Source: Octopus vulgaris
Taxonomy: Eukaryota
DNA: 64,000 bases
Assembly: GCA_951406725.2 (NCBI GenBank)
Contig: OX597823.1
Coordinates: forward strand, 29,512,001-29,576,000
Direction: 5' to 3'
The notes beneath the pieces are model-generated. The model worked only from the letters and a program-made list of their open reading frames with translations, did no database searches and was not told the DNA's origin. The translations under genes were made by a program, and so were the position numbers. Positions 1-64,000 of the stretch are shown piece by piece. Numbering within the stretch: position 1 is the stretch's first letter; the number at the start of each line of letters is the position of its first letter.

Positions 1-394
1 TAATAATAATAATAATAATAATAATGACAACAATAATAATCCTTTTTACTATAGGCGCAAGGATTGGGATTTGTGGGGAGGGGTTAGTCAGTTACATCAC
101 CAGCACCCCACCCCACCCCCAGACTGGTACTTATTTTACCAACCAGCACCACTGCCACCCTCAATATCATCATCATCATAGACATTGCCATCACCATTAC
201 CCTACCACCACCACCACCACCACCACCACCACCAACATAATCATACATGATTTTTAAGCTTGATTTTTTTTTTTTTTCTTTTGCTTTCCATGCTGGCAGG
301 AATTTCAATAAAACTTGTTTAAAAGCAATGTTTTTTTACTGCCCGATGGCATTCATATCAATAAACCTTACACTTGTTTTCCAAATAAAGTATT

Positions 395-446
<52 letters not shown>

Positions 447-941
447 TTCACATAATAAACTGCACAACTGGACAAGTTTTACAACGGACAACAACAATAG
501 CATTGCCAATGTGGTGACATTGTTTTAGACTAAAAACCACAAAGACCATCAAGACAGAAATAAAAAGCCACAGAACACACACACACACATGTGTAGATAT
601 ATTCTCTTGAGTGCAGACATGCTGGAGCACCGCTTTTAGTCGAACAAATCGACCCCGGGACTTATTCTTTGTAAGCTTACCACCTATCCTATCAGTCTCT
701 TTGCTGAACCAGTAAGTTACGGGGACGTAAACACACCAACATCGGTTGTCGAGCAATGGTTGTGGGGACAAACACAGACTGGATAAACAGCCAACAACTG
801 ATGCAGGGTCGTTCTTTATGTTGCTTGTTTTGTTTTCCATTTCTGTCTTTGATTGTTCGAAAGAATAGTTCATGTTCCATGTGGTCATGCTTCATGTTTT
901 TTTTTTGTTGTACACGTTTCGTGAAGTCCCGTGTCCACATA

Positions 942-978
<37 letters not shown>

Positions 979-1610
979 TCATCGTCGTCATTGTCGTTTA
1001 GCATCTGCTTTCCATACTAGCATGGGTTGGACAGTTCAACTGGGGTCTGGGAAGCCAGAAGACTGCACCAGGCCCAGTCTGATCTGCCAATATTTCTACG
1101 AGGCTTCTTTCAGTTTCTGTCTGCCAAATCCACTCACAAGGCTTTGGTCGACCTGCGGCTATGGTAGAAAACACTTGCCCAAGGTGCCACACAGTGGGAC
1201 TGAACCCAGAACCATGCGGTCAGGAAGCAAGCTTCTGACCACACAGCCACTCCTGTGCCTGTATATACATATATAACATATGTCTCATCATTTAATGTTC
1301 ACTTTACATGCTGCCATGTCTTGAATGTTTGCCAGGAGCTGGCATGTCAGAAGACATAACCCAAACTCAACTGCCTGCTTCGGCATGGTTTCTATGGCTG
1401 GATGCCCTTCTTAATGCTGACCTCTTTACAGTGTACTGAGTGGATTGTACATGGCACCAGCACCATCAAGGTCACCAAGTACCTTGCAAGTCAAGTGCTC
1501 TCAACTAAGAGGAAAGAGTAGTATGAAGGAAGGTGGCTTAGTGCCAGATGACAAGAGGTTAAGAGTGTTTGAGGAAATAGAAACAGGTGTCCAGCAGAAG
1601 CAGGAGATAC

Positions 1611-1644
<34 letters not shown>

Positions 1645-1801
1645 AAATTTAAAGGACTGACCACTAAAAGTGGACGAGCAATAAGCTAGATATAGATGTC
1701 AAAATAGCGATTTGTAAGTAAAAATATTTTAATCTTCGGATTGCTTTAATATGCTAGGCCACTGGTTTTAATTGATTAATATCAATTTCTACCCTTATTC
1801 A

Positions 1802-1849
<48 letters not shown>

Positions 1850-3184
1850 TACACATGCAATCTGGTGAGACATTCCAAGCACTGTGTATATTTGATCAGA
1901 TATGAGGAACAGAAACACAGGGTCTTGCAGTGGAGAAGATTTTCTCTCTCCCTCTGTGTATACATACATATATATACACACACAGCACGCATACACACTC
2001 ATACACAAACACATACATATATGTATGTATATATATATCTATAATAGATAAAGAGAATGAGAGAGAGGGGGTGTATTATAAATAGGGAAGCAAACAGTGA
2101 GGTAGTATATAGGGTATGCAAAAAGCCTCTCCGCATTGAATTTTTTCCATCCTGACCCTCCAAGAGGTATTTCAAAACATGTGTAGAAGAATCTTCTGCA
2201 TTGAAAAATGAAGGACGACACTTTCAACACCTCTTATAATAAAGTCTTGCAAAGTCTAATATCTTCTTTTGTAGTCTTAAACCATCTTATATATATATAT
2301 ATTTATTTATTTATTTTGCAATAAAGTACTTGACTGCGGAGACTTCCTGAAGAGCTGTAGTATGGTGTTGGTGGACAGTTGAAAACGTCACTTATATTCA
2401 TCCGCCCACGTATCGTGTATGTGAGTGTGTGATGAACAGCTTTGATTTAAAATACTTGAATGTGAAACAATGTGTTTGTGTTTAAAAAACGCGCAGACAC
2501 ACGTGCTAGGTGCTTGTGTTTATCTATGCGAATGTGTATTTATGATGGAGCAGATAAGTACCTCTATACGTAGGTATGTGTGTGTGTGTGTGTGTATAGA
2601 GATAGATAGATAGAGAGCGATATAAACTAATTCACGTTTGCCTGACATCTATATTATTCATCAGAGCAGACGGATTAAACAAAGCAGTTGTTTATGACTG
2701 ATAATAAGTATTCGTGTCTTTCAATGAACGAACGACCTTAATAACATCTATACGACAACAACAACAACGACCACCACCACAAAATTGTAACAACTATCTT
2801 TAGCAGCGGACGTCTTCTAACTGGTGAGTGAAACTAAGTTATCTCTGCGAGGGCGGCAGGGCAAAGGTAGCTTAGAGGTCAGGGTGCTGCACTCACAATA
2901 GCAACTTTGCCGGTTCGATTCCCGAACCAGGTTGACGTGTTGTTTGTCTTGAGCGAAATGCTTCTTCTCACGCCGTTCCGCGATCACTTCGTCATCTGTT
3001 GCGTAGCACATCGTGCACCTGTACAGGTAATGTCGATCTGAAGGAAGGAGTGAGCTAATTTGCAGCACGAACATTTGATCACGAAAAAAATTATCATCTG
3101 AAAGAAATGGCAGAACCGTCTTCCCCCCGGAGTCGAGCGACTAAGTTGCCTGTCTAAGCTGACTGTTTGTCTGTCTGTCCCCAC

Positions 3185-3342
3185 CAAGGGCAGACTGAGA
3201 GTATAAAGGGCCTTCGGGCATAACTGTTCACCGGGCCTCTTAGCATTGATATCGAAGAAAGTAAACATGTTGAGTGCGGGCCCTTTCAGAGCTCCCGGCC
3301 CTCGGGCAGTATCCGGTTGACCGACGGCTCAGTCCGCTCTTG
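3185..3342. mobile_element. hAT-like MITE
   Basis: TIRs CAAGGGCAGACTGAG / CTCAGTCCGCTCTTG; degenerate 8-bp TSD GTCCCCAC/ATCTCCAC. Confidence 0.6.
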
Positions 3343-3375
3343 ATCTCCACACACTAACATATGTTTGTATCTATG

Positions 3376-4029
3376 TACGAAGAAAAGTAAAAAGTTATCC
3401 ACACTTTCGCCATAACATATCTTTATTATCACACTGCATTCTGCGCATGCGTGTTTATAGTTGGTACTATTGTGGTCACGTGATCGAAGTTTGAGCGTGA
3501 TCGCGCCGTTTTTCTTTCTCATTTTACAATGTAAACATGGCCGCTTCACTAGCAATGTGTACCAAAGAAGAACAAAGAGCAGCGATCCGATTTCTCTGGT
3601 CGGAACGTGTGTCAGATGCTGAAATTCATCGGTGGCTTTTAGCACAATACAGGGACAGTGCACTACTGCGTAGAAGTGTGTATGAGTGGATCAAAAAGTT
3701 TAAAAGTGACGCCTGAACAGGGAGCAGGACATCCGTCAACCTCCACCACTGACGGGAAGATTCAGCAAGCTCGAGAGATGGTAATGGTGAACCGGTTCAC
3801 TACTACCATTTCTCGGATCACTGCTCTTTGCTCTTATTTTGTGCACATTGCAAGTGGAACGGCCACGCTTGCACAGTAAAGTCATAAAGAAAATGGCGCG
3901 TTCAGGTTCAAACTTCGATCATGTGACCACAATAGTACCAACTATAAGAAAGCTGAGACAGAAGGCAGTGTGACAATAATAAAGAAATGTTATGGCGAAA
4001 GTGCGGATAATTTTTGACTTCTATTCGTA
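3376..4029 (+). mobile_element. Internally deleted mariner element with ~140-bp inverted ends and a transposase N-terminal HTH remnant
   Basis: Ends TACGAAG.../...TTCGTA; 3537-3716 encodes MAASLAMCTKEEQRAAIRFLWSERVSDAEIHRWLLAQYRDSALLRRSVYEWIKKFKSDA*, continuing after a frameshift as GAGHPSTSTTDGKIQQAREMVMVNR. Confidence 0.8.
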
Positions 4030-4789
4030 TGTATGATGTATTGACAGACAGATAGATACTAGTACGGAAAAGACTGAGTGATCAAGAAGTTAGCTTCTGA
4101 AATACGTGGTTCAACAGAAACCGGCGAAACGGTGGTTCGGCGATTCAGAAAGGAAATGGTGAACATTGGGCATATCTATACATAAGAGAATTGGCATTGC
4201 GAATGTATATCAAATACTTCAAATTTAATTATGAACTTGTCCAGTCACGCTCATTGATATAAACGCCAACTTTTTCATACTTTTCGGAACGCTAAAGGTG
4301 TACTTGCGAATGTTTTTGCCTACTGCGTGGTACCGTGGGCAAGGGTCTTCTACAATAGCCTCGGACAGACGAATGCCATGTGAGTGAATTCGATAGGTGG
4401 AAACTATGTGGAAGCCTGTCCTGTGTTTCTGTGTGCTTGTCTGTCCCCATGGTGTTAGACAACCTATGCTGGTTTGTTTTCGTTCCCGTAAGCTAGCGGT
4501 TTGCTAAAAGTTTACTATAGAATAAGCAGTCTTAAGAAGAATAAGTACGGGAGTTGATTTGTTCGACTGAGCCAGTCACCAGTAACCTGCGGCCCGCGAG
4601 ACTTTCTGAATGGTACACCTGACGAGAAATAATAACCTTTAGTTCTTTAGTAGTTCGGCCCGCTTCTCGAAAACGGTTACTCGGGTCTGGACTGAACCTT
4701 TAACGCAATAACTCCCAGCATGACTGCAATCCAATGACTGAAACAAGTACACGTTAAAAGGGCACATACACACACACACATATATACGT

Positions 4790-4955
4790 GATCGATGTCA
4801 GGTTCGCCTGACTGGCCCCGTGTCGGTGGCACGTAAAAAACACCCACTACACTCTCGGAGTGGTTGGTGTTAGGAAGGGCATCCAGCTGTAGAAACATTG
4901 CCAGACTAGATTGGAGCCTGGTGCAGCCTCCTGGCTTTCCAGACCTCAGTCAAAT
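4790..4955 (+). mobile_element. Dispersed retroposon fragment (GGAAGGGCATCCAG family)
   Basis: Reverse-complement similarity with 985-1088 and 1285-1470; motif seen in RTE-associated elements. Confidence 0.55.
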
Positions 4956-5630
4956 TATTAAGATATTTGTAAAATTTACCTGTAAGTTTTTTATTTTCGT
5001 GCTGACACCCTGGTAAAATCATTAATGACTTTTACCCTTTATTATAATTAATATATACATATATGTATACATATATACATATATATGTGTGTGTGTGTGT
5101 GTGTGTGATTTTTCAGAGTGTGTATATATTTTTGTGTGTATGTGTGTATATACATTTATTTTCTGCAATTTGCGTATGTCTACAATGCAAGTATGTATAT
5201 GTAATGCATATTATGGCTGTAAGTACAAACACAGCTGAAAAATAAAACTCTACCACGTAAGCACGTGTTCAACAGTTGCTGTTCATTCATAGTTTAGGTG
5301 GCGAGATAAATATAGAAGAGGGGAGGGTGAAGGAAGTAAAATGGTGGGAGGGAGGGAGAGAGAGAGAGTAAGTGAAAGACAGAGAAAAGAAAAGAGAGAG
5401 AGAGGGCTTTACCAAATAAGGAGATATTCTCGCTGCGCTACACGTTGAGCTAACTAACGAGTAGAGTGAGATTGTGAAAGATAAAGGGTGTAATAGATAC
5501 AAAGAAAGAGAGAGAGGAGGTACGCTAGATTTATGGATGTGTGTGTGTGTGTGTTTACAACATTGTAAGCTTTAGTGTTCATTCATGAAAATGAATAGCA
5601 AATGCGAACCTTCATTCAGTGCCTAACTAC

Positions 5631-5663
<33 letters not shown>

Positions 5664-5682
5664 CTCTCTCTCTATATATATG

Positions 5683-5806
<124 letters not shown>

Positions 5807-6016
5807 CTTTTATTTGTTTCGGTCATTTGACTTCGGCCATACTGGGGAACCGCTTTTGGTCGAACAAATCGACCGCAGGACTTATTCTTTCTAAGCCTAG
5901 TACTCTCATTCTATCGGTTACATAGGCCGAACCGCTAAGTTACGGGGACGTAAATACACCACGTCGATTGTTAAGCGGTGGTCGTGGGGACAAACACAGA
6001 CACACAAACATATGCA

Positions 6017-6135
<119 letters not shown>

Positions 6136-6281
6136 GCATGTATGTATGTATAGGCACAAGGCCTATACTCAACTAAAACACACATTCAAAGGGGCCCGGT
6201 AAACAGTTGTGCCCCAGAGACCTTAATACTCTCAGTCCACCCCTGGTATGTATGTGTATATATAACGTGTGTGAATATATA

Positions 6282-6344
<63 letters not shown>

Positions 6345-6347
<3 letters not shown>

Positions 6348-6384
6348 ATGACACGCAAATTCGTGAAGCGTTCCATATTTTTTT
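6345..6384 (+). pseudogene. U6: U6 snRNA 3'-terminal fragment (retroposed, 5'-truncated)
   Basis: AGGATGACACGCAAATTCGTGAAGCGTTCCATATTTTTTT equals the conserved metazoan U6 3' end including the oligo-U; preceded by (TA)n, no U6 5' half or promoter. Confidence 0.9.
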
Positions 6385-6450
6385 AAAGGCGGTGCTCCAG
6401 CATGGCCACAGTCACATGACTGAAACAAGTAAAAGAGTATAAAGAGTATA

Positions 6451-6634
6451 GGGAAAGTACACAAAAAAAAAACCAAAAGTCGAAGACAAGTGGTGTACAA
6501 AACAAACAGATGTATTAGTATAACGCTCAGGAATAGAAAAAGTCTTTTACGTTTCGAGCCTATGCTCTTCTACAGAAAGGGACACAGAAAAAAACAAGGA
6601 GAGAAAAAATGTGTGTAGTGGCTAACGATCTATC
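6451..6634 (-). mobile_element. Short Penelope-like terminal module with variant hammerhead (6544-6579)
   Basis: Minus strand CUUU-CUGUAGA-A-GAGC(AUAG)GCUC-GAAA-CG-UA-AAAG; homologous to the copies at 14401, 24336 and 58605; flanked by TA/TC microsatellite. Confidence 0.65.
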
Positions 6635-6636
6635 TC

Positions 6637-6703
<67 letters not shown>

Positions 6704-7580
6704 TTATGAGAAGTAATGGTGTCATTGAGACCCAAAGGTGTCAGGTAATGCTGAATAAGTGCAATAGATGGACCGCAGTTAAGTTCCAGGTTCGGTGATT
6801 ATGCGAATAAGGGGTTTAACATTGGTCATATGTCAGCGTGTGTATATAAAATATTTTTTTCGTAATGAGATAAAAAAAAACCAAGGCTGTGTAGATCTTG
6901 TGCCTAGAGTAGAAAAGAATCGCTAGCACGCCGAGAGAAATGCTTAGAGGTATTTCGTCCGTCGCTACGTTCTGAGTTCAAATTCCGTCGAAGTCGACTT
7001 TGCCTTTCATCCATTCGGGGTCGATAAATGAAGTACCAGTGAAGAACTGGGGTCGATGTAATCGACCTATATTAAAACGGATTCTAACAAGTACATCTGC
7101 AACAATGCAATCACCGCCACCACCACCATCAAACTACCATCACTATAACGACTATTATCTGTACCATCACCACCACTACCACCACCACCACTACCTACCA
7201 CCACCATCACCATTATCAAACTACAATTACTATCACGACGACCACCGCTACCTCACCACCAACGCCACAAGCCACTACTACCACCCTTACTGCAATTAAT
7301 GCTTCCATAAGTGCAAAACATGGGATAGCAGTAACGGGAACAACAATAGCAAGAACATCAATAAAAACAACTGCTGCGGCAGTAACAACAACAAGCACAT
7401 TACTAACAACAACTGTCGTACTAAATACGGGAGAACGTTTAAAGTAAATAAACACGTGGGAAGTTTAGAAAAAACAAACTTGTTTTTCTTGAAAATAAAT
7501 ATAGCATCATAGTCTAAGAAGGAAAAGAAAAAGAAAAGCACTTCAGCAGTGTTGTTGCTGTTGTTACTACTACTACTACT

Positions 7581-7639
<59 letters not shown>

Positions 7640-7680
7640 ATAATAATAATAATAATAATAATAGTAATAATAATAATAAT

Positions 7681-7892
7681 TCTTTTATTTGTTTCAGGCA
7701 TTTGATTGCGGCCATGCTGGAGCACCGCTTTTCGTCGAGCAAAATCGATCCAGGGACTTATTCTTTGGAAACCCAGTACTTATTCTATCGGTTTTCTTTT
7801 TGCCGGACCGCTAGGTTACGAGGACGTAAACACACCAGCATCGGTTGTCAAGCGATTTTTTTTCGGGGTTGGGGGGGCAAATACAGACAGAT

Positions 7893-7941
<49 letters not shown>

Positions 7942-8067
7942 TACAACGGGTTTCTTTCAGTTTACGTCTACCAAATCCACTCAGCTTTGGTCGGCCCGAG
8001 GCTATGTGACACCGGGACTGAACCCGGAACCATGTGGTTGGTAAGCAAGCTACTTACCACACAGCCA
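7681..8067 (-). mobile_element. tRNA-derived SINE family A
   Basis: Head with A box TGGCTGTGTGG and B box GGTTCAGTCC, internal (TA)n(TG)n, tail CAGCATGGCCGCA...GAAAC. Confidence 0.85.
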
Positions 8068-8303
8068 TAATAATGATGAAGATGATGATAATAATAATAA
8101 TGGTTGCAAATTTTAGCCATAAGGGCAGCTTGGGGGAGGTGGGGATGAGTCGATTACATCGACCCCAGTGTTCAACTGGTACTTATTTTATCGACCCGGA
8201 AAGGATGAAAGGCAAAGTCGACCTTGGCAGAATTTGAGCTCAGAACGTAGCGACGGGCGAAATACGGCTAGCGCACGTGCGTGTTGTGAGGGTTTTGCGT
8301 GTA

Positions 8304-8565
8304 CAGTAATCCCTCGCCATATCGCGGTTCACCTTTCGCGGTTTACTATTTAAGCTTAGGTTGATTCCTCCGTGGCGTTGTTTTGCGTTTATAATAAAAT
8401 AAAATATATACAAATTATTAAAATTATTAATATATACACACACACACACACACTCACACACACACACACACACACACACAGTACCGTACTGTTTCTACTT
8501 CGCGGAATTTTCACCTATCGCGGATTTTTTGGAACGTAACACCCGCGATTATCGAGGGATTACTG
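8304..8565. mobile_element. pogo/Tigger-like MITE
   Basis: TIRs CAGTAATCCCTCGCCATATCGCGG / CCGCGATTATCGAGGGATTACTG, TA at the left end; related to 9790-10268 in opposite orientation. Confidence 0.7.
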
Positions 8566-8579
8566 TGAATTAGACTAAC

Positions 8580-8830
8580 AAAATTATAAAAAAAAAAAAA
8601 GAAAGAAATCAACAATGGCTGCTCACGGAAAAACCCCATAAAAGCCAAGGATACCCTGACTTTTGGGGCAGATCCGTTCACTCGCACCACTCTCGCCACT
8701 TCCATCCACCTTTCCGTAAACTGGCCAGAAGACAACACATCCCTTTCTGCCCTTATTTTCCTTTATAAGTGAAGCTTGAAGAAGTTGGTCAGGGATTGTC
8801 TTCAGCCCCTTCAATACTGAATTGCGTGAA
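8580..8830 (-). mobile_element. L1/Tx1-like LINE 3' remnant (ORF2 C-terminus)
   Basis: Minus strand FFKLHL*RKIRAERDVLSSGQFTERWMEVARVVRVNGS resembles Tx1/L1 ORF2 C-termini; recognised from memory, not aligned. Confidence 0.5.
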
Positions 8831-9449
8831 ATAATTTTGTTACATTAAAAACATAACCAGCTCAAAAACGAGCGAATGTAAAGCTAGGCGGATAGCAACA
8901 CAAACCTTGTGGTACGATAATTTCTGACACATGTTCGAGGGGGTATTGATGTGGTTGCGGGCAAACACATATATACCCTTTTGACACCCCTTGATGAAAT
9001 AAAAAGACATCGAAGATGTGAGGGCAAAGGAGAGAGATAGTATCGCCCTAGTGTTGGTACACATTCACTGATAAATTGGGCAACGTGAAATGAAAAGAAA
9101 CGAAATAATTTGCTGAAGAAGGACAATGTGATTCAAGTCCAGTGTCACGAATCGAACCGAAGACCTCATATGATCATGAACCGAAAAACACCCACCCACC
9201 CACCCCACACTCAGCCACCAAGCCACGCACCTTTCAACAATATTTTTAAAGGTGGGCGAAAGGTTATGGGAAAAACGTATGATGCAAAACAAAAGACAAA
9301 CAACGCGGCCTTTCTTTAATCATTCTCTTCAGGATATTTTGTTTTCTAAACCAGCAGAGCAGCAGGTAGGTCGGTAAGTAGAATGACTACAATAAACACT
9401 GAAAGATCAATCAAGAACAGACGTATATCACATACGCAAAGCTGTTTCC

Positions 9450-9527
<78 letters not shown>

Positions 9528-9789
9528 TCTGTAACTTTTTTTCTTTGCTTTTTTTCCCTGAAGCATGTGACTAACATATAGCGTTGCCTGCCTAAATTTC
9601 AATGCATGAGTTGGTATGTGGGGACGGCCATGGGAACAGAGAGATAGGCCACTGTTGTTTTTGCTCTCTCACTCTCTCTCTCTCTCTCTCTCTCTCACGC
9701 AGGTTCGTTTTTGTTGGGTTAATGAATATCTAGGACGAAGACATATATGTACGTACACACATATCTATGCATACAAGTTTGCGTGTCTA

Positions 9790-10268
9790 CAGTAAAGGCC
9801 TCGAATACCGCGGGTGTTACGTTCCAAAACTCCCCGCGATTAGTGAAAATCCGCAAAGTAGAAACAGTACTGTACTGTATATATATTTTCTCATTTATAT
9901 ATATTTATTTTATTATAAATGCAAAGCAACACCACACGCTCGCTTCCCGAGTTTCGTTTTCCATACAGGATGTGCGATTCTTTGTTTACGGTGCACAGCG
10001 TATTTCCTTTTGATATATTTTAATTAATGTGTTATACAGTGCAGTACTGTATTTTTATTTATTGATTTATTCATTTTCTGGCGTGAAAATGCTTATTTTA
10101 CCACAGAAAGAATTAAAATCTAAAAAAAAACAAAACAAGCACCCATCGGCCGCAGAAACCCGCGATATACTGAGGAGTCCGCGCTATAAATCTACATATA
10201 TTAGCCAGAAAATTCCGTGATGTACTAAGGGTGCAATAGGTAAACCACGATGCAGCGAGTGCTTACTG
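9790..10268. mobile_element. pogo/Tigger-like MITE, second copy
   Basis: CAGTAAAGGCCTCGAATACCGCGGGTGTTACGTTCCAAAA...GAGTGCTTACTG; shares subterminal sequence with 8304-8565. Confidence 0.65.
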
Positions 10269-10750
10269 TGTGTACACACACATACAGACACACACGCACG
10301 TGAAGAGTGAATTCTTGTAACGGTGAACGTCCTAGTTGAATCTACAAACCGGTTTCCGTCAGCCCAGCTGGAGATCAGAGGTGAGACGGCGCTGTGAGCG
10401 AGCTAATATGAAATACTATTATTCATGGAGGCCATAGGTCGTGCGTTCAATCCTGCTGCAGACATATCATTGTCTTTCTCAGACAAAACACTTTGTTCTA
10501 TTTTGCCACAGTTCACCGAGGCCATCACACTTACTTTTTATCAGAACGTCTGTGGATGTTATCCAAGACGACCAAACGAGAGGGGCTCGTACATGGTTGC
10601 TCGATCTGCAAAACATAGCAGCCCAATTTCCCTTGTATCAAACGCTAACAAGGTTAAGAAATTCGTTGCAACAACATGGTTCTGATTTCAGTCTCATTGC
10701 ACAGCACCACGGCAGGTGCCTTTTTCTATAGCCCCGGGCCAACCAATGCC

Positions 10751-11158
10751 GGATCTTTTCGGTTTGAACGGCAGTTTTTAACATAATTTCTAGGTAACTA
10801 AAAAATTTTAAACTTCGTATACTGGTAGAATGTGTTTATAAAACATCTTTTTCTCTTGGCTTTATTGAGAAAATTCTATAGTTTGTAAGATATTTATTGT
10901 TTTTTTTTCTTCAATTTCTGCAATTTCAACCAATCAATGACGTCCATTGAGGTAAAAAAACATTCTGTGCCGTATGAATATGTCCCTCGTTTAAGAAACA
11001 GATTGGGTTTATTTACATTTCTGAAGAAAAAAAGATACCCTTCCCTCCACCCCTAACCCTAAAACAGATTGAAATAGATCGATACTAGGGTCATAATTAT
11101 GGGTGACAATTTCATATGACACCGCTAGAAAAAACTGCCGTTCAAACCGAAAAGATCC
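10751..11158. mobile_element. MITE with GG..CC termini (Merlin-like) inserted into a SINE
   Basis: TIR GGATCTTTTCGGTTTGAACGGCAGTTTTT; 8-bp flanks CCAATGCC/TTAATGCC; internal CCCTAA repeats. Confidence 0.8.
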
Positions 11159-12191
11159 TTAATGCCTGTTAGTGGATTTGGTACACGGAAACGGAGTAAA
11201 ATCCTGTCGCGCGCGCACGTGTGTGTGTCCGTGTGTCCACTATACCAGCCTGGTAATCAGTTTTACAGCAAAAGCTAACGATAGAATAAGTATATGATAA
11301 AAAAAAAAAATCAACTACTGGGGTTGATTTTTAGACTAAAACCCTTCAGGACGGTGCCCCAGCATGGCCGCAGTCCAATGAGTGAAGCAAATATAAGATT
11401 AAAATTACATCGGATAATCCATTGTTAGACACATAATATTTGTGAAATAGACGGGTCAGTCTAGATTGGAACTATTTTGACGGTAATTCGGTTCAATGAA
11501 TGCCTTCGTACAAGGCCTAAACAATAGAGAAATTAACCCTTAAGAGTAGCCGACGTCTTCTCCACAATGGGTTTCGGTTTTTATCCACTTCAAATACTAG
11601 GAAAATAGAATAAAACTGAGCTAAGCACAAGTTGGGAAGAAAAAACAGGAAATGAGAAGTTTACTACGTTCAACCTCTCAAGAAAAACGGGTGATTGTCA
11701 CAGCCACCAACTCTAAAACTATAAATATTACGAAGTATGAGCGCTAAACAGTGATATATATATATATAAACGCACTGTTATTACCAGTTTAAATATGTTT
11801 GAGGCACGTTTGGCCTTGTAAATAAGCCATTTACTGTGTTTTGACAAGGGGGTGAATTTCTCGATGTAGACAAATGGTGTAAACAGACGACGAAGATTAG
11901 TTCGCTGCGCCTCCTTTCCAGACAGAGATGCAGCATTTCGTAGTAGTTGTCTCCTCTTCGGCCAGAGACACTGAGCAGGGGGCACTGCGAATTGATGAAA
12001 GACAGTGATTCTCTTCTGCTATTCCAGTCAATTTCTTTATTAACCATGAGGTTGAGAAAAAGAGGGGACGATACGAGGACAGACAAAACAAACATTGGGG
12101 GTCAGGGTATCGAATGAGACGAAACATATGAATAAACAAACAATTAAAATATATACAGTTGTGTCTGGGGAGAGTCATTCTCTTTTAATGC

Positions 12192-12360
12192 CTTATTATT
12201 TAACACACTCACCGGTAAAATTTCCACTTATTTTAATTCTCTAAAATTTTCGTTGCGTCTTGCAAACTTTTCAATAGTCTTGACTATTGAAAAGGTTGCA
12301 AGACGCAACGAAAATAAGGAATAAGTGGAAATTTTACCGGTGAGTGTATTAAATAATAAG
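12192..12360. repeat. Long fold-back palindrome
   Basis: Inner 34-bp arms 12246-12279 and 12282-12315 with a 2-nt loop and one mismatch; outer arms about 40 bp. Confidence 0.9.
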
Positions 12361-12540
12361 TGTTTATTGAGCGAAAACACCTAAAGCTCCGGCAAGGGGT
12401 AGTGGCGATCCCTGCTGTACTCTTTCGCCACAACTTTCTCTCACTCTTTCTTCTGTTGGCCTGCGGGGTGGCGCATTGTGACCAGCGATGTATAGCAACA
12501 TCTCATAGCCTGGTCGGTCACAGTGATATATATATATAGT

Positions 12541-12700
12541 AAATAATAATAAAACGAAGAAAATACACAAAGGAAAACAACCATGCGAGGACGTGGTACA
12601 TGTAAAGTATTAGCAGACGCTCAGAGAAGGAAAGAAAGATGGTTTAACGTTTCGAGCAGAGCTCTTCTTCAGAAACTGGAGAGCCATATAGAAAAGGAAG
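12541..12700 (-). mobile_element. Penelope-like terminal module, second family, hammerhead at 12642-12676
   Basis: Minus strand GUUU-CUGAAGA-A-GAGC(UCU)GCUC-GAAA-CG-UU-AAAC; flanked by (TA)n; homologous to 49485-49680. Confidence 0.65.
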
Positions 12701-13292
12701 AATATATATATATACATACATATATACGTGTGTGTATGTATGAATGTATGTATACCAAACCGTAATGACTAGACCAACCATGGTAGTAACAAATGCAACC
12801 ACCATCACGATCACAACCACTAATTCCATTACAATAATCGCAGTAACTACCACAACCACCACCTATACCACCACAGCAACCACATCCACATCAACAAAAG
12901 TAAGAATCACAACAAGAGTGTCACCCTCATCACAGCCACCCCACCCCCCGACCGTCACTATCGTCATTACAGTCAGTCCGGAGCGTGTGTTGTGTATATA
13001 GAATCTGTACTAGTGAGGTGATTGGGTGAGAAATGGGTTAACGAAGAAGAGAGGGAAACATAGCAATGAGGGAATGGAAAAAACAATAATGTGTGTATGT
13101 GTGTGTGTGTGTTTATGCGTTTTATCTGTATGAACGCGTTGTACACACACAAACTTATATATATGTATGTATATATATATATATATATACATATTTGTAA
13201 GTGCTTGTATCCGATAGACATAGTATTTGTGTGTATGTATACGTTTGTGTGGCGTATGTAGTTGATTTATATTATTTATAAATATAAATGTG

Positions 13293-13331
<39 letters not shown>

Positions 13332-14215
13332 ATGTGTGTGTTGTTAAGTCAATTTATAAACAAAAGAATGGTTAAAGTTCTACTTTAATGTAAATGAATG
13401 AAGTGTCAAATAATCGTAGTTGAGAGGAGGAGGTGGCTGTAGGAAGAGGTGGCAGTAGGAAGAGGTGGCAGTAGGAGGCGGGAGTAGTACTAGTAAAAGT
13501 AGCAGGAGGTAGGGAGGAAAATGTCATAGTATGAGAGGGGTAGGAAACTTGACTGAAACATTATCACTTGAAATCATAAGGGTTTTTTTTTTTTATTATT
13601 CAATGGTGACGATGGCGATGGTGGTGGTGGTGGTGGTGGTGGTGGTGGTGGTGGTGGTGGTTGTTACGAAGCCAGTTGACTGCCCTCATTGAGCGCGTAT
13701 GACCAAATGCATTCTAACCGTGCCCATCCTGGTCCAACGCGTCCTTGACATGTCACGCAAGCCGCGCGCGTTGTATGCACGAACATACGCGTAGGTTTGT
13801 AGAAGTTGTGTTACGATCCGGGAAAGCAGCTCACGATACAAATGTAACGGGTTAAGACGCCAGTCCAAGGGGGGGGGGGGGGGGCTGCGCAACCTGTTCG
13901 CCACACATCTCTGACCAAGCCAGGTCTGATTTCTCTGAAGAAGAAGTGGATGTATGGTGTGGAAACTACAGAGTGACGGGCAGCCGGACCTCCTTAAATA
14001 AACTATACATATATATATATATATTTTGTCGGACTAAGGATTAAGGATTGTGCTCGTGCATGCGTCAGGCGCTGGAATTTCCACTCCAGTCAGTAAGTTC
14101 ACTGAACTCTCTAAATTGTGTGTGTGCGCGTGCGTGCGAGTACGGAATACACACACACGCTCATGCATACATATATACATACATACATGAATGCATATAT
14201 ATATATATATATATA

Positions 14216-14347
14216 CAGGGTGTCCCCAAAAATGTGTATACGCACCTTAAATAATTGTAAATTTGTTATTCTTTGTAAGCCTAGTACTTATTCTATCGTT
14301 CTCTTTTGCCGAACCACTATGTGTATACATATTTTTGGGACACCTTG
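14216..14347. mobile_element. Tc1/mariner-type MITE containing a SINE fragment
   Basis: TIRs CAGGGTGTCCCCAAAAATGTGTATAC / GTGTATACATATTTTTGGGACACCTTG with TA flanks. Confidence 0.7.
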
Positions 14348-14400
<53 letters not shown>

Positions 14401-14402
<2 letters not shown>

Positions 14403-14592
14403 CGGGAAGGTTTACGAAAATAAACAAAAGACGAAGGCTAGGTGGAGTACAAACAAACAAATGTATTAGTATAGTGCTCAGGAATAGAAATAGAAAAAGT
14501 CTTTTACGTTTCGAGCCTACGCTCTTCGACAGAAAGATACACAGAAAAAAAAAACAAGGAGAGAAAAAAATGCGTTTAGGAGCTAACGATCT
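14401..14592 (-). mobile_element. Short Penelope-like terminal module with variant hammerhead (14500-14537)
   Basis: Minus strand UCUUU-CUGUCGA-A-GAGC(GUAG)GCUC-GAAA-CG-UA-AAAGA; embedded in (TA)n. Confidence 0.65.
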
Positions 14593-14618
14593 CTCTCTAT
14601 ATATATATATAAAAATAA

Positions 14619-14647
<29 letters not shown>

Positions 14648-14649
<2 letters not shown>

Positions 14650-15027
14650 CTCTTTTACTTGTTTCAGTCATTTGACTGCGGCCATGCTGGAGCACCGCCT
14701 TTAGTCGAGCAAATCGACCCCGGGACTTATTCTTTGTAAGCCCAGTACTTATTCTATCGGTCTCTTTTGCCGAACCGCTAATTTATGGGAACGTAAACAT
14801 ACCAGCACCGGTTGTCAAGCGATGTATATCCATGAATCTATACACACACACACATATATATATACGACGGGCTTCTTTCAGTTTCCGTTTTCCAAATCCA
14901 TCCACAAGGATTTGGTCGGCCCGAGGCTATAGTACAAGACACTTGCCCAAGGTGGCATACAGTCGGACTGAACCCGAAACCTCATGGTTTGTAAGCAAGC
15001 TACTTACCACACAGCCACTCCTGCGCC
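14648..15027 (-). mobile_element. SINE family A, full length
   Basis: Near-identical to 36038-36462 and 47641-48044; CORE-like CCTTGGGCAAGT after the head. Confidence 0.9.
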
Positions 15028-15031
15028 TATA

Positions 15032-15047
<16 letters not shown>

Positions 15048-15062
<15 letters not shown>

Positions 15063-15381
15063 ATATTAGGGAATAAATCCAAAATTACAGGGAAAAAATC
15101 AGATTTAGGATTAAATCCAATTTTATAGTAAAATATATAATATTAATTCGAGACAAAACCACTATTTTGCAAATCAAACAAGGAGAGACTTAATCAATAC
15201 ATAAAAAAATTTAATATAAAGTAAATAAATCGCCACTACAATTGTTTCATGTCTTCAAATGACATTCGTCAGGTGGATTTCCGATCTTCTATTCAGTTTT
15301 AATTTACTTTATATTAAAATTTTTTATGTATTGATTAAGTCTTTCCTTGTTTGGTTTGCAAAATAGTGGTTTTGTCTCGAA

Positions 15382-15395
<14 letters not shown>
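15048..15395 (-). mobile_element. Penelope-like element end with inverted arms enclosing a hammerhead
   Basis: Inverted arms 15133-15226 and 15302-15395; hammerhead in the spacer; unpaired tail 15048-15132; both ends in (TA)n. Confidence 0.65.
15233..15276 (-). ncRNA. Minimal type I hammerhead ribozyme, canonical core
   Basis: Minus strand: CCAC-CUGACGA-AUGUC(AUUUGAA)GACAU-GAAA-CAAUUG-UA-GUGG; all core nucleotides present, helices I and II pair, helix III is the palindrome ACAAUUGU, cleavage after GUA. Confidence 0.85.
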
Positions 15396-15422
<27 letters not shown>

Positions 15423-15907
15423 TATATTTGTTTTAGCAGATTACCTTAAGCCTTTTTCGTATCGATATTACCCTTTTAATATGAGTTTATATCAAACGAA
15501 TATAAGACATCGTATGCAAAAGGGACTTTTCAACAATGGACGGCGTATGAAATGTTCGTTCTGTCTAAGGAAACGAAGCTTTGTGTGTTCCGACAAACCA
15601 CCAACGATGATTTGGCTGGTTTCGTTCAGGAAATTTTTCTCTTGCAGTTTCCCTTCGAGCGGGACAACAAAGTTCTGTCAATAGTGAACCTTTGAAAACC
15701 GTGATTTAGGAAAATCCAAAGCAAATTGCACGAGAATTAGCAAAACAGGGCAATTCAAGTCACCCTTCGATTATAAAACAATTTTAAAGAAACTTGGAAA
15801 AGTGTCTAAACTTAGTCATTGGTTGTCCTCTGTACCTCATTGAGAAACAAACTTGCGACCGAACCTATCCTGGGTCCTCTATAATTGCATCTAACGAAAA
15901 TGACAAT

Positions 15908-16304
15908 GGAGTATAATTTTTTGGCAACGTAACATGGCAGTCCTGGTTTACGACTAATGTTGTTGTAGTTTAGCCCCAGGAGACATCGTCTCCAGCTGGC
16001 TATACGACACGATCTGTGTCCTTATATTTTCGAACAAGGGAATCTAGCACCCCAACTCAGCTCAAAACAGTATCTGTGTATCGCGATTTCCGGATTATTT
16101 CCCTTCATCAGCACAGAATAATCGTTACGGCTAGAGGTGGCGCTGCCAAATTCCCGTTCGAAATATATAGTTTTCAAAGTGACAATATAAGGACACAGAT
16201 CGTGTCGTATAGCCAGCTGGAGAAGATGTCTCCTGGGGCTAAATTACAGCAACATTCGTCCTAAACCAGGAGTGCCATGATAGGTTTGCAAAAATCTTTA
16301 CTTC
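15908..16304. mobile_element. Fold-back element with long inverted arms enclosing a hammerhead
   Basis: Well-matched arms 15933-16028 and 16184-16279 with degenerate extension to 15908/16304; interrupts a mariner remnant. Confidence 0.7.
16073..16117 (-). ncRNA. Minimal type I hammerhead ribozyme motif
   Basis: Minus strand: UCUGUG-CUGAUGA-AG-GGA(AAUAA)UCC-G-GAAA-UCGCGA-UA-CACAGA; 6-bp helix I, palindromic helix III AUCGCGAU, base of helix II imperfect. Confidence 0.7.
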
Positions 16305-17024
16305 AGAGTACTGTTGCTGAATATCTCTCGTTGTGAAATTTAAAAATAGTAATTTTCGAAAACGATAATATTGCCCAAAACATTACGATACTTAAATATG
16401 GAAATTTCGTCTCATCCCTCTTACTCTCTTGACCTTACTCCGTTTGATTACCATCTTTTGAGATTGTTCCAACATTATTAAAAGGGAAGACAGATTCTGA
16501 ATTGGGTTGGGGTTAAAAAATGATATGAAGTGTTTCTTTGCATCCAGATCAATTTACCGAAGAGATTGATATCATCTTATCAATAATAACAAGGGGGAAA
16601 TATTATCTTGATTAGAATATATTAAGACCAAAGAAACATTTGTTTCTTTCCCATCTTGAAACGCTACAAGACTTTCTTTTCAACAATGAAAGAATTGATT
16701 AATGAACGTAGATAGATTACATAGTCTTGTATCTCATCTGTTCTCTTTCAACAACACACAATAGCTACGCGTGCGCGCACACACACACACACACACACAG
16801 TCGTTAACGCGTCGAACAGAAAAGCCTGGAGGTATTCAATTATTCCGACTCACTGGGCTCCGAGTTCACATCCTATCCAAGCCTTTCGTGATTACCGTTT
16901 CGCCACGCCAGTCCGCCAGGGCGGCGAATTGGTGGACGAATAACGAAGTGGACCAGGTGACTTGTGGTATTCATTCCGTCTCTTCACACACATACACATC
17001 ATATACACACATAATAGTGTGGCT

Positions 17025-17556
<532 letters not shown>

Positions 17557-18276
17557 ACATATATCCGACTTTGATATTAGTAACAAACATATGAAAGCCG
17601 TGCAAGAGAGCAAACAGCCGCATACATGCTTCTTTTGCGTCCAATACACACACATACGTACATACATACACACACACACTCACACACCAATGACAAAGCA
17701 TGTTGCCTATTAAAGCACACCTCTCCACTTCTTCGCTCAGCTGATTAAAGAGAGAGGGGAGGGGGACGAGAGAGAGCGAAAGCACATACCACAACCATTA
17801 GCAACACATGCCATCAGTGTACCCCCAGCCCATACCGCACCACGCCCCACACGCAATCCCCCGCCCGCCCGCCCGCCTCTCGTCCCCACAACCGTCGAGC
17901 CAACAGAAACGGCTGTCCTCCCCCCCTCCCCCGTCCCATATCAAGCCGCGTGGTCGACAAAAAGGAAATAACAGCCAAATCTTGCTCAGATCTTTTTAAC
18001 TCTGCCCTACCACAGTATCTTTTTATATTCTCTTACTTGCTTCATCAGTCATTTGACTGCGGGCCATGCTGCAGCACCACCGCCTTATACGGGGTTTTAG
18101 TCGGATGTACATCAATGCTTCGGTAACTTCAAAAGAAATTCCCTCGTCATAAAATCGCTTCCTCTTAGTCTCTTTCGCTCTCATTACTTCAAATGTTCCC
18201 GCAAGCCCATATGTAAAAAAATAAAAGTTTTTTACGGAAATCATCGACGGAAACGTGCTACTACAAACGAAAGATC

Positions 18277-18357
<81 letters not shown>

Positions 18358-19977
18358 GACGGGCTTCTTTCAGTTTCCGTCTACCAAATCCACTCACAAG
18401 GCTTTTGTCGACCCGAGGCTATAGCAGAAGACACTTGCCCAGTGGGCTACGCAGTGGGACTGAACCCGGAAGCTTCTTATTACACACCTTTGAACATACA
18501 TCTGCTAGATCAAGGCCAAACTGGAGCAAATAACAATATGGCAACTACGTCAGAAAATCCTTAACCTCAACAGCACCCGCCCCCCACCACCACCACCATT
18601 GTCATTACAGAAGTCACTGAAGGGAGCCTCTTAAGAGGTCATTCGATCGGTTAGAAATAACAACCAAATAAATCACACCTACAAATCACACACACTGTTA
18701 TCATTAAGGAAGAAATACGTTGGGTCAATTTAGCACCTGGATTCCGTACAGAATACCAAAAACAAAAAAAATGAGATGATCCCGAATGGAACACCTTGCT
18801 TTGATGACGGGGAATACTGAATCGGAGCCGACTTGGGTCTCCAGGTCATCAAACAAGATACGCAATCCCCCACCACATTACATATATTACATCATCCGCC
18901 GCTCACGGATCCAACACACACACACACACAGACATTACCTCTACTAATTCACCACACTATTGCTATTCATCACACACATACCCACCACCACATTTATCAT
19001 AATTACTGTACAACATACACACAACACCGCCCCTATATCCACCACCACCACCACAACCACCAGCAGCAGCAGCACTACGACTATCATTGTACACACGAAC
19101 TCCCCCCCCACCGCCACCACCACCATCATTATGCAGGGAGTCAATCAGACGGACGGACAGTCAAACAGACAGAAGCGACCACACATTAAAAGGCATGCAC
19201 AGCTGAAGTGGGTCAACATCACCATTCCATATATGGTCATAGACAAACTGTTGGACTTCAGATGGGATGGGATGGGATGGGACGGAGGGTGGTGGTGGTA
19301 GTGGAGAGAGGAGAGGAGAGGAGTGGGTGAGGTGAGGTGGCTCCACAACACAAAACTTTGAAGTGGTGGTGGAAGCGGCGGAGATAGTTGTATGGACTCA
19401 AGCAGGTATGAGACGGCAGGAGGGGGTGCTGAAGTTATGAAAGAGAGAGGTGGTGGTATGAGAAAGGGGTGAAAGTGTGAGGTGTGTTATCACACACACA
19501 CACATACACTGTGGTGGGAGAGGAGGAAAAGGGAGAGGTGGCCATGACATAGCCTGTTGTTGTTGTGGTAGTGGTGGTGGTGGTGGCAGCGGCGATCGTA
19601 GTCCTAACTTTGAGGTACAGGACGAAGTGAAGGGGAGGGGGTGCTGTAACTATCACAGTGGTTATAGTGTGTGTGTGTGCGGAGGTGGGGGTTATGTGGT
19701 TATCACACATGCTATGGTGGTGGCGACGGCGGTGGTGATAGCGATAAGGATGAAGTGTGAAAATGCAGAGGCTATCACACACACACACACATTCATTGAT
19801 AATAGTGGTGGTGGTGGTGGTGGTATCGACTGAGGGTGATGAGGTGAGGGCGGTGGAGATAGCCGTCGTTGTCGTCGTCGTTTAACCTGGTTTAATCCTT
19901 ATCGCTATGTCAGTCATATGATCTAAGGAATTCCAAATGTGACCTTTCCGACATTGTAAAGCTATGTAGGTCTACAG

Positions 19978-20176
19978 CAGTGGTTCCTAGCGGACGTAAA
20001 CAACACGCACGCCACCCGTTTTCGGCGGAACCCTAACCCTAAACAGCGGGTGTGCGTATTCTTTACCCTCGCCGTGGTTCCCAACCAGGGGTCCGCATAG
20101 GTCCGTGAACTAAATCCACACATAAGGGTAAGCTTATTAAAAGGGTCCTTGGTAGTGAAACGGATGGGAACCACTG
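19978..20176. mobile_element. hAT (Charlie-like) MITE carrying a nested 85-bp MITE
   Basis: CAGTGGTTCC...GGGAACCACTG with perfect 8-bp TSD GTCTACAG; nested element 19989-20073 duplicates GTGGTTCC. Confidence 0.8.
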
Positions 20177-20697
20177 GTCTACAGTATACCTGCAGCACAA
20201 CCCAAACGGAACTGGTGTTGGCAAGCTCCCAACCCGGGTACAAAGAGGGCACCAAGCTGATGAGGACTACAGTAAGCAGTAGAAGGAGGGATGTTTGGTT
20301 GTTGTGTCTAGCAGGTTGAGCGACCACGCTCCTGCATTGAAGGGAGTAGTTGTGTGAGAAGAAGGACGCAGTGTATTGGTATTTGTGGTGGTCATGGTGG
20401 TAGTGGCGGGTGGCGATGATGATGATGATGATGATGACAGTATTGGCAGCGGTGGTAGCGCTGTGTTGTGGTGTTGCCGGTGTAGAGATGGGGGAGGTGG
20501 CGGCGGCGACAGCGGTGACAATGGAACACACACACACACTGGTTGACAAGGAGATAACGGAAGAGACATAAGGAGGAATTGTGGGAAGAGAGATAGGGCC
20601 GGAAGTGTGCTAAGGAGTGATGGGGGCGAGATAAATCTTAGCATTGTGTCAAAGTGGCAATAAGTCGAGGTGACAGCAGCAGCAGCAGCAGTAGCAA

Positions 20698-20750
<53 letters not shown>

Positions 20751-22327
20751 ATGGAGTATTGTTATTAGTGGTATCTGGTGGTGGTTATAGTTATAAAGGG
20801 CAGTAGACTTGTAGGTAATATATATTTCTTTATTGCCCACAAGGGGCTAAACATAGAGGGGACAAACAAGGACAGACGAACGGATTAAGTCGATTACATC
20901 GACCCCAGTGCGTAACTGGTACTAAATTTATCGACCCCGAAAGGATGAAAGGCAAAGTGATAGTAGTGGTGTTTGAGGCAGTAGTGTTATTGGTGGTGAT
21001 GGTGATAGTGGTAGTGGTGGTGGTACTAGTAGTAGTAGTAGTGATGGTTATCATGATACTAAGCGTATGATTGTGTGGGAACTTCTGTTTCTGGCGTTAT
21101 CATCCCTAACCGAGCTGTCATGTATGATGTGACAGGCAAGAAGTCGGCCGAACGACCAGCTTCGAACCACTCGCCGTTACACCTGAGAACCAACACTCTT
21201 ACACACCAACGTGCAGCGGTAAATCGCCTGGGATATTAATGCGCCAGTGTGGACATGTTCGGCACGCGGTGACCCTCATTGAACAGAATGGGAAGTCTGT
21301 ATCGTAAAATAAAAAAAATAAAAAGTAAAAAGTAAGGTAGAGTTTCACAAATGTCATGTAGAGAGAATAAACTTCGATTAACTGGAATTATTCATGCTAT
21401 CGGTAACAAACTAGAAAGCCACGATACACCAAACAGCGATGATTAATTTGAACATGTATACAGTTGTATTTAACCGGTCACATTGCACATTTATACAGTT
21501 ACACGTTCGTGAACACTCGAAAGTGAACTCGATGCGAAAAAATGTCTTGGTAGAATGATAGTCTTCATAGAGAATGACTATGAAAGATGATGTCAGCGAA
21601 CTGAAGAGGATGTTTCGATATCGTTATGCTTCATCAGCTATGGACATCAAATCCGTCGTTCAACGAATAAAAGCTGGGGCTCTTCAAAATGAAAAAAAAT
21701 TCAACAATCAAGGGAAATAATCCCTATAAAATAACTAATTGAAACTTTTAGGTGAAGTCTAGGTATACACCACCTAGTAAATGCTTATTAGCAATACATA
21801 GTGTTTGCGCGCGCGCTTGTGTGTATGCATGTTTGCATACATAAATGACTGTTTAACTAAGCTGGCACATATCTTTGTGTATATGTCTGTGTATCAGTTT
21901 TTAGAATAGGTATAGAGTATTCCGCTGTATCTTGCGAGGCGAATAAACAAGTTGCTATCAGGGAGCGCATACAAATGTGACAAATTGTCTCAAAAAGCTT
22001 CGGATAACCCATGCCGGCGAAGAGAGATGGATACAAAGACGTTGATAATTATATAGATATATATATATATGTGAGTATATGTGCCTCAAGATGTGGAGGA
22101 AATATTACCATAGAAAAACAAATCAATTATTAATTCAAGGAGAGTTGCTTAAGGCGGAAGATCAGCTGTTGTTCGAGATGTAATCTCTAGGTGATCTACG
22201 ATGTTAAAGAGCGCACCACTGACGAAAAGATACGGGCATGTAAATCCTCCACACAAACTGTACACTGTCCATGTAATGTCCCACAATTCAATGTCCCCCG
22301 TGGCAAATAAAATACCATAACCACCAC

Positions 22328-22417
<90 letters not shown>

Positions 22418-22635
22418 GCCGGTGAGCTGGCAGAATCATTAGCACACCGGGCGAAATGCTAAGCGGTATTTCGTCTGTCTTTACGTTCCGAGTTCAAATT
22501 CCGCCGAGGTCAGCTTTGCTTTTCATCCTTTCGGGGTTGATAAATTAAGTACCAGTTGCGTACTGCGGTTGATCTAATCGACTGGCCCCCCCACTCCAAA
22601 AATTTCGGGCCTTGTGCCTAGAGTAGAAAAGATCA
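22418..22635 (+). mobile_element. tRNA-derived SINE family B
   Basis: A box TGGCAGAATC, B box GTTCAAATTC, central TTTCATCCTTTCGGGGTTGATAAATTAAGTACCAG, (TTA)n flanks; other copies at about 6895-7068, 8105-8275, 20829-20958, 34503-34750, 42790-43100 and 53075-53265. Confidence 0.85.
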
Positions 22636-23142
22636 TTATTATTATTAGCATCGAGAACTTCCAGAAATTAAGGCATCGGACAAAATACCTTGCAATACGC
22701 TTGGCTTCAAATACCGCCGAGATCGTTATTGACTATCATCCCTCCGAGGGTCGAAATAGCAAGAAAGTGTATAAGTATTAGTGGCTATGGTACCAACTGA
22801 TCTCCCACCACCACTACCCGCAAAATGGCTGACCTTGTGCCCCATACGAGAAGCCATTATTGTTATTATGCTAATTTCGATAAATAGGCTTGGAATTAGT
22901 TACTTTATTCTCCTTTTTCAGTCTTGAATTCTCTCGAAAAATTATTTGCAGCAGCGGATTCCAGGAGAATCATCTGTGTTATTCTTCCGAGCGGTATATC
23001 AAAAGCTTCATACTTGTTCAACAGACTTATTTATCTTGTATTTATAAGCAGAAACACGTGGCATGTATTTTGTTAAGATTAATTATGTCCATCCATCAGC
23101 CTCTCTGCCTATTTATCTATCTACCTACATACATGTCTGTCC

Positions 23143-23231
<89 letters not shown>

Positions 23232-23579
23232 CACACATGTATATACATACATGCAAGCATGCATACATACATACATACATAGATAGATACATATGTACAT
23301 AAATACAGGCAGAAAGACACACACACACACATACGTACGTACATTCCCGAGAGCGCGTGGATAGTGATAAGAGTGTTGCTCGCAAAATCGTAGGTTTGAA
23401 GCCTGGACAGGGCAGCGTGTTGTGTTCTTGACCCAAACACTTCATTTTAGGTTGTGCATACTGTGCACCTGTTCGTACAATGTTGATTTGACTGACGGAG
23501 TGAGCTAATGTGCAGCAGGTTTAATCGGCAAGATTTTACAAAATCGTTTGTCTCGGACTCGAAACTTACCACATAAAAA

Positions 23580-23962
23580 AGGAGTGGCTGCATGGTAAGT
23601 AGCTTGCTTTCCAACCACGTGGTTCTGAGTTCAGTCTCACTGCGTAGCATCTTGGTCAAGTGTCTTCTACTATAGCCTCGAGCCGACCAAATCCTTGTGA
23701 ATGGATTTGGTAGACGGAAACTGAAAGAAACCCGTCGTATATATATTTATATGTGTGTGTGTGTGTATTTCTGTGTTTGTAACCGTCACCATCGCTTGAC
23801 ATCCAATGTTTGTGTGTTTACGTCTCCGTATCTTAGCGGTTCGGCAAAAAGAGATAGATAAAATAAGTACTAGACTTACAGTCCCGGAGTCGGTTTGTTC
23901 GACTAAGGGCGGTGCTCCAGCATGGCCGCTGTCAAATGACTGAAACAAGTAAAAGAATAAAA
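23580..23962 (+). mobile_element. SINE family A, full length
   Basis: GGAGTGGCTGCATGGTAAG...GACTGAAACAAGTAAAAGAATA. Confidence 0.85.
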
Positions 23963-24335
23963 TAATTCCCTGTAGATAGGTTTGACTATTATTCTACTTT
24001 AGAGAGACCTGTTGTCTTTACTATCGCATTATATATATAGTAATAAAAATAACAATCCTTGGGTGGAATTTATAAACATTTAATGCATCACTACGCGCGT
24101 TTCCATAAATCACATGTCTCTTAAGATCATAGCCTATATTCCTGAGATGATTACACTGTAGTCCGTAGTATCCGTACGCATCGGGTTGATCACCTTTATG
24201 GATTCATTTCTTCACGCGATATAACATTAATGGATGTTTAACAGAGGGACGCTTATCCCTTTCAACCAGTGCGATGTTTGAGTTATATGTGTATTTCTAT
24301 GCGTGTCTGTGTGCGTGCGTGTGTGTGTATATATA

Positions 24336-24472
24336 GTTGTAATTTACAGAAAAACAAAAGACAAAGACAGATGTATAAACAACAAACAGGAGTAGTAGTT
24401 TAACGCTTGGGAAGGTGAGAAAGTCTTTTACGTTTCGAGCCTACGCTCTTCAATAGAAAGGAACACAAGGAA
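24336..24472 (-). mobile_element. Short Penelope-like terminal module, degenerate hammerhead (24425-24460)
   Basis: Same family as 6451 and 14401; core reads CUAUUGA-A-GAGC(GUAG)GCUC-GAAACGUA; (TA)n on both sides. Confidence 0.6.
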
Positions 24473-24709
24473 ATATATATATATCGTGTTATGCGAAGAA
24501 GCCGGGCATGGCCCCATAATTTTCGACTCGATTCAAATGTAACAAACGACTCTAAATCGTTGTTAGACTATCCGCGTAAGTGGATAGTCTAAGTCCGAGT
24601 AGTTATTATTCAGGCATCAAGTTGTATTAGTTGTAATAATGAAATCAAATCCAATAGTAATATTTTGAAATCCTTTACTGCTTTAACTGAGGAACGTAAT
24701 ACATGCATT

Positions 24710-25142
24710 GGATCTTTTCGGTTTGAACGGCAGTTTTTTTAAATAATTTCCACGTAACTATAAACACTTTTAAACTTCGTATACTGTGGTAGAATGTGTT
24801 TATAAAACATCTTTTTCTCTTGGCTTTATTGAGAAAATTCTATAGTTTGTAAGATATTTGTTGTTTGTTTTCTTCAATTTCTGCAATTTCAACCAATCAA
24901 TGACCGTCTATTGAGGTGAAAACATTCTGTGCCGTATGAAAATGTCCCTCGTTTAAGAAACAGATTGGGTTTATTTACATTTCTGAAGGAAAAAAAGATA
25001 CCCTTCCCCCACCCCTAACCCTAACTAACCCTAGCCCTAAAATAGATTGAAATGCAATAGATCGATACTAGGGTTATAATTATGGGTGACAATTTCATAT
25101 GACACCGCTAGAAAAAAACTGCCGTTCAAACCGAAAAGATCC
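24710..25142. mobile_element. MITE with GG..CC termini (Merlin-like), second copy
   Basis: Same TIR; perfect 8-bp TSD CATGCATT (24702-24709, 25143-25150); internal CCCTAA repeats. Confidence 0.85.
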
Positions 25143-25849
25143 CATGCATTTCCTATCATATATTACGCAAACCGGGAACGTACGTATTAAATAATCTCAA
25201 AATATCATTATCTGGTTTGATACACACACAGACAAGACACACATAATATGCTTTCGTTCATATATTGAGTTCTTAGCTAATAACCTTTGCACAAAGAAAA
25301 AAAAATAAAGAAAATACTGATAATATCTATATGATATGATATTTTTCTCTGTGTGTCTATATGTCTGCGTGTGTATGTGCATATCAGTGTGTGCATGCGT
25401 GAGTGTTTTTGTTAGTACTGGGGTAGTAGCGGTGTTGGCAGGTCTGGTGGTGATAGGGGCGATGGGGAGGGGGTGGAAAGTGGTGGTTTCTGAAGTGGCA
25501 GAGTTGATAACAGAGGTCGTTGTGATGGTGGTGGTGGTGGTGGTGGTGGCGGCAGCGGCGATGGTGATGGTGTTGAGGGCGGCGGCGGCGGCGGTGGTGA
25601 TTTAATACTAATAACCCGCCTACAGGAATTGTAATTTCTGCATATTGTATCTTATTTGTTTATTTTGTGGCCTTATTTGTGTATTTCTTTTGTTTGTACT
25701 TGCTTATTTTCCTTGCTGTTGTTGTTGTAGTAGTTATTGTTGTTGTTATTGAAACGTTAAAAAATGGGACGAAGTAGAGAGAAAACATGAACTAGGAACT
25801 ATTTTCACAGGAAGAAGAGCGAAGGAGGAGGTAAAGGGGGAGGAGAACG

Positions 25850-25917
<68 letters not shown>

Positions 25918-26664
25918 GAGAGAATAGAGTGGAATGTAGTAGACATGATCTGTTAGAGGTGGAAGTGGATGAAGAGGTGGTTGTGTGGCGATGGTTGCAG
26001 CGGTGTTATATTCCGGAAAGCTGTCGGATTGATAATTTTCAGTCGGAGTGGAGTGGAAGGGCAACCACGCGTACGTATGAACACACACACACTCACACAC
26101 ACACACACAGACGTATTCATGTGTACGTATATTTATACCTACATATAAATATATACACATAAATATAAATACATACATCACATATATAATATACAGAGAG
26201 AGAAATAGTGAAAGAAATTACACGCTTGTATATATTATATACGCATATCTATACGAATAAAGGAAGCTGTTGATTAATTAGTCTAGAATATATAACTTTT
26301 ACTAAAAGAAAGTAATTACTAAAGTCTACACTGTCAAGAAAATTCTTATAAACTTCAATTTTAATAGATAAGTTTCTTTTAATGAAAATGAGATTTTACG
26401 CCACTTTTATTGGTAATAGCTTCATTCCAGGTTGCTTTATATACAGACGAACATCCCATGAAAACCTTTGGACGGGACAGAGTACCCCTTTACCGTGAAG
26501 CAGTCAATAAATCGTGAAACAGTTATTCAGGAGATTCACACATGATTTTAATTTTTTTTTTTATACATCGAAAACAGAAATAGTGTCTTACATGTAAATT
26601 TCACAGCAACTACTTCGTAAAATTTATATTTAAATTTATTTCATTACTTTTGATTGACATTTTG

Positions 26665-26739
<75 letters not shown>

Positions 26740-27064
26740 CGTGCGTGCGTTCACGCGTATACAGGTCTTTTAAAGTTGGTGTGGTCGATGTGAAAATAAG
26801 TCCAGCTTCTGCCTTCATTGGTCGTTGATGTCTTCGAAGTAAATGCAAATCGACAAAAGGTAACACAAGGCTTTTCAATCATTCGCAAATCAGCGATGCT
26901 TTTCATCGAATTGTTTAATAAATGAACTCTTTGCATATTAAAGAAAAAGGAAAGGAAAAGAAAAACACGCCATATTTCAACTGGATGGCAATGTTGAGCA
27001 GTTGTTTATTAACCTTTGTATGGTTGTGGTATACCAACTGCTGGTTGAGGGGAGTAGAGAATAC

Positions 27065-27113
<49 letters not shown>

Positions 27114-27406
27114 ACAGCAGCAGCAGCATGTTTAGGCAGCATGTCTATGAAGAGATTTTTCTCTTGGACAAAAATCACCGCACAATGCTTTTCAACTGTG
27201 TGTACACATTGATTATGATACGCAGCATGCCAATTATATTTTATTGTGATGTTGCTTCAATTGCGTGCGACGAATTTTGATTCGGCCCAGCAGCCTTCCC
27301 GTAATATCAGTGAATGTATTTTATTCACTGTATTTATTCAGTGAATGTATTTTATTCCTTGATATCTCTGTGGTGTGATCTCCTCTAGACATATAAACTA
27401 GCGAGT

Positions 27407-27451
27407 AACGTCACTGACTAGGCCACGTAGGCCGAAAACGCGTCTGGCGTT
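27407..27451 (+). ncRNA. Degenerate type I hammerhead ribozyme motif
   Basis: AACGUCA-CUGACUA-GGCC(ACGUA)GGCC-GAAAA-CGCG-UC-UGGCGUU; 7-bp helix I and 4-bp helix II, but G8 is U and there is an extra A after GAAA. Confidence 0.6.
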
Positions 27452-27686
27452 CTTATGAATCAATGCTGGGATGATCTTTATCTCGGTTGATCGCTCTGTT
27501 CGCATGTGTGTATGTGTGTGTGTGAGCGCGCACGTATGCATATGTGTAATTTTTTGCTTCTGTCATTAGACTGTTCTTAATAGAAGAGTATGTCAATGAA
27601 GCGACGTGGTAAAAAAACAACAAAAGAAAGCAGCATGATTTTCAACTGTATATACGGTCCTCGGTAGTATAGTGGTAAGTAGCCGG

Positions 27687-27758
27687 TCCTCGGTAGTATA
27701 GTGGTAAGTATCCCCGCCTGTCACGCGGGAGACCGGGGTTCGATTCCCCGCCGGGGAG
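27687..27758 (+). tRNA. trnD-GUC: tRNA-Asp (anticodon GTC)
   Basis: TCCTCGGTAGTATAGTGGTAAGTATCCCCGCCTGTCACGCGGGAGACCGGGGTTCGATTCCCCGCCGGGGAG: 72 nt, acceptor stem TCCTCGG/CCGGGGA, anticodon loop CTGTCAC, intact A and B boxes; matches the conserved metazoan tRNA-Asp. Confidence 0.93.
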
Positions 27759-28103
27759 GCTCATATTTAGCCAGGTGGTGCTATTAAGTTAGACATGGCC
27801 TGGGCCAATACTGGCCAAAACCTTTCTAAGTTATTCTAAGTTATATATACGTCAAGTATGATATATAGATGGCTATTTGGTTTATACACTGAAAATAAAA
27901 GATAGCATAGGGAAACGTACGATGTTTGTCAAAAGCATTAAAAAAACAGGATTTCCCTCAAAAGAAATACTTACCAGCAATGAATGCTGAATAGTAGAAG
28001 CGGAAGAAATGGAATTAGAGGAATGCTTCCTTTCAGTGGCAAATCAAAATTCTTGTGAGTCGAACCAAGAACAAGATCATTTTCGTTTTAATTTTATTTG
28101 ATC

Positions 28104-28166
28104 GGTTCATCTTGGTCGGGCCTCTACCCATTGACCTATCCAACAAGGGTAACCCTACCAGGAGTC

Positions 28167-28229
<63 letters not shown>

Positions 28230-28319
28230 GTATATGTATATATATATATATACTGATACTCCAGTTGGCACGGCTCGCTGGGTCACAGAGGCGCGCAAGC
28301 CACCCCACCACGACAAGGT
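28104..28319 (-). mobile_element. RTE-clade LINE 5'-end motif split by (TA)n
   Basis: Minus strand CCTTGTCGTGGTGGGGTGGCTTGCGCGCC...CTGGTAGGGTTACCC...AGGTCAATGGGTAGAGGCCCGAC resembles BovB/Expander 5' ends. Confidence 0.55.
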
Positions 28320-28416
28320 ATGAACCATGGGGTAGACTGACAAAATGTATGCGTATAACAGACTATACACACACACATATATATATATAGAGAGAGACCA
28401 AAGTGTACGTACGCCG

Positions 28417-28478
<62 letters not shown>

Positions 28479-28547
28479 CAAAAATACAAAATGGGACAAG
28501 GACGCAAAACATCCGGACTGTTAGGTGATACAAAAAAGGGACAACAA

Positions 28548-28592
<45 letters not shown>

Positions 28593-28607
28593 CTATATAT
28601 AAACTCC

Positions 28608-28807
28608 CTTTTACTCTTTTACAAGTTTCAGTCATTTGACTGTGGCCATGCTGGAGCAGCGCCTTTAGTCGAACAAATCGACTCCAGGATTTATTCTTTG
28701 TAAGCCGAGCACTTATTCAATCGGTTTATTTTTCGGTCGAACCGCTAAGTTACGGGGACGTAAGCACACCAACACCGGTTGTCAAGTGGTGGTCAAATAC
28801 ACGCACG

Positions 28808-28874
<67 letters not shown>

Positions 28875-29040
28875 GACGGGCTGCTTCTTTCAGTTTCCGT
28901 CTTGCAAATCCACTCACAATGCTTTGATTGAGCTCGAGGTTATAGTAGAGGACGTTTGCTCAAGGTGGCACGCAATGGGACTGAACCCGGAGTCACATGC
29001 TTAGAAAGCAAACTTTTTTTTTTACGGCACAACCACACCT
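28608..29040 (-). mobile_element. SINE family A
   Basis: Tail, internal microsatellite and degraded head. Confidence 0.8.
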
Positions 29041-29708
29041 GTACCAAGGAAGGATATATCCGGTTTTCTCTATTCACATTTCGAAGTGGATTGGCCGAAT
29101 CGGTAGAGCGTCAAACGAAATGACCTTTGATAGCGTTTCTTTTCACCTCTATACATTCCGGTTTCAAATCCGACTGAGGTCAAATTTGTCATTTATCTTT
29201 CCCCCATGTGAACTAAATAAAGTGGGAATCAAGTTCTGGGGTTGATGGTATCGGCGATCCTCCCCCACCACCACGACCAACACCATCTGAAGCAGTTAGA
29301 TATATAGATATATACTGTGCTAGAGTAGAGGGCAGCGTCGCCCATTTTAAGAAGTGCTATTCTACGCGGTCACCCAACCTACTAGAAATAGCAGCCAAAT
29401 CTTCCAGCGAATGACTGCCGTCTTAACAAAGAAAACCTACTTGATGTATGTCCAGTGTACACTATACCTAGAAAAAAATGTGATGATCACGGATGGAATA
29501 CCTTCAACAATGTTGGCACGATTAGGTCCGACTCGGTCGCATCCTTAATTTAGACGTAAATCTTGCCCCGAGTAGAAGTTGCGACCCAGTTTTTTTCTTC
29601 TTTTTTGTTAAAATCAAATATAAAACAGTGCGACTTACACACGAATAAATATGGTATACATGCATACATACATGCACGTATGTATGTATGTATGTATGTA
29701 TGTATGTA

Positions 29709-29785
<77 letters not shown>

Positions 29786-30233
29786 GTGTGTATGCATGCA
29801 TGTGTATGTGTGAGTGACTGAGGGAGCGATAACAATAGTTGGAGAAGGGGAAATGTGAATGAATATACATTATTTGTATTTCTCATCTTTGTTTTGTTTC
29901 GTTATTTTTCTTATCTTGCATGACATGTGTTATATAATAAATACAAGTCGAAGATAAGCATTTGATGACTTTAACCTCGTGACCTCGTTGAGAATTCTGA
30001 AGCGATGGCGGAGAGGTTGTATAACAAAAATGAAAAAATAAAATCTTAAAAAAAGGGACTTGATAACGAGACCTATGGAAAGATAAAATGTCTCTAAGGA
30101 CGCATGCACGGACTTTTATGTAAGTGGTTTTAATAAATTTTGAGTGGGAAAATAGCGTAATATAGAAGCAGAGGTCATCATATCGTGGTATATGTGAAAA
30201 TTATCATTTAAGTCTCCACCCATGATAAGTTTT

Positions 30234-30281
<48 letters not shown>

Positions 30282-30869
30282 GAGTGAGAGAGCAATGCAT
30301 GCCATCAAAGTGACATTGGGGTAAAATATGCGAAGCCCAGTATACCCATCATGACTACCCGTCTGATAAGGGTACACCAGTTGCATGCATCACAACCATA
30401 TGTGCACGACATGGTGAACTCATATCAAGATAAACAGAGCATGACATTGCAGTTGGAAATTTTCTTCAGGTCGAGTAGCCCATCCCGCTCGAAAGGTCCC
30501 TGAATAAGTGTTGTTTTAGGATGTTGAACGAAACATCCATGTTTCCAGAAGTGAATTATCCAAACCCCAAAGGATTCCTCTCAACACATGGCTATGGTGC
30601 TCCCCCACGTCTTCTGCTCGTAGTGAAAGATGTATATATCGTCAGTCACCAAAAGACATGCTCAGCTGATTAAGGTCAAACAACTGACAAGCAAATCTGT
30701 GGTATTGAGCAGAATATTTGCTGTAGCCCATCTTTTATACCAAGACAAAATAATGTACATTATAACACTTCCAATCAGTTAAGATCAGAAGCCATTGGTT
30801 TAATGTGGAGCAAGAAGCAGGGTCCATAACCACGACGAAAAACTGAAATTCTAGTGAAACTGATTTGGT

Positions 30870-31560
30870 TAATGTTCAATTTGAACAGTTGCAAATCAGC
30901 TGTTGCGGGTAAAATACGTCATTTGCAAGGGAAGAAGGAATTCCGGAGGGTCGATGATATGACGAGCAAGGACTGGTGACAGTTGTTAGTGCAGGTTCTG
31001 GGGAGGTTTGGACACAATAAGGATAGCGAACAGAAGAGAGAGACGAGGTCAGCAGGTCCTTAGAAACAAAAAGATATTGTAGTAGCGGTACCAAAAAAAA
31101 AAAAAAACCCAGAGGAACGAGATGTCTGAGCGTCCAAGGGTGGGATGCGGTGGTGAGCGACTTTAAGGTGATCTGCCGGACTGTCTGTCTGAACATGGCT
31201 GAGTATGTTTGAGTGTCCAAGGGTGCAATGCGGTGGTGAGTGACTAAGGCGATCGGTCGGATTGTCTGTCTGAGCATGTCTGAGTGTCCAAGGGTGCAAT
31301 GCGGTGGTGAGTGACTAAAGCGATCGGTCGGATAGTCTATCTGAGCATGTCTGAGTGTCCAAGGGTGCAATGCGGTGGTGAGTGACTAAAGCGATCGGTC
31401 GGATTGTCTGTCTGAACATGGCTGAGCATGTCTGAGTGTCCAAGGGTGCAATGCGGCGGTGAGTGACTAAAGCGATCGGTCGGATTGTCTGTCTGAGTGT
31501 CCAAGAGTGGAATGCGGCGGTGAGTGACTTTAAGGCGATCGGTCGCACTGTATCGGACGG
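30870..31560 (-). mobile_element. CR1/Jockey-like LINE ORF2 C-terminal remnant
   Basis: Frameshifted IRPIALKSLT..HPWTLRH, WYRYYN, YPYCVQ, PRTCTNNCHQS, STLRNS, PATADLQLFKLNINQI. Confidence 0.6.
31127..31555. repeat. Six-unit minisatellite, units 61-83 bp
   Basis: Units start at 31127, 31210, 31281, 31352, 31433 and 31494 with TGAGTGTCCAAGGGTGCAATGCGG. Confidence 0.95.
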
Positions 31561-31872
31561 AGCTTTCCAAATTGCATTTGTCTTTATATCTATTAGCTAC
31601 CACCCTCATTTCTTTTACAAACACTCAACACCGCACCTTTCAACGAAATTAAATACATAAGATAATGGTGACACGTTAACTGCTGTTAAACGACTACATG
31701 AGTCATTTGTTGGTATGACAAGATATTTCTACCCCTAAACACAATCAGAAGATTCGTACAAGAAGTAAAAGTTGAAAATGTTTTTCGAAAATTAGTGCAA
31801 TTAAAAAAGTGCGTCTTGGAGTCAACCCCAACCCTCACTTTCAAAAGCACAGTCTAAGTGCCTTTGTGTGTC

Positions 31873-31916
<44 letters not shown>

Positions 31917-32040
31917 TGTGTGTCTGTGTGTCCATGTGTGTGTGTGTGTCCATGTGTATTCCCGTGTGTGTGTATGCGTGTCTCTGCGTGTGTGCGTGTG
32001 TGTATGCATGTATCTTGGTGTGTGTAGATTGTATGTATGA

Positions 32041-32362
32041 AGGTGCGTGGCTTAGTGGCTAGGGTATTCGGTTTACGATCGTAAGGTCATGAGTTCAATT
32101 CCCGGCGACGCGTTGTGTCCTTGAGTAAGACCCTCTATTTCACGATGCACCAGTTCACTCAGCTGACAATAATGATAATACCTGCATTTCAAAAGGGACC
32201 ATCCGTGTCACACTCTGTGTCACGCTCGATCTCCCTAAGAACTACTTTAAAGGCACGCGTATCTGTGGAACACTCAAGCCACTGGCAACGTTAATTTCAC
32301 GAGCAAGCATTCCGTTGGTCGGATCAATTGGAACACTCGTCGTTGAAACTGACGGAGAGCCA
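32041..32362 (+). mobile_element. tRNA-derived SINE family C
   Basis: A box TGGCTTAGTGG, B box GTTCAATTCC, TTGTGTCCTTGAG domain; reverse copy at 35489-35807, degraded copies near 2865-3125, 23350-23560 and 59505-59662. Confidence 0.8.
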
Positions 32363-32710
32363 GGTCGTAGATGGTACGTTAGAGCAGAACTCTAGTGTGG
32401 GTCTCGCCTAAAATTTGTAACGAGCCAGTATTTGAAAAGGAGGTGGGATGCGACCTTTTCTGATCCCGAAGAGAGGAAAACAATGGCAAGTTTTGGTGAT
32501 AGAAGCATCGCCATAACGAAATCGAATGTTTGCGAGGAGACATCATTCTTGATTGTCAAGCTTAACACTGGTAACAACCTAGAATGTTCAAGGGGCATAT
32601 TATAATCTATGTTTAGAATTTTGTGCTGAGGTTAAGCTTCGATACTTTTATAGCCAGCGCAGTTTATGTAATCGGAGATTAGAATTCGTGTTGTTGCTTG
32701 TTATTATATA

Positions 32711-33123
32711 GGCGTAGGAGTGGTTGTGTGGTAAGTAGCTTGCTTACCAACCACATGGTTCCGGGTTCAGACCGACTGCGTGGTACCTTGGGCAAGTGTC
32801 ATCTACTATAGCCCCGGGCCGACCAAAGCCTTGTGAGTGGATTTGGTAGACGGAAACTGAAAGAAGCCCGTCGTATATATATATATACATATATGTATGC
32901 GTGTGTGTATATGCTTGCGTGTCTGTGTTTGTCCCCCCTCCCCCAACATCGCTTGACAATCGATGCTGGTGTGTTTACGTCTCTGTAACTTAGGGGTTCG
33001 GCAAAAGAGACCGATAGAATAAGTAATAGGCTTGCAAAGAATAAGTCCTGGGGTAGATTTGCTATCTTAAGGGCGATGCTCCAGCATGGCCACAGTTAAA
33101 TAACTGAAACAAGTAAAAGAGTA
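32711..33123 (+). mobile_element. SINE family A, full length
   Basis: GGCGTAGGAGTGGTTGTGTGGTAAG...GAAACAAGTAAAAGAGTA. Confidence 0.9.
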
Positions 33124-33144
33124 TTGTTGTTGCTTAGCTCTTGA

Positions 33145-33400
33145 TCAGTGGCTCCCAAACTTTTTCGGGCTGCCGCCCCCTTGTGATACCCGAGCCACAT
33201 TCCTACCGCCCCCACCCCAACTAACCATCACAAACATAGACCTCTTTCTGAAGCAAATTCAAAGCAAATGTATTTCACAAATAAAGCATAACCTAATGAA
33301 CCCATCATTTTGTTGTTTTTACATGAATCGCTATCCCACTTTTCTTCAACGCCCCTTGGGAACTTTTCACCGTCCCCAAGGGACAATACTGCCCACTAAT
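33145..33400. mobile_element. Degenerate hAT-like MITE
   Basis: 5' end CAGTGGCTCCCAAACTTTTTCGGGCTGCCGCCCCCTTG is typical of Charlie-type termini; right end not resolved. Confidence 0.4.
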
Positions 33401-34088
33401 CGAGCAGACCTATGATCTGGGTGGCAGGCTTAATCCGTCACCTGGTTTAACATTATAAACTGAGTCTTTGGTGTTTTAAATAAAATCTGCTGCAAGCATT
33501 TGGACTTGGAATCCTCCACGTCCTGCCCCCTAACCAGTCTCGGAGGACTGGAAAAGTTCTTAGGTGCAACTATCCTTCCTCCTGTAACTCTACCCCTCGA
33601 ACGCCCTCGAAACACCTGGAAAAAATCGTGAATAAATATCTCTTTTCTCCTACTTCTCGGACGTTCTGGAAAAGGGCATGGATACTTACCATCGCTCCAA
33701 ACGAAAAGGTAAAAAGGAAAATCCATTTTTGTTCTCTTAGATACAGGATATCTAGGAATCTATTATCCAATGTGTCCTTCCTAAGTGCGCTGAGAAAGAC
33801 TTGGCTGCTACTTTAGGCGACGTTGCAGAGGATGTCTCAGAGTTGTGTATAAATGCGAAATTGTACTAACAGTCATTAAACGTACATCTCTATTTCTTTC
33901 TCATTTCAGAACGGTGCCGACTTTTGCCGTCACAGACCACTTCCAGTCCGGAATTCTACCGATTAGATTGAGTTACCCCAGACACCCAGCATCTTCCAGG
34001 CACCAATCTCACCCACGTAACTCACCAGCATCTGACGAAAACACTTCTCCTACTGCGCATATATATACGGGTGCATATATATACATAT

Positions 34089-34135
<47 letters not shown>

Positions 34136-34904
34136 TATATATATATATGTATATGTGTGTGTGTGTGTGTGTGTGTATGTGTGTGTGTGTGTATCTTTGC
34201 ATTCACACATGCACATATGCAAAGTTGGTAGAGAGCTTCGTTGATACAGGTAACTCGGGCAAAACTATGATATCTCAAATGGGCGCGCTGGGTGGCCATC
34301 GCAATATGCAAATTATCAAGGAATGTATACAAAATGGTGTCAGTTGCACCATTACTACACACACACATTCGCACCACGACACACTCACACAAACATACAC
34401 CCACACGCACGCACACATGCACAAGTACCCGAATGACACTCTATGTACACGATTTTATAAACACTTCACTATATTCCTAATATAATTCCTATATAGTTAA
34501 TGCTGTGAGCTGGTACAATCGCTAGCTAGCACATCGCACAAAAGGCTCCGTGGCATTTCGTCTATCTTCACGCTCTGAGTTCAAATCCGCCGAGGTCGAG
34601 TGTGCTCTTCAATCTTTCGATGTCGAGAAAATAAGTACCGGCCGAGTACTGAGGTTGGATAAAATAAGTACCAGCTATGTACTGAGGTCGATGTACTCGA
34701 CTTACCTCCTATCCCGAAATGGCTAGCCTTGTGCCAAAATTTGAAACCAAAATATTTTCTGTACAGTGAAACACCTACGTTACTGCAACACAATTACTTC
34801 AATGCAACTCAGAGATGCACCCGACTGTGTAAACATTCCACATAGCCATGAAACACCGACTGAAGATGCTGGATATTTGTATTGCTTAGAGAGAAGCGTT
34901 GGCT

Positions 34905-35183
34905 AAGAGGGTAAAGACCCCCTTCGGTCATAAACGACCATGGGATTGCACCTAGAAAGTTATCCTCTGGGGCACAAGTCCGGGCAAGGTTGTTTATGGA
35001 AGTCGCCCACGCATACCAGCTTCCACAGCTTGGCACACGTCGCAACTCATTTCTACAGCTGAGTGAACTAGTGCAATGTGAAATAAAATGAAATAAAGAA
35101 CACAACACACAGCCCGGTCCGGGAATCGAACTCACTACCTCATGATTGTGAGCCCGACGCTCTAACCACTGGGCCAAGCGCCT
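34905..35183 (-). mobile_element. tRNA-derived SINE with a family-C-like head and a different tail
   Basis: Minus strand GGCGCTTGGCCCAGTGGTTAGAGCGTCGG...GAGTTCGATTCCCGG; the tail is unrelated to family C. Confidence 0.7.
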
Positions 35184-35488
35184 TACAGTTGGTTCAATAA
35201 AAACCTTACTATTGGCTAGACACGTTACTTACTATTGGAAAGGAGTTCCTACAGGGGATAGGACGGTTGTATCTCAGTCTCGCTGCTTCTATATCTTACA
35301 GTTCTTAGTTGTTTTCATTCTCTTTTGCCACTGGATACCAAAAGAGTAGAAAGAGAGGATGGGATAGTTCTGCGCAGTTTTACTTCCCCTCAAAAATCTT
35401 GCGGCTTTAGATACTTGGAGGTTATTGGCCTAAAAATCTAACACAGGAGCACAAAAAGTAATGCTGCTGATCTGGTCACTGATCAGAA

Positions 35489-35807
35489 GCACTCCGTCGG
35501 TTACAATGACGAGGGTTCCAGTTGATACGATTAACGGAACATATTACTCGTGAAATTAACGTGCAAGTGGCTGAGCACTCCACAGACACGTGTACCCTTA
35601 ACGTAGTTCTCGGGGAGACTCAGCGTGACACAGTGTGTGACAAGGCTGGCCCTTTGAAATACAGGTACTACCCATTTTTGCCAGCTGAGTGGACTGGAGC
35701 AACGCGAAATAAAGTGTCTTGCTTGAAGGACAAAACGCGTCGCCGGGAATTGAACTCACGACCTTACGTTCGCGAGCCGAATGCCCTAACCACTAAGCCA
35801 CACACCT
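35489..35807 (-). mobile_element. SINE family C
   Basis: Reverse-complement homology with 32041-32362 along its whole length. Confidence 0.8.
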
Positions 35808-36037
35808 TCACCAATGGTTAGACAACTAAAGGATAGACACCTCGGCAATCTTTCGTTTTGAAAGATCGCCGACAACTCACAACAGACTAGATAAACACTT
35901 TGTTACTAACGCCTTGCTGGACACTTTACTATAAGCTACATGGACATTTTAAGTGTGTCTAACCAATATAGTTAGACATAAACAACATGGTCAGAGCTGT
36001 AAGAAAATAGCACAGCCCATAGACGAATATTCAGCTG

Positions 36038-36462
36038 TACTCTTTTACTCTTTTTACTCTTTTACTTGTTTCAGTCATTTGACTGCGGCCATGCTGGAGC
36101 ACCGCCTTTAGTCGAGCAAATCGACCCCGGGACTTATTCTTTTGTAAGCCCAGTACTTATTCTATCAGTCTGTTTTGCCGAACCGCTAAGTGACGGGGAC
36201 GTAAACACACACCAGCATCGGTTGTCAAGCAATGCTAGGGGGACAAACACAGACACACAAACACACACATACATACATATATATATATATACATATATAC
36301 GACAGGCTTCTTTCAGTTTCCGTCTACCAAACCCACTCACAAGGCATTGGTCGTCCCGGGGCTATAGCAGAAGACACTTGCCTAAGATGCCATGCAGTGG
36401 GATTGAACCCAGAACCATGTGGTTGGTTAGCAAGCTACTTACCACACAGCCACTCCTGCGCC
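36038..36462 (-). mobile_element. SINE family A, full length
   Basis: Complete head, body and (GTAAAAGA)n tail. Confidence 0.9.
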
Positions 36463-37092
36463 TAGTTTTAGATTCTTACATCTACGCTTTTGAATCGCTT
36501 TTCATCGGAGGATCGAATTTGTCTGTCATCTCTCTACAAGCAGGTTCTGATAACACATCTGTGGTTACGCTTAAAATTTGAAAACAAAATTTATATTCGT
36601 AGATACAAAAAAAAATTTTTTAAATAAAAATAAAAATTTAATATCTCATAGATCGAACCCGGACCCGGAATATTACTAGTATCTATTTAAGTCATGGAAC
36701 ATTACACGATTGTCACATTATGACGTAATAGGACATTGTTATGACGTGTTGTGCGTTATCGTATGTATGCGGAAGTGTATATGCGTGACGTGGGTTCAAA
36801 TCAGCGTGGAGTACGTGTATCCATGTGTACATGTCTTTAAACGTATATGTGTGTATGTGTGCGTGTGTGTGTATTCGAGGGCTTATGTATGCGGAGTCAT
36901 GTGTATTATGTCTGAGTGTGATAGTTTGTGTATGTGTGTGTGTATGCCTTCTCTGTGTATGTGTGTGTGTATGTGTGTGTGTATGCCTTCTCCACGAGCC
37001 CATGTGGAGCAACATGTACTATTTATGCACGTCTATCAATGTATTAATGTGTATATGCGTAATCGCATATGGAGCGGTACATATGTATTAAC

Positions 37093-37444
37093 GTACAGGA
37101 GTGGCCGTGTGGTAAGTTATTGCTTACCAACCACATAGTTCCGGGTTCAGTCCCACTGCGTGGTACATTGGGCAAGTGTCTTCTACTATAGTTTCGGGCT
37201 GACCAAAGCCTTGTGAGTGGATTGGGTAGACGGAAACTGAAAGAAGCCCGTCGTATATATATATATGTGTTTGTGTTTGTCCCCCCAACATCGCTTGACA
37301 ACCGATGGTGATGTGTTTACGTCCCCGTAACTTATTGGTTCTGCAAGAGAGACCGATAGAATAAGTCCTGGGGTTGATATCCTCGACTAAAAGGCGGTGC
37401 TCCAGCATGGCCGCAGTCAAATGACTGAAACGAGTAAAAGAGAG
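37093..37444 (+). mobile_element. SINE family A
   Basis: Complete head and tail with a small internal deletion. Confidence 0.85.
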
Positions 37445-37447
37445 TGT

Positions 37448-37492
<45 letters not shown>

Positions 37493-38790
37493 TGTGTGTG
37501 TGAGTGTGACTGGATGTTCGCGTGTGTGCGTGTCTGTGGGTGTGTGAACACGTACATTTTACATGCATAACAGGATGTGTATCATGTGACTGTATGCCCG
37601 TATGCATACGTGTTCCAGTGAATTCTTTCACTGCTTGTATCTGCTTTCACTAAATACTATACTCTCTCTCTTCTTCTTCTTCTTCTTCTTCTTCTCTCTC
37701 TCTAGTTATATATCTCTCTATTTATCACTATTTATCTATCTATCTAACCTTGGTCACCAATTCTCTCTGTGTATCTATTTTCTTATCTGCCAGCTTTTAT
37801 ATAAGTAGGTCATCTCTCTCCCTCTCCCCCCTCTCTCTCTCTCTCTTACCCTCTCTTTACTGCCCTCTGACAACCACACACCCGGTTCCAAACACACTCT
37901 GCCGAATATAATAGTCTTCGTCTACGGCACAATTGCTGACGTTTCACTTTGTGTACACCACATACCGAACACGACGTTCCTACTTTCGGAACACAGAGAC
38001 CAAACTGTATCGCTTATCGTCGTCCCTCACACAAGCGCATGCGCTGGCCTTGGCTCTTTTGTTCATTGTGTTTGCTAAATAGTAATATAAGTTAACTTTG
38101 TAGTATAAATAAAAGCGGTAAAAGACAGCCCTTTGTATAACCGAAGACGGTGGCTTTGATTCCCCGGTGGCATCAGTCGACGTTTCGTTAATTACGTCAT
38201 TGACATCATTAAGAAAGGCACCGACCTCACACCATCTCATCACAGTGTGTAATTGTTGCTCGTGTTTGTTTCCCCACTACAGCTTCACAACCGGTATCGG
38301 TTTGTTTATGTTCCCGTGACTCAGCAGTTCGGCGTTTAAGGCCGATAGAATAAGTACCAAACGTGAAACAAATTAAATGAATAAATGAATAAGTACTTGC
38401 GTTCAACTAAAACCCCTTCGAGGCGTTGCCCCAGCATGGCCGCAATCCAGTCATGGAAACAAGTGTAGCTTAAAACAGAGTCATTATCTCTTTTATTCTT
38501 TCTTTTACTCTTTCACTTGCTTCAGTCAGTTGACTGCGGCTATGTTGGAGCATCGCCTTTTAGTCGAGCAAATCGACCCCCCGGATTTAGTCTATCGGTT
38601 CCTTTTGGCGAACCGCTAAGTGACGGGGACATAAACACATCAGCATCGGCTGTCAAGCGATGTTTGGGGAACAAACACAGACACACATATATATATACGA
38701 CAGGCTTCTTTCAGTTTCCGTCTACCAAATCCACTCACAAGGCTTTGGTCGGCCCGAGACTATAGACTGCTGCCCAAGGTGCCACACAGT

Positions 38791-38855
<65 letters not shown>

Positions 38856-39634
38856 ATATATATATATGGCGGTGCCCCAGCATGGCCACAGCTCGTGAGC
38901 TGAAACTAGATGAGATAAAAAAAAATTAAAAAATTAAATATATATAGAAGCTAAGAAGTAAATAGTCAGATAGAAGCAAGTTGATTGGTTAATTACAGAA
39001 CTGATCATAATTACCGTCACCACCACAAGAAGAAGAAGAAGAAGAAGAAGAAGAAGAAGAAGAAGAAGAAGAAGAAGAAGAAGAAGAAGAAGAAGGAGGA
39101 GGAGGAGGAGGAGGAGGAGGAAGAGGAAGAGGAAGAGGATGGGCATTTTCAGTCATGAGGGTTTTCCCACTGAAGTATTATACTGTCACTCGAAAAAAAA
39201 ATTTGAAATTTTCCCTTCTTCCTCATTTTTTTCTTTGCGTGTGTATGTTTTTTTCTTTCTTAATAAATTTCAACAGTTATAAGCCGGATCCGGCTCGTGG
39301 GCCCTGTATTTGTCACCTCTTGTTATAAATGGAGAAACCGGATTTGTACCAAACGCACCATGAAACTTCACTATCCCAGCTGAACTGATCTGAGGTCACA
39401 CAACGAGAAAAGCAATAGCAATCAGCATTTATCATAAAAGATCGATAAAAAAAAAGTCAACCAGTCATATATATATACATATATACTATCGTATATAAGT
39501 ATATATATATGTATGTGTGTGTATATGTTTGTGTGTGTCTGTGTTTGTCCCCCCCACCATCGCTTGACAACCGATGCTGGTGTGTTTACGTCCCCGTCAC
39601 TTAGCGGTTCGGCAAAAAGAGAGACCGATAGAAT

Positions 39635-40380
39635 AAGTACTGGGCTTACAAAGAATAAGTCCCGGGGTCGATTTGTTCGACTGAAAAGGCGGTGCTCCAG
39701 CATGGCCGCAGTCAAATGACTGAAACAAAGTAAAAGAGTAAAAGAGTAAGAGAGTCAAGTCAATGCTTCCGTCAAAGTGACTGACCTTGAGCCCTAAATT
39801 GAGACTATTTTATCATAGATCGACAAGTACTGGGCTTACAAAGAATAAGTCCCGGGGTCGATTTGCTCGACTAAAAGCGGTGCTCCAGCATGGCCGCAGT
39901 CAAATGACTGAAACAAGTAAAAGAGTAAAAGAGTAAGAGAGTCAAGTCAATGCTTCCGTCAAAGTGACTGGCCTAGAGCCCTAAATTGAGACTATTTTAT
40001 CATAGATCGACAAGTACTGGGCTTACAAAGAATAAGTCCCGGGGTCGATTTGCTCGACTAAAAGGCGGTGCTCCAGCATGGCCGCAGTCAAATGACTGAA
40101 ACAAGTAAAAGAGTAAGAGAGTCAAGTCAATGCTTCCGTCAAAGTGACTGGCCTTGAGCCCTAAATTGAGACTATTTTATCATAGATCGACAAGTACTGG
40201 GCTTACAAAGAATAAGTCCCGGGGTCGATTTGCTCGACTAAAGGCGGTGCTCCAGCATGGCCGCAGTCAAATGACTGAAACAAAGTAAAAGAGTAAAAGA
40301 GTAAGAGAGTCAAGTCAATGCTTCCGTCAAAGTGACTGGCCTTGAGCCCTTAAATTGAGACTATTTTATCATAGATCGAC
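39635..40380 (+). repeat. Four-unit tandem array (180-190 bp) of SINE 3' half plus unique flank
   Basis: Units start at 39635, 39825, 40012 and 40192 (AAGTACTGGGCTTACAAAG...CATAGATCGAC). Confidence 0.95.
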
Positions 40381-40442
40381 TTCTTCCTTTTTTCATGGAC
40401 TTAAGGAAACCGAAGGAAAGAAAAGAAAGCGAGGTAAGAGAT

Positions 40443-40505
<63 letters not shown>

Positions 40506-41046
40506 GTGAAGAATTGTGTGTACGTGTTTGTGTGTGTCCGAGTGTGTGGCCTAGGCATGTATATTCCTGTCTGCGAAAATCACGTTGTCATTCAGTCTGT
40601 CATTCATTTTTCAATTTAAATAAAGGTCATTTGGGTTAAATTTCGTTTGTTGGATTATGTGGTGTGCTTTTGTAGGTAGCGGTGGCGGTTAAGGAGGTTG
40701 GTGGAGTGTCAGCAGTGGCCAAGAGGAAAGGTGATAATAAGGTAGACGGAGCGTCGGTGGTACTTTGGAGGCGGGTGAAAGAGTAAATAAATAATAAAAT
40801 TTTTTTAATAAAACGGAATTGAAAAAAGAAGGAAACAAGACAAGAGACAATAATACCAAGAAGTGGTCCAGTCACTATGGCGTCTCAGTATAAATTGTTT
40901 ACCAAATGAAACAGCGTATAGGTGAATGTGTGTGTGAGTGTGTGTGTGTGTGTGTGTGTATATTTGTGTGATGGCATGCATAGGTGTTGAATGAGTGAAT
41001 GCGTCTGTAGCGCATCGGTGTATTCATTAAAAATGCGTCTGAGTGT

Positions 41047-41515
41047 GTGAGAGAGAGGGGGGGGAGAAAGAAAGAAGGAAGGGAGGGAGGAAGAGAGAGA
41101 GAGAGAAAGAAAGGAGAGAGAAAGAAAGGAGAGAGAGAAAGAAAGGAGAGAGAGAAAGAAAGGAGAGAGAGAAAGAAAGGAGAGAGAGAAAGAAAGGAGA
41201 GAGAGAAAGAAAGGAGAGAGAGAAAGAGGGGCGGGAGAGAGGGAGAGAGAGACAGAAAGAAGGGAGAGAGAAAAGAAGGGAGGGAGGGAGGGAGAGAGAG
41301 AAAGAGGGGAGGGAGGAAGAGAGAGAGTGAGAAATAAAGAAGGAAGGGAAAGAGAGAAAGAGGGGAGGGAGGGAGAGAAAGAGGGGAGAGAGAGAAAGAA
41401 AGAGGGAAGGGAGAGAGAGATAGGAGAGGGAGGGAGAGAGAAAAAAGAAAGAAAGAAAGAAAGAAAGAAAGGAGAGGAGGAGAGAGTGAGGGAGAGGAGG
41501 GAGAGAGAGAGAGGA
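41047..41515. repeat. Polypurine (GA-rich) tract with an ~18-bp periodic core
   Basis: About 470 bp almost entirely A/G; repeated AGAAAGAAAGGAGAGAG units. Confidence 0.95.
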
Positions 41516-43764
41516 AGCCTGGTCCGTTACAAAAGCCCAAATAAAACCAACACACACACACACATTTCCTTAATGCATTCCATTCCCAAAACTGTGGCCG
41601 TGCTGGAGTTCTGCCATTATCGTTTCCTTTTCAATGGTCAATCTCAAGGATCTGGCTTTTGAGAAATGAGGGAGCTTCAGATATTACTGACTTCATCTGA
41701 GTTTCTTACCGTGATACAGCCTCATCTGGGATCTTTGACAGCGGAACGATAAGGTGCCTTGGGAAACATCATTTGTTTTCCAACCACATGCACCTGGGTT
41801 CAGTCCTACTGCATGACGCCTTGGGCAAGTGTCTTCCACTACAGCCCGGAACCAGCCAGAGTCCTGTAGACGGAAACTGAAAGAACCCCGTCGTATGTAT
41901 GTTAATTTACGAATGAAAAGCAGCTCCACTACATAGTGTAATGTACGCCCATTTGTTGCGCGATAACATCCTGAGAAAGCTCCCTACACTCTTAAAAAAG
42001 AAACTGACCTACGCGAGATTCGAACTCTAAACGGAACGAATACTGCACCACACTAACAGCTGCGCCAAATCACCATTCCCTTCTTCTTTCATCACCTCAT
42101 TCCTGCACAATGCTGTGGCGTTGTGGAAATTGAATTCTTCAACTAGATTCTAACTCAGCTTCACAACCGCTGTTGGTGTGCTTACGTCCCCGTAGCTTAG
42201 CATTTCGGCAAAAAAAAAATCGATAGAATAAATACCAGGCTTTAAAAAAAAGTATTGGAGTCGATTAATTCAACTACGAATTTTTCAAGGCGGTGCCCCA
42301 GCATGGCCGCAGTCTAATGACTGAAACAAGTAAAAGATAAAAGAAGACGTATAGTGGTTAATATATATATGGTGCTAGTCCTTTCAGCTTATCGGGATCG
42401 ATAAAATAATTACCAGTGGAACATTGGTAATTACAGGCCTTGTGCCAAAATTTGAAACTAATGTGTCATAGTACTGGGTGGTGGTTGTATAGAATATATG
42501 GTGGACGTGTAAAATATGCGATGTTGATTGAGTTATAGTAATAGTTGGTGACAGTGTACTATGGGAATTTTACAATAGTACGGGGAAGTGAATGTGTAGT
42601 ACATAAGCTATACGAGCTGTACTATCATCGTATTGTGAGGAGGTTTGTCTATAATATATTCTCCGTGTGTATAACGTTATAGTATTGGAAATGTCTTGCG
42701 TAAAATGTATGATGCACCGAGGAAGACAAACATATTATAAATTATATCATTGTTATCTTTGTTGATGTTGCTATTATTAATCGTATTAAGACGGGAGTTA
42801 ACGCGCTGGACGAAATGCTTAGCGGTATTTCGCCCGTCGTTACGTTCTGAGTTCAAATTCCGCCGAGGTCGACTTTGTCTTTCATCCCAAATTTCAGGCC
42901 TTGTGCCTATAGTAGAAAGAATTATTATTATTATTGTTGTTATTATTATTATTACTAATCGTATTAAGACGGCAAGCTGGCAGAATCGATAGCACGCCGG
43001 ACAAAATGCTTAGCGGCATTTCGTCCGTCTTTACGTAATCGACCAACAAACACCCTCACCCAAAATTTGAGCCCTTGTACTTATAGTATAAAGAATCATT
43101 AGTAATCGTATTCTTAACGTATCACCTCTAATCTTTTACCATTTACATCACAGATTTAGATTTATGCCGTTCAAAGAAAACAAAACTATTCGGCTGTAGA
43201 TCGTAAAACTAAACCGTTTATCCGCAAAATAGGGGGCTGGTGGGGGCGTAAACAATAAGAATGATAATAATTAAAAATGGTAATCAACCCCATTACATCC
43301 TCCAATAAATTGAACTCGAACTAAAGTGGGAACAACTAAATGGACGCTTGATCTGCTGGACATAGTAACCAAATTTCACATGTCAGACCAAGTGTCTTCA
43401 AGAAAACACAAAAAAAAAAATGTACGTGAACTTGGGTAATGTAATCTTTGATATAGTTTGAGCGGAAGACGAGATGGTCACAACTAGAACGCCTTTCACG
43501 ATTGGTGTCTAAAGGATCACTGCTGACCTCCGAGAGAAAATAGCTTTGTAGTAATAATAGCTTGTGATTTTGATCTCGAGATTAAGTAACAACCACTACA
43601 AAAATAGCAGAGACAAACACAAGAAAACGATTCGCTAATAATGATGACAATAATGTAACTACGTTTTATCAAACAGAAGACCAAATGTAAACCAATAGAA
43701 GAAAACAAAACAAAACCAGAAGCCGGTTGTATTTTCCATTTTTTTTTTTCATTCATGGCAGACG

Positions 43765-44212
43765 AGAATGACGTAATCTATTGGTTGTTGACTGACTGAT
43801 TACGTCAACCTTGTATATACCAATGATGTTTGCTATTTGTGTCCACCACCATATCTTTCTCTCTCTCTCTCTTCCTCTCTCTCCCTCTCATTCACACACA
43901 TACTCACTCTCACACACACACTCTCAATATATCTCTCCTGTTTCTTTACCTCGTATTCACACGGTCTTCTTAAGAAAGAACCTCATCCTTTTCTTCTCTC
44001 TACATCTCTCTCTCTCTCTTTCTCACTCTCTCACGCACATTTAACATTAATAAATATATACACACACATTACAAAACATACTTCTTACAAATCTGTATCG
44101 TAATTAGCAACAACCAGCACAACAAACAAACAAACATCATGGCTACTACTAAGGTTTTATTCACAACTACACGGCGCATGCGCTATATTATCAGTTCTAC
44201 GTTAGTTACACG

Positions 44213-44261
<49 letters not shown>

Positions 44262-44520
44262 CACTACTCTGAGCATGCGCCGTTGATGCTTGTAGTAAAT
44301 TATGTAAATAAGCGACGTCACGTGAGAGGAGCATAGTGGAGGATGAGGGAAGAAAGTGCAACTCTTGGAAGACAAGAAAGAAAAAAATTACAAAAATATG
44401 AAAAAGATACAAAGCAAAAGGTAAAAGGAAATCAACCAACCAATGAAATGCAATGCAAAAGATGACATCATCGTCTCGAATCCGGAAAGATGATTGGAAG
44501 CGTATCTTCTTACCTGACTG
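43765..44520. promoter_or_regulatory. Candidate promoter/enhancer motif cluster
   Basis: TGACGTAA and TTACGTCA pair near 43770-43807, GCGCATGCGC at 44174-44183, GAGCATGCGC at 44271-44280, GACGTCACGTGA at 44314-44325, TGACATCA, several CCAAT/ATTGG. Confidence 0.35.
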
Positions 44521-44630
44521 GAGAAGTGACGGTGGAGAAAACGAGAACGAGGCTACATACGGCAAAGTGAAAGTAAAACGCATATACATACACACTCTCA
44601 CACACGCGCACAAATTATACATATGCAACG

Positions 44631-44665
<35 letters not shown>

Positions 44666-44765
44666 ATTGTATCTTGCTCATGTTGTAAGCATTACACATT
44701 GTTTACATAGAGAATACTAGGATATCTAAGTACATTTGCTATGTGTGTTTACTACCACTACTACT

Positions 44766-44853
<88 letters not shown>

Positions 44854-44987
44854 TCACTAGTCGTGCTTGATTTATAGTATGTAGGTATGGTGTGTTGGCA
44901 TATGTATAAATGTATATGGTTGGACATGTTGACAGAGGTATGTGTGTGTGTACGTATGATGGTTAATGTATGAGTGTGTTGCTATAG

Positions 44988-45028
<41 letters not shown>

Positions 45029-45157
45029 TGTGCGTTCATATGTGTGTTTATGTTCCAACGTTCGCATGTGTATACTTTCCTGTTGCTACACATCAAACGT
45101 TATCACATACATTCATTGTGCTTCGAGCAAGTTCACAAAGGCAAGTGCACACACATA

Positions 45158-45192
<35 letters not shown>

Positions 45193-45381
45193 TTCTATCG
45201 TATCTATGATGACTCTGCAAGCAAGACGTACGAGTGACACCTGTGAAGTCGGATTAGGGATGTTACATCGTACCTGGAATCTGCTGAGATCTCAGAAAGT
45301 ACTTGCATTGTATTTGATATTGTTCACAAGAGAGAAAGACTTCCTACCGGCCATCCTCTATTTCCTCTCCCATTTTTTCTT

Positions 45382-45760
45382 CCAAAAACCCCTGTTTTTG
45401 GATACGGAGATTCCGGGAAAATGCCAAAAATCGGCATTTTGAAATTTGGTCCCCGCTTCCTCCCATTTCTTCATTTTTGACTTTTCCTCTTAACTCTAAA
45501 ATCCTAACCATTGCCATAAGCCTAACCCTTAAAGCCCTAACCCTAAACGTAACCGTAACCCTAACTACCAAAACTTTTGGAAATTTTTTTCAGAATCATA
45601 ATCTCCGTATTTTTCCGCATATTTTGAAAAAAAAAAAAAAAATCTGAAGAAAGTAAAAAAATGAAGAAATTCGGCGGGGTGTGGAGTAATTTCAAATTGC
45701 CGATTTTTGCCAATTTTTTTTTGCAGATTCGGATTCTCCGTAGCCGAAAACGGGGGTTTG
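45382..45760. mobile_element. Inverted-repeat element with an internal degenerate (CCCTAA)n tract
   Basis: CAAAAACCCCTGTTTTTGGATACGGAGA / TCTCCGTAGCCGAAAACGGGGGTTTG plus inner IR AAAAATCGGCATTTTGAAATT; CCCTAA-like units at 45503-45566. Confidence 0.55.
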
Positions 45761-45920
45761 TGTAGAAAAATAGATAAATAAATAAATAAAGGGGGTTTTG
45801 GGGTTACAAAAGAAAGTCTTGCCCACAAGAGTTCGAGGAACCCTGGCAAAAACTTCGTAGTCTCCGAGGAACCCTGGCAAAAACTTCGTAGTCTCCGACA
45901 AGATTCAACTTGCAGGCTTC

Positions 45921-45951
<31 letters not shown>

Positions 45952-46134
45952 TGTGTGTGCACGCGCTCGTGCGTGCGTGTAAATATCTGTACACGCGCAC
46001 GTGTTGATGTTTGAGTGTATGTATGGATATTTGCATATTCATGATTCTCGCTGCATGAGTGTCGGAGGAGCCCGGTTTTAGTGTGTGGCACCAGAGGAGT
46101 TGAATTCAGACAGTAACTGTCTCAAAGCTCGTCT

Positions 46135-46165
<31 letters not shown>

Positions 46166-47092
46166 GGTAGTACGTTTGTGTATGTTGGTGTTAGCGTACG
46201 AAAATGTGTTACAGGCAGATGTTCAGCAAAAGTTTATGACGTCATGGATGAGTGTGCGACATTGGCTTTCCTCTGCTCAAAAGATCTGAGCAGTCAAACA
46301 TACGCTCACTCGTGAGCTCGTCATGTACTAATACCGAAACACTGTCCAATTACGATATGCTTGTATATATATGTTTAATTGGGTGGACAACCATTTTAAT
46401 GGACGATTCAAAACAAGTCGTTCTAATTTTAGCACGAGGGAGTGAGCAAGTGGATCATACCGGAATTTGAACACGGAACGGAAAATGTCAAAAGAAATAC
46501 GAAGCATTCTGTCCACTATGCTAACGATTCGGTAACCTCACCACTTTGATGAACTGAATTAATAAAAAAAAACAGAAGCGAGCATGGCTAATTAATGGAC
46601 ATAAAAATAATCTCTTCGCAACTGCATGATTATGGGTTCGATCTTACTGTGTGGAACCTGGGGAGTAGAAGACTTTATTTTAGAAAGAAATTGTCAAATC
46701 TTATCTTTTGTGTGTATCTATCTTTATGTCTACAGAGGTCTAAAAACCGGCGCTTTTCGTTGCATCTCTGTATGGCCAGGAATCTAACGTTCAACAAATA
46801 AGTAACGACAGGGCTACAGCATGGCCGTGGCCCAACGAAGGAAACAAGTAAAAGATATAAAGGAAATATATAAGATTTCAAAAACAGCCGACTATTAGAG
46901 GTAGCTAGACCAGTTCGTACCCTGTTACGGGTCGTCCATTCGGGGGTTTAGACCTTGAACATGCTGCAGACCATCTCAGTGGAGGGACCACAGGAGATAG
47001 AACTGCTGCCATAACGAGCAAGAAGCGCTGAGTTCGAAACTTTCTTGTCGATACATATATAAATCAGCTTGGGCCAGTACACTCTCTTTACA

Positions 47093-47131
<39 letters not shown>

Positions 47132-47155
47132 TTGTGAAACTGAAAGAAGCCCGCC

Positions 47156-47197
<42 letters not shown>

Positions 47198-47640
47198 CAA
47201 CGACAGGGCTACAGCATGGTCATGGCCCAATAAAGGAAACAAGTAAAAGATATATAAAGATATAAGATTTCAAGAAGAGCTAACTATTGGCGGTAGCTGC
47301 GCGCCCCACCATGACTGTGCACACATGCACATTTCACGGCATACCGAACCAAGGGACACAGCTCCTAACCCAATCATCTGGACTCTTTTTTCGTTTCGCC
47401 ACTTTTTTCACAGCAGCCGCTGACCGGTTTTGGTAATCCACCTCCGACAATAGAGAGCAGTCGTCATATTCCCTTCCACATCGGCTATCTCTGGTGAGCG
47501 TAAAGTTATATAATCGGATTGTTACCTAATATCCCATTGTAATCTTTAACGCGAAACCGCGATTAGTAAGACCAGCCGTGATGGATATTTAATACTATAA
47601 AATTCGGATAATATATATACATACACATATATATATATAT

Positions 47641-48042
47641 CTTTCTCTTTTCTCTTTTACTTGTTTCAGTCATTTGACTGCGGCCATGCTGGAGCACCGC
47701 CTTTAATCGAGCAACTCGACCCCGGGACTTATTCTTTGTAAGCCCAGTACTTATTCTATCGGTCTCTTTTTTGCCGAACCGCTAAGTGACGGGGACGTAA
47801 ACACACCAGCATCGGTTGTCAAGCGATGCTAGGGGGACAAACACAGGCACACAAACACACACATATATATATACATATATACGACAGGCTTCTTCCAGTT
47901 TCCGTCTACCAAATCCACTCACAAGGCATTGGTCGGCCCGGGGCTATAGCAGAAGACACTTGCCCAAGATGCCACGCAGTGGGACTGAACCTGGAACCAT
48001 GTGGTTGGTTAGCAAGCTACTTACCACACAGCCACTCCTGCG

Positions 48043-48044
<2 letters not shown>
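47641..48044 (-). mobile_element. SINE family A, full length
   Basis: Complete copy; further partial copies at about 618-785, 1098-1260, 4320-4570, 5806-6060, 10660-11405, 18355-18487, 38490-38795, 42160-42345 and 52560-52750. Confidence 0.9.
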
Positions 48045-48100
<56 letters not shown>

Positions 48101-48251
48101 TGGTAAATAAACAAACAACTAAATGTAAAAACGAACGGGAGACAAACAGAAAATCCGTAATTCTTCATCAGTTATCGACCAAGTTGGTACCATTCGGTTT
48201 CGCACCTTTAACGATAAGACAGAGTGCTTCCCAATTAGCGGTGCCCGTGTA

Positions 48252-48313
<62 letters not shown>

Positions 48314-48640
48314 AAATGAGGGTGAGAAATTAGATATTAATTTGATTTTACAAGTCTGACTTTGTGCGGACGTCCTAGAATGCAGTCCTGCAAATTATAT
48401 TCCTCTGGACGGTCGCACCGATGATCTACGGACATTTATGTAAGTATAATTACGTAATATTTTAATAGTGAAACGTATGCGAATAATCCATATTTTTATT
48501 GCTTTTTCTTTTGTCTTGCTCGAATACGTTTTGGTTGTTTTGCTAAATTTTTCTTGAGAACATTTCTTAGTGGTAAGACCATAGCGGATCCATTTCTAGC
48601 ATAAGGGTGTACACACAGTGGTTTCCCTCTAATATGTATG

Positions 48641-48708
<68 letters not shown>

Positions 48709-49435
48709 TATACAGATACATGTACACATATGTACATAATCACACACAACACATACATACACACACATACGTACGCGTGACGTGTGTGTGTGTGTGTGTG
48801 TAATATATTTCTGGAGTATTCGTAAGTACTATCTCTAAGGTACCAATACCATAATAGTATTTCCTGAATGAGCTATGTGATGTACCATGATTTACTCAGA
48901 AAATTGTGCTCCGCCAGGTCACCTTGCCCTGCATTGGATACAGCGCTTGAAGCCAAACCAGATGGTTTGAGAACATAGTGAAGGCTGTTTATGTCATCCG
49001 GGTGAATGAAATGTAAATGCCATCACTACCACCACCACCACATGTGTGTGTGTGTGGGGGGATGTTCTCAAGAGAGAAGATAGGCTAATATGTATGGCAA
49101 GAGTATTGGGTAATACCATTTCTGATACCATCGATAGTGTGTGGTAGTACACAACGGGTTTGCGTGCCATACTATTACGCCACAATTTACAGAGTAAAAC
49201 ATACTCCGTCAGGTCATCTCGCCCTAGCAAAGTCAGTTGCACTGGATACTGCACTTAAAGACAATCCTGAGGGTTGGTGAGACTCGAAGAACATTGTTAT
49301 GGCTGCTTTTCAAAAGATAGCCTGATAAGGAAAAGGATATGCTACCATGAAGAAAATGGAAGGGATCCAGATATTGCATGCATCAACTGTTATATTATGT
49401 CTACTTATTTATTTATTTATTTTAAACAATTATGA

Positions 49436-49484
<49 letters not shown>

Positions 49485-49487
<3 letters not shown>

Positions 49488-49677
49488 GTTAATCCAAACG
49501 GGAAAACAGAAAAAACAAAAACACGTGGAACAATGACAGTATTATTATTATTAGGCGCTCAGGAAAATGGAAGAAGGAGGGTATGACGTTTCGAGCGGAG
49601 CTCTTCGTCGGAAACATAAGAGAAGGAAGAAAGAAGAAAGAAAGATCCCGATGTGGGCGAACAGAGGGAAAAGAAAA

Positions 49678-49680
<3 letters not shown>
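49485..49680 (-). mobile_element. Penelope-like terminal module, second family, hammerhead at 49581-49615
   Basis: Minus strand GUUU-CCGACGA-A-GAGC(UCC)GCUC-GAAA-CG-UC-AUAC; inside a long (TA)n tract. Confidence 0.6.
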
Positions 49681-49733
<53 letters not shown>

Positions 49734-49893
49734 GAGGGCATTATACATGTATAATGCCCTCTATATATAAATTAATATGTTCAATAAGAAATAATTATTT
49801 TCGAAATTTTTTCTCTTATGAGGTCTTTCACGCTATCTACCTGACAATTTCTTGTTAAGTTTTCCTTATTAAGTAGTTGTCCTTAATTGCTAA

Positions 49894-49931
<38 letters not shown>

Positions 49932-50585
49932 GCAAAGATTGTGTTTTACATACATAAGTACCAGTAACTTCTAGAATTTAAAAAAAAGAAAAAGAAGTTT
50001 CTTATAGCCATTGGCTGGTGTAGTTCCTAAAAAACATTATGATGAGATGGTCGTTTCTGGAACACGGCTTTGAATAAGAAATAAGTTGGATAGACGAGGA
50101 CTAGACAATAATTAACTGAAGCCGGCAATTTTTTTTTATCTGGGAGGGGGATGTTCCAGTAAGGTGGGGAGGAACAAATGCACAGAAGAAAGGAAGAGTA
50201 CGGAAAAAAAAAACAGGGAGAGAAGGGGCGGCGAGACGGACACGACGAGAACAGACAGGAAGAAAAAAAAGTAATAAAGAATTAGATACAAGATTGAAAA
50301 CAAAAAAGGAAATTAGAACGAGAAATGTAATAAAAACATTGGAAGAGAGAGGAGGAAGAAGAAGGAGGAGGGGGAGGAGGGGGGAGGAGGGGGAGGAGGA
50401 GGAAAGGCAAGGGTTTAATGAGAGAGAGAAAAACAGGTGCAAGATCGAAAGAGTAAGAGGAGAGTGGGGCGGGAAGGTTTGGAAGCGACACAGGAAGGAG
50501 AGCGGATTGTAACAGACAAGACGAGAGAGGCTAATAGACAGGGTAGAAGGGGGGGAGGGGTAGACGCTGGAGAAGATATATAAAC

Positions 50586-50620
<35 letters not shown>

Positions 50621-51061
50621 AAGAAAAAGTGCAGTTGAAATAGGGAATTATAAAGAAAGGAGAAAAAAAAAGAAACTTAGAAATGAAAATGAAAATAAGA
50701 TAAAATAGCAAAGAATAACGACATACAGACAGACAGATAGACAGAAGGGTAAGAGGGCATGGAGGGGGAAAATTTGAAGAGACAGGACGCAGTGTGTGGC
50801 CTTTACAGATGTGGAAATGATAAAAAAAAACATAAAGAAAAGAAAACAAAAGAAAAAGACATGAAAAAAGAAAAGGAAAAAAAAAAACAAGGGAAAAACC
50901 TCCTCAAGCGAAGCTCGAAACAAAGAGGTCACGTGACAAAGATGTCAGCCATCAGTGCCGGAAGACGACAGAAATGACATGAAATATAGCGGTACACATA
51001 ACTGTGTAGCAAGGATACTTCGCTGTTGGGAAATCCTTACACATATTCATCTGTCTATCTG

Positions 51062-51102
<41 letters not shown>

Positions 51103-51318
51103 TTTGACAACCATGTACATACATTTATGCGTTTGTGCGTGTGTATGCGGCGTGCGCGCACACATACACATGCACAAACACATATACCTTTCACGCATGC
51201 ACACGCACACACACACACACGAACTGCACGGAGGTCCGTGAGAGCGCATAATCACAACCACCGCCTCTACCACCAAAACCACCACCACCACCTTCTATAA
51301 TAAACTAGAAACACGCAA

Positions 51319-51393
<75 letters not shown>

Positions 51394-51394
51394 T

Positions 51395-51482
<88 letters not shown>

Positions 51483-51991
51483 GTAATCGCACTTCTTATG
51501 ATCGATGACATGTTCAGCAAAATTTTGCTCGACATTAACAAAGTTTCACCACCAAAACCACCACCACCTCTACCACACCACCCTCATTTGGATAACCAAA
51601 CGTAAGAAGATTCACCAGACTCCAAGACTCCGTTATTTCAAAGTATGCATCGTAGATTCAATGTATTCATTATATACGCTTGTGTGTATGTCCGCATCTA
51701 GGTATGTGCGTGTTTACGCTTATATGTACATATATGTAAGAATGTGTTTGTCACGTGTTTGCATGTATGTACGTATATACATGCATATATGTAACCTTCC
51801 TGGAGGATATCAATTTTTTCCTATAACGTTTCTAACAAAGGAACCAAAAGTTCCATTGCTGAGATTTGGATGACAACAATAATAGTTACACATTGAACTT
51901 TAGAACTGAACTGGCATATTTATCATGTTCTGCTTGCAGAATTGTATATCGAAAGTGTGTGTTGGTCGGTTATTTTCTTGGCCTCGCAAAA

Positions 51992-52390
51992 GCGGCGAGC
52001 TGGCAGAAACGTTAGCACGCCGGGCGAAATACGTAGCCGTATTTTGTCTGCCGTTACGTTCTGAGTTCAAATTCCGCCGAGGTCGACTTTGCCTTTCATC
52101 CTTTTGGGGTCGATCAATTAAGTACCAGTTACGCACTGGGGTCGATGTAATCGACTTAATCCCTTTGTCTGTCCTTGTTTGTCCTCTCTGTGTTTAGCCT
52201 CTTGTGGGTAGTAAAAAAAATAGGTATTTAGTCTGTCTTTAAGTTCGAGTTCAAATTCCGCTGAGGTCGACTTTGCCATTCATCCTTTTGGGGGTTGATA
52301 AATTAAGTACCAGTTGCGTACTGGGGTCGATCTAATCCCCTGGCCTCGTCTCCAAAAATATCGGGCCTTGTGCCTAGAGTAGAAAAGATT
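51992..52390 (+). mobile_element. SINE family B, head-to-tail dimer
   Basis: Two successive GAGTTCAAATTCCG...AAGTACCAGTT units joined at AAATAGGTATTT. Confidence 0.85.
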
Positions 52391-52504
52391 TTCTTTGGCC
52401 GTAGAAGCCCCACCTTTTCGAGAATGCCACTTCGACATTTACCAACAGCCAACTGCACCAGTAATTGATGGTACAAATGCAAATTTATAATCTACGTAGA
52501 CAGG

Positions 52505-52540
<36 letters not shown>

Positions 52541-53541
52541 CATGTAGATTTTGTTCCTTCTTTTCTTTCACTTGTTTCAGTCATTTGACTGTGGCCATGC
52601 TGGAGCACCGCCTTTAGTCGAACAAATCGACCTCAGGACTTATTCTTTGTAAGCCTTAGTACTTATTCTATCGTTCACTTTTGCCGAACCGCTAAGTTAC
52701 GGGGACGTAAACACACCAGCATCGGTTGTCAAGCGATGTTGTAGGGGGACAATTCCGTAGTGTAATGACTGGATTAAGCAAACGGTAGAAAATAACAGGA
52801 AACAAAATCAGAATTTTACCCTTCGTACCAGTAATACAAACTGTTCGGCCTCGTCAGACACACGGTATAACGCTAATACTGCCCGAGGATATTATCTTGT
52901 TCTCGAGGCTGCGGAATACTCATCCACTTACAACTCGATGAGTTGACTGAACAATTGGAATATCAATTTACTCATCGTCGAAACCGACGAAGATCCGTTT
53001 ACTTTCGGTTGATCGTTTTATTCAAGAAGTTGCAGGTTTTCATTTTTCTTAGTTATTTTAAAGCCGGTTAGAAGACAGCGAGCTTGCATGCCGGACAAAA
53101 TGCTTAGCAGCATTTCGTCCGTTTTTTATATTATGAGTTCAAATTCTGCCGGGGTTGATTTTGCCTTTCGCCTCTTTTCATACCCAATCAAGTACAGGGA
53201 TCGATGAAATTGACAAGTCCACTCCCGCCTAAAATTCCAGGCCTTGTGCCTTATAGTAAGAAAGAATTAAGCTAGTAGTCGTGTAATAAGAGGGGGGATT
53301 TTGGCTGTTATATCTAGCACGTTGAGCGACTTGACGCAGTGACTCCCTCCCTGTAAAAACATAGAGGCAACGAAATGGCGGTTGGTTTGGTGAAGTAAAA
53401 TAACTCAGGAAGGAAATTAGTTGTAAGATTTGGTGAGGCTGTTTTGTGTGGAAGACTTGCAATTCTAAAGCATTCCTCACAGACATAGGCACACAATCAT
53501 ACACTCTGACATACAGATACACACACACACACACACATTGA

Positions 53542-53599
<58 letters not shown>

Positions 53600-53992
53600 T
53601 ATTTTATATATATATATATATATTATATATATATATATAAACATACACAAACATATTTATATACCTACATATACACATAGATATATTTATTGATGCGTTT
53701 CACCCTAAAGGCTGTGGCCATGCTACGGCACACAAACACACACACATCTATATATTATATATATATATCCATGAATGCATACGTATATATATATATAACG
53801 CACATAGGTGTATGCACACGATATTATACAAATATATATTATATGTATACACACACACAAACACTTTTTCCAAGCAGACCTCAAAAATCATTATTTGTTC
53901 CTCGCACAGATCCTTTCTATGCCTTAAAATAAATAACCTCCTGCCTCCTCCCACTTCTCTTGCTGCTATTTCAGCTACCACTATCAAGCCTT

Positions 53993-54030
<38 letters not shown>

Positions 54031-55711
54031 TCACCAACAACATCAATCTATCATGACCCCTCCCCCCTCCCCACACACATACACACTCAAACACTCCATT
54101 ATTGCTGCTACTGCCATGCTCCCCAGCCTCTGCCACGACCACCACCAACCACCCAATCTACTTCACTCCCAGCAAAGCAATGAATCAACCCATTTCTACA
54201 TGGTGGTTCACTTTGCTGGAAACAGCAACCAAATCTCCCATCGGAGTCACTCTATTCATTGCCTTATAAACAAATTAAAGGACGTCGTTGATAATGTAAG
54301 TCCTTCGCAGACATACATCCCTTTTTAAAAAGAGTAACTGGTCGGGCACAACAGTGACGGCTGACCTGTGGTTAAACTACTACTACTACTACTACTACTA
54401 CTACTGTTCAAATTGAAGTTACTATCACCACAAAAGGAGGTAGCTTCTATACAGTAGTTCGATCTGCCAGAAATAGCAGCTAAGTAAACCTCTCTCCCTC
54501 TTTCTTTCTCAGAACGAACCCTATAGTTTCAAATAAGGAAAAAAAAAAGGGACACATTAGACAATGTAGTCCTAGATACCCCCCCCCCCATGAAAACATG
54601 AGGGTCAAAGGGCGATTAGGGATGGCAGTTTTAGCAATCTTCCCTGTAACAACCTAACTGGGAGAATTTGTATTAGGCTCACATACGCGCGCGCGCACAG
54701 GAGCACACAGCACACACTAACACACACACACAACAGAAGCAACAACACAGACAGGTACACAAAGAGCTGGATGCACACAGACGTCAATACATGCACATAC
54801 ACACACTATATAAACGTCGATACACGCAGAACACGCACGTACAGCACACACACATATATATTCAGCTTACTCGCACACATCATGCCAAACATACACGCAT
54901 ACTTCGTTTACACACTAACATCCTATACTCACACACACAAGCGTACACATACGCACGCACGCACGCAGCGGCAGATCCCATTTATAAAGCTGATAGAGAA
55001 ATTCTCGTTATCTCCCTTCACCATTTTGTTTTCAGACATGACCCCTAGGGATTTCACATACTCAGCCCCTACCTCAGACATTTCGTGGGAGTCTCGCTAG
55101 GGATCAGTAGTTAACCCTTAGCTCAGACCGCCACTACCATCACAACCATCTTCATCGCCGTGGTCGCCGTCGTTAAGGTCTCTCTCAGCCATCCATCATC
55201 GCTAACATCGCACTCAACAAACCACCATTGCACGAGACAAAAACCATTCAACGACTATGTGGTCACACGAGCAGCTGGAAACAGCAGTAATACGTCCACA
55301 AAATTTAAATAGAAACAAAGACACATTGGAGAGTATATAGCCCTGAATTACCTTGCGCAAAAGTAAAAGCGAAAAAAACCCCCAACAAGATGGTCACCAT
55401 TGGAGCGCTCTTGATCATAAATTTGTTGGATTCCAACTGACCTGGTGTTAAATAACAACTACCACGGCAATAATTACAACCCGCCACAAATTCTCATAAC
55501 CACCACCACCATTACTACCATGACATCAGCAGGTAACCAAATACATGAGAGATCAGCAAGGACAGACCGACTACCATCATCATCATCATCATAAGCATCA
55601 TTACCATATTGCCCTCGACCTCTTCAGTTAGAAATAGCAGCCAAATCACACTCGAATCTCACAGTTCTCGCTTCTCAAGAAATGCAACAACATAGACAGT
55701 GTAGTCACAGT

Positions 55712-55744
<33 letters not shown>

Positions 55745-57543
55745 CCTTCGAAACGTTTAGTAGATGAAACCTTAGCGACTGAAGAAGGGGATTTTTCGTT
55801 GTGCTTATTGTCCTGTATCTCTCTTTTTTTGCTTGTCTTGTTCCTTGGTTTGTGTCTATGTTTTTCGTCTCTCTATGTGTTCGACGTCTTTTTGGTGTCC
55901 TGTACACATATATGCGTGTATATGTACATGTAGAGGTAGGTACGTACATATATGTTTATATATATGCATATATTTTATTAACATATATATATATATATAT
56001 ATATATTTGCAGGCTATGGCCATGCTGGGGCACCGCCTCGAAGAATTCTAGTTGAACGAATTGACTCCCCCGCCCCGTCATACATATATATATATATTTA
56101 TTCTTTTACCGAGCCGCTGGTGTTACGGGCAAGTAAAACCAGCAACACTGGTGCTCCAGCATGGCCGCAGTCTAATGACAAATAAATGGAAAAAAAAATA
56201 AAAGATTTCACCACCACTCCGACATCCCCACCCTTATCTCCACCGTCCCCGCCCTCCCCGATTTGGCAGCCCGGTGGCGATGGTGGTGGGGGAAATGAAT
56301 GAGAGGAAATAGGGGGGGGGGGCAAAAGGCTGTGGTGGTAGTGGTGGGAGAGGTCAAGTTAAGAAAAGAAAAGAAAGCAGCATCTAAAATAAGATGGAGG
56401 GAAGGGTTAAAAAGAATGTTAACGGGGTAGGAGGATGAAAAGAGGGAGAGGAGAGAAACAATGAAGGGTTAGAGGAGGAGGAGGAAGGGAAAATGGAAAA
56501 GGAAAACAAAGAAACAAATTATAAAGTAAGAATGCAGACAGGTAGGAGGAGGAAGAGGAGATAGAGAGAGAGAAGGAAGGGAGAGAAGACAGTTGTTTGC
56601 AAGCAGGTGTAGTGTAGTTAAAAGCCCATTGGTCAGTCTTAATTGAGCAGACCGATGACGAAAAATGTTCCGGCCAAGACTATCTCGTCTGATTGTATAT
56701 ACAAAGACTACTGCATTAATTGTACATATCCTTTATTTTTAAAATGGTCAGTAGGATGTGATTTGAGAAAGATTTGGTTGCCATTTCTAGCTGGTCTATC
56801 AAACTACCCGAGCTTTTCGCGTTTTCCCTGCGTCAGTTGATACAACGCTACAACGTAATCTATAATGGATTGTAGCGTAGTATCACATGGTATGGTTTAA
56901 AAAGTAACGTATTTGTAGATTCAACAGTGACACTATCTCTGTGCTACACGTACATGTAACTGTCAGTTGAAACATACCCCTGATGATATATCGCAGTGTA
57001 GAATATACTTAATGCTGATACCATTTAAAATTGCATATCACTAGTTCTGAAACCTGTCGCTTTGCCGAAGGCAAGATGGTAGAATTTTAAATTAAAATGT
57101 TTTTTGTCCATTCAAAATGCTATCTTTTTATACAAGATATAAAATATATTCGGATTTCAATACAGTCTTTGAAAGAATCAGAAAGTTATTAAACTTCAAC
57201 TTCTATTTTAGTTTTCAGAAAAAAAAATATCTTATTAAGGGTTTTCAATTGGATGAAATATCGAAAAATCGCTCGTCTTTTTTAAGTGAAGGCTTTTAAT
57301 GATTAATTTTTTAATATTACTTGTGAAAAAAAAAAGTTTTTAACTAGATGCGTTTTCCATAGACAACATTGCTAATCAAGGTGTCGTCTTCATCATTATC
57401 ATGTCTTTCTGGGTGTTTGGACAATTTGTAGGAAACTTTAGCTGTTATCTCTAGCAAGTCGAGTGACCACATAAAAGACATTGAATGTATGTGTGTGTGT
57501 AGGGGGGTAGATACCCATAAAACTACCACATATGCTGATAGTA

Positions 57544-57807
57544 TTGGGCTGGTGCATAATTATTGCAGTTTTTTTTTCCAATAAAATTCAACAAAAACAA
57601 TAACAACATGTAACAAAAACATCTTTAAATGATTATTCCGGAGCATATTCACCATCTACTTCAATTACTGCTTCCGATTTGCTTGCTAGACGGTCAGACC
57701 GTCATTTAAAGATGTTTTTTTGTTAAATATTGTTATTGTTTTTGTTGAATTAAAATTTGTTGCAAAAAACAAAAAAAAAAGCCGCAATAATTTATGCACC
57801 AACCCAA
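57544..57807. mobile_element. Mariner-derived MITE
   Basis: TIRs TTGGGCTGGTGCATAATTATTGC / GCAATAATTTATGCACCAACCCAA, TA on both sides; minus-strand internal remnant EAVIEVDGEYAPE* resembles a mariner C-terminus. Confidence 0.8.
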
Positions 57808-57826
57808 TATTACGTCTCCAAGAATA

Positions 57827-57881
<55 letters not shown>

Positions 57882-57897
57882 AGTGGTAGTGGTAGTG

Positions 57898-57952
<55 letters not shown>

Positions 57953-57971
57953 TAGTAGTAGTAGTAGTAGT
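57827..57971. repeat. (TAG)n microsatellite
   Basis: Direct observation; similar tracts at 7563-7680, 27066-27112 and 44751-44830. Confidence 0.97.
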
Positions 57972-58563
57972 GTCTCGTGTAATACAAAAGACAACACAAT
58001 ACAGTGTCTTCTTCCTTGGGCAACTTATAAAACTCAACTCGTGATGAGGTCACAGGGGATCACCAGTTGGAAGCCGTAACCTGGAGACCGAGGTCTAAAC
58101 GCAGCGGATATTTTTTTTCCCACATAGAGAAAGACATGTAGAGGAGGAGAAAGAAGAAAAAGAATAAAATATTATTATCGATCCAAGTATTGAAAGGGAC
58201 TTAACGATACCGAGAAGACGAAGGCCAAAGGTAAAAAACTGACCTCGATGTAAAAGAATGCCGCAAGGCATTGTACCCAACGTTCAAACAACTGTGCTAT
58301 GTTGCCGCTTATAACGTACTCTTGTACGGTTAAACGGGATGCAGTGTAGAGCCTGGGAAATAAACCGATTCTTTGTTTAGTTTTCATTAAAGCTGTTCAT
58401 TTGTTCGATCAACTGAACTGCCTGCCTAATCATTAAATTAGTGGATTAGTATACATAGTTCTACGGCAGATTGTAAACGGATGACACCGCTTGCGTGACT
58501 GTGACACTCATTTACAACTATATCGGTATATCAAAACAGTAAGGCAAAACATACCCATGCACA

Positions 58564-58601
<38 letters not shown>

Positions 58602-58604
58602 TAT

Positions 58605-58730
58605 GGTTCAAAATTGTATAAAAAGGCAGAAGAGAAAACTAAAACAGACCGGTAAGGGAACAAGAAGTCTAGTTTGACGCTGAAGGAAAACGGAAGAGTC
58701 TTTGACGTTTCGAGCCTACGCTCTTCTACA
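58605..58730 (-). mobile_element. Truncated Penelope-like terminal module with partial hammerhead (58700-58730)
   Basis: GTCTTTGACGTTTCGAGCCTACGCTCTTCTACA matches the family; truncated at a SINE fragment. Confidence 0.55.
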
Positions 58731-59885
58731 CTCACAAGGGTTAGGTGACTCGACGTCATAGTATAAGACACTTGCCCGTGGTACCACGTGCGTGACTGAA
58801 GGCGAAACTTTGAGGCTGGGAAGCGATCTTAAGCACACAGTCATGCCTGCGCCCAATCCAAAACGACATCCAAACACCAAGCAGCTGAGCAATCATCAAT
58901 CATAGCCGTATGATCTGGTAGCATATATCATGCTTTCGTTAATTGTTTTACTGCTTATGTAGTCAGAAGCAGACGTGGACCCATTAGAAAGCATCCAGAG
59001 TGCGACAGCTGGAGGAGCAGGTCGAACTCAGCACCAAGCTAATCATTTCCAGATGGGTAAACCAAAGCGACATGAAATTAAGCGGCTTGCTTAAGGAATA
59101 GTTGACAGCCAATCCTAGTGAAAGTAAATTGCGACAGACACCAGATAGACACCGGAAGTGACGATAGTGATATCCCATAATTCTATTGCTATTATTATAT
59201 AGCAACAGACCGATGCATAGAACGTAACATAGGAAGCCTACCAATCGAATACGAAATGTAATATCCTTTGCGTTATAATGGACTAAAGTGTTCTGCCTGC
59301 TCGATCAATGGTCTCAATCAGGCAGCGTCTTCTAGTTGAACGCGTTTTTACTGCTCCAACCACCTAATTCCCCTTATGCTACTTAATCCGGTGATATTTT
59401 CGACGCTTGTGCTCCTATGAAATTATGGGCACTATCGCCACTATGGCGCAATTTACTTCCACTTTACTCTGACATTAAACTGCATAGTAACCGAGAAGGT
59501 CTAAACTAGCACCCGACTGCTTGTCGTTTTTAGCTCAGTAAACTAATGCAACATGAATTGAAGCGTTTTATTCAAGATACAAATGCGCTGCCCGACCCAT
59601 CAACCGACCTCACGACTCTATGATCGCGAGCCCGACAGCCTAACCATTAAGCCACGCGCCTTTCATATCCAACCGTTACAATACGCTAACCGTTATACAC
59701 CCAATATTCTCTCACCAGAATGTGATTAAACTTCCAGGAAATCCTTCCTTACAACCAATTGATAAGCATCAGAATAAAATTAGCCTCAATGGCATCAAAC
59801 TCAGGTGGGGAATCGTCGTGTAATGTTCCTTCTTCCAGAGCTGGCTTATAAAATAAGATATATTTGTCATAATTTGTCATTATTA

Positions 59886-60310
59886 GGGCGGAGTGCTAGC
59901 AGAATCGTTAGCGCGCTGGACGAAATGCTTAGCAGTACTTCACCAATCGCTACGGTCTGGGTTCAAATTCCGCTGAGGTCGATTTTGCCTTTCATCCTTT
60001 CGGGGTCGATTAAATAAGTACCAGTTACGCACTGGTGTCGATATAATAGACTTAATCGGTTTGTCTGTCCTTGTTTGTCCCTTCTGTGTTTAGCCCCTTG
60101 TGGGTAGTAAAGAAATAGGTATTTCATCTGCCGTTACGTTCTGAGTTCAAATTCTGTCGAGGTCGACTTTACCTTTTATCCTTTCGGGGTCGATAAATTA
60201 AGTACCAATGACGCACTGGGGTCGATCTAATCGACTTAATCCCTTTGTCTGTCTTTGTTTGTCCCCTCTATGTTTAGCACCCCCGTGGGCAATAAAGAAA
60301 TAAGAAATAA
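59886..60310 (+). mobile_element. SINE family B, head-to-tail dimer
   Basis: Same dimer junction (GAAATAGGTATTTC) as 51992-52390. Confidence 0.85.
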
Positions 60311-60444
60311 GATAGCTAGATAAATAGGTTCATTTAAGTTAATACGTACGCTCGCGCACACATTTTACAAAACCATATTCTATGCGAGTGTATACACACA
60401 TTCATGTGTGCACGCGTGTATATACATATATACATGTATGTATG

Positions 60445-60709
<265 letters not shown>

Positions 60710-60772
60710 GTTTAAATATTTGTTGTGCAAGATTTTATTGGCTAAACTGGCAATATGACCATTCCGAAATAT

Positions 60773-60813
<41 letters not shown>

Positions 60814-61559
60814 AATGTATATATATATATACAGAGAGAGAGATATATATATACTCAACAAAACTGTCATACTTGTAAAGATGAAAAAAAAAATAAAATA
60901 GAATTAGTGCATCTGCACATTGTAAAGTGCATTACGAGTGATAAAGTGCAAGAGTAGATGATAAACATTGTGTTCAGTTCATCTGCTGCTGCAAGACTTT
61001 TCAGTAAAAATAGCTGTAACTGCTGCGCCGTGCTAAACACAAGAAGGGATGGAAAAATACTACATTTCTGTGAAAGGAATGTTGGCGTGCCGAGTGCAAA
61101 TGTACTTCTTTCTTTGGGAAATATATGCTAGGAGACTTGGCTGACACACACGCGCGCGCGCGCGCTTTCTCTCCCTCTCCCCCCACTCTCTGTCTGTCTC
61201 TCTCTAATACACACACACACTCACAGACTCTCACACACCGTGCTTTTTCTATCTTTCTCGTTTTATATACAATTTCCATCTGTCCACCTCTTTCTTTTTA
61301 TACATTATATATATATTTCTCTGTGCCTTTCTTTTTCATAGATTTACTTCATCTGTCTATCTCTCCCAGGTACCTTATACAGACACTCTCTCTCACTCTC
61401 ATATGCTATTTCTATCTATCTATCTTTCTCTCAATTTCTGTCATAAAGAGTTTCCTATCTATCTACCTACCTATCTATCCACCTTTCTTTCTGTTTACCT
61501 TTTTCTCTATCTATCGATCTATCCACCTTTCGTTGTTTCTTACTACCTGTTTGCCTTTT

Positions 61560-61606
61560 TCTATATCTATCTATCTATCTACTTATTTATTTATCAATCT
61601 ATCTAT

Positions 61607-61678
<72 letters not shown>

Positions 61679-61691
61679 TTATTTATTTATC

Positions 61692-61722
<31 letters not shown>

Positions 61723-61782
61723 CTATTTATTTATCAATCTATCTATCTATCTATCTCTCTATCTATCTATCCATCTATCTCC

Positions 61783-61814
<32 letters not shown>

Positions 61815-61833
61815 CACTATCTATCTATTTATA

Positions 61834-61874
<41 letters not shown>

Positions 61875-61875
61875 C

Positions 61876-61912
<37 letters not shown>

Positions 61913-61935
61913 TTATCTATCTATCTATCAATCTA
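61560..61935. repeat. (TATC)n microsatellite
   Basis: Degenerate CTAT repeat; source of the spurious 359-aa and 296-aa ORFs. Confidence 0.98.
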
Positions 61936-62094
61936 TCCACTTTCTCATTTCCTATTTCCATGTTCTCATACTTTTGTCTTTCTCCCCCTTCTCATACTCT
62001 CTCTCTCTCTCTCTCTCGCTCTCTCTCTCTTTCTCACATACACTACACCCATATGCCTCACATACAATCTCAATCAATCTCTCTCACATTCTGT

Positions 62095-62132
<38 letters not shown>

Positions 62133-63187
62133 TCTCTTCAGTGTCTGTATATCGCTGTCATGCAATGCACGGATGTTTTGCTTTCCTTCGTTTATTTATC
62201 TTAGCTCTCTGGTTCAGTTTATCACCATGCTCAAGGCCACGCTGGAGCAACGCCGGCGCGCGCGTCTGTACTGTCTATGTATATACTGTATAACATATAT
62301 TTATATATGATGATTGGTTGTGCGTTCGCTCGTATACACACAGCCGTCCATTCGCACACTTTCACAGTCAATATTTACACCTCCGAACTAGAAAGACAGA
62401 CAGACAGAAAGAAAGATAGAAAGAAAGAGAGTAGAAGAGAGAGAGAGAGACAGACTTTTTTTTAATGACCAGGTTACTTACAAAACTTGTGTGTGCATGT
62501 ATATGCGCTTGTGTGTGTGTGTGCGTGTATTTGCATATGCATGTATGTATGTATGTTAAATAGGAAAGATTCTTGAAATACTCGTACAGTTCCAGGGGTC
62601 GAGAAAAATCCAGAAAGGATTCTATACGATTTTAAAGATGGAAGTAGCGAGCAGATATATGGAACAGATATAATGTTTTAGCATACATACAAATACCAAC
62701 AAAGGAGGGTATACACACACACCCATTTTACACAGACACATGAATGCGTAAGCGCACCAAACATACACAAATATATACACTCAAAGACCAGAGCCTATTT
62801 GTCTAGAATCGTATACAAGTACCTCCTGTTTATCTACCTATTACCTCAATCCACTTGAGTAATAAAAGTAGAATGAGGTATTTTTATCTATTGGCTGAAA
62901 CAGCTGTAAGTTACTTTACCAATTTATATTCATGTTTTTTATAACAATTACTGGTATCCTTACTATATCTTATATCTTATAGGTAAAGAATAATATGCTA
63001 TATGTATGTATGTATGTTATTATAATTATCAGTTTAATAAATAAATAAGTTAACATTTTAATGTCCAAAAGTTGATGAACCACCAATTGTTCTCCTCCAT
63101 TTTCTTATTTGCGATATATATACATATATACCTCTGTTGTATATATATTTTATGTATACAAGCATCTATTTATAGATATAGTCTTAT

Positions 63188-63356
63188 ATTTGTTTCAGTC
63201 ATTTTACTGCAGCCACGCTGGAGCACCCTAACCCTAACCCACCGCCTTTAGTCGAAGAAATCGAGCTCAGGAGATATTCTTTGTAAGCATAATATTTATT
63301 CTATCAGGCTACTTTTGCCGAACCGCTAAATTACGGGGGACGTAAACACATCAACG

Positions 63357-63435
<79 letters not shown>

Positions 63436-63569
63436 GATGGGCTTCTTTCAGTTTCCGCCTAGCAAATCCACTCAAGGTCTTGGTCGGCCCGAGGCTATAG
63501 CGTAAGACACTTTGCTGAAGGTGGGACTGAACCCGGAACCATATGGTTGGGAATTAAGTTTCTTACCCA

Positions 63570-63572
<3 letters not shown>
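63188..63572 (-). mobile_element. SINE family A with a telomeric-repeat insertion
   Basis: Family A body with CTAACCCTAACC inserted at 63228-63239. Confidence 0.8.
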
Positions 63573-63608
<36 letters not shown>

Positions 63609-63708
63609 TGCATACATACGTGTGTATATATATATACACACACACAAGTGTAAACACACTTATATAGCTAGATACATAGACAGACAGGCAGACAGACAGA
63701 CAGACAGG

Positions 63709-63789
<81 letters not shown>

Positions 63790-63909
63790 CGCTGTATTTA
63801 TATAAACTTGTGTATGCTCGTGCACACGTGCAAACATATTTTGTCTAGTTTGGCTGTTACATAAACACATACACTCATAAATATAGATATGTACACACAC
63901 AATTTATAC

Positions 63910-63940
<31 letters not shown>

Positions 63941-64000
63941 TACACGTACATTTATATAGAAGTTTACATTTATAAACGCATACACACATATACATACATA

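Follow-up and report, generated by a model that had tools for sequence, protein, structure and literature searches.

A hammerhead motif in the loop of a 94-bp inverted repeat of Octopus vulgaris, a likely remnant of a Penelope-like insertion

Introduction

Why does a hammerhead ribozyme motif sit in the loop of a long inverted repeat? At the Octopus vulgaris locus described here, such a motif lies in the 75-nt spacer of a 94-bp inverted repeat, within a 64-kb stretch of AT-rich animal DNA (the window) that is dense in microsatellites and in copies of one SINE family. A first-pass annotation gave the coordinates of this arrangement correctly and offered two readings of it. One is the insertion of a Penelope-like element (PLE) with an inverted partial pseudo-LTR (pLTR); the other is a transcript that processes itself as double-stranded RNA (dsRNA).

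PLE insertions are described as carrying an inverted, 5′-truncated copy at the 5′ end and a tail at one end only, and as residing in (TA)n targets (Craig et al., 2021; PMC8557442). Head-to-head arrangements are reported as the most frequent, with pLTRs of 181–218 bp and a junction overlap that was read as self-priming (Arkhipova et al., 2013; PMC3846280). The evidence presented below argues well for this origin. The locus is likely a PLE pLTR remnant, in which a ~260-base high-copy repeat with a type I hammerhead motif meets an inverted shorter copy of itself head to head at a 5-base microhomology within (TA)n, and the 94-bp hairpin probably arose during integration. The hairpin is likely a by-product of insertion rather than a selected self-nicking dsRNA.

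Architecture of the locus

The features of the locus are as follows.

14648..15027, minus strand: neighboring tRNA-derived SINE copy, with more than 10 homologous copies in the window and with A-box-like and B-box-like motifs recognized by eye
15028..15060, no strand: left flank, (TA)n then (AAT)n, the inferred target microsatellite
15061..15132, minus strand: 3′ extension ("tail") of the long copy only (repeat family D13), covered by family depth
15133..15226, minus strand: left arm, long-copy sequence on the downstream side of the ribozyme
15227..15287, minus strand: type I hammerhead motif and helix I extension; core 15272–15237, predicted cut 15237^15236, palindromic helix III 15245–15238
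15288..15306, minus strand: 5′ end of the long copy; agreement between family contigs and the window extends to 15306 (records 15 and 23, the joint 15306–15370, and loose ends)
15302..15306, no strand: 5-nt microhomology ATTTA, common to both copies at the head-to-head junction
15302..15395, plus strand: right arm, an inverted, 5′-truncated copy without ribozyme or tail
15396..15427, no strand: right flank, (TA)n, the inferred target microsatellite, with no readable target-site duplication

The 3′ extension consists of two imperfect repeats set 38 nt apart (15065–15095 and 15103–15133). At the junction, the microhomology can be extended to 15299, where 7 of 8 positions pair. The right arm begins 10 nt downstream of the equivalent of the cut site. 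The arms (15133–15226 and 15302–15395) are identical at 91 of 94 positions, and two of the three mismatches (15174/15354, 15185/15343, and 15209/15319) are A-C on the minus strand; the differences are not compensatory. Both states of 15209/15319 are common in the repeat family, and the other two mismatches look private, one to each arm. A minority allele, G15182/C15346, is present on both arms, at a position where the family has A at 77–82% of depth. The whole region folds at z = −23, and no second copy of the ribozyme-bearing repeat occurs anywhere else in the 64-kb window.

Sequence and class of the hammerhead motif

On the minus strand, CCAC (15276–15273) and GUGG (15236–15233) form a helix I of 4 bp. 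The core comprises CUGACGA (15272–15266), GAA (15248–15246), and A17 at 15237, which closes a GUA triplet. Helix II has 5 bp closed by A-U, AUGUC (15265–15261) with GACAU (15253–15249), and a 7-nt loop. The helix III strand is a perfect 8-nt palindrome, ACAAUUGU (15245–15238), which can also be drawn as 2 bp and a tetraloop. The core is a complete type I core on the minus strand (CUGANGA, GAAA, and UH, with three helices and open at helix I), and the cut predicted from the motif falls at the site proposed earlier, between 15237 and 15236.

When the two strands of the window were scanned with a structure-aware pattern, the motif was the sole match, and 50 shuffles gave 0 matches at that stringency. 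It is not a chance occurrence. A second structure scan of the window returned 4 matches, including the 15237 ribozyme, against 0.02 per shuffle. By structure scan it is the most complete hammerhead in the window, which agrees with its earlier rank as the best candidate there for an active ribozyme.

The description of the motif as "canonical" was too strong. Canonical metazoan type I hammerheads have a helix I of 6 bp, a helix II of 4 bp, and a highly conserved G10.1-C11.1 pair (PMC4209133), whereas helices I and II have 4 and 5 bp here and the 10.1-11.1 pair is A-U. Rfam returned no hammerhead: the whole window gave one match at gathering score, a tRNA, and a search of 15000–15450 by E-value gave nine weak matches, none of them a hammerhead. 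The motif also departs from the minimal hammerhead consensus of PLEs in its helix II (5 bp instead of 7–8 bp) and in having no unpaired base between A9 and position 10.1. It does have the short palindromic helix III, able to pair between two copies, that marks PLE-type hammerheads. This classification follows text descriptions of the known motifs, and published alignments in figures and supplements may bear on the helix assignment.

A second family of minimal hammerheads lies on the minus strand at 14532–14505, 12672–12646, and 6575–6548, with an extra A after A9, a GAGC...GCUC helix II, and an ACGU helix III. Decayed relatives are found near 24400–24480, 49530–49630, and 58660–58750. The 12672 copy has the standard core, and U replaces A at core position 6 in the 14532 and 6575 copies and in two decayed relatives; judged from these sequences, the U may be a family-level core variant. 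A near-perfect palindrome with almost no spacer (12192–12360), which may be a fold-back junction or a MITE, lies 300 nt from the 12672 hammerhead. A further candidate at 21598–21637 has the core words only, was missed by both structure scans, and was rejected as a hammerhead.

The repeat family in public sequencing runs

Some of the locus is present in 20 of 24 listed runs (11 studies, 4 organism labels). Four of the 24 were compared with the locus at 80% likeness and yielded 5,873 (X1), 1,173 (X3), 22 (X10), and 98 (X17) contigs, the X1 and X3 counts being those over 381 bases. The ribozyme and the arms are parts of a very common, high-copy repeat. When the right arm is folded onto the left, the summed depth in X1, which is a relative profile and not a copy number, is 2.86 million over the arm, 0.18 million over the 3′ half of the ribozyme, and 0.016 million over 15288–15300; the corresponding values in X3 are 1.63 million, 0.12 million, and 0.007 million. 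This steep 3′-to-5′ fall fits strong 5′ truncation, and divergence may contribute to it. The greater part of the family depth comes from 3′ pieces that lack the ribozyme. Arm and ribozyme form one continuous family sequence in contig records 2, 3, and 12. Among the ends listed, 27 X1 contigs stop at 15133 and enter (TA)n, and the right arm ends at the same point. The X10 contigs do not cover 15319–15320, and contigs cannot demonstrate absence.

Variation within the family is unevenly placed. Among the variants listed for the deep DNA runs X1 and X3, those of at least 5% affect 4 of 8 free positions (loop II and N7), 0 of 12 core positions, 0 of 8 in helix I, 0 of 6 in helix III, and 2 of 10 in helix II, both in the closing pair. 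This distribution gives a Fisher p of 0.007 for copies that are related and not independent. Since family variation spares the core, the ribozyme appears to have been constrained in the parent elements. At 15230, a frequent substitution replaces an A-U pair of the helix I extension by G-U, whichever register is used, and one family variant has U-U at the base of helix II.

Head-to-head joints in sibling copies

Among the joints listed, thirteen others, all distinct, connect the left part with the right arm, each with a different breakpoint pair and each represented by one contig with a short side (22–28 letters where given) at 80% likeness. Such joint contigs must hold an inversion because the arms are inverted. 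Offsets at these 13 joints range from 0 to 148 nt. Eleven exclude the ribozyme, one cuts through it, and one (15306 to 15370) extends past it. Thus, as the siblings are mostly fold-backs without a ribozyme, the pairing of ribozyme and arms at the octopus locus needs no selection. A loose end of X17 at 15297 carries helix III and a helix I strand in the opposite orientation and is likely a further case, with an inverted arm that overlaps the ribozyme.

Five records reach 15306 and then diverge: the window, the X1 joint, X10 record 15, and two X17 contigs. Past this point the loose ends of the two X17 contigs agree at only 0.68, about as much as unrelated AT-rich ends; copies longer than that of the window must leave it at 15306, and only the mutual disagreement in this small sample is informative. 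It suggests, weakly, a fixed 5′ boundary at 15306–15308, and one of the divergent records may hold the true upstream sequence.

Origin of the inverted repeat

The assignment to PLEs is drawn by analogy from the anatomy of the insertion. An inverted, 5′-truncated copy stands head to head at the 5′ end of the long copy, both at the locus and in the 13 sibling joints listed, and the repeat combines a (TA)n target and 5′ truncation with a high copy number (for which depth is a relative profile only). Both the layout and the sibling joints match the accounts of PLE insertions in PMC8557442 and PMC3846280 and support the earlier proposal of a PLE insertion with an inverted partial pLTR. The one-sided extension and the recurrent second end at 15133 recall the optional tail of PLEs, but the extension of ~72–85 nt is about twice as long as the published 30–40 bp.

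Coding sequence of a parent element was sought in the window and beyond. From 742 stop-to-stop frames of at least 45 aa, 306 passed a complexity filter, and the longest 290 were searched against Pfam; neither a reverse transcriptase (RT) nor a GIY-YIG domain was found, the two matches being to neither, and there was no host exon. A search of three collections (metagenome, genome, and viral contigs) with a ribozyme pattern specific to the family gave 0 loci and hence no parent ORF.

A course of integration can be proposed. The element's endonuclease would nick the (TA)n tract, and a first cDNA would run from the tail end (~15060) to 15306 on uncut RNA. The presence of 70 nt upstream of the cut site suggests an uncut template. 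The other arm would then be made either by the 3′ end of the cDNA folding back on ATTTA/TAAAT or by a second priming on the other strand, and would end at the family's second terminus (the 15133 equivalent), whose ATATAT matches the target. The ribozyme would come to lie in the loop because the long copy is complete and the short copy began 10 nt past the cut site. It was probably inherited from the parent element, and its design would suit action in pairs, by way of the palindromic helix III, or together with the protein of the element. The minority allele common to both arms (15182/15346) fits one event and would favor one template; the 15209/15319 difference would be compatible with two templates. 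For the element PAc, protein-assisted cleavage, an uncut RNA template, and nicking and extension of both strands are described (Frangieh et al., 2024; PMC11167929).

Predicted folding of the ribozyme with and without the arms

Folding was assessed with ViennaRNA secondary-structure energies, which ignore tertiary contacts and Mg2+. In a single copy, helix III has a probability of 0.00 and the active fold lies 3.8 kcal/mol above the ensemble; helix III is absent because part of the core mispairs with the helix III strand. With two copies, the lowest-energy fold is a double hammerhead with a shared 8-bp helix III (−21.2 versus 2 × −7.7 kcal/mol). The arms raise the probability of helix I from ~0.10 to 0.82, because they lock away AU-rich downstream sequence, and that of the hammerhead fold from 2.7e-4 to 2.1e-3 (~8-fold). 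Even with the arms, the active fold makes up 0.2% of the ensemble.

Two structural details of the first-pass annotation were also followed up. The ~90-bp duplex is predicted for a transcript of either strand (minus, −129.7 kcal/mol; plus, −135.3 kcal/mol). The extension of helix I by AAAU/AUUU over a 2-nt bulge exists in the sequence, but its pair probability with the arms is 0.10–0.12, and the lowest-energy fold pairs AGAUCG (15287–15282) with CGAUUU (15232–15227) in its place.

These models predict that a lone ribozyme with no partner in cis would cut weakly without a second copy. PLE hammerheads with a small palindromic helix III are described as requiring dimers and as having low activity (PMC4209133), and those of the dimer type as slow even as dimers (PMC6765202; PMC4209133). 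Cleavage by the ribozyme of the Anolis PLE is reported only with the element's protein, and uncut RNA is given as the main insertion template (PMC11167929). Some activity of the monomer is possible by analogy with an axolotl motif, whose helix III also has 2 bp and a tetraloop and which showed 22% cleavage in an hour as a monomer (PMC7229834).

Transcription, RNA editing, and a possible function

None of the 24 listed runs is recorded as RNA, which carries no information on expression. Near-identical copies of the ribozyme are present in two putative RNA runs (records 12, 15, and 23). Those that reach 15306 continue into other sequence and are thus copies from other loci. The adjacent SINE, whose head lies at 15027, is oriented away from the ribozyme and was rejected as its promoter. 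A host transcript across the locus, if any, would probably form a long duplex and be edited by ADAR, which would be ordinary for inverted repeats. Editing was rejected as a reading of the arm mismatches. T-to-C changes, which read as A-to-G on the strand of the ribozyme, occur at 15242 and at 15245 (core A15.1) in four X17 contigs each, at 10–12% of depth. They are found in neither X3 nor X10, and X1 has only that at 15245, in one contig (47.6 of 151,921). In X17, a putative RNA run, these core changes may be a weak hint of editing, or an allele or subfamily.

An unlikely but more specific picture can be drawn from these observations. The family would consist of non-autonomous hammerhead elements only ~260 nt long, whose fixed 5′ end lies 70 nt upstream of the cut. 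Uncut RNA would serve as their template, and they would regularly integrate as fold-backs. The geometry of an insertion would then decide the state of its ribozyme. Arms that stop short of it, as here, would clamp it into shape and keep the cut halves together; arms extending into it would enclose it in dsRNA, and there A-to-I editing of core A15.1 would inactivate it.

A functional self-nicking hairpin is improbable. In this reading the arms of a minus-strand duplex would hold the ribozyme in its active shape, and the duplex, once nicked, would enter ADAR or small-RNA pathways. The intact core, the gain in helix I and in the hammerhead fold that the arms bring, and the ribozyme copies in the putative RNA runs would all suit it, as would the two A-C mismatches and the very high level of hyper-editing reported for octopus (PMC5625713). 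However, contigs of the putative RNA runs part from the window where they reach 15306 and so are other copies, none is seen to bridge the junction, and no host gene or promoter direction was found. The arms differ without compensation, siblings share the shape without the ribozyme, and helix III is absent in one copy. The earlier claim of a self-processing dsRNA is unsupported, given a dimer-type helix III, one copy at the locus, an active fold that stays rare with the arms, and 11 of 13 listed siblings without a ribozyme. As for the proposed Dicer substrate, the cut would leave single-stranded overhangs of 10 and 65 nt, which is not a Dicer-type end. A literature search joining "hammerhead ribozyme," "A-to-I editing," and "Penelope" found nothing.

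Retrozyme, DNA transposon, and artifact

Non-LTR retrozymes are short non-autonomous units with a type I hammerhead that spread via circular RNA, and the locus could be a solo monomer with an inverted partial copy. The unit of ~260 nt, its low GC, the 2-bp-plus-tetraloop drawing of helix III, and the U-U variant at the base of helix II, a feature that axolotl HHR_Amex2 also has, all resemble such elements, and the divergence of five records at 15306–15308 would agree with a unit boundary. Retrozymes have been proposed to derive from pLTRs (bioRxiv 10.64898/2026.07.22.740005), so this explanation overlaps with a PLE origin. It is nonetheless doubtful to a high degree. The locus has a single ribozyme and no tandem, 0 of 13 listed joints are head to tail (15015–15071 was skipped, and such joints could be missed), the bulk of family depth is in 3′ pieces that lack the ribozyme, and helices I and II depart from the canonical 6 and 4 bp.

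It is very improbable that the locus is a DNA transposon of the MITE or fold-back type, with terminal inverted repeats of 94 bp, a TA target, and a hammerhead by chance. A long inverted repeat flanked by TA is what such an element would leave, internal-deletion derivatives also yield variable inner joints, and MITE-like repeats occur nearby, but the ends are asymmetric, since on the left side alone family sequence continues past the arm, for ~72–85 nt. In addition, the family has arm and ribozyme in one continuous sequence, and depth declines one way. An assembly or library fold-back artifact is barely credible: PLE inverted structures are said to trouble assemblies (PMC8557442) and no contig bridges the junction under a 31-letter rule (those that cross it, records 6–8, have fewer than 31 letters on one side), but 3 of the 94 arm positions are mismatched and each arm carries a rare allele, siblings share the architecture, and X1 record 8 spans the junction (15280–15350) with two other letters, two gaps, and a depth of 24.8.

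Other features of the window

The window holds several further repeats. A MITE-like inverted repeat at 15907–16305 has 125-nt arms that are 88% complementary and a 149-nt spacer, and a degenerate long inverted repeat lies at 57539–57812. A mariner-type relic (3376–4029) has inverted repeats of ~215 nt and a match to the Mos1 HTH at 3501–3713 (E 3.7e-05). Tandem arrays consist of ~187-nt pieces of the 3′ part of the SINE, 95–97% identical (39635–40380), and of 70–80-nt units (31122–31551). Dispersed repeats pair 10751–11158 with 24710–25142 (89% alike) and 32038–32360 with 35489–35810 (82% alike). A tRNA-Asp(GTC) gene lies at 27687–27758 on the plus strand.

Significance

The locus is one more Penelope-type insertion, and a clean example in which a junction microhomology, two 3′ ends, and an uncut ribozyme can be read in 350 bases. 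The many junctions of the family bear on a question named in PMC8557442, that of the route by which tandem and inverted PLE structures arise. If the family is a fold-back hammerhead element, its thousands of junctions would make the formation of PLE inverted copies countable in one genome. If the ribozyme cuts in its clamped loop, or if editing silences it, PLE ribozymes would be linked to the heavy RNA editing of octopods. Among the papers listed by a search combining octopus, Penelope, and hammerhead, none concerned this family by title or the start of the abstract; the family may already be named in a repeat library.

Comparison with known systems

The closest parallels are the pLTR insertions of endonuclease-positive PLEs (Craig et al., 2021, PMC8557442; Arkhipova et al., 2013, PMC3846280). 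As described in these papers, they share with the octopus locus the head-to-head inverted shorter copy, the small junction overlap, the tail at one end, the (TA)n target, heavy 5′ truncation, a unit near 200–260 bp, and an internal hammerhead. The octopus locus differs in having no ORF and in its extension, which consists of two ~38-nt repeats and measures ~72–85 nt rather than 30–40 bp.

Metazoan PLE hammerheads (Cervera and de la Pena, 2014; PMC4209133) are likewise of type I, with a helix I of 4 bp and a palindromic helix III for dimers, and occur mostly as single dispersed copies; opposite-strand pairs 100–700 bp apart are reported. Unlike the motifs described there, the octopus ribozyme has a helix II of 5 bp rather than 6–8 bp, A-U in place of G10.1-C11.1, no unpaired base after A9, and a palindrome of 8 nt. 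Non-LTR retrozymes, exemplified by axolotl HHR_Amex2 (Cervera and de la Pena, 2020; PMC7229834), resemble it in the short AT-rich non-coding unit, the 2 bp and tetraloop, and the U-U variant of helix II. However, the octopus locus is not tandem, most of its family depth lacks the ribozyme, and the helix sizes differ.

PAc, a Poseidon element of Anolis (Frangieh et al., 2024; PMC11167929), has two alternative 3′ ends, an AT-rich target, and an uncut ribozyme in the insert, as does the octopus locus. In the published account, the PAc ORF starts in helix II and its priming is not target-homologous, whereas the octopus locus has no following ORF and carries TA-type microhomology at both ends.

Follow-up and report, generated by a model that had tools for sequence, protein, structure and literature searches.

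We believe that the element lying inside a dead mariner of the 64-kb window (the whole stretch of DNA analysed) is a short insertion of a Penelope-like element (PLE), and we put the probability of this reading at roughly 0.88. It would consist of two 5'-truncated, hammerhead-bearing terminal repeats arranged head to head, with two fixed outer ends and variable inner junctions. Since the copies of the family have their outer ends in common but not their central part, the element is likely an ordinary insertion of this class and not a new type of DNA transposon. The reading rests on the anatomy of the element, its one-sided tail, the continuity of the hammerhead with the left arm and the variable junctions. 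Among the traits of PLE insertions, fixed 3' ends combined with variable 5' truncation are found at the locus or in the family, as is an inverted 5'-truncated copy with a copy-specific junction (18 distinct joints listed). The original prediction described the element as symmetric and MITE-like and as "not a standard TE category"; its architecture is in fact that of a published form of PLE insertion (the legend to Fig. 2 of PMC8557442 and excerpts of PMC3846280).

Table 1. Features of the element and its surroundings (positions counted from the first letter of the window)
Feature	Positions	Strand	Basis or remark
N-terminal side of a decayed mariner transposase, with frameshifts, stop codons and internal deletions	15620..15909	+	P0028 match, profile
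Candidate TSD, left copy, 11-13 bp	15895..15907	+	11/13 match to 16357-16369; 1-nt overlap blurs element boundary
Left arm, formed by the tail-less 3' end of the hammerhead-strand copy	15907..16028	-	arm alignment; contig ends
Long imperfect stem native to the repeat, lengthening helix I	16029..16162	-	fold, majority letters
Minimal type I hammerhead motif	16073..16117 (read 16117-16073)	-	descriptor search; predicted
Remaining 5'-most part of the hammerhead-strand copy, ending at the truncation point	16163..16183	-	X10 contig ends
Head-to-head junction, nearly private to the locus copy	16183..16184	.	depth dip
Right arm: shorter inverted copy, beginning at the mirror of 16028 (native stem base)	16184..16305	+	arm alignment
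One-sided tail of about 50 nt, hairpin-forming, overlooked originally	16306..16357	+	depth, loose ends, fold
Candidate TSD, right copy	16357..16369	+	11/13 match to 15895-15907; 1-nt overlap blurs element boundary
Decayed mariner transposase, C-terminal part with YSPDL-like motif	16368..16538	+	Mos1 match

The repeat family and its outer ends

The stretch or a part of it is contained in 20 of the 24 public sequence runs listed, which bear three organism labels, with two further rows of small share. Four of the 24 were aligned to 15760-16450 at 80% likeness, namely the DNA contig sets X1 (organism A) and X10 (organism C) and the raw RNA runs X22 and X23 (organism C, about 6% of each); 9066 contigs of X1 and 4984 of X10 aligned to the locus. 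The summed depth amounts to 19,000-1,200,000 over 15904-16359 against 0-222 in the flank bins (1,700 and 803, for X1 and X10, in the first bin beyond the right end), a figure that reflects abundance and does not equal copy number. The element is a single member of a repeat family that is very abundant. Two RNA runs labelled insect metagenome (X19 and X20) have small word shares, 0.12 and 0.07, which may be due to contamination or mixed samples and carry no weight as evidence; the neighbouring repeats are, presumably, of cephalopod appearance.

The inverted arms announced by the original prediction are borne out, with 14 mismatches in 122 positions in exact register (125 nt at 88% identity at the first pass), and a single rod is the predicted fold of the 411-nt stretch (z = -21.9, with 0 of 100 shuffles equally stable). 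Most arm mismatches of the locus copy are private drift, because majority letters nearly equalise both arms and leave only 5 internal differences between them; reads could align to either arm, and the majority shows one dominant arm sequence and no more. The notion that these mismatches (10 of 14 being transversions) are fixed features of the family was dropped on the same ground.

The element is not "symmetric", as it had been called: beyond the right arm the family sequence continues for about 50 nt, to approximately 16357. Family-level depth reaches the bin 16336-16359 and then drops more than 100-fold, and at about 16357 there are 152 contigs of X1 and 143 of X10 that diverge into mixed sequence (agreement 0.46 and 0.45). 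The tail is predicted to form a hairpin (z = -2.6; 4 of 300 shuffles are as stable). At the end of the left arm, the family letters give way to mixed flanking sequence within a few bases past 15907 (rows 15916 before, 16292 behind). This second class of ends coincides with the arm end; the family thus ends at either of two fixed positions that lie about 50 nt from each other, and the locus copy carries one of each class, tailed on the right and tail-less on the left. Both classes are present in all four aligned runs (X1, X10, X22 and X23), with a tail/arm depth ratio of 0.22-0.66.

TA is the target-site duplication (TSD) of the Tc1/mariner superfamily. It is present neither at 15906/16306 nor at 16358, where the arm ends were checked for the TSD of this superfamily, and the originally noted absence of TA flanks is thereby confirmed. 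The statement that there is "no obvious TSD" has to be amended, as the corrected right end yields a candidate match (2 of 13 positions differ, both being C/T), though both stretches are also readable as native mariner codons, which is a rival reading. A match of this quality was equalled at 14 of 5000 random places with fixed boundaries, but in 37 of 300 under a loose search. We regard the pair as a candidate TSD of the insertion; the examples of PLE TSDs in excerpts of PMC3846280 measure 8-10 bp.

The hammerhead and the variable centre

The predicted hammerhead is composed of a 6-bp helix I (16117-16112/16078-16073), an intact core starting at 16111, an extra A at 16104 after A9, a helix II of three pairs (G-C, G-C and G.U, 16103-16101/16094-16092), a second extra base, G at 16091, before G12, and a palindromic 2-bp helix III (16087-16080); its predicted cut site lies between 16079 and 16078. 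At 16094, about 97% of the depth has the letter giving helix II the form GGG/CCC, and this majority form is not the GGGA/UCCC that the consensus had been expected to restore. The min-HHR of metazoan PLEs, according to the portions of Cervera and De la Pena (2014, PMC4209133) at hand, is of type I and has an extra nucleotide between 9 and 10.1, the pair G10.1-C11.1 and a short palindromic helix III implying activity as a dimer; all these marks are present in the locus motif. Such ribozymes are mostly dispersed single motifs, and the locus is likewise, the likeness being one of motif only.

A descriptor with helices I and II of at least 8 bp together detected 4 motifs in the window, whereas 20 shuffled versions gave 0-1 apiece. 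Rfam called no hammerhead at the locus; this blank is uninformative, because the other two motifs inside 10000-22000 are also unlisted. In about 6% of two fragmented, apparently unstranded RNA-seq runs, which is a weak test, read ends pile up neither at the cut site nor elsewhere. One of the four motifs (12274) sits in a DNA palindrome and may be a chance match; 12192-12360 is a near-perfect, almost loop-free palindrome of 170 bp with sub-threshold Rfam matches to microRNAs, likely a small fold-back DNA element.

The "unrelated hammerhead" of the original prediction is a real motif with an intact core, and it is not foreign, as contigs link it to the left arm without a break (e.g., 15920-16126). 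What had been described as a second inner inverted repeat corresponds to the long stem native to the repeat (z = -5.7 in the locus copy and -7.3 with majority letters); all four majority changes applied in the centre mend or strengthen a predicted pair. Because majority letters repair pairs and stabilise the stem, the inner repeat is, according to the fold, a conserved extension of helix I.

The truncation point is marked by X10 contigs spanning 16004-16184, 16007-16184 and 16012-16184, which end there with unmatched letters left over. The depth at 16183 is 746 (X1) and 421 (X10) against 88,988 and 18,749 at 16176, i.e., about 1-2%, and among the rows listed no joint or indel bridges 16183/16184 at family depth. 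The joints examined come from short contigs and comprise those with the best support, 15 of 199 rows and 12 of 70 rows with filler; with 3 opposite-strand joints, 1 skip in the left arm, 2 "go back" joints and 3 duplicates excluded, 18 distinct left-to-right joints were pooled. Among these 18, the whole hammerhead is retained at one and mirror symmetry at one, while the left breakpoints fall at 16025-16053 in 14; some right-hand positions near 16184 are constrained by where the reference arm begins. The filler comprises 1-40 nt among the rows listed, and the best-supported joints have a depth of 63-258, where the flank contig of the locus itself has about 71. In all four runs the depth relative to the arms is 0.16-0.25 for the hammerhead and 0.05-0.11 for 16120-16167, where a fixed unit would give 0.5; the higher divergence of the centre (26-31 differences in about 180 nt) depresses its depth. 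The fixed symmetric element originally conceived does not agree with these data: 17 of the 18 joints listed lack a complete hammerhead, the centre varies, and the ends are asymmetric, an outcome that the original prediction itself had named as refuting it.

Rival readings and the presumed course of insertion

The dead-mariner setting is confirmed on both sides. The right flank 16377-16532 matches Mos1 (E = 1.4e-4); the left flank 15620-15814 matches the mariner protein P0028 (E = 2.8e-5), which carries Pfam Transposase_1, and 15740-15909 scores higher on a mariner profile than all 600 of its shuffles. Single-sequence searches of PDB and plasmid tblastn gave no match for the left flank, and Pfam gave 1 weak unrelated match on 12 translated frames. 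At the insertion site the mariner lacks about 74 codons, and the plus-strand arm and tail do resemble, by eye, this missing stretch in the correct order. One might suppose that the distal arm and the tail are mariner sequence, the 3' end of the family coming from a mariner relic and the locus being its source or a homology-guided landing. The tblastn piece 16328-16441 agrees with this (E = 3e-4 against P0028); however, it contains genuine mariner sequence past 16357. Arm and tail fail to outscore shuffles in 14 of 15 frameshift-tolerant comparisons with single proteins, and on the mariner profile, whose thinness (14 stretches) limits its power, 220 of 600 shuffles score as well with majority letters and 459 of 600 with the window copy, against 0 of 600 for the left flank. 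The supposition was rejected as not rising above shuffles in the frameshift-tolerant tests, and we consider it very improbable.

Just as little credit is due to a fixed MITE-like or fold-back DNA element with a captured hammerhead, moving as a symmetric unit, a reading that is already largely refuted. Long arms with fixed outer ends would fit it, and the depth at 16183 in X1, up to about 10 times the single-locus level, suggests that a few copies may share the junction. Nevertheless, the tail is one-sided, TA flanks are absent, the joints listed have no junction in common and the hammerhead has only a fraction of the arm depth (0.16-0.25). The hammerhead is, moreover, continuous with one arm, and the capture of a ribozyme by a DNA element, as proposed in the original prediction, fails on this continuity together with the variable centre and the one-sided tail. 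A small but somewhat larger chance belongs to a non-autonomous retrozyme-type master (short hammerhead monomer, tandem arrays and circular RNA) that uses PLE enzymes, the locus being its truncated inverted insertion; the insertion mechanism would be the same as for a PLE, and only the master element would differ. Retrozymes are reported to derive from PLE pLTRs (excerpts of 10.64898/2026.07.22.740005). The type I hammerhead, the lack of a coding frame in the element copy and the rod-like fold agree with such a master, and the two "go back" joints among the rows listed hint at partial tandems; yet there is one hammerhead only, 15420-16720 contains no tandem array, and the rows listed include neither a monomer-length return joint nor a pile-up of RNA ends. 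Non-LTR retrozymes, in the portions of Cervera and De la Pena (2020, PMC7229834) at hand, are likewise non-coding, have a type I hammerhead and occur in animal genomes, but they form head-to-tail tandems of 150-450 bp monomers, whereas the locus is a single head-to-head insertion.

We return to the PLE insertion. The other suggestion of the original prediction, an inverted-pLTR Penelope derivative, is supported by the tail, the junctions and the hammerhead, except that it is not a fixed symmetric unit. We presume, judging from the published biochemistry of PLEs, that a PLE protein acting in trans would nick both target strands and that each nick would prime reverse transcription of the same RNA end. 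The inner start site would give the tail-less end 15907, with a cDNA reading through the hammerhead to 16183; the outer start site would give the tailed end 16357, with a cDNA of 174 nt that halts at the foot of the RNA stem; repair would then join the two cDNA ends. The symmetry would arise anew with each insertion, and the near-central place of the hammerhead would merely follow from its position immediately upstream of the end that is copied. The locus copy has probably drifted since its insertion and is now inert as a mobile element; its transcript would form long double-stranded RNA. The tail of about 50 nt exceeds the 30-40 bp usual for PLEs, which counts against this reading. So do the second extra base of the hammerhead, the lack of read ends piling up at its cut site, the two mismatches of the candidate TSD and the mariner codons missing at the site. 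No RT or GIY-YIG gene was found: there is no second copy of the element within the window, and an exact 20-mer from the arm gave 0, 0 and 0 matches in the metagenome, viral and prokaryote collections.

The same layout recurs about 500 bp to the left in an unrelated family (15065-15395), with arms of about 100 nt (8 mismatches in 106) between TA/TAA repeats, a hammerhead on the minus strand at 15272 and a one-sided hairpin tail (15065-15132) on the arm opposite to that of the main element. Because of this common layout, we presume a shared insertion process and no special element. Two more PLE stubs are probably marked by a minimal hammerhead standing alone between TA repeats (minus strand, 12672; about 12528-12700) and by a degenerate hammerhead at 21637 (21580-21660).

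The window contains other repeats as well. The fold-back at 57539-57812 is likely an internally deleted mariner MITE, with ends that we take to resemble mariner terminal repeats. The copies at 10751-11158 and 24703-25149 (89% alike, 410-450 bp, terminal inverted repeats of 29-38 bp) represent a conventional MITE-like family. Opposite-orientation copies of a repeat of about 400 bp, of which the window holds many, flank the element at 14651-15017 and 17309-17557.

Comparison with published elements and implications

According to excerpts of Arkhipova et al. (2013, PMC3846280) and Craig et al. (2021, PMC8557442), insertions of endonuclease-positive PLEs (Penelope/Poseidon, Neptune, Nematis and Hydra clades) share with the locus a 5'-truncated copy joined to an inverted truncated copy, an extension at one end, a TSD of about 10 bp (a candidate here) and a hammerhead in the terminal repeat; the locus differs in being a 450-bp stub without a coding part, known from terminal sequence alone. 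An inverted truncated copy with a one-sided tail is described in the portions of PMC8557442 and PMC8969392 at hand, and inverted pLTRs with a 31-bp tail in those of PMC3846280. Both strands are cut and extended by a PLE, and the tail is the stretch between two RT start sites, as stated in excerpts of PMC11167929 (Frangieh et al. 2024). In the same excerpts, Poseidon PAc of Anolis carolinensis has, like the locus, two fixed ends bounding a stem-loop tail and a hammerhead upstream of the start sites; unlike it, the locus has a tail loop that is not AC-rich and no open frame of more than 29 codons starting in or after the hammerhead, and the likeness is sequence-based only. Naiad and Chlamys share the layout and lack canonical hammerheads. 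The architecture is thus already in print, and the family adds another example; the family itself is not described in the literature matched by full-text search, and the supplements of PMC4209133, which list invertebrate motifs, may bear on it.

The joints suggest a relation to RNA structure: 14 of the 18 listed lie within about 25 nt of the stem base, and the inverted arm of the locus stops exactly there. The 135-nt RNA stem is conserved, and the clustering at its base is suggestive. A second suggestive result concerns A>G and T>C changes over 15907-16357, which account for 45 of 106 and 49 of 118 variant places in RNA (X22 and X23) but for just 4 of 59 and 5 of 52 in DNA (Fisher p = 2e-5 for X22 against X10) and would fit A-to-I editing of the hairpins by ADAR; the RNA and DNA are not matched by animal, and some of the changes confined to RNA are explained by a single divergent copy that is expressed. 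Editing of the A at the cut site (16079, about 40% of RNA reads) is not claimed, because non-editing changes at 16078, 16085 and 16108 are similarly frequent and suggest that a single divergent copy is being transcribed. The core of the hammerhead is apparently damaged in one of the expressed copies. Heavy editing of a lizard Penelope and of a palindromic frog repeat, along with a high double-stranded RNA potential in octopus, is reported in excerpts of PMC5625713. We propose, tentatively and with more doubt than confidence, that the 135-nt rod blocks the PLE RT and sets the stub length, yielding a large number of perfect hairpins of 100-150 bp that would be a main ADAR substrate in this animal, like inverted Alu pairs in primates.

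In itself, the element is ordinary debris of a known class of retroelements, and it warns that inverted PLE stubs mimic MITEs and that their tail and TSD are overlooked if the element is trimmed at the arms. If the side results hold, the family would offer thousands of natural records of where the PLE RT starts and stops relative to RNA structure; these would bear on the origin of the inverted forms of PLEs, a question named as open in the part of PMC8557442 at hand, and a repeat class behind the abundant double-stranded RNA and A-to-I editing would be named.
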